NCBI GenBank assembly: GCA_964016885.1
Contig: OZ024747.1
Span: forward strand, 49,662,001 to 49,726,000
Source: Eledone cirrhosa
Taxonomy: Eukaryota
Direction: 5' to 3'
Length of the DNA: 64,000 nt
Shown here one piece after another: positions 1-64,000 of this stretch. The position numbers and the translations under genes are program-made. The notes below the pieces were generated by a model. The model saw only the letters and a program-made list of their open reading frames with translations, ran no database searches and had not been told where the DNA came from. Numbering within the stretch: the stretch's first letter is position 1; each line of letters begins with the position of its first letter.

Positions 1-695
1 GAGTTAAACTTCCCACAAATTTTACCTGTAATATCAGAGGACTCACACTGATCAAGTTTGAGCTTGCCTAAAATCGTCAACTTTATGGCCAAATATCACC
101 AAACTTAATTTAAGTATCAACATGCAGGTACAACCTCAGTGACAATAATTTTGCAGAGTTTGCTCGAAAGCTTCTGGCAAAATATCCCTTGATACTGAAG
201 GATGTTTTGATAACTTCATCATTTTGTACAGTTGTGAAAAGCATTGACAGCTTAATTAATCAAGTGTTCCCCAATTTTGAAATCCACCATTCCAACGAGA
301 AGTGGGTGTGTGAAAGAGCAATCATTACTCTTAAAAACATCACAGTGAATGCCATCAATAAAAAATCTTTCACAAATGATCCTTGGAGGTAACCAGACCT
401 ATAAATCTATCGACAAAGCTGTTCATTATCCCATTGAATTTCTCAAAAGTCTGGAACCGTCTGGTATGCTGCCACACAACCTTGAATTGAAGAAAGATGT
501 CATCATGATTCTCAGAAACCTGGATCAGCCAAGATTGTAAAATGGAACGCATATGGTTGTGACTGAACTACAGCCTCACATTTCCAGAGCCAAAATCCTT
601 ACTGGATATGGTATGGGAGATGTATTTATACCAACAATCGTTTCAAACAATTGCAATTCTCAGTGAGAGTCAGTTACAGCATGACCATCAACAGA
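1..695 (+). mobile_element. Helitron PIF1-like helicase fragment, degraded
   Basis: Frameshifted peptides QILPVI, ERAIITLKN..VNAIN, YPIEFLKSLEPSGMLPHNLELK..MILRNLDQPRL, NGTHMVV match Helitron RepHel helicase motifs. Confidence 0.85.
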
Positions 696-1165
696 TCCGG
701 GAATCAAACCTCACGATTCCGAATCTGATGCTCTAACCACTAAGCCTCCTGTCTTCCCTACACATAAATATATATACATATACACATATATATATATACA
801 TACACACACATCTATATACATATACACACATATCTATCTTGCTTCTGTTATGTTCTTCTAAAATAAAATACCCCACAGATGTAATCATTTAAGATAAACA
901 AAATCTGTGCCAAGATTCACAATGGCCTTGCTATATGTGAAGAATTTCACATTCACCTACAACTTGGATAATTTGACCAAATTATTGTATTATCCATATA
1001 TACCACATAGGAATTATTAAATCTGGCAGTAAAGTATATTTCTTTTTTTCTTTCTTGTTTCTGACACTAGACTGAAGCCATCATATTAATCCCAGTAAGT
1101 ATTTTCTCAATCTCTTTTGGTCAAACCAATAAATTATGGATCATAAACACACACATCATAATATA

Positions 1166-2550
1166 CAGGGTGCAGACGGTATTTGAGAACACATGCATTT
1201 TTAGTCATTATTTTATTTGAAATTTTTTTTATTGAACTTCTATTTCAGAAAATAACAATGAAAATAACTATGCTTACTAATGAAATGAAAAGGCATGTTG
1301 TGATTGTGGCTTTGAAGGCTAAGCATGGTGATTTAGAAATTTCTCATTTTCTGAAAGTTGCAAGATCTTTTGTCCACAAGATTCGGTGTGAGTTAGAGAA
1401 AGAAGATGGAAGCGTATTACCTGTATCAAAACGTAAAACATTCCAAACGTTCTGATTCTATCAGAACACCTGAATTTATTCAGGAAGTTAAGCAAAACAT
1501 TGATGATAATCCAGGAAAATCAATGAGGTCAATTGCAAAAAATTTTGGTGTGTCAGAAAAAACAATCAGAAATGTTGTGCATGAAGACATCAGATACAAA
1601 TCTTCCGTGGTAAGGAGAGGTCAATTCATGTCAGAAAAAACAAAAGAAAACTGTTTAATCAGATCCCAAAGACTTTTGAACAAACTTAAAAATTCATCAG
1701 AAGATGGTGTGATTTGGTTTTTCTCAGATGAGAAAACTAACAGAAGAAATGTGCAGACCCTTCTGAAGTTCCAAGAATGCACACACAAAATTTCCTGCAA
1801 GTTTCATGGTTTTGGGTGTTAGCAATGAAGGACATGTGATGCCTCCTCACTTTTTCCACAAGGCCTTAGGGTGAATGGTGCTGCATATATTGAGGTTCTG
1901 GATAAGATGCCTTGGATCAACAGTGTATGCAATGGAAGGCCTTATGCTTTTCAACAAGATTCTGCACCATCACACAAGGCTCAAATGACACAAGAATGGA
2001 TGGTCAACAATTTGCATGATCATATTACCTCCAATATTTGGCCTCCTAATTCTCCAGATCTCAATCCACTGGACTACTATGTATGGAGCATTGTTGAGAA
2101 AAATGTCAATTGAACACCCCCATAGCACTAAAAATTCCTTGAAAGCCGCCATAGTTTGAGTCTGTCCGATATGAACAAGACCACTTAATCCGAGCTTGTA
2201 AACGATATCAACCACAAGTAGAGGCAGTTATTGATGCTTATGGTGGTCTTATTGAATGAAATTATTAAATTGATAATTTAATAATTTCATTCAATAAGAC
2301 CACCATAAGCATCAATAACTGCCTCTACGCAGGGTCGAAATTGTTTACAAGCTTGGATTAAGTGGTCTTGTTCATATTGGACATGACTCGAACTATGGCG
2401 GCTTTCAATGAATTTTTGGTGCTATGGGGTGTTCAATTGATAATTTAGCTTTATGTTTATGTTATTTTTATAAGAATAGTTTTTTTGTTGTTATGTAAGC
2501 GTTTTTTTAAAAAACCCATAAATTTGTCCTCAAATACCGTTCACACCCTG
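1166..2550 (+). mobile_element. Tc1/mariner-superfamily DNA transposon with defective transposase
   Basis: TIRs CAGGGTGCAGACGGTATTTGAG / CTCAAATACCGTTCACACCCTG flanked by TA; frameshifted transposase with FFSDEK, FQQDSAPSH, WPPNSPDLNPLDYYVW. Confidence 0.93.
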
Positions 2551-2619
2551 TATATAATATATGTATACTTTGCAAGGAGGGAAGCAGAAAATAAAAAATA
2601 TAAGCATGTTATAGAAGTC

Positions 2620-3600
2620 ATGAGTAATTTAGTGTGCAAATAGGCATCCATCAAGGCTCTGTTCTTAGCCCTCTCCTGTTTATTATAGTCCTGCAGGCTA
2701 CACCAGAAGGGTTTAAGACTGGCTGCACAATGGAACTCCTATATGGTAAAGATCTAACCATCATAGTTGAATCTCTGGCAGAATTAGAGAAAAAATTCCA
2801 AACCTGGAAGCAAAAGGTCTTGACAAAGACTCAAGTCCTAATAAGTAGAAAGAAAAACTGGGTCTAGATCCCCTCAGAGAAATGGCAATGCTCAATGTGT
2901 AGGCAAGTAGAGGGTATAAATTCCATGTTAGGGGTACACAAGAGATGTAGTGGGATCTCATGCAGGCTAATAAAGAATGTAGGTTTAATATGTGGTCAAT
3001 GCACAGGAGCAGTAAGCAGCAAGAACCCATAGGAAACAAGCTCCTTTAAATCGTTGATAGCTTCTGTTACCTGGCTGACAAATTAGCAGTGGAGGTGGGT
3101 GTTCTGAAAGTATATTAGCCAGAGTGAGAACAAGAGGGAAAAGTTCAGGGAGCTACGATGGCTGCTACCTACAAAAGGTTTTTTCGCCCTCAAAATGAAA
3201 GTCAGATTGTATGACACCAGTGTACAAACATCAATGGTGCATGGTGGTGAGACCAGGGTACTGTGTGTAGAGGATCTACTAAGATTAGAAAGAAATGAAG
3301 CTTGAATGCTTTGATGGATGTGTAATAGTGTGCCTGAATGGTGAAGTATCAATAAATTGAGACATAAAAAGGGTCAGCTGTAGTGTGCAGTTGAGGAGAT
3401 TGTGATGTATAGACATGCGATGTGCATAGAGGATGACAGCTGTCTAAAAAGATGCAAAGCGCAAAAAAGAAAAAATATGGAAGAGGAAGACAGGAAAGCT
3501 TGGGATGAAGTGATAAAAGCTGACTTTGCTCAATTAAACCTTTCAAAGTAGCATAATTTCTGCAGTACAGCATAATGACAGGATCAAGATCTCTGGCATT
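2620..3600 (+). mobile_element. RTE-clade LINE 3' fragment (RT C-terminal part), degraded
   Basis: IGIHQGSVLSPLLFIIVLQA, ELLYGKDL; homologous to 24759-25886 and 51250-52300. Confidence 0.85.
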
Positions 3601-4663
3601 ATGCTGTACTGCGGAAAACCTGTCTTCCCATGTGCACAGGATGAAATATGTAGACACTAATCTGCACCAATCTTCCCTCTACTCCCACTAGCTAAATATC
3701 CCCACCTCCAAAAAAAAACCCCCTCACTCCTCTCCTGTCCAACCCATTCATATAGCATGGAAAGTTGGACACACTCCACATCTCCCACCATGTTGAGCCA
3801 CAACTAAAAAAAAAAAGGTACTAAATCCACAATGTATGGTGATCTGGTGCAAAAGCACCCAGTCCATCCTGTTATGTGGTAACCTGGTTGGCGTTAGGAA
3901 AGGCATTCAGCCATAGAAAGCAGGCCAAGGTGACCTGGCTTGATTTGTGACAACCTGTCTAACCCAAATTTTTTAACAGTACAAACAATGTATATTAAAG
4001 TGGATCCAGTTTTTAATGCAAACTGGTAAAAGTAACCGACATGTTCCAGTTTTATTAAACCTCCTCAGCAAAGCATATTCTACTAAGAAGCACTACTCAC
4101 TATATTACATGAGAGATCCTAAAGTATTTATAACTCATAGCAAAACACCTTCCACAGATATCTTAGATTTTCAAAAGATATAGCTGCACTATCATTTAGT
4201 GGCACTCGTTTATGACCTCCTCTCCCATAAACATTTACGATTTACAGCATAGCAGTTTGACAAATGCATATACACCATACTTAAAATAAGTTACAGGTTG
4301 GCATCAGGAAGCACATCCAGCCATAGAAAAGCTACCTCAAAACGTATTGTTTAACCCTTGCAAGCATGGAAAAAATTGAATGAGACATTAGTGGTATATA
4401 TATATATATATCCCTTCACATTTGACATCACAGGCAGTGTTTTTTTTTCATGTTCTGCATAAACCATCAACCTGTTGATGACAATCATGAAAGCAATGTA
4501 ATCCAAATTTGTATAATATATGATATGGTGAGCAACTCTGATATTGTACTTCTGTAACAGTTCAAAAGTTGGTAAAATTTACTAGCTGACACAATGGAAA
4601 ATAATTAGAAACAACTATCAACTATTAAAGATCAATATGGCATTTTAAATATTTTATTTATAA

Positions 4664-4693
<30 letters not shown>

Positions 4694-4694
<1 letters not shown>

Positions 4695-4965
4695 CATCAT
4701 TGTTTAACGTCCATTTAGCATGGGTAAGACGGGCTGTCTCTATGTGAGAGATCATATCAGAGAGCCGTGTTTCGCTCACACAAGACTGATTTTGGCTTGG
4801 TTTCTAAGGCTGGATGCCCTTCCTAACGCCAACCACATTTACAGTGTGTTGGGTGCTTTTTGTCCTGACTCCTACAAGACCACTTTAAAGTGTAAACTGG
4901 TTGCTTTTGTCTTGACACATACGTGACCACTTTATAGAGAGGGCTGGGCACTTTTGTCGTGGCTC
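4694..4965 (-). mobile_element. RTE-tail SINE / 3' UTR module
   Basis: Reverse complement of GGTTGGCGTTAGGAAGGGCATCCAGCC...CCATGC...GGACGTTAAAC(GAT)n. Further copies at ~3850-3965, 24280-24500, 26380-27095, 36540-36835, 36945-37210, 45655-45920, 63170-63485. Confidence 0.8.
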
Positions 4966-5097
4966 CCGAGGGACTACTTCATGGTGTGGGATGGGAATGG
5001 GAGCATGAGGAAGAAGCTTGGGGAAATTGAGGACGTAGGTGTAGAGGAGGGATGGTTACAGCAAGGGAGTTGTATAATAAGGGAGATGGTAACGGAA

Positions 5098-5186
5098 GAT
5101 GTTATCTACTAGATATATGCCTCAGCTCAAGCATATGGGAGGGTGTGTCTTCTGTAGTACTGCATAGCGCCAGAGATCACGGTCCT

Positions 5187-5224
<38 letters not shown>

Positions 5225-5311
5225 GACCGTGATCTCTGGCGCTATGCAGTACTACAGAAGACACACCCTCCCATATGCTTGAGCTGAGGCATATATCTAG
5301 TAGATAACATC
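5098..5311. repeat. Fold-back palindrome, ~93-bp arms around (TA)n
   Basis: Arms are reverse complements with one visible mismatch. Confidence 0.95.
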
Positions 5312-5369
5312 AAAATAAATTAAACAAATGACATGCATAACTCGAAAATCAGAGTCGCTCCAGGTAGAG

Positions 5370-5640
5370 CTGCTACTTCTCCAAATTGAGAGATCGCAAT
5401 TCCGATACTATGGGTATGTGGTTAGAATGTCTCGGTAAAGAACCACTGGACAAATTTTACGGGCAAAACCAACTGGAAAGAGACCCCGAGCAAGATGGTT
5501 GGATAATATCCATGAGCTTGGCTGATCACGCTTGGGAATCCAGTCGGATCAATTGGAGATGATTGCTTCTGACAGGACCTGCTGAATGGAGTGTTTGAGG
5601 ACACTGCTCCCACAACTCTCTCAGGAATAGGTGGGCAATG
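5370..5640 (+). mobile_element. RTE-like LINE 3' end fragment
   Basis: Degenerate YGYVVRM and RP..RW motifs; inverted homolog at ~42030-42290. Confidence 0.65.
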
Positions 5641-8600
5641 AAGAAGACAAACAAGCAAAATGGATTTATCCATTATCAGCATCTGATAATATATTGTGGA
5701 TATATAATAATCCCAAAACAAAACACGGTTGGATAACCACACCTTGCTCATATGTTCCATATTTTGGCATATTTTCTACAACTGGATGCCCTTCCTAACA
5801 CTAACTTTAAAGAATGTACTGGCTATATTTTATTGTAGCAGCAGCACTGAAGAGGTTGTCAGATCCTTGACAAGACCAAACACAGCACATCTTGTCTACA
5901 ACTGGGAAACAGTTTAGGTGGATCACATTCATATTGTAGTCAGTAGAACACCTTGTATTTCTCCCATCAACACTGCTTGCATTTTTAGTTACATAATATT
6001 AAATTCTTTCTCATACCTTTACTGCAAAGGACACCTTTCCTGGACTTTTGCTGCTAATATTTTAAACTACCTTTGTCAATGTTCATCACCATCATCCTTG
6101 TATGCCTACTTTCCATGCTGGCATGAATTAGATGGATTTTTAGAGTCCAGGCTATTTTGCCCTCTTGTGTGGATCAGGGTGATTGTATACTCCTCATATA
6201 TTCCAATTAGTCATGGTTTCTACAGTTGGGTGTCCTTCCAAACACCAACCACTTTACAGAAAATACTGAGTGCATCTTATATTCACACCATCACTAGAGA
6301 GGTTGTCATGTCCCTGAGAAGACTAAAGAGCTCTCTCAACCCTAGACTCCGTTCAATTGTCAACTACATTACAGTGTACTGGGTGCATTTTATCGTGGCA
6401 ACACTATACAAATACAAAAATTAATACATTATTTACACTATTATATACTTATTAGATTTTTCATCTGGTATAGAAACTGAAAGATTGACATGGCTAACAT
6501 AAAAAAATGGTTTAGTCAATAATATAGTGTTAATATGAAGATATAGAATCTAAAGATACTAGAATCTAAAGACATATTTTACTAGACATACAAATATAAA
6601 GTGAAGTATGATGGCATTATCAGGACAATACACATATTGCAAACTTAAATTGGTTCTTCATTGAAGAACCAATACAATCATTTACTGGTTTCAGTTGTTT
6701 AACTGCAGTCATGTAGGGGCACTACCTGAAAAGAGATTTCGAGCTTATTTTTTCATGTCTGGTACATACTTTCACTACTAGGTTATGAGAGACAGTTTCT
6801 GTCAACCACGTTTCATAGAGAAAGCATTGGTCTATAATAGAAGTCACACTGAGAGTGATCCCAAAACTGGTTTCAAAGCAAGTTCCTTAAACACAGCCAG
6901 GAGGAAATCTAAGGAACCACTTGTGCACAAATTCCAATGATACTCAAAACAATGATAACTTTGTCCAACATCCCTAAACTTAAATCCATTGAAACTAACC
7001 ATTTTTGAACCACTTAAAACTATGGGATATATAATTAATATATTTTCTCTATGTGACCTACTGAGGAATTCATAAAGACCAATGCATAGTTTTGGTCTCA
7101 TGGCAGTAAACAAGAGAACTCTGATGGACAATTCCATAAAATATTAACCACCTTATTCTAATAATTTTTCATATTTTCAATGATGATAAAATAAAGCTAT
7201 TATTATCTAAAAGATCTAAGTGTATAGAGTTGAAGAAATGGGGAGTATAACATTTCGGTTTTAAGAAAGTAAAAAAAAAAAATGTTTCTCCTCAACTCTT
7301 TCCAAGATGATGGTTGGTGAGAGGGAGAAAAATGGATGAGAAACAATTAAAAAGTTAAGCGAAGACAGAAAGAAAAGGTGTTGCAAAGTTGGAAGAAATT
7401 ACAGCACTCCACAAAAAAAAATAGAGAGGGAATGAAAGAGATTTTTGAAACGGCCATAAAACAGGAAATTTATATATCTTTACATCCACATTAGAAAAGT
7501 AGTAATATTAGAAATAAGCCAGCAAGAAAATACGAAATTTAGTGAAGGAGAAATGAAATAATTGTAGCGTTCATGCTTCTTTCTCCCAAAGGCCATTATT
7601 GAGAACTGACATGGAGTTGTTCATTTTGGCCAACACTAAACATCTATTATACTACAGTATGGAGAAATATAACAACAAATCCTAAATAAAATCAACGACA
7701 AAAGGAGAGAAGGAGCAATCCGCCTCTACCTTTTTCTCCACTTATTTCGTGTATGTGTGTGCGGCGTGCCTGTATTTTTGTTTAGGTACATCATGTGTGA
7801 TGACGGAAGCAGCAGATTTTCTTATCTCGCACAGACTGACCAACATTTAATGCCAAATATCACTCTATATACATAATATGTATGATATGTAAATAATATG
7901 TTGGGGTTTTGCACGTAGAACAAATAATACGGAGGTGAAAGAGAGAGGGGGACAAGAAAGCAGGGTGGAGTGGTGATGATGCCATCCATGATAACATATT
8001 ATTTTGACAGGGGAAATACAAAGAGAGAGGAGTATAGCAGGAAAAATGTCCCCCTCGCAAAGAGGAAACAATATTACTGTATACACACATATGTGTAATG
8101 TGTGTGTGTGTGTATAGACACAGAAAACGCACCAGAAGCGTATAAGATGGTAGGGAGAAGAAAATGGACATAATATTATTGTATGTAAATATATAGCGTG
8201 AACCTAATATAACTGTACAATTGCCTCCCGTGTTTATATATAAAGAGAGTGACATTCTGCCACCCAAGGATTTTTTAAAGGGTTATATGACAATATCAAG
8301 AGATCTAATTTTATTTGTGTGTGTATATGTATGTATGTAGGTGTGTGTATATGTATGTGTGTGTGTATATGTATGTGTGTGTGTGTATATATGTATGTGT
8401 GTGTGTATATGTATGTATGTGTATATGTATGTATATGTGTATTTATGTATGTATGTATATGTATGCATGTGTTTATATGTATGTGTATATATATATATAT
8501 GGCTTAAATGGTCGAGGGAGAACGATGAAGAATACATGGATCTTACAGAAATTGAAAGAAAAAACTGTCATTTGTCAGAAATTGGGAAATTGTGACCCCC

Positions 8601-8911
8601 CCCCCCCCCCCAATATATTTTACAAATAATGTTTAGTTAAAATATAAATTTTAAATTGAACAGAAATGGATGAAACGGTTAATTTTAACATTTAAAAAAA
8701 ATTTATTGAATAAAATGTGTTTAATTTGTAAAAAGACGAGAGACAATAAGGTTTGAGGAAAAGGGTAGCATGAGAATGGACTGATTTATAAGATTTCTTT
8801 AAACAAATGACATGATTCCTTTTAACATTTATTTCAAAACGGTTTCACTGTTTTCACTTTATGGGATATATATATATATAATATATATATACACACACAC
8901 ATATATAAACA

Positions 8912-9068
8912 CACCGGTAGATAAGTCGCATCTCCATTTTACATGCAACATCTAGAATGTACGGTATATATTTGAGCGAGGATTTGATAGTTCCAGTAGA
9001 TAAGTCGCATGCTGGTTTCTCACGTGTTTCCGTGAAAAAACGTGTGACCTATACACAAATAAATACAA
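8912..9068. mobile_element. pogo/Tc1-type MITE remnant
   Basis: Repeated GTAGATAAGTCGCAT subterminal motif and a GACCTATAC...AAATAC end, between TA repeats. Confidence 0.45.
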
Positions 9069-9459
9069 TATATATATATATACACACACACACACCTGTT
9101 TTAATCTATAATCATACATGTACAACTTTCTAATAGCATGTATTAAAGTAAACTATAAAAACATAACCCATTTATTTATATATATATGTGTGTGTAGGTA
9201 GAGATAGTAGGTAGATAGATCTTTATTTATATCACTGAAGAAACTTTAGACAAAATCAAATATTTTCATTTTTCATTCTAAAAAAATTTAATCAAGCAAT
9301 AAAATTACTTTAAAAATAATGAATTCTAAAAAAAAAATGTTATAGTTGCCAAAATGTTTTTAAAAAATTAAAAGAAAAGCCAAAAATATTCTCCTATTAT
9401 TCACATTAAGGAAATGGTTTTCATAAAATAAGACTTTATAGTATAGCGAAGAGACTTGT

Positions 9460-9665
9460 CAAAGAAGACAATAATATAGACAAGAGTTTATAGAGTAGAC
9501 GTGGAGAGGCTTGCTGAAGAAGACAATAATATAAATATAGTGAAGTGGAGAGGCTTGCTGAAGAAAACAATAATATAAATATAGTGAATTGAAGGGACTT
9601 GCTGAAGAAGACAATGATATAAATATAGTGATGTGGAGGGACTTGCTGAAGAAGACAGCCATATA
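9460..9665. repeat. 44-bp minisatellite, ~4.5 copies
   Basis: GCTGAAGAA recurs at 9513, 9557, 9601, 9645. Confidence 0.9.
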
Positions 9666-9838
9666 GATAAGACTGAATTAAACAATTAATTCTTTAACAA
9701 AATATGTTTAAGTATGGTTTATGGAGCAGTGGTGTTTGAATTAGTTATATTTTATATATATATATATATATATACTGGGTGCTCATTCATTTAATATTTG
9801 ACCGTCTTTATGTGTAATTATATGTAAAACACCTCCAT

Positions 9839-9869
<31 letters not shown>

Positions 9870-10189
9870 TGTGTATATTTCAGAAACGATGTTGTTAAAC
9901 AGAGTTTGACAGATAAGAGAGAAAGATGAGATGGAGTCTTAACAAAGAGGTAAAATTCTTTACAAACATCTGCCTTTATATACACGCAGCGGCTTCATAA
10001 ATATACATACGTTATATGTGTGCGTGTATAATGTATGTTGGATAAAGGAAGTGGGCGAAAAATGAACGAAATTATATACACACACAAGAATATATATATA
10101 GATATATTTTTATATATATATGCAAATGTGTGTGTATATAATGTATGTTATAGGAAGTGAAAGAAAAATAAACAATGACATTACACACA

Positions 10190-10224
<35 letters not shown>

Positions 10225-10314
10225 ATATAGAGGAAACACGATGATATATATTTTAGGTGTCAAGTTAAATAAAGATTTAATATTTGAGTTACATCTTACA
10301 TTACTCTATGTATT

Positions 10315-10515
10315 ATCCATCATTAAATACAGCGTATATATTATATACATCATTAAATGCAGCGTATATATTATATACATCACTATATAGTGTATATAAA
10401 ATACATCATTAAATACAGTGTATATATACATCACTAAATACAGTGTATATTATATATATCACTAAATACAGTGTATATTATATACATCACTAAATACAGT
10501 GTATATTTTATACAT
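10315..10515. repeat. ~27-30-bp minisatellite (CATCACTAAATACAGTGTATATTATATA)
   Basis: About 7 direct copies. Confidence 0.85.
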
Positions 10516-11389
10516 GAGAATCTATGTTTATTTAGTAACTTTCATCGAAAATTATGGCAAATATTAAAATCAAAAGAATCTATGAAGATATGTTTAAATT
10601 GAATTTTTTTATTGTATAATTTTTCCAGTTCGTTATATACACCAAATTTCATATATACACACTTCAGTTACATATTTTTCTTTAAATCTACCAAATTTCA
10701 TATATATATATATACACGCTTCATTTTATATATTTTTCTTTAAATCTACCATAATTTCTTTTTCTGTCGTCTGAAATATTCAATGAAACAAACCTACTAA
10801 ATAAATATACATTCTCACTGACACATATATATATATATATCACATTTTTTTTTATTGATGTATAATTGACAAATGAACAAATAGAGGAAGTACGAGTGTG
10901 TGTGTATATATATATAGAGAGAGATATAGATATTCCAAGCTGAAGATTCACTCCGTATCATCACAACCTCCTGTCTTACTGAAATGTATTGAGTCAGTTT
11001 TCTACCATAAACATTATATACACATATATATAATATATTAGGTATATATATATACATATATGATATTATGTATGTATATATACATATACTATATGTATGT
11101 ACATATTCATATATGATATATTATGTATGCATAATCTTTAATTATTCTCTCGAGCAAGTTTTCTATTTTTCTCGTTCATCTAAGAATAAAGAACTTGTCG
11201 ATAGACATTTCATCAAGCTAAATTCGACAACTAATGAAAGGTGCTTTTTTTTTTAACAACAAAAAAAGAAAAGACAACAACTACTGCAGGAAGACCAATG
11301 GACTCTGCTGAGAAATATAATATAACGAAGAAGAAGTATATATATATATACATGTATATATATATACACAAATTAACAGGTCTCCTTAC

Positions 11390-11452
11390 CTCCCTAAATA
11401 ACAGTTTAGACATAAGATTCCCGCCATTTATTCGACTGCATAAAGCCGCCAT
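11390..11452 (-). CDS. Probable first coding exon of an unidentified host gene (MAALCSRINGGNLMSKLLFRE)
   Basis: CAAATGGCGG start context, 21 codons, then GAG|GTAAGG donor (phase 0). Non-repetitive, CpG-retaining context with promoter motifs just upstream. Confidence 0.6.
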
Positions 11453-11459
11453 TTGCTTT

Positions 11460-11660
11460 GAATGATGATCATGTGACCACCAGATGTCGCTGCTGGCTCA
11501 GCGGGCAACAACAACAGGAATAACGACGACAACAACAACAATAACAATGATGATAATGGTGACGGCGATGTTAACGAAAAACAAAAAATCGCTGCATGCC
11601 GGTACTTTGGTAGTACCGCACTGAATCACATCCTTCACTAAACGCCGTTACTGCGGAGGG
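11460..11660 (-). promoter_or_regulatory. Housekeeping-type promoter
   Basis: E-box GTCACATGA (~11469-11477), CTCF-like CCACCAGATGTCGCTG (~11477-11492), ZNF143/SBS-like GCATGCCGGTACTTTGGTAGT (11594-11614). Confidence 0.5.
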
Positions 11661-11789
11661 TTTTGTCCATTTAAAAAAATGTTATTTATATACTTTTTAC
11701 TACATTATTTATTTATTATTCAATTTTTGATTATATAATTTATTAATTATGTATTATTCATTTATTAACTGCATTGTTTAATAGCAAGA

Positions 11790-12810
11790 ATCGCCGAGAA
11801 CTGGGAGAAAGTGGAAAGTAGTCGAGAGAAGCACAAAGCAGGGCTGGCCACTCTAGTTCAACATAAACCCGATTTAACATATCAAGCAGGAAATTGGTAG
11901 AGTAGGTGAAATAATAAGCAGAGTAAGGTGCTTGAATAAAGTGAGAGCAAGTGATGGAAAGGAACATTCCTTGGAAGGACATCTGGAAGTGGAACCCATC
12001 CAACCTGTTTTCATGGGACATAGTAGAAACAGCAATATGATTTCTTTCTCCCACAACAGGGACCCTTGAGCATATCCTCAACAACTGTGCTAAAACACTG
12101 GCTAAAGAACATTATTAACTTTGCCTTTCATCCTTACAGGCTCGATAAAATAAAGTACCAGTAATATACTGAGTAATTGCTGGCCTTGTGCCAAAAGTAG
12201 AAGCAATTATTGCTGGAGCCATGATCAGGTCATCAAAACTAGCACTGAAGCAATCAGCAAGAGGATTAGAGATAGCTAGTGCATATATACTACAGATAGA
12301 AAGATGTTTGTCAAGGTGGGTGAACAACCTAAGAGAAGTCCTAATAACTGTTCAGCCACTTTGGTTGACACAGTCCATGACAGTCAACCGTCAATCTAGG
12401 AAGGTGGCTGAAAACTCCATCATATACCATTCAGTTGAAACTAGACATCTTGGCTTCTGAAGTGACAAGACAGCTCGTTATCTGGGGGAGAGGAGAGGAG
12501 ACAGAGGAAGAGAGGAAAACATCAGGTATTAGTGGAGGACTGCAATAGGGAATGGCTTGAGAACCAGGTGTATGCCAATAGAGGTTGGAAAATAGGGATT
12601 CACAGCTTTTTTCCTTAGCAAAGCCTGTGGAAGTCTGAGCATGTATGAGGAGAGCCATGAGCCATCAAGAACAACACAAGCAGCAGGGAAAGCATCTAAA
12701 TGGCTATGGCTGAAGAGTAGTGGTCAGTGAAGTCAGTAGTATGGCATTTGGACACAGAGTGATGCTTCATCCCATTGGTTGGGACACCTGAAACATATAT
12801 ACATACAAAT
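11790..12810 (+). mobile_element. HERO-like (restriction-like endonuclease) non-LTR retrotransposon 3' fragment, interrupted by a SINE piece
   Basis: TLEHILNNC, WSHDQVIK (WRHDQVL type), PIEVG..GF, KASKWLWLK motifs; SINE core inserted at 12113-12210. Confidence 0.7.
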
Positions 12811-12934
12811 TATATATATACATGTATGTGCACATATGAACACACATACACGCATATATATATATATAAACACACACACACAGATATATGTGTGTGTGTA
12901 CATATATATGTATATATATATATATTTTTTTTTT

Positions 12935-13300
12935 AGCTGACTTGGGAGGCTCCCATACAGCTCTGAGTTTTTTATCCTCAGTGAATACTGATTAATGTTC
13001 AGAGCCATCCTCAGCATTCTCGTGTAGCACCCATCCACCATCTGAGTGAGTTTCTTGGTCAGTGTCCAAGTCTCAGACCCATACAGCAGCAATGAAGAGG
13101 CGGATTTTCAGGTCTTTACTGAGGTTGCTCACCGATATCCAGAGTTGACACATTCGAAGAGGAAGACCAAGGTTAATGTATGTTGATGCCCTGAGGACAG
13201 ACACTGGTCTGTTGGAGACGCGGGACATGGCAGCGATAATTAGGGACAGAGACCGCTGGAGAGAACTCGTCCATGGATCTCGGGAATTTTACCCGCCCTA
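12935..13300. mobile_element. RTE LINE 3' end with inverted 5' segment
   Basis: 12935-13130 encodes LLYGSETWTLT..DGCYTRMLR on minus; 13125-13300 encodes RGRPRL..RDRWRELVHGSREFYPP* on plus. Confidence 0.85.
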
Positions 13301-13362
13301 GATATATATATATATATATAAACACACACACATGCATATATATATATATATAAACACACACA

Positions 13363-14725
13363 GCTTGTTGTGGGCGATGTCCACTTCTGATGGTGAGTAG
13401 AGCACGGATGAGGATCTTGGTGAAGACCTTGGTTAGGATGGAGAGAAGTGTGATGTCCGGTGGTTGCTGCAGATGAGTTTGTTGTTGCTTTCCTGTTTCC
13501 AGAAGGGGAGAATAATGCCTCGGGTCCAGTCATTTGGGAACTGCTCTGACAGCCATACATGGTTGATGATATGGGTGAGTCACTGGATCATGTTATCTCC
13601 ACGGTGATAGTGCAGATTCCAGGGGCTTTGTGGTTTTTGCATTTCTTCAAGGCGGTTCTGACTTGATCGTGGGTGACACAATTGAGTCTGCAGGAGCTGT
13701 TGGCTGCAACCGTGCCTGTGGTGGTTAGACAGGGATCAATTGGGACGGGTTGGTGATGCCGAATGAGGGTGAAGTGCTCCTTCCAGTGTTCGAAGCAGGT
13801 GGTTTTGATGGTGATGATGTTGCTATTGGTAACCTTCACCAGGGCTGCTCTGATCGAGGGACCAGCACGGGCTCTGTAAAGTGTGTTGAATACGTGGCTG
13901 AAGTTGTTGTTCCTTGCCACTGTCTCCAGGAGCTTAGTTTCTTCCGCCCAAAACTTTTCCCGGTTATCTGTTATGGCCTTGTTGCGTATCCAGTTGAGCC
14001 ACTGCACAGGTGAGCCTTGCCACAACAGTTAAGTATCTCCAGCATTTGCAGTGAAATCCAGGGCCGTTTGGGAAGAGGTCTTTATTTTAGTTATATATAT
14101 TTTCAGGTCTTTACGAAGGTCCGACTTCCACACCGATCTCAAGCTGTGGCACGCCGCCCAGGCTTTGCTCTTCCTCTCAACCACATCATCTTCCTATTCC
14201 CAATCTTTGCTCCCAAATACAGGAAGTCCTCAACCAATTCTAGCGGTTTCTCGCCTACATTGGTGATCTCCTCTGGCATCTCAAAATCCGCCTCTTCATT
14301 GCTGTAGTGGAGTCTGTGCTGCTGTACGGGTCTGAGACTTGAACACTGACCAAGAAACTCACTCAGATGATGGATGGGTGCTACACGAGAATGCTGAGGA
14401 TGGCTCTGAACATTAATCAGTATACACTGAGGATGAAAAACTCAGAGCTGTATGGGAGCCTCCCAAAAGTCAGCTCAAAAATGACACAGAGGAGACTGAG
14501 GTTAGCTGGACATGCTCACCAACATTCAGAGTTGACATTGCACTCAGTGCTCCTGTGGGAGCCCCTACATGGACACACTGGAAGAGGAAGACCAAGGTTA
14601 ACGTATGTTGATGCCCTAAGGACAGACACTGGTCTGTTGGAGACACAGGACATGGCAGTGATAATGAGGGACAGAGACCGCTGGAGAGAACTCGTCCATG
14701 GATCTCGGGAATTTTACCCGCCCTA
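13363..14725. mobile_element. RTE LINE, 5'-truncated with inverted 5' part
   Basis: Minus 13363-14020: pre-RT/RT N-terminal region (EHWKEHF, KNHKAPG). Plus 14020-14725: C-terminus to EFYPP*. Confidence 0.8.
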
Positions 14726-14768
<43 letters not shown>

Positions 14769-15189
14769 CTATAACAAATACAAGCATATATTCGTATGAG
14801 AAAGTATACGTACCTTCACAAAACATACAGGTAAGATATTCTTACCTATGCAGATGAGTAATGGTATAAACATAAAATATACTTAACTACCACATCAAGA
14901 TGTAAATTATCCGCGTATTGTTCGTACTATCCATTAGGGTATAATGTGGGGCTGTAATACAGGAAAGTTTTATGCAATTTGTGTTTACAAGCCGAAATTG
15001 CCTCAGATTTTTTGTTTAAGATGTGGTCATTGGCGTAGAGTATTTCCAGGGCTTCAGTGGCGCAAAGATCACATGGTCTTTTATTTATGTTATACAATTT
15101 AGCCATAGCTAGGATCTCCCAGTGTAACCTATATTGGGTGTGGTTGTGTTTTAGACTCCAGATATAAGCTAATATTTACTTCTGCGTTC

Positions 15190-15265
15190 ACAGATTGATT
15201 TTTTTAGTTTCAGAAGATCCCGTTAAGGGTGAAAGCAGCGATTCTTTGCTTAAACTTTAATCTGT
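15190..15265 (+). ncRNA. Type I hammerhead ribozyme-like motif (CAGAAGA core variant)
   Basis: Stem I AGTTT/AAACT extended by ACAGATTGA/TTAATCTGT; core CAGAAGA...GAAA; stem II CCC/GGG; stem III AGCA/TGCT. Inverted copy at 16268-16336. Confidence 0.6.
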
Positions 15266-15269
15266 TATA

Positions 15270-15309
<40 letters not shown>

Positions 15310-16245
15310 CTAGCTGGCCCGGCTAGGTATACCAGCATTTTATTTTTTCAGGAATCCCCCCTCCACTCCAGTGCAAAGATACCGCATGCCCTCTCAAGTC
15401 TACGAGGTTGGGGTGGGGGACTTGCTGGGGGTTAACGTGCTCTGATGTTGGGTTTGAATAGTTTTTAGGATTCCCCAGTTCAGCAGCCAGTACGTTAAAG
15501 AAAATTGATAGTTACAACAATAAATGCTGAACAGAGAATTCATTTTTTAACAAACAATAATTTGTACAACATTAATGGAAAATATTTAAATTACATTGTT
15601 AGAGCCTCAGAGTATACAATATTTTTTGTTCGGCCCTCCGGAGCAAAGATGAAGAGATTGTTTGGCGAGCTCACCCTAGAGCATCCTACATACAATTGAC
15701 CATGGGAGAAGCACTGATCTCATAGATCGTTTCACAGAGAAGCTCTGTAGACGTTGACCTATGGACTCCTGTCAGGAGCAGGTAAGCTGTAGTGACTTAG
15801 AGGCCTACCACCAATCTCCAAGACACTGTTTTCAAGACAAATGAGCGCCTCATTGAAAACGACATTGTATGTTACGTTCGGATTGTGTCTGCGTGTGCGG
15901 TGGAAGATGTCCTCAGCTTGACTTTTACGGTGGTTGTTCGACAGTGTGAGAGGGTCGGTGAGATCGCAGTTGTGCAGCATAATAGCAAAAAGTTTTCGCA
16001 GGTGAGAAGGGACTTTAGCAGTTGCTGCTCTTACAGGGTGAGGTGCCAATGGCTATCATCGTGTAACATACCATGCATCTGGCAAGCCAAACGGTAAGTG
16101 GAACATTGATGGACATTGATGGTTCTCAGATCTTGGAAAGACTGTGGTCCTCTAACCTCGAACAGTAACAATGACAATAAACCGTCTGTGCTTTCGTGAA
16201 ATAAATAGGTTTTTGTTTTTGTGTATGCAAAAATATCTGTAGACG
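15310..16245 (-). mobile_element. Internally deleted Helitron
   Basis: Minus-strand CFSHGQLYVGCSRV..TKNIVYSEAL helicase end and RGPQSFQDLRT..LRKLFAIML region; 3' GC hairpin followed by CTAG|T at 15310. Confidence 0.9.
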
Positions 16246-16454
16246 AATATATATATATATTAAAATAACAGATTAAAGTTTAAGCAAAGGCTTTCACTCT
16301 TAACGGGATCTTCTGAAACTAAAAAAATCAATCTGTGAACGCAGAAGTAAATATTTCGCAAAACGTTATCTAATGCAGACAGCCAGACACACAGAAACAT
16401 ATTATAAGGGCGCTACGTTATAGATATGTATCTATCTAAAAAAAGAGGGGAATG

Positions 16455-16510
16455 TTGTGCGACGTCATAAGAAAAAGCAAGGAATGTCGTATAACCGGAA
16501 GTGTTGACAT
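16455..16510. promoter_or_regulatory. Candidate promoter (CRE-like plus ETS site)
   Basis: CGACGTCA at 16460-16467 and perfect ETS ACCGGAAGTG at 16494-16503 in unique sequence. Confidence 0.4.
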
Positions 16511-16697
16511 TTGAAATTTTAAAGAAGTGAATATTTAAATAATGTCTTTAATCTTTTAACAAAATTCAGTAGACAAAAATAACCTCACTTTTTTTACTTG
16601 GAAAAAGTTACATCTATGGTGCAAATTTGGTGCTGTTTGGTCCAGCCATTTGGCGAAAAGTTTGTTACATACATACGGCCGTCAGCTTTATATTATA

Positions 16698-16728
<31 letters not shown>

Positions 16729-16815
16729 GTGTATATATATGTATATATATATATATATATACCTATATATATATTTATTAAAATGTATATATATGTATAT
16801 GTATATGTATATATA

Positions 16816-16982
16816 TAGTATTTCCCGGATCGAAGACGCTACTTTTTTCCCAAAATAAGTCTCAAAAATCTACCATGCATCCTGGAGGCTGAAGGTTGTT
16901 GATTATCTTTTTTCAAATATTTGGTTGTCAAAATTAATGGTGCGTCCTCAAGGATGAAGTGTCTTTGGCGCCAGGAAATATG

Positions 16983-16983
<1 letters not shown>
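16816..16983. mobile_element. pogo/Tigger-type MITE
   Basis: Imperfect TIRs AGTATTTCCCGGATCGAAGACGC / GTGTCTTTGGCGCCAGGAAATATGG in TA repeats. Confidence 0.65.
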
Positions 16984-17028
<45 letters not shown>

Positions 17029-17439
17029 GCATATATCATCATCATCATTAACACATCCACTTTCCTGCTAGTGAGAGTTAGACAGGTCTTCACAGACAGT
17101 CGGTACTTAAGTGGTGCTGCTGACCTCTCTGATGGGCTGAGTTGCCTGCATCTCACTTACATACTGTCCTGCACTCTAACAAGTGCACTTTATTGTGCTA
17201 CCAGCACCAGAAAGATGCCTTGTGAGTGAAATTTGATAGATGAAACTGTAGAAACCCATTGTGTGTGTGTGTGTGTATATATATATCAAATTAAAAAACG
17301 GAGTTAAAGATTTACGTTAATCCCCTATAATTTAATGAGCTCAAGGAATTGTGTATTTTTCTCTATATACTGGATGCTATTTCTAGTGGTCTTTTGGTCC
17401 ATTCACGCCACCATGGACTATATAGTGCGTGTGTTTTCT

Positions 17440-17985
<546 letters not shown>

Positions 17986-18295
17986 TATATATATAAATGT
18001 AATCTGTTTTTTTCGAATATTAATAATAATATTCAATTCGTTTGCAATTATGCAAACAAACCTCATTTTTAAAGCCATGTCAGTAGAATGAGCCCCCCCA
18101 TTCTTGCTCTTGTATTGGTATGTAAACAGAACTGCAGATACTAATATTCTGGGTAATACCCTTCAGCAGTACAGTTCACTGTTCACCTGCCAACTGTCAG
18201 AGCTAGTGAAAATATATGATATTTTCTAAAATACAGTGAGTGATCGGCCTGATTTGCATATTAGCATATTTATATAAATATATCTTTATATATAC

Positions 18296-18361
<66 letters not shown>

Positions 18362-18638
18362 GTGAGGTTTTTTTTACAAAATGAAAAATAACCGAGGTGT
18401 CCTACACGAGTGAAAGTATAAGGAAAAAAGATGAAATCGAAAATGCAACTGGAGTCTTTTTTTTAAAAAATATATATATATTTGGTTCCTTTACCGGTTT
18501 CGCAGTTCTTCTGCTTTTCAAAAGTAGAATTGAGATGGAGGGTCTGTGGTTTTTATATAAATATAAAATATATATATATATATACATAAATATATATAAA
18601 GTACAGAACAATCAAAACTAATGTTTAATACATTTCAT

Positions 18639-18685
18639 TGCTGACAATCGTTTCTTCCAAACAGCCTTTTGGAATCATCGGAACA
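18639..18685 (-). ncRNA. Minimal type I hammerhead ribozyme (CCGAUGA core) in inverted Penelope terminal repeat
   Basis: TGTT CCGATGA TTCCAAA-AGGCTG-TTTGGAA GAAAC GATT GTC AGCA. Confidence 0.7.
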
Positions 18686-18699
18686 TTGGCAAAGTTTAA

Positions 18700-21460
18700 A
18701 CATAATTAATTCCTATTCAATAAAACTAGTTAAGAACATTAGATGTAGAAAACATTTTAATAGAAACAACACCTTCTTAAATAACCTCAATTCTACTATT
18801 AAAGATTTAATAGAAATAAGAAAATTCTAGTACATGCTGATAAAACTAATAATATATATAGGCTAGATTACGATACATATAGAAAATTTATAGATAAAGA
18901 GCTGCATAAGAGCTATAAGAAAACACTATTAGAAACCTAGACAATATAAATATTGAAGCCATAGTATAGTATGTAAATTAGGACTTCAGAGATATACACA
19001 ACCTTACACCCCTAACCCCCCAAGATTCTCTCTGAAGGACCATAAGGAAGACTAATTTGCCCTTCCTCTATAAGACTAATTTGCCCTTCCAAATCTGACA
19101 TTGGAATTATTAGCAACAAAATATTAGAATCATCCCCCAATTTAGGCAAAAACTATCTTAATCTATGGGGAAATACTGGTGAAGTTATAGAATGGTTCAA
19201 TAATATTAATGAGAATAAAAAAAAAAAAATTATCCAATTTGATATTAATTCGTACTACACCTCTATGTCTCCTATCCTATTAAACAAATCATTAATAATG
19301 GCTATGAATAATAGTGAACTTACTAAATCCCTAATTGATGTCACTCTTGTGGCCCGTAAAACTATAATTGTATTTGAAGATCAATTATGGACCCGCAAAG
19401 ATACACCTAACAACTTTGACATAACTATGGGATCTAGTGACTCAGTGCAGGTTACAGATTTGATGGGTCTATATCTCTTAAATGAAATTCATAAGAATTT
19501 GCCCTACCTCAATGGTGGTTTATACCACGATGATGCACTACTACTTATTGATTATAAAAAATTTAATATAGAAAGAACTAGAAAACAATTGCATAAACTA
19601 TTTAAAAACTTCAACTTAAGTATTACTTTAGATAGAAACACTAAAAACGTTAACTTCCTTGATGCTACCCTTTGCCGGTAGTCTAAAATATATACACCCT
19701 TTCATAAACCAAATGAAAAACTACTTTATGTAGATACCAACTCTAACCACCCTAAATCTATATTAAACTCGTTACTAAAGGAGTATCTAATAGAATAACC
19801 ACTCTATCTTATAATGAAACTATATTTAACAGAAATTCCCAATACTATAATGAAGCTTTAGCTCACTCAGGCCATAAAGATAAAATTAAATTTTTACCTA
19901 AAAAAATCATTTAGTTCTAACATTATTTCACACAATATGGCCATGAATAAAATTAAAAGTAATACAAGTACTGACCACTCTAACTCTAGTATGACGGGTA
20001 ATAACAAAGTTAACTTGCACCAAAATAAACATCCTAATAATAATAATAATAATAAAAATAGAAATATAAACAATACTACAACTAACCTTACAAAAAATAA
20101 TCACAAAAATAGAAGAACTAATACATTTTTCAATCCCCCTTTAAATTTAAATGTTTCTACCAACTTGCCTAAGGCTTTCTTCTCAATTTTAGAAAAAAAA
20201 TTTCCCAGTTGGCCATAGATACCATAATCTTATCAATAAAAATACTATTAAAATCTCTTACTCTACCACACCTAACATTGCGAACCATGTAGCTAGTAGT
20301 AATAAAAGGAAGATTAATAATTATTTCCAAATGATTAAATCACAACATGAGGGGAACTTGCATAACAACATAGTACCGGAGAATTCTAGTAGCAACAATA
20401 ATAATAGTAACAGCACTAATGAAATTAATAGCAATAGGAATAATAATCATCATTATCCTAATACTCTTCCTAACAACCATGCACCTACACACCCTATTAA
20501 CCAGCAAGTAAGCAACCCAAATAACTGTAATTATAGAACAAATAGAACTTGCCCCTTGAGAAAAAACTGCTTAATCAAAGACATTATTTACTCCTGTACA
20601 GTCAATACAAGTAACACTTCGAAAATATATATTGGTTCTACCTCGAACTGCTTTAAGACGAGATATAACTCACATCTTCACACTTTCAAAAATCATAATC
20701 TTAGCTAACTCCACTTCTTTATCTACCTACATACACTCTTTGAAAACTAGGAATAGACCATATATTCTACAATGAGAAGTTATAGATAAGGCCACTTCTT
20801 ATAAACCACTGAATAGATTCTGTAACCTCTGTATTTTAGAGTCTCGCACTATAGTCTATTCTAAGCTAAACCTTTTAAATAAGAAAATCAGAAATTTTTT
20901 CCACGTGTCAAAACTACCACCAACACTCTTTCCACAATTTCAAACCAAGCTGCTAATATATAACAATGTTAGATATATATTCCTCACCACCGTTAACACT
21001 TTACCTCTAGGTTTTATCAGCATAAAATACCCCCACGACATCACATTTTTGTATCTGTATCAGCTCATTCCTTCATTTATCTCCTATTTATCTCAGATCC
21101 TATACTCAATAATAACTATAGAGAATAAACATAAATGTACCACCACTTAATATAACTATATCTTCCTTACTAATATTTTATTCATTTAAGTAATATATAG
21201 GTAAGTAGTGGACAATTGGGACCTTTAAATATTATATAAAAAACAGATTATATATAAAATAAATATAAAAATAAATAACATTTTATAAGGATTTCCTTGT
21301 AATATAATATTATGTATATTAACACATAGAATTTAATTAATAGGATATATAAACAACTAACACCAGATTATATATTTTTCTGTTATGCATAAATAAATCT
21401 TCAATTACCTCCCCTTTCCCATTAGCTCCCTTTAGTGAACATCTCCAATCACTTCCTTGA
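18700..21460 (+). mobile_element. Penelope-like retroelement (RT plus C-terminal GIY-YIG), degraded
   Basis: RT motifs FDINSYYT, FDITMGSSDS..DLMGLYLL, GLYHDD, VNFLD; Cys-rich CNY..CPL..C then IIYSC..KIYIGSTSNCFKTRYNSH. Confidence 0.9.
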
Positions 21461-21499
21461 ATTTAAACCGTTAGACATAACCACACCAACTCGAAAAAT

Positions 21500-21890
21500 T
21501 AGCATCTGACTAAAAAGAGATCACGACCGTATAGCTCAGGAGTCGGTCCAGCGTACTGGGAGAAGATCTGGGCTTCGAAGTAGCCAACAAACAAGTTGGC
21601 ATAGTTTGGACCTATTCTGGTTCCCATCGCTACCCCAGAGAGAGGAGGAGATGAGCTCGTGGATGGTGGAGGACATGAGTTGTTGGTAGTCAGGAGTGGG
21701 GCCGGAGGATTAAGGGCGGTTAAAAGGGGTATTGTGAAGCTGGCGGAGAGCCTCAGCTCTATAGAGGTCAACGCTCCAAACCACCACAGTGCCACCTTTG
21801 TCAACGGGTTTGATGACAATGTCATCGCGAAGAGCTCAGTCCGCGTGATGTTAGAGCGACGAGAATGCTGGACAATTCTTTTAAAAGCAG
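21500..21890 (-). mobile_element. Penelope-like RT fragment (second family, internally deleted)
   Basis: IKPVDKGGTVVVW and GVAMGTRIGPNYANLFVGYFE. Confidence 0.8.
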
Positions 21891-22129
21891 GGAACAGCGG
21901 ACGTAAAATGATGATGATGATGATGATGATGTGATAGATAAAGTATATAACGTATATAAAGTATTACCAGTTTCGATGTATTATTAAAATTCATCTTATC
22001 AAATGTTGAGTATTGCAATTAAAAAGAATTAATAGGAATTAAAAACTACTAAAAATTGAAGATTTAAAATTAAAATTAAGTGTTGGAGTAAGTTTTTTTC
22101 CCATCTTTCTTGCTCAAAAGTGGGCTGGC

Positions 22130-22995
22130 GAATGAGAATATTGGCTCTGCATACAAGTCTTGTTTGTGGTCCTGTCGCCGGGTTGTCGGCTGTCTTATGG
22201 TCTTTGCAGAGCCCATACAAGGGTGGTATGTCATGAACTACCATAAAATCCCTGATCAGCAAAACAGACCTCTTTAAGAAAATCCACTGTACTAATAAGA
22301 AATGTGTTATATGTAAAGTGAACCCCCAGATAAACTGTAAAACTAGAAATGTAGTCTATAGCATAAGATGTACAGAAGGTACTTGCAGAAACATGACAAC
22401 GACATGCATAGGTGAGAGAGCTCGAAGCATAGGAGAAAGGATAGACCAACACTGGGGGGGGGGGGGGGGTGAAAAGGACAAAAAGACGGTTCAGTACTAT
22501 ACGAACATGCCAGACAACAACATGACAGTAACATAGACAACATAGAAATTAAAATAATATCTAAACATAGAAATGACTCAACAGGTAGGCAAATCAGAGA
22601 AGCAAGTGAAACAGAGCTGAGAAAGCTAAAGTTAAACAGAAAAAATGAATGGAATAACAACAACAACCATACCCAAACAAACAATATTGACTTAAGGGAA
22701 ATATAAATAAATAAATAAATAAATATATACACAAGTACAATAACAACAAATACATATAAACACACACTAATAAACAAAGATAGAATACAAAAACCAAAAC
22801 ACATACACCCAAACATGAACACACACACCAAACATTATACACACACGCAAACGCATGCGCGGAGACGGAGACAAAAATAAATAAATAAATAAAATGAAAA
22901 TGGTGTAAACACTACAATACAACACAATAGGAGGAAACATGATAATGGTATCACTGATGATGCTGCAGATGTGCAACGAAAGAACTTTGTTACAC
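22130..22995. mobile_element. Penelope-like element with 5' inversion and terminal hammerhead-like motif
   Basis: Minus 22130-22262 PPLYGLCKDHK (RT N-terminus); plus 22265-22700 GIY-YIG NCKTRNVVYSIRC..CIGERARSIGERIDQH; CTGATGA...GAAA at 22954-22981. Confidence 0.8.
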
Positions 22996-23285
22996 TATAT
23001 ATATATATTTATACCCATACTAGCGTGGAAGATGGAGGTTAAACGAAGATGATGATGATGATCTGTATTTTTAACCGTTGGTCAGTCAATGATAAACATT
23101 TATTGCCAAATAAATTAACAATGGAGATATAAAAGATGCAGAAGCGAAAACCAACCAAACAGTGAGTGTGTTCTGTTATTATTTCTGGCAATATTATTAC
23201 AACAATATGACCCTCCCCAAGTATAACAATATTTGTTTCGACACACGATTTCATATAAAAAACCTCGCAAAGCAAATATATATAT

Positions 23286-23485
23286 NNNNNNNNNNNNNNN
23301 NNNNNNNNNNNNNNNNNNNNNNNNNNNNNNNNNNNNNNNNNNNNNNNNNNNNNNNNNNNNNNNNNNNNNNNNNNNNNNNNNNNNNNNNNNNNNNNNNNNN
23401 NNNNNNNNNNNNNNNNNNNNNNNNNNNNNNNNNNNNNNNNNNNNNNNNNNNNNNNNNNNNNNNNNNNNNNNNNNNNNNNNNNNNN
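23286..23485. other. Assembly gap (200 N)
   Basis: Run of N. Confidence 1.
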
Positions 23486-23489
23486 TGAT

Positions 23490-24035
23490 GCGCTGAACGA
23501 GTGTGACTTTTTAGTCCAGCCAGCGACTTGAAAACTCTGGTACAAGCACTACACTTGTGACAATTATTGACACATAGTGCTGGACCCATGGTACCCTGTG
23601 ATGACAAGTGCAGAGAGATCTCCAGATATAAAGCAATGCCTGTGCTGTGAAGCTTTTATAGTGAGCAAAGGCACTGCACAAAGCCAGTCCCACTCTCTTA
23701 ACCAAGATGATATTTACCAAAAAGAAGAATAAGTCAACATCATTGGATACCATCAGGGTTGCAGGTGTTATATCAGAGTTTTCCTTCTCCTAGAATTCTG
23801 TCTTAACAAAGGCTAAGGGGTCATCTCTCCCGGTGATTTTGGATGGCCATTGACTCTTAAGAGCTCCTTTACCCTTTGACAGGTTTTGTTTTTAGTCCTG
23901 CAGGATGTCCAAAGTCACCCTCCTCACCAAGAAACCTTGGTGTGGTTGCCAGTTTAGTCGCCAACGACCCGACCTTGGGACAGGTTGTACTGGGATACAT
24001 GTTACCAGTAGCACCAACTGGTGACCTGACCATAA
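23490..24035 (-). mobile_element. Bipartite non-autonomous RTE derivative
   Basis: Near-identical to 60555-61128; RTE-5'UTR-like CTAGGAGAAGGAAAACTCTGA joined to a terminal C2H2 finger CSACTRVFKSLAGLKSHTRSAH. Confidence 0.7.
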
Positions 24036-24067
24036 TATATATATATACATATATACATACATACATA

Positions 24068-24105
<38 letters not shown>

Positions 24106-24758
24106 CACATACATACATATATATATACATACACATATACATATATATGCATACATATATATACACATACATATATACACACATAGATATATACATAGAT
24201 ATATACATATATATATATACATATATATATATATACATATATATATACATACATATACATATACATACATATACACCAGCTCACACTGTAAAGTGGACGT
24301 GTAGGCGCCACGAAAAAGCACCCAGCACTCACTGTAAATGAGGTTGGTGTTAGGAAGGGCATCCAGCTGTAGAAATCAAGCCAAATCAGTTCCTATATGA
24401 GCAAGGCATGGTCAGCCGACCAGACACAACAGGACAACCCGTCTAACCCATGCTAGCATGGAAGAACGGACGTAAAACGGTGATGATGATGATGATGATA
24501 CACATATATATATATACATCTATATATATATACATACATATACATATACATACATATACATATATATATACATATACATATATATAGACATACATATATA
24601 CATACATATATACACATATATATACATACATATATACACATATATATACATATATATATACATATATATATACATATATACACACACATATATATTTACA
24701 TATATATATACATATATATATATATATACATACATATACATATATATATATATATACT

Positions 24759-25903
24759 CTCAGTAAAGTCAGGGTAGGAATGGAGTTTAGTGGGGAATTC
24801 CAGATTCAAGTAGTACATCAAGGTTTGGTCCTCAGACCGCTCCTGTTCAATATAGTCCTCCAAGCCATAACAGAGGAGTTTAAGACTGGCTGTCCAGGGG
24901 AACTTTTCTATGCTGTCGATCTGGTTCTTATAGCAGAATCAGTAGAGGAGCTAGAGAATAAATTCTGGCTATGGAAACAGCAGTTGGAATCAAGAGGACT
25001 GAGAGTGAACCTAGCTAAGACAAAAGTGTTGATGAGTAGAAAAGAGGACAAAACTGTGATTCCGTCAGGGAAATGGCTATGTTCGATATGCAGAAAAGGA
25101 ACTGGCATAAATTCTATAAAATGCACACAATGCAGATCCTGGGTACACAAGGGATGTAATAGGATAGCAGGCAAACTAACAGGTCGGGAGAAATGTGTAT
25201 GCAGTAGATGTACAGGGAAATTAGACAGTAGAAGTCGCATTGATAGACACATTTTTCAAATACAGGAGGGTGCTATAGAAGTGGTGGATAGCTTCCGGTA
25301 CCTAGCAGATCAGATTAGCATGGGAGGAGGGTGTTCCGAGGCCATAGTATCTAGAATAAGGACGGGTTGGAAGAAGTTTAGGGAGCTGCTTCCTCTGCTG
25401 ACGAAGAGGAGTTTCTCCCTGCATACGAAAGGCCGGTTGTATGATGCCTGTGTGAGGAGCGCGATGCTGCATGGTAGTGAGACATGGGCAGCAACAGCAG
25501 AGGATATGCGACGGCTGGAGAGAAATGAGGCAAGCATGCTCTGTTGGATGTGCAGTGTAAATGTGCATGAATGACCCAGCATGAATGTGTTGAGAGAGAA
25601 ACTGTGTCTGAGAGGGATAGAATGTAGTGTACAGGAGAGGAGACTGAGGTGGTATGGACATGTGATGCGCATGGAGGATGACCGATGGGTGAAGAAGTGC
25701 CAGGAAATACCAGTTGAAGGAAGACATGGTAGAGGGAGACCACGAAAAACATGGGCGGAGGTGGTGAGAACAGACCTCAGATCATTGAAGTTCATGGTGG
25801 AGATGATGAAGGACCGTGACGAGTGGAGAGATGCTGTGCTGAATAAGACTCGTCCCATCTTTGCAAGCAGGCAAAAGTGGACGTAAAATGATGATGATGA
25901 TGA
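24759..25903 (+). mobile_element. RTE LINE 3' part (RT with PHD insert) and (GAT)n tail
   Basis: [25 protein letters not shown]4HC3 insert, FRYLAD, LHGSETW, RLRWYGHVMRM, RGRGRPRKTW. Confidence 0.92.
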
Positions 25904-25937
25904 TACATATATATACATACATATATATATATATACT

Positions 25938-25969
<32 letters not shown>

Positions 25970-26031
25970 TACATATATACATAGATATATATATACATAC
26001 ATATATATGCATACATACATATAAATATATA

Positions 26032-26071
<40 letters not shown>

Positions 26072-26167
26072 CATACATACATATATATATATATATACAT
26101 ACACACATATATATATATATACATACATATATACATATATATATACATATATATACATATATATACA

Positions 26168-27097
26168 GAAAACCTGGGACGACTTGATAAATTCCGACCT
26201 CACACACTTACACCTCTCCAAGACAATGTCACTGGACCGAGATCTTTGGTGCTACGCAGTAATACAGAAGACCCGCCTTGCCTAAGTACAAAGCAAAACC
26301 TACAGTCAGTAGGCACCTCTTAATCAAATATACACCCCCGTCCCACTACCCCTACCCCAACCGCCATCTACACCACCCCTTTCGATGTAAAGTTATGTTG
26401 GTACCACAACATCCAGTCCTAAATAAATGAGGTCGTGTAGGTGTCACGACAAAAAAAACACACAGTCCACGCTGTAATGTGGCCGTGTAGGTAACACGGT
26501 AAAAACCTCCCAGTCCACACTGTAAACGTGGTTGGTGTTAGGATGAGCATCCAGCCGTAGAAAACCCGCCAGGCAGTCCTATGCGAGCAAGACAACCAAT
26601 CTTGCCTCAAGTGGGAAAATTCCCGTCCAGACCCATGCTAGCATGGAAGGTAGACGTTAAACGATGATGATGATGATGATGATGATATATATATGTTGGT
26701 CCCACAACATCCAGGCCGAAACAAATGAGATCGTGTAGGTGTCACGACAAAAAAACACACAGTCCACGCTGTAAATGTTGCCGTGTAGGCAACACGGTAA
26801 AAACCTCCCAGCCCCACCCTGTAAATGTGGTTGGTGTTAGGAAGGGCATCCAGCTGTAGAAAACCCGCCAGACAGTCCATGCTGTAATGTGGCCGTGTAG
26901 GCAACACGGTAAAAACCTCCCAGCCCCACACTGTAAATGTGGTTGGTGTTAGGAAGGGCATCCAGCTGTAGAAAACCCACCAGACAGTCCTATGCGAGCA
27001 AGACAACCACTCTTGCATCAAGTGGGAAAACCCCCGTCCAAACCCATGCAAGCGTGGAACACGGACGCTAAACCTGATGATGATGATGATGATGATG
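26168..27097 (+). mobile_element. RTE 3' end and tandem tail modules
   Basis: [17 protein letters not shown] homologous to 52170-52670, followed by two tail units ending in (GAT)n. Confidence 0.85.
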
Positions 27098-27459
27098 AAT
27101 AGTAAAAAAGTAAAGAAAACAGTAGAAAATGCTAAAGGGATTATCCTTCCCAGAATAACAGAATAGCATTTATTTACAAAATAGGAATTTCCGCATTATT
27201 TGTACCAGTTAGGCTTCTTCATGTGATGGAAGTGTATAATTCAATTAAATTGCATAACAAGAACAATAAGAATATGGGGAAACATTTTTTTTACATACAT
27301 ATATATATAGAGAAAAGTTCACATTTTTATCTGTAGTTTTCTTTATTTCTCTCTTGGTGTTGACCTTAGCCGTGTCACCATTAATAGTGGCAATAGCAGG
27401 GAAGAATCAGAGTATATATATATATATATATATATATTACATTTTTTTATATTGAGACT

Positions 27460-27745
27460 GGATTACTAATGTAGAGGTGCTGAAAGAAGTAAACAGAAGC
27501 TACTGGCTAACACTATCGTTGAAACTGGCTGGACGCATTCTGCGCATATCTGAGTACTGGAATCCCAGTCGGTGACATGCAGAAGGGAGACCCAAGAAAA
27601 CCTGGTGCTCGACTTTCAAAGACAATCTCCACAGGATTGGATTGGACTCGGAAACTACGCAAGATGCCGCAGCTGATCTTATAAATTGGAGAAGACACTT
27701 TGCCCAATATGCCTCAGGGCATAGGAGCACCTAAAACTAAGATAT
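27460..27745 (+). mobile_element. RTE-like 3' fragment
   Basis: LAGRILR, GRPKKTW, AADLINWR motifs. Confidence 0.7.
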
Positions 27746-28689
27746 ATATATATATATATCTATTATTTGATGTCTGTTTTCCCTGCTATAAAGGAGGGTC
27801 TCTACAAACCGAGTCAGTACTCAAGCTGGGCTATTGATCTCGCAGACAGGCTGGGGGTTCGCATCTTGCTTATATGTGGTCCCACACTCTTCTGAGTACA
27901 TTTTATCATAACACAAGCACTAGAGAGGTTGTCATGTCTTTGACATGATTGAAGGATCCTCCGAACTTCTTGTTTGGCTAATTTCCTATGCCTGGATGCC
28001 CTTCCTATCACCAACCACTTTACAGTGTGTACCAGGTGCATCTATCATGTAGATCCCCAACACTAGAGAGATTTTTGTATTGTCAACACAACTGAATGGT
28101 CCTCTTTACCCTTTTGGCATGGTTTCTACAGTGGGATGCCCTTCCTATTGCCAATCATTTTATAGGGTGTACTGGGTGCATTTTCGTGGAACCAGCACTG
28201 GAGAAGTTGTTTTAACTGAAGAGTTCTCTGTGATTTACAGGGCTGGAGTGGGGGAAGAGTAGGAAGATAAATATGTTTATTTGTGTATGGGGTGATGAGT
28301 AGGTGAGAAGGAGTAACTTACAATAGGTATAGGGGTGGGGACATGTAGAGATGGTGAGAATACCCAAGTGGCAATAGTGGTGGAGGCGTGGATGGTGTGG
28401 TCAATAGAGTGGAAGGAGGATACACAAGTGAGTCCAGATTTTGAGGGAGTGTAGTGATGTAGAGAATAGCTAGGGAGTAGTAGCAGGGGAATCATGGGTG
28501 AGGTAGGGGTGCACAGGTGTGGAGAGAGTAGCTACTAGGGTGTGATAATGAGGGTATCAAATGACTTTAGAAGGGGGATATAGCTAATGATTGGAAGTAG
28601 AGAGGTAATGGATGGATGGTGAGGGCAGCTACTAAGGAGTGCTATTGGAAGTGGGGGGCAAGGGGATGGGTCAGGTCACATTTTTATGC

Positions 28690-29520
28690 TGGCAAATGGG
28701 TCTTCACCAGCACAACATAACACCAACCCTTGTGGTCCTTTGTCATCTTTGCTGTGAGCTGTAGCTTCTTAAGGTATTCACTACTTTATCCCAAGTCTTC
28801 CTGGATCTGCCTCTTCCATGGGTCCCACCTACTGAGATGTCTCTGCATGTCTTAATGCAGCTGCCATCTTTCATAATTTTCACATGTCCATACCAATGCA
28901 GTTTTCTCTCTTGTACACTACATCCAATTCCTCTTCGGCCAAGTTTTCCTTTCAGTTCACTTATGCTATGTTGTTCATGCACACCAACATTACACATGCA
29001 TTGGAGTATTCATTTCTTTGACTGCCATGTAGCATTGCAGTTTGCATGCAGTCATTGTAGTAGTCTACTCTAAACTCTGAGAAAGAGAAGCCCTTCATTG
29101 TCAGCAGAGGCACCAGCCCCCTAAACTTCTGTCAGCCTGTTCTGGTCCTGACTATCACACATTCAGAGATTCCTCTTCCACTGTTGATTAGGTCACCTAG
29201 GTAATGGAAACTATCAATAACTTCTAAGAAGCCTCCTTTGTAACTGAGGGTATCTATTTCACATGTGCTCTTAGTGCTTACGTCTTCTGTGCATCTTCTC
29301 TGTAATACTGCCTGCAACCTCACTACATCTATTGTGTGTCCATAGATTATTCTGTGTGCATCTTATAGAATTTTTGTTCACTCCTTTCTGACATATTAAA
29401 CAAGGCTTCTTCCCTGATGGTATCAGCCTCCAGTCCTCTTTCTTATTTATTAAGACTTGCATCTTGGATAAATGCACTTTTAGACCTTTTAACTTTAAAT
29501 TTTCCTTCCAAACTTGAATA
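28690..29520 (-). mobile_element. RTE LINE 3' fragment (PHD-type family)
   Basis: PSGKKPCLICQKG..WTHNRC, DSFHYLGD, KLHWYGHV, GRGRSRKTW. Confidence 0.85.
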
Positions 29521-29897
29521 TATATATATTTGTATAAACAAAGTTATCTCGAATATTGAGTTTGAAGCGCGGGTGTATTAGAATTCATAGAATAATGAGA
29601 ACTCAACACAGGGAAGCTGTTAAAACAGCAAAATGCCATCAATGACAGCATTGGGTAAAATTTACTTCAGAGGACAGAAATCAGTAGCTAGATGTGTGTT
29701 GGCCCACAGAAGTGATAGGAAGAAAATAGACGAGAGAAGATCACAGAAACATTTATATACATTTATTGTGTTTATGTTTGTGTCTGTGTTTATGTTGTGT
29801 AACTTTGTTGATAGAGATTGATAAAATAAATAACAGACTTCAAAAAGTTAAGTAGATGGTTCTTAATTTATAAGACCTACAAAGACTGGAAAGATAT

Positions 29898-30180
29898 TAA
29901 GCTTGCATGCTCCAATGGATGTGTAATAGTAGTGTGCCTGAATGGTGAAGTGTCAATAAATTGAGAGAGAAACTGGATGTAAAAAGGATCAGCAGTAGTG
30001 TGCAATTGAGGAGATTGTAATGGTATGGACATGTGATGTGTATAGAGGATGACAGCTGTCTAAGAAAGTGTAGGGCACTCAAAGTCAAGGAAAACTACGA
30101 AAGTGGAAGACCTAGGAAAGCTTTGAATGAAATGAAAAGACGTGACTTTGCCCAATTAAACCTCACAAAGGAGATGAACC
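29898..30180 (+). mobile_element. RTE 3' fragment
   Basis: RRL*WYGHVMC..GRPRK; similar to 3300-3550. Confidence 0.75.
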
Positions 30181-30967
30181 ATGTGCACAAAATGAAATGA
30201 AACATATGTAGAGGACACACTGGTCTGCATCAATCCTCTCTACCCCCACCTTCATCCAATCTCCCCCAGCTTAATACCCCTCCCTCACCAGCTAAATATT
30301 CCACACACTTCATCCAACTTGTTCACTTGCCCCCCCCCCCCCCAAACCACCACAAAACCCCACCTCCATCCAAACCCTCACCCTGATACATCCCTTTTGC
30401 CCAACCCATACATAAAAGCATGAAAGCTGGACATGCTCTATATCTGATCTCCCACAATACTGTTGTCATGACGAAAAGCACAGAGTCCACCCTGCATGCT
30501 GATCCAGTGCCCACAACAACAAAAAGACCCAGTTCACCCCTGTACGGTGGTCATGCTGGTGACAACAACAAGAAGCACCAAGATATACACACCGCACATG
30601 TCATGTTAGCCTGTGAATGCATAATTTGTGTATTGTGTGTTGTAGTGTGTGAATATGATTTGAAATTAGGAAACAATGATTTAATTAATATGTTTATTTT
30701 AAGTAAATTATCTTGTAGTATTTAATTACAATTAAGCTTCTAACATTTTAGATGAATTGAGTCAAATTAAACTGTCAACATTAATTTTGTATTTGTAGTT
30801 GTAGCAGACTATACTTCAACCAGAGTGGAAGTATAGCACCTCCCATCACTACTCAAGCAGTAGGGAGGGGAAGGGGAAAATCATCATCATAGTCATCATC
30901 TTTATCATCATCATCATTGTCATCATCGCTATCATTGTCATCATCATCGTTATCATCATCATCATTA

Positions 30968-31160
30968 GGGCGGTGAATTGGCAGCATCAGTCGAGGGTCA
31001 GACGCCATGCTTTCACGTATAGAGTTACGGCCCTTTACGGTCTGAGTTCAAATCCCGCTGAGGTTAACTTTGCCTTTCATCCTTACGGGGGTCGATAAAA
31101 TAAAGTACCAGTAATGCACTGGGGGTAATTGCTGGCCTTGTGCCAAAAGTAGAAACAATT
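30968..31160 (+). mobile_element. tRNA-derived SINE with conserved central core and (ATT)n tail
   Basis: B-box GAGTTCAAATCC and core TTTGCCTTTCATCCTTACGGGGTCGATAAAATAAAGTACCAG. Other copies at 35710-35886(-), 40420-40592(-), 41370-41943(+, three), 47178-47372, 53357-53545, 56128-56495(+, two), 12113-12210. Confidence 0.9.
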
Positions 31161-31845
31161 ATCATCATCATCATCATTGTCATCATTGCTATCATTGTCA
31201 TCATCATTATCATCATCATCAATGTCATCATCATCATCGTCATCATCGCTATCATTGTCCTCATCATCGTCCTTATAGTCATCATCATCATCATCACCGT
31301 CATCATCAACGTCATCGTCATTGTCACCCTCCTCAACATCGTCGTCATCACCGTCATCATCATCATCAACATCATTGTCGTCATCACCGTCATCATCATC
31401 GTCGTCATCACCATCATCATCGTCATCAACATTATTGTCGTCCTCACCGTCATCATCATCATCAACATCATTGTCGTCATCACCGTCATCATCGTCATCA
31501 TTGTCATTATCATGATTGTCATGATCGTCATGATCGTCATCATCATCATCATCATCGTCATCATCATCATCATCATCACCATCATCGTCATCATCGTCAT
31601 CATCATCATCATCGTCGTCATCATCGTCATCATCGTCATCATCGTCATCATCATCATCATCATCGTCATCATCGTCATCATCATCGTCATCAACATCATC
31701 ATCATCATCACCATCATCGTCATCAACATCATCATCATCATCACCATCATCGTCATCATCGTCATCATCATCGTCATCATCGTCATCATCATCGTCATCA
31801 ACATCATCATCATCATCATCATCGTCATCATTGTCATCATCATTT
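31160..31845. repeat. Degenerate (CAT)n microsatellite
   Basis: Direct inspection. Confidence 0.97.
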
Positions 31846-32177
31846 TTATATCTGCATTTACTGTGCTGGCATGGGTTGATACAATACTTTTAAAGGTAGG
31901 TTATCTATAGCTGGATGACATTCGTGATGCTAACAGGATTTAATGTTACAACTTTCACATTATTAAATGGTATTTACAATATAGCTTAACAAAGGTTCAT
32001 ATCTAAATATCTCTTAAGTAGCAATGTCAGATTAATTCTAAAATTATAAATATTATAAACATTAGTGTGTATGTGACATCATAGATACCAGCAACCTATA
32101 CCATCTGATACAAGACAGTGTGGGACATTGTACTTTGGCATGTAGAACCCCAGCTGGCACCATACCATTGCTACCAG

Positions 32178-34706
32178 CAGGCTCCACAAAAACCTATTGT
32201 CCTATACTGTTACTCTAAAGTTTCAAGACAGGCTCCACAAAAACATATTGTCCTATACTGTTACTCTAAAGTTTCAAGACAGACTCCACAAAAACATATT
32301 GTCCTATACTGTTACTCTAAAGTTTCAAGACAGGCTCCACAAAAACATATTGTCCTATACTGTTACTCTAAAGTTTCAAGACAGACTCCACAAAAGCCTA
32401 TTGTCCTATTCTGTTACTCTAAAGTTTCAAGACAGGCTCCACAAAAACATATTGTCCTATACTGTTACTCTAAAGTTTCAAGACAGACTCCACAAAAGCC
32501 TATTGTCCTATTCTGTTACTCTAAAGTTTCAAGACAGGCTCCACAAAAACATATTGTCCTATACTGTTACTCTAAAGTTTCAAGACAGACTCCACAAAAA
32601 CATATTGTCCTATACTGTTACTCTAAAGTTTCAAGACAGGCTCCACAAAAACATATTGTCCTATACTGTTACTCTAAAGTTTCAAGACAGACTCCACAAA
32701 AACATATTGTCCTATACTGTTACTCTAAAGTTTCAAGACAGGCTCCACAAAAACATATTGTCCTATACTGTTACTCTAAAGTTTCAAGACAGACTCCACA
32801 AAAGCCTATTGTCCTATTCTGTTACTCTAAAGTTTCAAGACAGGCTCCACAAAAACATATTGTCCTATTCTGTTACTCTAAAGTTTCAAGACAGGCTCCA
32901 CAAAAACATATTGTCCTATACTCTTACTCTAAAGTTTCAAGACATACTCCACAAAAGCCTATTGTCCTATTCTGTTACTCTAAAGTTTCAAGACAGACTC
33001 CACAAAAACATTGTCCTATACTGTTACTCTAAAGTTTCAAGACAGGCTCCACAAAAACATATTGTCCTATATTGTTACTCTAAAGTTTCAAGACAGACTC
33101 CACAAAAACCTATTGTCCTATTCTGTTACTCTAAAGTTTCAAGACAGACTCCACAAAAACATATTGTCCTATTCTGTTACTCTAAAGTTTCAAGACATGC
33201 CCTATTCTGTTACTCTAAAGTTTCAAGACAGACTCCACAAAAACATATTGTCCTATATTGTTACTCTAAAGTTTCAAGACAGACTCCACAAAAACCTATT
33301 GTCCTATTCTGTTACTCTAAAGTTTCAAGACAGACTCCACAAAAACATATTGTCCTATTCTGTTACTCTAAAGTTTCAAGACATGCCCTATTCTGTTACT
33401 CTAAAGTTTCAAGACAGACTCCACAAAAACATATTGTCCTATACTGTTACTCTAAAGTTTCAAGACAGGCTCCACAAAAACATATTGTCCTATACTGTTG
33501 CTCTAAAGTTTCAAGACAGACTCCACAAAAACCTATTGTCCTATTTTGTTACTCTAAAGTTTCAAGACCGACTCCACAAAAGCCTATTGTCCTATACTGT
33601 TACTCTAAAGTTTCAAGACAGACTCCACAAAAGCCTATTGTCCTATAGTGTTACTCTAAAGTTTCAAGACAGGCTCCACAAAAGCCTATTGTCCTATACT
33701 GTTACTCTAAAGTTTCAAGACAGACTCCACAAAAACATATTGTCCTATACTGTTACTCTAAAGTTTCAAGACAGGCTCCACAAAAACATATTGCCCTATT
33801 CTGTTACTCTAAAGTTTCAAGACAGACTCCACAAAAGCCTATTGTCCTATACTGTTACTCTAAAGTTTCAAGACAGGCTCCACAAAAACATATTGTCCTA
33901 TACTGTTACTCTAAAGTTTCAAGACAGACTCCACAAAAACATATTGTCCTATACTGTTACTCTAAAGTTTCAAGACAGGCTCCACAAAAACATATTGTCC
34001 TATACTGTTACTCTAAAGTTTCAAGACAGACTCCACAAAAGCCTATTGTCCTATTCTGTTACTCTAAAGTTTCAAGACAGACTCCACAAAAGCCTATTGT
34101 CCTATTCTGTTACTCTAAAGTTTCAAGACAGGCTCCACAAAAACATATTGTCCTATTCTGTTACTCTAAAGTTTCAAGACAGGCTCCACAAAAACATATT
34201 GTCCTATACTCTTACTCTAAAGTTTCAAGACATACTCCACAAAAGCCTATTGTCCTATTCTGTTACTCTAAAGTTTCAAGACAGACTCCACAAAAACATT
34301 GTCCTATACTGTTACTCTAAAGTTTCAAGACAGGCTCCACAAAAACATATTGTCCTATACTGTTACTCTAAAGTTTCAAGACAGACTCCACAAAAACCTA
34401 TTGTCCTATTCTGTTACTCTAAGGTTTCAAGACAGACTCCACAAAAACATATTGTCCTATTCTGTTACTCTAAAGTTTCAAGACAGACTCCACAAAAGCA
34501 TATTGTCCTATACTGTTACTCTAAAGTTTCAAGACAGGCTCCACAAAAGCCTATTGTCCTATACTCTTACTCTAAAGTTTCTTAATAGACTCCACAAAAG
34601 CCTATTATCCTATACTCTTACTCTAAAGTTTTTAAATAGACTCCACAAAAGCCTATTGTCCTATACAGTTCCTATACTCTAAAATTTCAAGACAGACTCC
34701 ACAAAA
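32178..34706. repeat. 51-bp tandem satellite, ~50 copies
   Basis: Unit CAGRCTCCACAAAAACATATTGTCCTATACTGTTACTCTAAAGTTTCAAGA. Confidence 0.98.
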
Positions 34707-35108
34707 ATAAAAAGGTGAGACTATATACTCTTAATATTATTAAGAGTATATTCAATATTGTACCAACTCTACCAATTCAACTCCATACAGAGGTCAGTAT
34801 TCTATTATAAATTACTGATCCTACAACCAAGTATTCAGCACACTATTCACTTATCCAGCATTTGATCAACTGAAGATCTTAACAGAAGCCCTTACATTTT
34901 GACTTACATCTAAATAATATAGAAGCTAATAAAAAGGATGAAAGATGACCCCTCTCTCTCTCTCTCTTCCCTCACTCTCTCCCACCATGTTTCTCTCTAT
35001 ATATATTTCTATCTGCCTCTCCCACTCTCTCTCTCCTCACTCTCTTACTCTAAATATATTTCTCTCTCTCTCTCTCTCTCTCCCTCACTCATTCTGTCTC
35101 TTGCGATT

Positions 35109-35229
<121 letters not shown>

Positions 35230-38200
35230 CTTGCAAGATTAATGGCCTTGCCAATATATCTTGGCAATACTTTTTTCTTCTTATTCCATATTTGCCATTT
35301 ATTTTTCTTATTTGGTTGAGAGAGAGAGAAAGAGGGAGAAGCAGAGAGAGAGACAGGGAAAGTAAGAGAAAAAGACAGCATGAGAGAGAGAAAGAGAGAG
35401 AGACAGAGTATGTGAGAGGGAGAAACGGAGAAAGTGAGAGAGAAAGTGAGACAGAGAGATAAAATAAACTGCCTTTTCATTTTGCAGCCAAAAAAATATT
35501 GATTGGTATTGGGAGGGAGGAGGGGGGGGGGGGTAAAGATGGGAGGTGAAAAAAAAGAGGGAAAAAGGAGGTAAATGGTCATTAGAATTTAGAATTGAGA
35601 TTTTCTGAAGAAGGAATTGCATGATATGATGGCAAACAAGTATTTTTTTTACATAGAAAACATATTGTGTGATCAGTTGGTACTGCAGACTGCTATATCT
35701 CATACCTAATAATTCTTTCTACTTTTGGCACAAGGCCAGCAATTACCCAGTGCATTACTGGTACTTTATTTTATCGACCCCGTAAGGATGAAAGGCAAAG
35801 TTAACCTCGGCGGGATTTGAACTCAGACCATAAAGGGACGTAACTATGCTGGAAAGCATGGTGTCCGACCCTCTACCGATACTGCCTTATTTTGGTAAAC
35901 CTTGAGATTCTGATGTATGGGAATGAAATGGAATGGTTTTCTGTCGGTTTTGATGATGAGCATTCCAGTTTGATGAATGGGACAACCTCAGACACATGTA
36001 CACCATGTTTATCATTTTATATTAACATTCTATACTGGTATGGGTTAGAGACGAGCCATCACAGTCAAAGACTTGACTGTTGAAACAAAGACATCTTGCT
36101 CTTATGTATCATTCAAACAATTCTCAAGGAGATTCAGTATAACATAGTGTGCGACGATGCTTGCCTTTGAATTTCTGGTGTATTCCATCTAACAGGCTTC
36201 TACACAGTCTCCAACAATGTAGTTAAAAACAGTCATTTTTAAAATCAAAGGATCTTTTCATAACCTCATAATGTGGTTTGAATCAACTGCTAAAAAATGT
36301 AGGCACATGCCAACTATCCCTTTTACCTCCTGCTGCTTGGGGCTGAGTAGATCTATGATAAAAGTCTTTCAACCCTCACCACTCCATTTTTTTTAAAGAC
36401 ATATGTGTCATTTATTTTTCAAGATGGCAGCAGATGATTTGAGGGTAATTTGGCTGTTATTTTGTAGCAGGTCAAGCAACTATATAACACTTCCCTAGTT
36501 AGCCCAACTACTGCTTTGTGAGTTTCTGGTCCTGTAAAGTTATGTTGGTATCACAAAAAGCATCCAGCCTACACTGCAAAATGGTTGTGTAGGTGTCACA
36601 ACAAAAAAGCACTTGGCACACACTGTAAAAAGTGATTATGTAGGTGTCATGACAATAAGCACCCAGTATACACTGTAAATGTGGTTGACGTTAGGAAAGG
36701 CATCCAGCCATAGAAACCTAGCCAGAAACAGTCCTATATAAGCAAGACATGCTCACCTGACCCAACTTACCCTCTAATGGGACAGCCGATCTAACCCATG
36801 CTAGCATGGAAAATGGACGTTAAATGATGATGATGTAATATGTAACTATATAGATTTATATGTTTTATATGTATTAACTTTAGTATAAAGTTTTTATATA
36901 CATTTCTTAACAGCAAGTTAGTAAAGCTAATTATATATATATATATCATCATCGTTTAACGTCCATTTTCCACACTAGCATGGGCAGGATGGGCTGTCCC
37001 TCTGTGAGAGATCTGGTCGGAGGACCGTGTTTCACTCACGTAGGGCTGAATTTGGCATGGATTCTATGGCTGGATGCCCTTCCTATACCAACTACATATA
37101 TAGTGTGGACTGGGCACTTTTTGTCATGACACCAACACGAACACTTTACAGTGTGGGCTGGGGAATTTTTACAGTGTCGCCATCATGGCCAGTTTATAGT
37201 GTGGGCTGGATATATACTTTGGCTTGTCCTCATTGGAGATGTATGGGAGTGGATGGGGCATGTTATATATATGCTTCAGCTACTGCCTGTGCCCACGTGA
37301 ATTCAGGTTTCTGTATAACTGTGTATTGGCAGAGATCTCGGTCTGTGTATACAGGTGTGTAATTTGTATATAGACATGTTGTTTTTCTTAGCTCGTCCTC
37401 GTATTTTCTTATAAGTCTTCACAGTTTGTTTAGAACAACAAAAGTCTTAAATCCATAATTTGTAAGAAGAACACATAAGATATTTCATAAGATCTAACAC
37501 TAAATACATCGCATTAAGCCATACATTATCTCTAATAATATATGACAAGAATTCTAAAATAAAACACCTTCCTACTAATTACAAGCATGGAAAACCGAGA
37601 ACATCTTACGAATGATAATTTATAAATTCGATTGTAAAAATGTAAGTTGTAAACTTCATGAAGCTAGCTGCTACATTGACCATACAAGTACAATACTTTC
37701 ATAAAAGGCACACCATTGCAACAAGGAGCAATTGTAATATACTGCACCACAAAGCTGGAGAAGAAAACACTAATGGCCAATAGATCAATATTGTACAGAG
37801 TTCCCAACAAAAATTTGGTGTTCAATCATGGAAGCAGTGCCAAGATTAATGCACAAGTCATGCAACAATGTTAATCCCACAAATAGTATACACATGTCAT
37901 AAATATATGTATTATGTGGTATATGTGAACCTTCAAGTTTCAAATTCTGATAAGAAAGCCATTATAATGCTGGCAAAGAAAGAAGGAGCTGCATAAACTG
38001 TTATAAAATACATCCATCTACAATAAAAGAGGCAGTTAAAATGATGATGGGACTAGGAGAGTCTAGAAAGGTTGATTGAGGAAATTAGGAATTCCAAATG
38101 AGTTGCAAAAGACTTTATAAAAAATATGAGAAATATATAATAAAAAGTTTAAACAAAAACACAGTTGTGTCGTTAACAATACACATACACACACATATAT

Positions 38201-38411
38201 ATATCATCATCATCATGGGCAACTTTTTTTTAGCAATGGGCAGCATAGGATGTGGCTCATCATAAGATGGGTCGTACTACTAAAAACTTCAAGGCAACTT
38301 TGAAATTAGGTGTGCCATTCAGAATGACAAACGGGTCATAGTTTAGCCATGACTGGAGTAGAATGATCATATACCAGGTAGATAAGAAATAACTCCCCCA
38401 AACATAACCAA

Positions 38412-38930
38412 CCGTCTCTCGTAATAACATCAACACCAATGACTGTTAAGGACTGTCTCTTGTAATAACATCAGCACCAATGACTGTTAAGGACTGTCTC
38501 TCATAATAACATCAGCACCAATTACTGTTAAGGACTGTCTCTTGTAATAACATCAGCACCAATGACTGTTAAGGACTGTCTCTCATAATAACATCAACAC
38601 CAATGACTGTTAAGGACTGTCTCTTGTGATAACATCAACACCAATGACTGTTAAGGATGTCTCTCGTAATAACATCAGCACCAATGACTGTTAAGGACTG
38701 TCTCTTGTAATAACATCAGCACCAATGACTGTTAAGGACTGTCTCTCATAATAACATCAACACCAATGACTGTTAAGGACTGTCTCTTGTGATAACATCA
38801 ACATCAATGACTGTTAAGGACTGTCTCTTGTAATAACATCAGCACCAATGACTGTTAAGGACTGTCTCTTGTGATAACATCAACACCTATGTTTATTAAG
38901 GACTGTCTCTGATAATAATATTGGCACCAA
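38412..38930. repeat. 41-bp minisatellite, ~12 copies
   Basis: Unit TAATAACATCAGCACCAATGACTGTTAAGGACTGTCTCTTG. Confidence 0.97.
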
Positions 38931-41369
38931 TAAGTGTTTGTTTATTAAGCTGATTAATTAAACATTAAGGAGCAGGCAATGTTTAATCATATTCCTACTT
39001 ACTGCAAGTTTTTGAATTACCCTCTCTATCTATCAAACCACAATATTTCTATTTACTGTTGAGCTAAATGTCAAACTCCTTCACTAGAATGGTAATCAAT
39101 TATATGAGAACTTCTCTCATTTTCAATGACTGTAATTCTACAGATGTGGGCTGGATTTCTTTACACTTGCTTACTTTCTCTTGAGAAGATTATTTCTTTG
39201 AAAAATATACTTCTGACCAATGAGGAATGAGAGTTATTGTCTGTGCTGTGTGTAGTTGTCTGTGTTATATTTGTATGTGTGATGTGTGTGCTATGTTTAT
39301 GTGTCTGTGTGTATATGTGTGTGTATGTAGATGAGTGTGAATGTAGCTGTTTGTATCTGTGCTTGTGTGTGTGTGTATGTAGATGAGTGTGAATGTAGGT
39401 GAATGTGTGAATGTGTGTGTTACATGACTGTTTAGCTGTGTGTATCTGAGCTTGTGTGCATGTGTCTGTGTGTGTATGTATCATCATCATCATCATCATC
39501 ATCATCATAATGTTAAGTTTGCTTTCCTATGTTTGTATGGGTTGAATGTGTCTTTTCCACCTCATATTCCTTTGTTATCTCCCCTGTGAGCTTCACTGGC
39601 TTGTGATCAGCTCTCTCTACCTCTGCCCTCCCTTAGTCTTCCCCTTCTCTGCTTTCTTTTCACATGTGTCTGTCTGTGTTGTGTGAGTGTGTGTGTATGT
39701 GTATGTATATATGTGTATATAGATGTGTATGCTTGTGCATGTGTGTTGTTTTTTTGTTTGTTTGTGTGTGTGTTTGTGTTGTGTGTGTGTATGTGTTTGT
39801 ATGTATGTGTATATAGATGTGTATGCTTGTGCATGTGTGTTGTTTTTTGTTTGTTTGTGCGTGTGTGTGTGTTTGCAGGCTTTTATATGTTCATATGTGA
39901 GTGAGTGTTAGTGAGTATGTGTGTGTGTGTATGTACATGTTTCTGTGGATTTGTGTGTTAGTATAATATGTGTGTGTGTGTGTGTATATGTGTGCTTGTG
40001 TAAGCTGCATGTGTGTGTGTGTATGTGTATGTGAGCTTGTGTAAGCTGCGTGTGTGTGTATGTGTGCTTGTGTAAGCTATGTGTCTTTGTATGTACATGT
40101 TTCTGTGGATTTGTGTGTGTGTATTTGTGTGCTTGTGTAAGCTGTATGTGTGTGTATGTGTATGTGTGCTTGTGTAAGCTATGTATGTATGTACATGTTT
40201 GTATAGTGTGTGTGTGTATATATGTGTGTGTGGTAAAAGAACAAGGTGTTTTACTTATTAAAAAACACCATCTGGTGTAATGTGTGAAGGTAAAAGTTAA
40301 AACAACTTTTAATTAATGGAAAGAGTGAGGGAAAGTAAAAGAGAGAGAGTGATAGAGAGAGCGAGTGAAAGAAAGAGAGAGGGTGAAAGAGAGAGAGTGG
40401 GTGAAAGAAAGAAATATTGTTACTACTATTGGCACAAGGCCAGCAATTACCCAGTACATTACTGGTACTTTATTTTATCGACCCCGTAAGGATGAAAGGC
40501 AAAGTTAACCTCGGCGGGATTTGAACTCAGAATGGCAAGGGCCGTAACTCTATGCGTCAAAGCATGGCGTCCGACCCTCTACTGATACTGCTGACAAATA
40601 GACAGACTCAAATATTACATCAAATTTGATAAGTTGTATTTAGTGGAATGACACTAAAAATCCTTTCTTAATGAATAAGTAACAATCTCTCTCTCATTCT
40701 GTCTCACTCTCTGACTCTCTCCCTCTCTCTCTGTCTCTCTTTCCCTCTGTATATCTCTTTCTCTCTGTCTCTCTCTCTCTGTCTCACTCACTCTCCTTGT
40801 GTCTCCCCCTCTCTCTCTTTCAAACTCTCTGTCTCCCTCACTCTCTCTGTCTCACTCACTCTCTTTGTCTCTCTCTCACTCTCTCTCTGTCTCATACACT
40901 CTCTCTGTCTTCCTCAGTCCCTCTGTCTCTCTCACTCTCTCGATGTATCCCTCATTCTCTCTCTCTCTCTCTGTCTCTCTCACTCTCTCTGTCTCTGTCT
41001 CCCTCACTCTCTCTGTCTCCTCACTCTCTCTCTCACTGTCTCCCTCACTCTCTCTGCCTCCTCACTCTCTCTCCTTCACTCTCTCTCTCTCTGTCTCCTT
41101 CACCCTCTCTATCTGCTATTAGATTACTGCGGCATGACATTTAATCTCTTCTAATCTTTGGACTAATCTGTCTAATTGGCAGAGTCATTAGAGTGGTTCG
41201 TTAAATACATTGAAATATACACTTGTTCTGCTTCTCTGCCCTCTCTCAGTTCAAATCCTGCCAATGACAACCTTTAACCTTCCATTACAGTTTTGGATTG
41301 CAGGGGCTGGGGGGACTTCAGTATATATACTGTACACACATGTATTATTATTATTATTTATAGCATACA

Positions 41370-41943
41370 GGGCGGTGGATTGGCAGTATCGGTAGAGGGT
41401 CGGATGCCATGCTTTGACGTATAGAGTTGCGGCCCTTGCCATTCTGAGTTCAAGTCCCGCCGAGGTTGACTTTGCCTTTCATCCTTGCGGGGTCGATGAA
41501 ATAAAGTACCAGTAATGCACTGGGTAATTGCTGGCCTTGTGCCTAAAGTAGAAACAATTATTTATAGCATACAGCCCTTTATGTTCTGAGTTCAAATCCT
41601 GCCGAAGTTAGCTTTGCCTTTCATCCTTACGGGGTCGATAAAATAAAGCATCAGTAATACACTGGGGTCGATTTAATCGACTTTCTCTTTCCCCAAATTG
41701 CTGGCCTTGTGCCTATAGTAGAAATCATAAATATTATTATTATTATTATCTCAGACGGTGGTGAATTGGCAGTATCGGTGGAGGGTCGGACGCCATACTT
41801 TGCAGCATAGAGTTACGCTCCTTTATGATCTGAGTTCAAATCCCGCCAAGGTTAACTTTGCCTTTCATCCTTACAGGGTCGATAAAATAAAGTACCAGTA
41901 ATATACTGGCCTTGTGCCAACAGTAGAAACAATTATTATTATT
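41370..41943 (+). mobile_element. Tandem cluster of three SINE copies
   Basis: Three head-to-tail B-box plus core units separated by (ATT)n. Confidence 0.9.
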
Positions 41944-42899
41944 ATCTCACGCTTTTTCATCACCAATAGGAGAATAAGAATGAAATTAAAAACAATCTTT
42001 TTCTTCATCCATTTATTCCTAAGAGGGTCGTGGGGGCAGAGTCCTCAAACACTCCTTCCAGTGGGTCCTGTCAGAAGCAACCATCTCCAACTGATCCAGC
42101 TGGATCCCCAAGCAAGACTAACCAAGCTCATGAATGTTATCCAACTATCTTACTCATGGTCTACGCCTGGGTCTCCTGCTGGTTGATTTTGCCCGTAAAA
42201 TCTGTCCAGCAATTCTTTTCTGAGACAATCTAACCACATGCCCATAGTATCGGAGCTGTGATCTCTCAATTTGGAGAAGAAGTGACACTCTTATCTCCGA
42301 CCTACATAATGTTACCCCAAAGACCCTTCGGTGGAACTGTAGCAGAACTACTTCATACCTTGCAATAGCAATATTTCATATGTCATTTGGTTAAACAAAC
42401 CAATCATATTAGATCGCGTATGAATACATTGTCGCCTCCTCATGAAAACCTGCTAGCACATGAGAGAGAGCACCCTGGCCAGCAACATGAGAAGACCTAC
42501 TACAGGATAGCTCCTACTGTAATCTTGTAAGGAAGAACTGAACATTTATCAACGCGACATATTCCACATTTCAGGAATTGTTCTATTACGATATGTTATT
42601 GTGAGATGAGATATTCAACGTTTCCTGTTTTGTTCTATGCAGAACCTGCCTATCTTCAACCTATGGCCAGTAATTGCTTTCATTTCTTATATCCTCCTGT
42701 GTATAGAAATTTGGCTTTCTAACAATAAATATGTGTCTATATCGAATTGAGTGTTAAAAAGGATAATTATTTATCTCATGGATGTCAGAAACCTGTCACA
42801 GCAAGTACAGAAGAAGGACCACACTGACCAAGGTATTTCCTTAAGGCCTCCTCTAGAGGGAATTAAATTATACAATTGTTTGTGATAAACAAGGTCCAT

Positions 42900-43445
42900 A
42901 GATGTTTCAACCTGTAATTATTAAAAGGTATAGGTAGGCATTTGACTCTCTTTTCGTTATAGATGCAATAGTATTTGCATACCTGGTCCTAACTTCCTTA
43001 TCCACCAATGCTTCCTGCTTTATCCCATAGGTCGCCCTGGACCTGCCAGTTTTGTAGGCTTCTTTGGCTTTAGGTAGTCTCAAGTTGCAGCACAGAATCA
43101 AGGAGATCAGAGACAATAATAAAATCAGTTATTGATCTCTGTCCCTGATTCCCCTTATACCATGTATATTTATGAATATCTCTGTACTGGAAGAAGGTGT
43201 TCATAATAGAGTCCATTGCTAGAATAAAGGTCTAGTGAAGCCTTTCCATTTGTTTTTAGATTGGGGTCACCATTCCTTCCAATCACTTCTTTCCATGTCA
43301 GGTGGTCAGTGCCAACTTGTACATTGAAGTTTCCCATCAGGATGTGTGCTCAGTCATAACTACATCTAGTGCTACATTGATTTCCTCAAGGAAGGATCTG
43401 TATTCGGACTCCTTGTTTGGTGTATAAACTTGCATCATACTGACT
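42900..43445 (-). mobile_element. LINE apurinic-like endonuclease remnant
   Basis: Minus-strand MQVYTP and LMGNFNVQVG motifs, with many stops. Confidence 0.6.
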
Positions 43446-43601
43446 CAAGTACTTGGTTTTCAAGTCTTGTACTTATTTAATTGATCTTTTTTGTTTTTAT
43501 CAAACTGGTAAGTTATGGGGCATAAACACAGGCACAAATGTAAATACACACACACATACACACACACACACACATATGTATGTGTGTATATATATATATA
43601 T

Positions 43602-43837
43602 ATTAGAAATTAGAAATTATAAGCTTTCACCGTATTTTAGACTAAAGAAATTTCTAGCCTGATAGTGGGGTTTATAACCCTCGGAGAAATGGAAAAAGAT
43701 GAGTGTTGCCGTACATGCTCTCATGTACGGCAACACTCATCTTTTTTCATTTCTCCGAGGGTTATAAACCCCACTATCAGGCTAGAAATTTCTTTAGTCT
43801 AAAATACGGTGAAAGCTTATAATTTCTAATTTCTAAT
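43602..43837. repeat. Fold-back palindrome, ~116-bp arms, 4-nt loop
   Basis: GTACATG-CTCT-CATGTAC centre; one mismatch seen. Confidence 0.95.
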
Positions 43838-43917
43838 TTTCAAACTCGTGCACCGTTTCAAAAACATACATGTTTACATTTATAATTTGCTTGTATATAT
43901 ATATATATATATATATA

Positions 43918-44611
43918 GGGCCATTCCATCTCAAATCACCGAGAGGATCCCAGGTCACCCCCTCAGGTCACACCCTGTCACATTATCTTCAGAAGTATAA
44001 GAATGCATGGTAAACATTTGAAAGTGATAGTGAACTGCCCACATGGTCAACTAAGGGCATCAAATGGGCATTTTTTGAAATCGCACATATTTAAAAAACC
44101 TATTCTGACACTCCCATAATAGTGATTAACAAGGTTACTGCTCAGAAATGGTCTACTATATGTTAAGTAACAGGAACACAATCATGGTCACTTTATCTAG
44201 TGTACCTATTGAGATAGAAATACTTAAAAGAGGCATACATTTGCTGTACGTTTAATTCTTGGCAATTTTCAGAGGGCTGTAGATGGAAAAATATACAAAA
44301 TACACTTGATTTGATAAGATATTTGAACTCTACAGAAAACGTTAGGCCCAAACACATGATTTCAAAGTTGTGCTTACCTTAGAGGAGAAATGGCTGTCTC
44401 AAGTTGGTCCGAGAGGCTCGTTCGGAAAAAAATGTATAATTAATAAATATTTTAAAGGCCTACAATTTCAAAACTATCAAAGATATTGACCTAATACTTG
44501 ATATTTTTCAATCATATAGGTACAAGAGGTAGTATGAATTTTTCAGCGAGATCTGAGGGGGGTAACCTGGGAAGTTTTTCTGAAACTGGGTGATTTGATA
44601 TGGAATAACCC
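43918..44611. mobile_element. Non-autonomous TIR DNA transposon (MITE)
   Basis: TIRs GGGCCATTCCATCTCAAATCACC / GGTGATTTGATATGGAATAACCC, subterminal CCCAGGTCACCCCCTCAG and its inverse, TATA flanks. Confidence 0.85.
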
Positions 44612-46079
44612 TATATCTATTCTATATATAATATAAAAGAGAGAAGTTTCTTGGTTGGTCGGTTTAATCACACATAAATTACACACACACACATATACGC
44701 ACACACATCTAAAGAGAGAGAAATACAGAGGGAGAGGCAAAGAGAGAGAGAGAGAGAGAGATACACAGAGAGATACAATTAAAGTGTCAGATATTCAGAT
44801 AGAGAGAGAGAGAATGGTAACGAACGCTGTTTTACACACACATATATATAAAGACAGAAACAGAGAGGGAGATCTGCGCGTTCTTGATTGTTTCACAGCC
44901 AGCATCTCTAATGCCAATGAGTGAGTCAGAGGAGGAGAAAGAAAGAGAGGGAGTTGAAGAAACAGACATAGAGACTAAAAGAGAGGAAGAAGTATAGAGG
45001 GTGAGAGAGAATGTGTATGTGACAAAGAGAGAGAGAGAAACACAGAACTGTGTGAGACAACTCTATGCTATTGTACAGGAGAGGTTCATACATATGTCTC
45101 CATTGACAAGATTGAAAAGGATGACAAAGCTGTTAATTGTATATTATTGAGTTTAAACAGCCCATAAACATAATTGGAATTCTATAAGAATCCAGTTCGC
45201 AGCAAAAACAAGTGATATATAGCCTTGATATCCACTAAGCAGTGAGAAACAATTGGCGGTTATTTCCTTTTGTTTTTGCTGAAGCTAGGAATGTGACTTT
45301 ATGTCACTAATTTAAATTCATAGCGAAAGGTCTTCAAAATGTTTTTAAATACATCGCTATTTCAGAACACCAACACAAAATCTATATCTATCTCTATATA
45401 TATATGCTAATATGAGGAATCAAAACATATCAAATATGTTTGATTTGTGTGCTTCTCAATAAAAAAAAAAACTCAATAGACTTTGTTCAGAGCTATAATA
45501 ATTCAAAAGTAAAAGATATATATATATATAGCATGGAAGATAGACGTTAAACGATGATGATGATATATATTTAGAGAGAGAAAGGGTCATATATCAGAGA
45601 GTAAAAGTTATATATACATATAACTTTTACTTTTGAATTATATATATATATGTATCATCATCACCGTTTAATGTCCATTTTTCATGCTGGCATGGGTTAG
45701 ACGAGTTATCCTGTTGTGAGCAAAGGGAAGTCAGGTGACCATGTTATGCTCATAGAGAATCGATTTTAGCTTGGTTTCTACAGCTGGATGCCCTTCCTAA
45801 TGCCAAACTCATTACAGTGATTACAAGGTGCTTTTTATTGTGATGCCTACATGACCACTTGTGTGGTCTGGGCACTTTCTGCTGTGTTGTCATAAAAACC
45901 ACTTTACAGTGTGGGGGCTGGAGGCTTCACTGGATATATACTTCAGCTTGTCCTCATGGGAGATGTATGGGAGTAGGTGGGGTGGTGCATACTATATATG
46001 TTTCAGTCTTGGCTTGTGCTTGTAGGAAGTTGGATTTTCTGTATTACTGAGCAACGCCAGAGATCTCTGTCTTGCGTCA

Positions 46080-46310
46080 TCGACTTTGAAAGATGCAATT
46101 GTGCAAGGTCAGCTTTTATCACGTCATCCCAAGTCTTCCTGGGTCTTCCCACTCCAAGGCTTCATTGACTTTGAGTGCTTTGCACCTTTTTATACAGCTG
46201 CCATCCTTCATACGAATCACATGTCCATACCAATGCAATCTCCTGCACACTGCATTGGATTCCTCTGATGCCTAGTTTCTCTCTCAGTACGTTTATGCTT
46301 TGCCATTCAC
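46080..46310 (-). mobile_element. RTE 3' fragment
   Basis: LHWYGHVIRM, GRPRKTWD. Confidence 0.8.
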
Positions 46311-46380
46311 ATAAGCTTCATTTTTTTCTAATTTACGCAAGTATATATGTATATATATATATATATATACATATATATGT

Positions 46381-46700
46381 GGAGGCACATGGCTTAGTGG
46401 TTAGAGCATTGGCCTTGCAATCGAAAGGTTGTGAGTTCAATTCTCAGACCGGGTGATGTGTTGTTTCCTTGAGCAAGACACTTTATTTCACATTGCTCCA
46501 GTTTACTCAGCTGTAGAAATGAGATGATAGGGACTGGGGTCCCTATCATTCCACTGTAAAGTGGTCGTGGAGGTGCCACGGCAAAAAAGCACCCAGCACT
46601 CCCTGTAAATGAAGGGCATCCAGCTGTAGAAATCAAGCCAGAATCAGTTCCCGTCCCACCCTTGCAAGCAGGGAAAAAGCGGACATAAAATGAAATGATG
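46381..46700 (+). mobile_element. tRNA-derived SINE with RTE-type tail
   Basis: A-box TGGCTTAGTGG, B-box GAGTTCAATTC, CORE-like CCTTGAGCAAGACACTT, RTE tail; inverted near-identical copy at 61160-61498. Confidence 0.88.
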
Positions 46701-46705
46701 AAAAA

Positions 46706-46747
<42 letters not shown>

Positions 46748-48129
46748 AAAGTTTCACATGGATGTTTTTATTGATTATCGATCAGTTACTTATGTTTCAC
46801 AGATGATTGGCTCAAGGTCCATATTCGTGATATAGAGTTGACTCCAGCATCAATCACAGCATAATCTATAACACAAATTTGGACCTTGAGACAATCACCT
46901 GTGTGTGTGTCTGTGTGTGTGTGTGCATGCCTGCATGTGTGAGTGTGTCCATGTCTGTTCACATTTATTATTTGTTTTTCTGTCCTGTAACAAAGCTGTC
47001 AGGACACTGCGTCCTTCAAAACTTCTATGTTTTCCAAAATTTGGCAACATGCATGCATGTGTATGTGTGTGTATCTGAGTGTATATCATGATTCATACAC
47101 TGTTTGCTTTCCTGACATTTGTACATTATTCTATGTACTATACATGCACCTTTGATGAGTTGTAGTGCACCTGAGCACTGTATCGGTAGAGCATCGGACA
47201 ACATGCTTTGCAGCATAAAGTTATGGCCCTTTATGTTTTGAGTTCAAATCCTGCTGGCAGGTTAACTTTGCCTTTCATCCTTACATGGACGATAAAATAA
47301 AGTACCAGTCATACACTGGGGTCGATTGAATCGGCCTTCTCCTCCCGGCAAAATTGTTGGCCTTGTGCTTTTAAAGAAAAAATAAATTAATGAGGTTGAT
47401 TTGATTGACTAAACTCTTCAAGGTGGTGCCCCAGTATAGCCACAGTCTAATGACAGAGAGCACTAAAAAAGTGAAAAGATGCAACGAGACACGATGAAAG
47501 ATTTGAAGGAATTTAATCTAGCAGTGAAGTATATCTCAATAATAACTCTATGTTCTTCATTTCTGAATATTCTACCATAGATACAAGAAACAGAATAAGA
47601 CATTGATGTCTTTCTTCAAAGGAATTAGTGGCAATGGTATAAAGATAGCAGAAACATGGTAAATATTAAATATTTTCAACAGTAGCAGATGATTGGATTA
47701 AAATTTAATATATTTATTGATTTTTGTGGGTTTGGAGTTTGGATGGTTGACAATATTGAACTATCTTGAAATAAGTAAAACATTTAAGAGATTAAGAATT
47801 ATATATGTACACACACACACAGACACACATATACACACATATACATACATGCACACACACACACACACACACACATACATATACACATATAGACACACAT
47901 ACATGCACACAAATACATACACACACACACACACATATACACAAATATGCACACACATCATATACATGCACACACACATTTACACATACACACACATATA
48001 CACACATACACACACAAACATATACATTCACACACGCACATATATGTGTGCATGTATGAGTAATATCTATGTATGTATACACATCATCATCATCATTACA
48101 TCAGCCTTTCCAAGCCAGATGTAGTTCTA

Positions 48130-48965
48130 GACATCAACACATTTCGTTGCAGTTTATGTTACACATATTGCATGCTGCCCATGTCTCACTACCATGCAGC
48201 ATCACGCATTTCACACAGGCATCATATAACTGGTCTTTTGTTTGTAGGGAAAAACCTTTCCTTGTCCACACAGGAAGCAGCTCCCTAAACTTCTTCCAAC
48301 CCGTCCTTATTCTAGATACTATGGCCTTGGAGCACCCTCCTCCCTTGATAATCTGATCTGCTAGGTATCGGAAGCTATCAACCACTTCTATAGAACCCAC
48401 CTGTATTTGAAAAATGTGTCTACCACTGCCACTTCTACTATCAAATTTCTCTGAACAACTACTGCATAGGTAGTTTTCCCTTCCTGTTAGTTTGCCTGCT
48501 ATTCCACTACATCTCTTGTGTACCCAAGATCTGCATTGTGTACATTTTATAGAATTTATGCCAACTCCTTTTCTACATATTGAGCATGGCCATTTCCCTG
48601 AGGGAATCAGAGTTTTGTCCTCTTTCCTACTTATCAACACTTTAGTCTTAGCTAGGTTCACTCTGTCCTCTTGATTCCAACTGCTGTTTCCATAGCCAGA
48701 ATTTATTCTCTAGCTCCTCTACTAATTCTGCTATAAGTACCAGATCGTCAGCATATAGAAGTACACATGGGCAGCCAGTCTTAAACTCCTCTGTTATGGC
48801 TTGGAGAACTATAATGAATAAGAGTGGGTTGAGGACTGAACCCTGATGCACACCTACTTGTATCTGGAATTCCTCACTAAACTCCATTCTTACTCTTACT
48901 TTACTGACAGTTCCTCTGTACATAGCTTGCACTGTTCTCACAAGCCATTCCTCTAGAACTAGTTT
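48130..48965 (-). mobile_element. RTE LINE RT fragment with intact PHD insert
   Basis: GVHQGSVLNPLLF, LLYADDLVL, CSIC..CTQC..HKRC..CSSC, FRYLAD. Confidence 0.92.
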
Positions 48966-49320
48966 CCTTCTCTTAAAGTTACCCATTTCCCGCCCTCCCA
49001 CCCCTGCACACCACCATTGCTATATGGTCCAATCATAACCCAGCGGTTTATAGTAAGTTCTCTTACAGATCTGTATAGCAAAGCTACCACCTCGGTTACT
49101 CCTTAAGTTTAGACCTGGTTGATTTTCAGTTTGCTAGGTGGACTGCAGAATTTGGAAAGTCTGAACACTCAATGACAATGTCACAGATAAAGATAAATTC
49201 ACCTCCTGCTGCAGGATGAGAATGAAAGGACCCCTCTTTATTTCAGACATGGATGACCAACATAATTCCATCTCCCACACCCCTCCCTGCCCCTCCAACC
49301 CATCCATCCCACCCTCCCAA

Positions 49321-52300
49321 CTTCAGAGTTGGTACCATGAATGTAGGCACATTGAAAGGTCGCTCAAATGAGGTTGTAGAGATGCTTGAACGTAAAGAAG
49401 TTGATGTTTGTTGTGTTCAAGAGACTAGGTGAGCCTGCTAGATACATCGTGGGTAAAAAACGATGCTCTAAGCTTTTCTGGGTGGGAAATGACAACGGAC
49501 TGGGTGGAGTAGGAATTATGTTAGCTGAAAATGGGTAGATAAGGTAATTGACTAAATAGAGTGAATGACAGAATAATTAAAATAAGACTAGTTCTAAATA
49601 GAACTACTGGGACAATAATATCCGCTTATGCACCCCAATCTGGTCTACCTGATGTTATAAAGGACAGGTTCTATGAGTCCCTAATGCACACTACCTCCCA
49701 AATAACTGACAGCGACTACTTAATTATTGCTGGCGACCTAAACGGTCACGTTGGACAACATAGTGATGGCTATGATGGAATCCATGGAGGCTATGGGTTT
49801 GGTAATAGAAATGAGGAAGGCTTCAGAATCCTGGAATTCTGTGATGCTAATAACCTAACTATCTGTAACACAAACTTCAAAAAACGAAAAAATCACTTGA
49901 TCACCTACAGATCAGGGGAACACACAAGCCAGGTAGATTATATCCTCACGAGAAGACGTGACAAAGTGTCTGTTGTAAACACTAACCCCCCCCCCCGTGA
50001 AGAATGCACCTCTCAACATAGCCTAGTAGTTAGTGACCTCATAGTCAGGACTAAACGTACTCGACGACAGAGGAAGACTACCTTGAGGAGAAGAATATGG
50101 AAGTTGAAAGACCCCATAGCCAGTGACAAATTTAAAAGCTTATTACTTGATGCCTTTAACAATAAGGAAGAGCAATTAGAGACGTACAATATAGAGGAAC
50201 AGTGGGAATTCCTGAAAGTGAACCTGCTGAAAGCGACGGAGGAAATCTATGGTTGGAGCAGACCTATAGGCAGGAGGAGAGTAAATTGGTGGTGGAACAG
50301 TAAGGTGGAGGAGACAATCACGGCCAAAAAGCAGGCTTGGAAAGTATGGCAGGATGGGGGAAGTCGAGAACACTATCAAGCGGCCAGGAGAGAAGCTAGG
50401 AGACAAGTGTACCTTGCAAAAAGGGAAGCAGAGGTTAGAAAGTTCAAGCATGTACTATGTGAGGACCAAAAACGTGAGGTGTTCAGGATTGCTAGACAAT
50501 GTATCAAGGAAAACTGTGATATTGTTGGGGAGAAGTGTGTCTGTAAGGATAATGGTGTACTTGCCCTCACTGATACTGATAAGAAAGTAGCTTGGAAGTG
50601 TCACTACGAGAGACTATTAAATGAGGAGAATAAATGGGAAAAAGATAGTCTACCCCAAATCAATACAATAGAAGGACCAGCGGTGCAAGTTAAAGGTAGT
50701 ATAATAAGTAAGGCAATCAAATATATGAAGACAGGCAAGGCAGCCCGGCCTTCGCAGATAGTTGCTGAGATGTATGTTGAAGGCATCTGGAATGGTGGGA
50801 CATACTATGGTCACCCGTATAGTAAACCAAGTAATACAGAATGGGGTCATACCAAAAGACTGGTGTAGCAGCATCATCATTAACTGCTAGAAGAGTAAAG
50901 GGGATGCTCTAGATAGGGGAAACTATAGAGGCATTAAGTTAGTTGACCAGGTCATGAAGGTCACAGAAAGAGCTATAACGCAACTAATCAGAGAGCGAAT
51001 TGATCTAGATGAATGCAGTTTGGGTTTGTGTCAGATAAAAGTACTACAGATGCAAGTACCTAGCTAAAAGTAAATCACTCTACTTAGCTTTTGTAGACCT
51101 GGAGAAAACCTTTGACAGAGTCCCCCACTCCATTATCTGGTGGGCTCTTAGAAAACTAGGTGTAGATGAATGGCTTGTGAGAGCTATACAAGCCATGTAT
51201 AAAGAAACAGTCAGTAAGGTGAGATTTAACAATGAATATAGTGAAGAATTTAGTGTAAAAATTTGGTGTTCATGAGGGCTCCGTCCTTAGTCCCCTACTA
51301 TTTATTATTGCCCTTCAGGCTATAACAGAAGAGTTTAAGACCGGCTGCCCATGGGAACTCCTATATGCAGATGATCTCACTCTCATAGCTGAATCTATGG
51401 CTGAACTAGAGAAGAAATTCCAAACATGGAAGCATGGCCTAGAATCAAAAGGCCTTAAAGTTAACTTGTCTAAGACTAAAGTTCTAGTTTGTAGAAAGGA
51501 AAATAGGGTACAGGTGCCCTCTGGGAAATGGCCATGCTCAGTGTGTAGGTAAGGAGTAGGTAGAAATTCCATTTTATGTCCCAAATGCAAACTATGGGTA
51601 TATAAAAGATGTAGTGGGATCACAGGTAAGCTATCTAAGAACATAGACTTTATATGTGGCCGATACTCAGGTGCAATAAGTAGCAAGTGCCCACAGGATA
51701 CTAGCTCCTTCTATTGACCAGATGGTTCTATAGAAATAGTAGACACTTTCCGTTACCTGGGTGACAAAATCAAAGTAGCCAGCGTTAGAACGGGATGGAA
51801 AAAGTTCAGAGAGCTTATACCGCTGTTGGCCACAAAAGGTTTCTCTCTAAGATTGAAAAGCAGATTGTATGATGCTTGTATACGAACAGCAATGCTACAT
51901 GGCAGTGAGACATGGGCATTGTGTGCAGAGGACCTGCGCAGATTGGAAAGGAATGAAGCATGCATGCTCTGTTGGATGAGTAATAGTAATATACGTGACG
52001 GCAAAGCATAAATGAACTAAGTGAGAAATTAGGAATAAGAGGGATCAGATGCTGTTTACTTGAGAGAAGACTATGTTTGTATGGTCATGTGATGCGCATG
52101 AAAGACGACAACTGTATAAAAAAGTGCAGGGCGATCAAAATTGATGGAAGTTATGGAGTAGGTAGACCTAGAAAAACCTGGGACGATTTGATAAATTCCG
52201 ACCTTACACATTTGCACCTCTCTAAGACAATGTCACTGGACCGAGATCTTTGGCACCACGGAGTAATACAGAAGACCCGCCTTGCCTATGTACAAAACGA

Positions 52301-52673
52301 AACCTACAGTCAGTAGGCACCTCTTAACCAAATATACACCCAATCCACTTCCCCCACTCCATCCTCCCACTCCCACCAACACCACCCTCTCTCTGTAAAG
52401 TTGGTACCACAACATCGAGGTCGTGTAGGTATCACAACAAAAAAATGCACAGTCCATGCTGTAATGTGGCCATGTAGGTAACACGGTAAAACGTTCCCAA
52501 TCCACACTGTAAATGAGGTTGGTGTTAGGAAGGGTATCCAACCATAGAAAACATGCCAGATAGTCTTATATGAGCGAGACACAGTCACCCGATCAACCTT
52601 GCCTCAAATTGGGACAACTCTCGTCTAACCCATGCCAGCGTGGATGATGGACGTTAAACGATGATGATGATGA
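49321..52673 (+). mobile_element. Near full-length RTE LINE (APE endonuclease, RT, PHD insert, 3' tail), disrupted
   Basis: VGTMNVGTL..CCVQETR, SAYAPQ, AGDLNGHVG, SQVDYIL, NYRGIKL, FVDLEKTFDRVP, LLYADDL; (GAT)n tail; several stops and frameshifts. Confidence 0.95.
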
Positions 52674-52707
52674 TATATATATATTGTATATATATATATT
52701 GTATATA

Positions 52708-52763
<56 letters not shown>

Positions 52764-52956
52764 ATATATATATATATATATAGTTATAAGAATATTTATA
52801 TTTATATATGTTTAATACAATTATAAATATGGAGGGTAGTACTAAGTACTAGCTGGTTACTGGTATGACAACAGGCTCAATGCGAATTATCAAGTGTTTT
52901 ACAGAGCCGAGATACAAAGTGTTGAAACGATCGAATTTTAGTTTAGAACATTTATT

Positions 52957-53003
52957 TGCTGACAATTGTTTCTTCCAGAGAGAAGTCTGGAATCATCGGA
53001 GCA
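52957..53003 (-). ncRNA. Minimal type I hammerhead ribozyme (CCGAUGA core) at a Penelope 3' end
   Basis: TGCT CCGATGA TTCCAGA-CTTCTC-TCTGGAA GAAAC AATT GTC AGCA; adjacent 53260-53280 resembles the Penelope 3' region near 21400. Confidence 0.75.
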
Positions 53004-53701
53004 TAGGGAATGTCAAAACATGTGACTAAAACCCTAGTCATTCAGAACATTTAGGATACATAATTGTTGTTAGTGTCTTAGACATCATATGGAGAGTCAG
53101 GAGTTAAAAAGATGTTATGCTTGAGATATACTATATTATGCATTTTTATCTACAAATTATCTTTTCTAGGGTTTGTATTAACCGTTAAGTTGTTGGTAAA
53201 CCGTTAGGTTGCTTAATTTTATGAATTTACACAGGAAGTTGTAAAGGGGGTTAATAACAAAGGGAGGTAATTAAGGTTATTGACAAATTGAGGGTTGTTT
53301 TATTATTGTAGTAGTGTTATAAATTAATCTTTATAGAGTATATAAAATATTATTATTGGGTGGATTGGCAGTATCGGTAGAGAGTCGGACACCATGCTTT
53401 GAAGCAGAGTTACGTCCCTTTATGATCTAAGTTCAAATCCCGCCGAGGTTAACTTTGCCTTTCATTCTTACGCGGTCTATAAAATAAAGAACCAGTCATG
53501 TACTGGGTAATTGCTGGCCTTGTGCCTAAAATAGAAACAATTATTGGTTATTAATTATATAATTGTTATCTTTTCAACTTGTGTGGGGGGAGTTAAAAAC
53601 ATTTTTTAATTATTTTATTATAACTAGATACTTTTTACATAGTATATGTATAACTAATATAAGATATATATATATGTGTGTGAGAATGTATATATATCTA
53701 T

Positions 53702-54082
53702 CTAAGGCGGGTAAAATTCCCGAGATCCATGGACGAGTTCTCTCCAGCGGTCTCTGTCCCTCATTATCGCTGCCATGTCCTGCGTCTCCAACAGACCAGT
53801 GTCTGTCCTTAGGGCATCAACATACATTAACCTTGGTCTTCCTCTTCTAGTGTGTCCATGTAGGGGCTCCCACAGGAGCACTGAGTGCAATGTCAACTCT
53901 GGATGTCGGTGAGCATGTCCAGCCAACCTCAGTCTCCTCTGTGTCACTTTTGAGCTGACTTTTGGGATGCTCCCATACAGATCTGAGTTTTTCATCCTCA
54001 GTGTATACTGATTAATGTTCAGAGCCATCCTCAGCATTCTCGTGTAGCACCCATCCACCATCTGAGTGAGTTTCTTGGTCAG
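53702..54082 (-). mobile_element. RTE 3' fragment (same family as 14340-14725)
   Basis: Near-identical DGCYTRMLR...EFYPP*. Confidence 0.9.
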
Positions 54083-54179
54083 TATATATCTATATATCTA
54101 TATATATATCTATATATATACAGGTTGTGGAGAGAGAGTTGAAGTTTTTTATGACAGGATAGTGAGTTGCATAATATAT

Positions 54180-55432
54180 AGATTTCTTTATTAGCCACAA
54201 GGGCGCAACAAGAAAGGGGACAATACAAAGACATGCCGGGGATTTTACATACAGTCGTGTAAAAAATATAAAAACAAACAATTTCAACAATCGAAATAAT
54301 CCCCAATAGGGGGGAGGCGCCACAAATGGGTTGTTTAATACCCCGTCGATAGAACAACCCTCAACTCGAGGAGCGTGTTGTGCAAGTGCTCCTTTCTTCC
54401 TTTTGCTCTCTTCCTCAACCTACAGGCTTATAAACAGAGAAGGCCCAATCACTCGGGCCATTTTCGCTTCATTCACCCACCTTTCAGTAAATTTACTGGG
54501 GTGCAGTGCCTCTCTCTCCACCCTGATTCTCCTTCTAAAGTGATACTTAAAGAAGGGAATCAATTGTTGTCCGGAGAGAAAGGCATCTGTCCTCAGTCCT
54601 CTCAACCTCGTCCACCATATAACTTCTTTCACCATAGCCACCGTACAGAGGAAAACCGCCTCTCTTTCGTTTTTGAAAGAGTCTGGCGGTTTGATACTTA
54701 CTATGGACTCGGCAGTCAACTGTATTTGTCCCATACGCGACAGCAGTTGTTCTGCATAGTTCCACAGGTCGCTTACGCCCGGGCAGTGTACAATTGCGTG
54801 CAGAACTGTTTCAATGTCCTGCGCACATCTTGGACACGTCCTCTTGGAAGGATCCCTGCCAGGGCGTCCGTGCCTGTAGATCTTGTCACGAACCGGTAGA
54901 GCTCCTCGGTAGCACTGCCAGGCCAGGGACCTCTGGAAGTTGTCCATAGGTCCCAGGCGGAAAGTCCTACCAAACAGACTGGTGAGCTCATCGTCTTCGA
55001 CGCCCAGAGTCTCTCCAAGCACGTCGTCACCCTTGTAACGTACAATCCCTCTATAGAATGTCGAAGTGGAGTCTCCACTGATTGCTGCGCCCGCTTGCCA
55101 GAGGACTGTGAGCGCCTGAGCGCATTCAATGTGCCAGGCGCCCATCGTTTTCGGTCTTTTCTTCACCCAGGACTGCAGCTCCGTTAGCGAGACGAGCTGT
55201 GGGAAAGCCTGTCTCACAAACGGTGCCCACACCGGTTGGGGGTCGGTGAGGAATACCTGGAGATGCCGCAGCCTCAGCGCATGTTTGCGCATCATTAGCC
55301 ACGGCATTCCCAGCCCTCCGTTGGAAGGGTGCTGACAGCAGACGGATCTCCTCACCAGCGGAGCCTGCTTCTTCCACAGAAACTGGAAGAGCATGCGTTT
55401 CATCTTGGCGAGGTGTTCACGGGGACAAGGAG
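54180..55432 (-). mobile_element. Tx1/L1-clade LINE 3' part
   Basis: 327-aa open frame with FLW, GGLGMP, LPVR and CCHC zinc knuckle CPRC-x8-H-x4-C; 3' UTR with AATAAA. Confidence 0.9.
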
Positions 55433-55964
55433 TTGCATAATATATACCGGAGTAATTGGTGTTATATACAGAGTTGTCTGCTATTTAGTTGGTGTTGTAT
55501 ATTGAGAGTATATTAGAATGTCTATATTATTTAATTATTTTAATTGTATAAGATAAGAGATCAAACAAGGGGTTTATTGACAGTATATAGGTTAGTGTGG
55601 TCTTTTAATTAAGGTGTAGTCCTATATTTATGAAGATCTAATTGGATAAATTTAAAGGTGGTGGTCTATATATATTAAGAAATACGCATATTGATCATTT
55701 TTAAAGTGACATACTTCAAATCTTATTTCTTTTGTGACTCAACCTGTAGTCAGTTTGATATTCTATGAAATAATATATATATATATATATATATATAAAT
55801 ATAATATATATATCATTTGCTGTATAGCTTTAGTTAGATGATATATATATATCTGTTGCCGTATTGATTTAATTTGATATATGAACCACCACCACCACCA
55901 CCACCAAAACAGTACACATATATACACATGTGCATATGCATATATAAATACAAGGAGGGATATC

Positions 55965-56095
55965 AATCTTACAGAGATAGTGCTCTTCTCAATACGTGTG
56001 CAGTACCAGTCAAAACAATTTTTTTGCACCTCGTGCAGAGAGGGTAAACCAGGAATCATTCGCAAATATTTTTCTGTTCCTTTCTTGATCATTCC

Positions 56096-56098
<3 letters not shown>
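55965..56098 (-). mobile_element. R4/Dong-like retrotransposon C-terminal fragment
   Basis: GMIKKGTEKYLRMIPGLPSLHEVQK then (frameshift) IVLTGTARVLRRALS; starts directly at an (AAT)n tract. Confidence 0.7.
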
Positions 56099-56133
<35 letters not shown>

Positions 56134-56219
56134 TTGCCTTTCATCCTTACGGGGTCGATAAAATAAAGTACCAGTAATGCACTGGGTAATTTGCTGGCCT
56201 TGTGCCAAAAGTAGAAACA

Positions 56220-56269
<50 letters not shown>

Positions 56270-56804
56270 GGGCTGTGGAAAGGCATAATCGGTAGAGCAT
56301 CAGACAACATGCTTTGCAGCAGCATAGAGTTACAACCCTTTATATTCTGAGTTCAAATCCTGCTGGGGTTAGCTTTGCCTTCCATCCTTATGAAGTCAAT
56401 AAAATAAAGCAGCAGTAATGCACTGGGGTCGATTTAATTGACTCCCCCCCCCTTCAAATTGCTGGCCTTGTGCTAAAAGTAGAAACAATTATTATTATTA
56501 TCATTATTAACAATGATACTATAAATAATATCACTGTTATTAATAAAGACTGTGGGGGAAAAAACCCCACCACCTTGGTATCTAACCTTTCCAGGAGCTG
56601 AAATAAAAAGCGACAAAAAAAAAAAAATATAGTTTTCAATAGTTTTCAGAGAAAGAGGGAATTATTGATTATTGGGAGAGGAAGATGGAAGGAAAGAAGG
56701 AAGGATATAAATTGTTGCTGAAGGATATGTTGAGAGAATATTAATGTTGTGTAGAGCAAGGAGGACTGTAGAAAACTGCAGACTATATTTCAATTTGTTT
56801 TTTG

Positions 56805-57732
56805 GACATCATCAACATCATCATCATCAACACCACCATTGCCCTCATCATCATCATCATCATTATCAATACCACCATTACCTCCACCACTGCCCTCATC
56901 ACCATCACCTCCACCACAGCTACCATCACCACCACCACCACCACCACCACCACCACCACCACCACCACAACCACAACCACCACTGTCATCACCATCACCA
57001 CCACCTCCACCACCATCATCATCATCATCATCATCACTACCACCACTACCACCATCACCACCACCGACTTCATCATCATCACCCTTATATTCTTCAACAT
57101 CAGCATCATGATCACTATGACTACCACTACCACCACCATCACCACCGCCACCAGCATCGTCACCACCACCATCATCACCACCACCAGCATCACCACCACC
57201 ACCACCACCATCATCACCACCACCATCATCACCATCACCATCACTGACCTCATCATCATCATCACCCTTATATTCTTCAACATCAGCATCATGATCACTA
57301 TGACTACCACTACCACCACCATCACCACCGTCACCAGCATCGTCACCACCACCATCATCACCACCACCAGCATCACCACCACCACCATCATCACCATGAC
57401 CATCATCACCATCACCACCACCATCACCACCACCACCATCACCACCACCACCACCCCTACCATCACTATTACCACAACCACCACCACCACCACCACCAGC
57501 ATCACCACCACCACCATCATCACCATGACCATCATCACCATCACCACCATCACCACCACCACCATCATCACCACCATCACCACCATCACCACCACCACCA
57601 CCCCTACCATCACTATCACCACCACCACCACCACCACCACCACCACCACCACCACCACCACCACCACCACCACCACCACCGCCACCACCATCATCACCAC
57701 CATCCCCACCGCCACCACCACCATCATCACCC
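56805..57732. repeat. (CAC/CAT)n microsatellite with an internal ~180-bp duplication
   Basis: CCCTTATATTCTTCAACATCAGCATCATGATCACTATGAC occurs at ~57082 and ~57265. Confidence 0.95.
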
Positions 57733-57829
57733 TATTTGAATAGTATTCTCTCAAGCATAAATATGTTTTGAAAATATGTTTTTGACTTTTGAAAAAATTG
57801 AATAGCTTTAAGCCTCTCATTAGGAATCC

Positions 57830-57878
<49 letters not shown>

Positions 57879-57884
<6 letters not shown>

Positions 57885-58116
57885 TATGTATACTATATTT
57901 GGTAATATACCGTATGCTTAATTAAAAACATTTAGAAGGCCATACGCTATCAGTTTTAAAGTAGTGACTATGTCACTTACTTATTCTCGGCAAATAACAA
58001 CAGGCCGAGAATAAGTAAGTGACATAGTCACTACTTTAAAACTGATAACGAATGGTCTTCTAAATGTTTTTAATTAAGCATACGGTATATTACCAAATAT
58101 AGTATACATACATTCA
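57879..58116. repeat. Fold-back palindrome, ~113-bp arms, 12-nt loop
   Basis: Arms are reverse complements with ~3 mismatches. Confidence 0.95.
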
Positions 58117-58146
58117 TGTATACATTGCTATTTCAGAGCACCAATA

Positions 58147-58186
<40 letters not shown>

Positions 58187-58270
58187 AAAGTTTTATTTAA
58201 AATTGTTGGGTTACAACGAGTAAATATTTTATAACTGATATAAAGCACTCAACAAGTTTTGGAGTAGATA

Positions 58271-58620
58271 TACGATATTAAACAAATGGAAACTATATTT
58301 ATAAAACCATATTTATTTCATTATACATATTTCAGGGATACCATATTAAAATTTTTCTTTACATACATTTATTCCTTCTCTCCGTCTTTCTTTCTAACTG
58401 TGCTTAACACTAAATATTTACAAACATTTCACTACCAAACCAACTTTTTAAATGGAAGTTGATCAATATTTATGGTACGTCAAATTTATTTATAAAACTG
58501 CTTATATATTGTATTTTATCTGAAGAAGGCACGCCATATTTTTAATATGGTATCCCTGAAATATGTATAATGAAATAAATATGGTTTTATAAATATAGTT
58601 TCCATTTGTTTAATATCGTA
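58271..58620 (+). mobile_element. Short Penelope-type terminal-repeat element with inverted arms and hammerhead-like motif
   Basis: ~80-bp inverted repeats at 58271-58351 and 58540-58620; CTGAAGA AGG...CCT GAAA at 58520-58561. Confidence 0.55.
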
Positions 58621-58647
58621 TATATATATATATATATTATATATATA

Positions 58648-59526
58648 CGAGGTGTGTCAGAAAAGTTCCAGGACTGATGTCACAACAGATTTATTTCAAA
58701 CCCAAACTTCACACTAAGAGTTTTCTCCTTCAAAGTAATCCCTCTGGAGTATGTAACTGTAATCTTAGCTCTCTGCAGCGATCAAACTTTTTTCTTCATA
58801 ATTTTATATACATGTCCTCTGTTTCAGGTCGTCAAGCAATGAGCATAGAGCAACGAACAAACTTGAAAACTCCATCAGAAGCACTGGGATTGCTACAGCA
58901 AGTGTATGGAGATGAGACGATGTCATGCTCACGTGTTTTTGAGTGGTGTAAGAGGTTTAAAGAAGGACGCGAGGACGTGGAAGATGACCCCAGGAGCGGA
59001 AGGCCCTCAACAACCAGGACTGCGGTCAACGTTGAGCGCGTCAGATCGTCGGCTGACTGTTCGACTGATGGCAAATGAGCTGGGCATGAATTGGGACAGC
59101 ATCTGGAAGGTTCTCACTGAAGATTTGGGCATGCGGAAAGTCTGCGCGAAGATGGTGCCAAAACTGGTGAACGATGACCAGAAGGGTCGACGCATGCAAG
59201 TGGGCCAGGACATCTTCGAGCGTCTTGAAACCGAACCAGACTTGCTAGGGACAGTCATCACCGGTGGTGGGTCATGGATCTTCGAGTACGACCCGGAGGG
59301 GACTTGTTTTGAAGACGTGGACGACATCAATAAGGCTGTGACGACGGAACTGCGGAGGATCCCGGAAGAATCCTTCCAGGAGTGCATGCAAGCGTGGCAG
59401 AAACGGATGGAAAAGTGCATTAGACTCCAGGGGAATTACTTTGAAGGAGAAAACTCTTAGTGGGAAGTTTGAGTTTGAAATAAATCTTTTGTGACATCAG
59501 TCCTGGAACTTTTCTGACACACCTCG
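58648..59526 (+). mobile_element. Internally deleted mariner with long TIRs
   Basis: TA-CGAGGTGTGTCAGAAAAGTTCC termini; transposase EQR, WCKRFKEGREDVEDDPRSGRP, CAKMVPK, ITGGGSW, GNYFE; most of the catalytic domain is missing. Confidence 0.95.
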
Positions 59527-59558
59527 TATATATATGTGTGTGTGTATATCTATATCTA

Positions 59559-59636
<78 letters not shown>

Positions 59637-59755
59637 TACATACTTGTGTATATGTACACATAAGCATGCCACCAGAGAATGTTAAATGATGATGATGATA
59701 TATATATTCATTCTTACATGCATACTTATACATGCAAACACAGAGACACACACAT

Positions 59756-59810
<55 letters not shown>

Positions 59811-60114
59811 CATCATTGATCATATATATGCACTTATGCAAATGTATGGAAGATATTTGGGAGAAACAGCAAACATATCTGATGATACAACATTTACAAG
59901 AGGTAAGTTAGACGTGATAATATCATCAACAATATCTCACTAAAACATATTTACTTGCAGAATTATCAAATATCATGAAATCTCCAATTTATCTAAGCAA
60001 TGGCATGAAATTTCTTTCTTTTCTTTTTCACTTGCAGCTAACCATTTCAATAGAATTTCTCTTACTTATACGAATATAAACATTAAGAAACAGATAGAGA
60101 GGGTACATTCCAAA

Positions 60115-60196
<82 letters not shown>

Positions 60197-60554
60197 CTCT
60201 CTAGCCCACTAAATATTAACACTTCGAATATTTAATACTGCCGGCACTAGTATCGAGCACCTTTGGCATACGATACTTGGCAAATAACTATATGCTCCCC
60301 TTTTTTTCTCTTTCTCGATACGTAAATACTCTATATATATATATATATATATATCATCATCATCATTATCATCGCTACCATCATCATCGTCATCATTGTC
60401 ATTATCACCATTACAGAGTGTACTGGGTGTATTTTATCGTGGTACAAGCTCTACCACTTTATAGAGTATATTGGGTATATTTTATTGTAGCACCAGCACC
60501 AGCACTTACGGAGACTAGTGGGTGCACTATCTCATGACACCAGTACTATATATA

Positions 60555-61128
60555 TCCCAGTACAACCTGTCCCATGGTCGGGTCGTCGGCGACTAAACTG
60601 GCAACCCCACCAAGGTTTCTTGGTGAGGAGGGTGACTTTGGACATCCTGCAGGACTAAAAACAAAACCTGTCAAAGGGCAAAGGAGCTCTTAAGAGTCAA
60701 TGGCCATCCAAAATCACCGGGAGAGATGACCCCTTAGCCTTTGTCAAGGCAGAATTCTAGGAGAAGGAAAACTCTGATATAACACCTGCAACCCTGATGG
60801 TATCCAATGATGTTGACTTGTTCTTCTTTTTGGTAAATATCATCTTGGTTAAGAGAGTGGGACTGGCTTTGTGCAGTGCCTTTGCTCACTATAAAAGCTC
60901 CACGGCACAGGCATTGCTTTATATCTGGAGATCTCTCTGCACTTGTCGTCACATGGTACCATGGGCCCAGCACTATGTGTCAATAATTGTCACAAGTGTA
61001 GTGTTTCTACCAGAGTTTTCAAGTCGCTGGCTGGACTAAAAAGTCACACTCGTTCAGCGCATCGGTAGGGGTTCTCCTACATGGATATAAAGTAGTGGCC
61101 GTACTCGAAAACGAGTTGGCAGCCACCA
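60555..61128 (+). mobile_element. Bipartite non-autonomous RTE derivative
   Basis: Copy of 23490-24035; ends with hairpin GTGGC..CTCGAAAACGAG..GCCAC. Confidence 0.7.
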
Positions 61129-61159
61129 TATATATATATATATATATATAAAAAATCAT

Positions 61160-61824
<665 letters not shown>

Positions 61825-61939
61825 TACTAAAACTCTGTGATTGTGTGCTTGTCTGTAATTTAATACACCCAAATAATATAATGGGAAAATACTTTGACAG
61901 GAAGTTGACCCTGAAATGGGAATACAAATGGAATAAAAC

Positions 61940-62134
61940 AAGTTTCACGTAAATCAGAGCACCGGTTCTCAAGATACAGGGTTTTTCCGGGTACCTTCAT
62001 AAATAGCCAACAGCGCTGTGATAACCAGTCAGATCTCTAGCGCACTGACTGTTGTGTTCCATTTCTGAAAAGCCTTAGTGCAGTCAAGTTAAAGACAAAC
62101 AGGAAGAGATCCCGCTTTGCTGTGTATAGTAAGT
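61940..62134 (+). promoter_or_regulatory. Candidate core promoter and non-coding first exon
   Basis: GGGTTTTTCC (61979-61988), CATAAATA (61998-62005), TGATAA (62019-62024), Inr-like CAGTCAG (~62026-62032), donor GTAAGT (62129). Confidence 0.4.
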
Positions 62135-62678
62135 ATTTATATTTTAGCTTTATTTAAGCACACAATATTTTAGTTATTTAAAAATTATTTTTAAGTGAAC
62201 ATGATTATGTGTGTGTGTATAGACTTCTGTCCGCAACAGAAAGTTACTGCTATTTCTAGCAATAGAAATACCGTAAGAGTTTGTGATTTAGTTTTAGGGG
62301 CCCATGGCAGACAAGACAGAATATATATAAGACATAGAATATATATATATATTTATGAATATAAATATATAGTCATCATCATCATATGTGTGTGTGTATA
62401 GACTTTTGTCTACAACAGAAAGTGACTGCTGTTTCTAGCAATAGAAATACCGTAAGAGTTTGTGATATAGTTTTAGGGGTCATTGTTATTTAAGTCAACA
62501 AGTTGATGTTGTTTTTAAAGGTGTTAATAGCCCAAATATCACCAGAAAGATTGGCCGGAGACAGAAAGATTGACCATGTGACAAACTGGCAAATTTCATA
62601 GAGAGAGAGAGAGAGTGGGAAAGATAGAGAGAGAGAGAGATAGTGGTTGAGAGAGAGTAGATTGGAAGAGAGACATAA

Positions 62679-62762
<84 letters not shown>

Positions 62763-63639
62763 GGACAGAGAAGGAAAATAGATGAGAGAGAGATCTGGTG
62801 GTGTTGTTGAATGAAATTATAACAGGTGACTTCAAAGAATCCAACACAGTATTACTGTATCTAACCCGAATTTGATGACTGAATATTAAGTCATATGTAT
62901 CATATAACTTGTGTTAGGACAAGATGTGTGTGGCAAATATTTCCTGCTTAATAGGAAGGGTTTCTAAGTATGTGTGTATATGTATGTGGTTGTATATATA
63001 TGTGTGTGTGTGTGTCTGTGACCAGTGTATATAGATCACAGACACCTATATATATATATATATAACGAAACATACACCCCAATCCACTATATATATATAA
63101 CCAAATATACACCCCGATCCACTACCCCTACCCTATCCACCCTATCCTCCCACTCCCACCAACACCACCCTCTCTCTGTAAAGTTGGTATCACAACATCC
63201 AGTCCAAATAAATGAGATAATGAGATCGAGATCGTGTAGGTGTCACGACAAAAAACACAGTCCACACTGTAATGTGACCATGTAGGTAACACGGTAAAAA
63301 GTTCCCAGTTCCACACTGTAAATGTGGTTGGTGTTAGGAAGGGCATCCAGCCGTAGAAAACCTGCCAGATAGTCCTATATGAATGAGACACGGTCACCCG
63401 ACCAACCTTGCCTCAAGTGGGACAACTCCCGTCTAACCCATGCTAGCATGGAAGATGGACGTTAAACGAAGATGATGATGATGATATATATATAAATAAA
63501 TATAAATATATATATACACACACACATATATATATATATGGGCCTTCCAATTTCCTTTTACATTATATACATGTCTGTGTATATTTTAATTATTTAAAAA
63601 TTATTTTTAAGTGAACATGATTTTTAAAAAATATTTTAA

Positions 63640-64000
63640 TGCGAAATTTTGACAATTTACTGTGGCAATTTCTGTCAACTTCTTCCGGTAGTGAAACGGG
63701 GAAATGACGCGGACATGGAAAACACATGCATTAAAAAATGCTACCTATGGCAAAGCATCAAAAAATTTCAGTTGAAGACAAACATGCAATTAAGTGAGGA
63801 AGGAGGAGACTATTCACATTTCTATTGGATATTGGAGAAGATAAGATCCCCAAAAATGCAAATGAGGAAATTATTTTGCCAAAAGGTATGGTTCTCCAAG
63901 CAACAACTATGGAAGATTGCATTGACTTTATCTACCTCTCATTCGACAATCCAGCTGATTGTCCTCTCAATGAAATGTAGTACCTCTTAGTACCTCTTAA
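63640..64000 (+). mobile_element. Helitron PIF1-like helicase fragment
   Basis: GNFCQLLPVVKRG (GDFRQ.LPV type), CIKKCYLW, LKTNMQL. Confidence 0.85.

Follow-up and report, generated by a model that had tools for sequence, protein, structure and literature searches.

The locus lies within a 64-kb window (the window being the whole stretch of DNA that was analysed) and consists of parts of two kinds of mobile element, a Penelope-like element (PLE) and a Helitron, which meet in a (TA)n tract (Table 1). To the left of the tract are two pieces of PLE sequence in opposite orientations, which adjoin head-to-head at 15170/15171. The inverted piece also includes the proximal 3' UTR, has (TA)n at its end (14729-14760), and encodes approximately the 64 last residues of the endonuclease, with its CxxC and CxH motifs present as CDLC and CKH. 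The forward piece, here called the left arm, ends in ...TTAATA before the (TA)n, and is without 12-13 nt and more that are found upstream in other copies. Together the two pieces are the usual two-armed PLE insertion, and inverted 5'-truncated insertions are described for PLEs in the text of Craig et al. (2021; PMC8557442). To the right of the tract is a non-autonomous Helitron, inside which a second copy of the same PLE end, the right arm, is found on the opposite strand.

Table 1. Features of the locus, with positions in the window.
Feature	Position	Strand	Basis
Inverted 5'-truncated PLE fragment, same family as left arm	14728..15170	-	84% match to L016 822-415
End of ORF, C-terminal GIY-YIG endonuclease	14927-15175	-	39% identity to P0002 residues 879-942, E = 3e-13
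Left arm, putative 5'-truncated 3' end of PLE pseudo-LTR	15171..15272	+	Family alignment; position within full-length L031
Three-way junction of type I topology, putatively hammerhead-derived	15190..15265	+	Pairing, comparison with Hydra-clade hammerheads, subfamily substitutions
(TA)n microsatellite; PLE insertion site and left (A side) flank of Helitron	15273..15309	.	Sequence
Non-autonomous Helitron	15310..16699	-	Copies, termini, flanks
Short (TA)n (16240-16258) plus ~65 nt, Helitron-internal	16175..16258	-	Follow the unit in every sampled Helitron copy
Right arm, PLE pseudo-LTR end captured in Helitron	16259..16368	-	Same internal position in 10/10 Helitron copies
Helitron-internal segment upstream of captured unit; also in tandem-array monomer	16371..16442	-	Family alignment

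The left arm can be folded into three helices around a hammerhead-like core. An initial annotation of this DNA had described a complete three-stem fold here, and stems I-III, the core and U15251 are indeed all present in the sequence. Stem I is formed by ACAGAUUGA-U7-AGUUU (15190-15210) paired with AAACU-UUAAUCUGU (15252-15265), which gives a helix of 5+9 pairs, 14 in total, spanning the U7 bulge. The core, CAGAAGA, occupies 15211-15217, and its position 4 is A. Stem II (UCCC/GGGU, loop GUUAA) has three pairs plus a U-U, the GAA of the core lies at 15231-15233, and A15234-U15250 is the A15.1-U16.1 pair. Stem III (AGCAG/UUGCU) has five pairs and a 7-nt loop. Position 17, the cleavage-site position, is U15251 and hence non-G. 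If the fold were active, cleavage would be predicted between 15251 and 15252.

Compared with a type I hammerhead, the fold has the three helices with open ends in helix I, and it has G12-A13-A14 together with A15.1-U16.1 and a non-G17. It departs from the type I pattern at position 4 of the core C3-U4-G5-A6-N7-G8-A9, and in having U-U instead of G10.1-C11.1 closing helix II. Both departures had been flagged from the outset as possible impediments to activity, and the positions were correct. However, the U-U is normal for the Hydra clade of PLEs (PMC8557442), and a U10.1-U11.1 mismatch where stem II begins is among the natural hammerhead variants documented in the text of Perreault et al. (2011; PMC3088659).

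The unit that carries the fold (101 nt) is a high-copy repeat of the 3.0-Gb genome. The 40 copies scored, out of 300 candidates, are 93-100% identical to it, and the exact 25-nt motif CAGANGATCCCN5GGGTGAAAG occurs 25,666 times. Homology among the copies decays gradually upstream of the unit and drops sharply after it, as expected of a 5'-truncated retroelement. At the end of the copies, ...TTAATA is succeeded by (TA)n or by the 5' UTR of the next copy. Identity as a MITE or other terminal-inverted-repeat element was also considered, and was rejected in view of the gradual decay of upstream coverage and the link to an ORF for a reverse transcriptase (RT) and endonuclease. The unit is also found in tandem arrays (L009 and L017), the monomers of which are approximately 333-352 nt long and each contain a PLE-derived hammerhead-like unit.

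A nearly complete ORF is present in the full-length copy L031. Its product matches residues 6-501 (E = 3e-92) and 726-942 (E = 3e-35) of the related protein P0002, and has 33-38% identity to unnamed proteins of 875-953 residues in a large protein collection. The motifs RWR, NKT and YHDD, a CxCX5C linker (CNCRNQVDC) and a GIY-YIG-like motif are present in L031; in P0002 and P0003, which are relatives, the first two motifs take the forms RWK/RWR and DKT. A Pfam search of the PLE proteins gave no match. In three copies the unit is found approximately 925-1100 nt downstream of the end of the endonuclease, and in L031 a partial unit and then the 5' UTR stand ahead of the ORF, an order which makes the unit the end of a pseudo-LTR.

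Several characters point to the Hydra clade. These include RWK, DKT (not DKG), the CxCX5C linker and the endonuclease CxxC and CxH motifs, with L031 itself having RWR and NKT, as well as (TA)n insertion, pseudo-LTRs, and 5'-truncated and inverted copies. The clade as defined by Craig et al. (2021; PMC8557442) has the same ORF features, inserts into (TA)n and carries hammerheads. Judging from its motifs and from the 33-38% identity, the element is taken to be a Hydra-clade PLE, encoding an RT with a C-terminal GIY-YIG endonuclease, and the unit to be the 3' end of its pseudo-LTR.

The hammerheads of this clade mostly follow the order ctgaNgaT-stem II-loop-stem II-Tgaa-stem III and lie near the 3' end of the element; those of Hydra-1_oBim and Hydra-1_aJap are within ~10-20 nt of the 3' end of the consensus (PMC8557442 File S2). 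The unit, a PLE pseudo-LTR end, occupies the same place, in agreement with the Penelope-related, hammerhead-derived character first proposed for it (PMC8557442 File S2). Core position 4 apart, the sequence of the module agrees with that of Hydra-clade hammerheads at all the defining positions. The unit is, in all likelihood, hammerhead-derived, which does not imply that it cleaves.

To our knowledge, U4 is nearly invariant among natural hammerheads. The A found here is a feature of the lineage and not a private mutation, as it is carried by two subfamilies of the repeat, a young one, with the 25,666 motif hits, and an older one. In the young subfamily the core is CAGAAGA in 36 of 40 aligned copies, and also in one extra copy that was excluded from the alignment, its 5' half being a junction. 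In the older subfamily, in which copies are 83-91% alike and for which there are 4467 candidates, CAGATGA (17) and CAGAAGA (6) together account for 23 of the 30 aligned copies. T is present at position 4 in none of the 70 aligned copies (40 young and 30 older). A sister subfamily with a canonical core was considered on the basis of 861 genomic CTGANGA matches and rejected. In all 12 of those sampled, position 4 is the midpoint of a palindromic head-to-head junction, with T on one strand and A on the other (CAGAAGA), and all 861 appear to be artefacts of such junctions. There are six CTGATGA matches in the older subfamily, and a normal stem I context is seen only in L066. The lineage with the A4 core is the most successful PLE lineage seen in the genome.

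The two subfamilies also allow the pattern of change within the fold to be compared. The initial annotation had looked to further copies of the unit for conservation of the pairings; a genome search with the unit returned many copies, and the pairings are unchanged between the majority bases of the two subfamilies. Over the 76-nt fold these majority bases differ by nine substitutions, of which two are in the stem I bulge, one is at N7, two are in loop II and four are in loop III. Two insertions, each of a single base, are found in addition: the bulge has one, and the internal loop facing it has the other. The nine substitutions all fall within the 20 free positions, with none in the 46 paired and none in the 10 fixed unpaired positions (P = 1.2e-6 for an even spread). 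N7, a free core position, is the sole core base that differs. As the stems never vary between the two subfamilies there are no compensatory pair changes, and the comparison is one of two lineages.

With all nine changes outside the stems and the fixed core, it is likely that selection continues to act on the fold in the active PLE lineage. Conservation is nearly as high in the 19 nt upstream of the fold (two changes), so the constraint could instead be on something else than an RNA structure, for example on a promoter or on protein-binding DNA.

Several roles can be envisaged for such a fold. A non-catalytic structural role is a serious candidate, whose chances we would put slightly short of even. 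Site-specific cleavage in vivo is possible but somewhat doubtful, and it is improbable that the fold has no function at all. More specifically, the A4 core may be a working natural variant, selected through two subfamilies and >25,000 copies, which either still cuts or has a non-catalytic job in reverse transcription. This proposal is tentative, and on present sequence comparisons it is rather unlikely. If the A4 core does still cut, perhaps with help from the protein that the element encodes, it would be the first U4A hammerhead in nature.

The strongest alternative is that U4A abolished the function of the hammerhead, and that the conservation reflects a recent subfamily split or overlapping DNA signals. 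Mutations of the CUGA turn (U-turn) have low activity in a comprehensive mutagenesis study, as given in its text (PMC9901934), which means that the A4 core may not cleave. In addition, a PLE hammerhead has been described as protein-assisted yet dispensable for insertion in vitro (PMC11167929), and Naiad PLEs are reported to thrive without canonical hammerheads (PMC8557442). The 19 nt upstream of the fold are conserved as well. However, loss of function does not readily account for nine substitutions and two single-base insertions in 76 nt that are all outside the stems and the fixed core, or for the higher conservation of fixed unpaired core bases relative to the remaining unpaired ones (P = 0.012). 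Rare core deviations also exist elsewhere, and a viroid U4C variant retains its biological function in vivo (cited in PMC3088659). A dead hammerhead is accordingly regarded as unlikely, and a fold that is still selected as the better reading of the subfamily comparison.

A second alternative is that the likeness to a hammerhead is accidental, and that the unit is simply a conserved repeat terminus, for instance a promoter or an element bound by the RT, that does not descend from a ribozyme. Model searches and folding are compatible with this. Rfam hammerhead models gave no match at E <= 10 in 13000-18500 of the window or in L031 5500-10000, and none at the gathering score, and no second hammerhead was found in the full-length element (L031 5500-10000) either by a relaxed descriptor or by Rfam at E <= 10. 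The fold is no more stable than its shuffles (z = -0.83). The hammerhead pairing has an energy of -13.0 kcal/mol versus -15.1 for the minimum-energy fold, and so it is not the predicted minimum, with an ensemble probability of 0.04-0.07 for the proximal part of stem I. One base of the core is wrong, and the structural descriptor used (three helices, <=1 core mismatch, an optional 10.1/11.1 mismatch) was written after the motif had been seen.

Nevertheless, this descriptor has a single match in the 64-kb window, at 15211, and 0 matches in 150 simulated 64-kb sequences with the dinucleotide frequencies of the window, although its post-hoc nature means that the significance is overstated. The motif is also exactly at the canonical hammerhead place of the clade, with the unusual ...GAU-stem II-UGAA layout (PMC8557442), and the single core difference between the subfamilies is at the one position that is free to vary. 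An accidental likeness is therefore very improbable, and hammerhead ancestry remains the reading preferred here. Canonical hammerheads do occur in other (TA)n-flanked repeats of the genome, where RF00163 scored 18 over the cut-off among 74 scored candidates. An apparent similarity by eye between that canonical repeat family and the family of the unit was set aside, as their global alignment score is not significant (1.5 versus -2.0 +/- 5.2 for shuffles).

The right arm belongs to the Helitron. As first described, the unit recurs in inverted orientation at 16259-16355 with a shortened loop III. The arms are 98% complementary over 15171-15236 and 16290-16355, and 84% over 15244-15310 and 16223-16289, and loop III of the right arm is shortened by a 7-nt deletion. 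The right arm also has a G-to-A change that disrupts one stem II pair (GGGU to GAGU), which was absent from that description. The deletion is common to copy L133, which indicates that it arose within the Helitron lineage. A Helitron had been placed between the two arms; there is indeed a Helitron here, but it extends, on the minus strand, far enough to contain the right arm itself.

Non-autonomous Helitrons have a 5'-TC, a 3'-CTAG and a subterminal hairpin, insert between an A and a T and produce no target-site duplication (TSD), lack a Rep/helicase ORF and can include captured fragments. At this locus, the 870 bp between the arms are a separate repeat family (40 scored of 1395 candidates, 85-100% identity). 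The family has the same order, read rightward, in 10/10 sampled copies, namely the segment 16175-16239, the short (TA)n, the minus-strand unit, the segment 16371-16442 and a common end at ~16699. In L009 and L017, the tandem arrays, the segment 16175-16239 is likewise found downstream of the unit. The 3' CTAG is at 15310-15313, beside a GC-rich subterminal hairpin of which the window copy has lost a part, and CTAG is followed by a host T (A on the window plus strand) in 9/10 copies. At the 5' end (~16699) the family has TC and the window copy TA; among the 10 sampled copies, a host A is followed by TC in six and by TA in four, including the window copy. The family thus has the 5'-TC, the 3'-CTRR, the subterminal 3' hairpin and A/T insertion without target-site duplication, and the window copy was inserted between the A and the T of the (TA)n tract. 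No Pfam domains were found in the Helitron ORFs, and the neighbouring ORFs gave nothing useful.

The unit is internal in all of the sampled Helitron copies, and a left arm is present within 1.5 kb in 0/9 of the others, so the inverted repeat is a chance juxtaposition. The right arm is cargo, a PLE end that was at some time captured by a non-autonomous Helitron. A single (TA)n tract suits both elements because PLEs insert into (TA)n and Helitrons between A and T. Among the first 100 matches listed on contig 1, adjacent units less than 5 kb apart are arranged head-to-head in 13 pairs, in tandem in three and tail-to-tail in one; the arms in the window are tail-to-tail. The original proposal, a non-coding fold-back mini-retroelement with the arms as terminal inverted repeats and a Helitron later inserted in its central (TA)n, is scarcely credible, for although the arms are highly complementary and inverted-repeat insertions are known for PLEs (PMC8557442), the right arm with its (TA)n and flanks keeps a fixed position inside the Helitron, the two arms do not recur together in the nine other sampled Helitron copies, close pairs are seldom tail-to-tail (1/17 versus 13/17 head-to-head among those same matches), the extents of the arms are unequal (the left is cut at 15171 and the right continues to at least 16442), and the left arm is up to 99% identical to other copies and the right arm 92% to the left.

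It is very probable that a single module, the 3' end of a Hydra-clade PLE pseudo-LTR, is instead the source of both arms, and that they are inverted only because one (TA)n tract received two different mobile elements. The left arm is a 5'-truncated PLE end joined head-to-head to an inverted PLE fragment, and the right arm an old copy of the module carried inside the non-autonomous Helitron (15310-16699). Since the subfamily split, change has been confined to the loops, the stem I bulge and N7. The fold would serve as a pseudo-LTR RNA element in the tandem transcripts of the PLE. It may do so through self-cleavage after U15251, weak or assisted by protein, or by offering the element's RT a structure to recognise close to where reverse transcription starts. 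The copy in the Helitron would be free to decay, and likely does nothing.

The role of hammerheads in PLEs is a question on which this locus bears. They have been reported to be universal in canonical PLEs, are absent in the equally successful Naiads, and were dispensable for insertion in vitro. With a 'forbidden' base in its core and the other hammerhead features intact, this member of the clade has reached tens of thousands of copies, and it offers a natural experiment. Cleavage by the A4 RNA would mean that the core consensus is less strict than supposed; a lack of cleavage would mean that something else conserves the fold, and would suggest a structural role. The locus also shows that an inverted repeat cannot safely be read as a fold-back element, as a Helitron with a captured PLE end mimics one here.

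Much of the locus resembles known systems. As in the Hydra-clade PLEs, the ORF encodes an RT plus a GIY-YIG endonuclease at the C-terminus with a CxCX5C linker, insertion is into (TA)n, and pseudo-LTRs, tandem copies and inverted 5'-truncated copies are found (PMC8557442; Cervera and de la Pena, 2014, PMC4209133). The element here is ~3.2 kb, whereas Hydra-clade PLEs are given as under 3 kb (PMC8557442; PMC4209133), and its copy number, in the tens of thousands, is unlike that of the known Hydra-clade PLEs as those sources describe them. The fold has the type I layout of Hydra-clade hammerheads at the extreme 3' end, with ...GAU and UGAA flanking stem II and the U-U included (PMC8557442). It differs in its longer stem III, with five pairs and a 7-nt loop compared with 3-4 pairs and a 1-3-nt loop in the clade, and in its stem I, which is extended to 14 pairs over a U-rich bulge (PMC8557442). 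It also differs in having A4 in every sampled copy of two subfamilies, whereas the Hydra-family rows of File S2 have ctga in 34/34 (PMC8557442).

Among the natural core variants of Perreault et al. (2011; PMC3088659), U10.1-U11.1 is common to them and to the fold here. A U4A hammerhead was found neither in a literature search nor in the text of that paper (PMC3088659). Tandem arrays of short monomers, such as L009 and L017, are like those of animal non-LTR retrozymes (Li, Clavereau and Pollet, 2026, bioRxiv 10.64898/2026.07.22.740005), as described in the abstract of that study; unlike the retrozymes, the window locus has no such array and its core is non-canonical. Compared with Helitrons generally, the one found here has as its cargo a hammerhead-bearing PLE end with its (TA)n and downstream flank. 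The locus is therefore of a known kind in combining hammerhead-bearing Hydra-clade pseudo-LTR ends in (TA)n with a Helitron that has captured cargo. What appears to be new, in a comparison that covers the text and File S2 of Craig et al. (2021), is a lineage-wide A4 core with all other hammerhead features, the very high copy number, and the capture by a Helitron.

Head-to-head junctions between copies of the Penelope-like element (PLE) fall at one exact recurring site in the sampled loci. In all 12 of the young-subfamily loci sampled, core position 4 of the hammerhead forms the midpoint of the palindrome GGGATCTTC-T/A-GAAGATCCC, and the junction centre of the older subfamily is identical. Because the centre recurs at this position, a fixed template-switch or annealing point is suggested, which would lie at the short palindrome TTCNGAA and act while the two arms of the insertion form.

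Position 4 is an A in both subfamilies. In one older-subfamily copy the core is the full canonical CTGATGA and the stem I context is normal, with a distal stem I that differs (ACUAGUACAGA / UCUGUACUAGU). This core may have arisen by back-mutation in a single decayed copy, or may be a remnant of a U4 ancestor. Canonical hammerheads are also present in two further repeat families of the same genome, with the motifs CTGATGA-GTCC...GGAC-GAAAC and GTCACTGA[A/T]GAGGTCAC... respectively. About half of the copies listed for the first of these families end in ...TTAAT followed by (TA)n, and the remaining listed copies read through into the following copy.

Coordinates of the features discussed (L-numbers, loci in the genome)
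Feature	Locus or position	Location or strand
Head-to-head PLE junctions	L053-L064	contig 1
Head-to-head PLE junctions	L065, L074/L099	
Older-subfamily copy with canonical core	L066	contig 1, about 219.99 Mb
Canonical-hammerhead repeats	L035-L052; L031 2737-2771 and L052 2799-2833	
Tandem arrays	L009 and L017	contig 2, about 354.26 Mb
Second Hydra-type PLE ORF	window 18821-20690	(+)
LINE-like ORFs	window 13588-14726	

The second, more diverged PLE ORF matches residues 128-866 of the related protein P0002 piecewise, at 32-38% identity, and no hammerhead-like motif was seen within 2 kb downstream of it. Other ORFs resemble the C-terminal part of a LINE reverse transcriptase and stop just short of (TA)n at 14729; no Pfam match to them was found at E <= 0.1. 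The window also contains 200 N.

Monomer lengths in the tandem arrays are about 333-352 nt and about 750 nt. Every monomer carries the hammerhead-like unit with flanking (TA)n, and segments within the Helitron are common to these arrays. They look like the origin of the Helitron cargo, or like retrozyme-type arrays.
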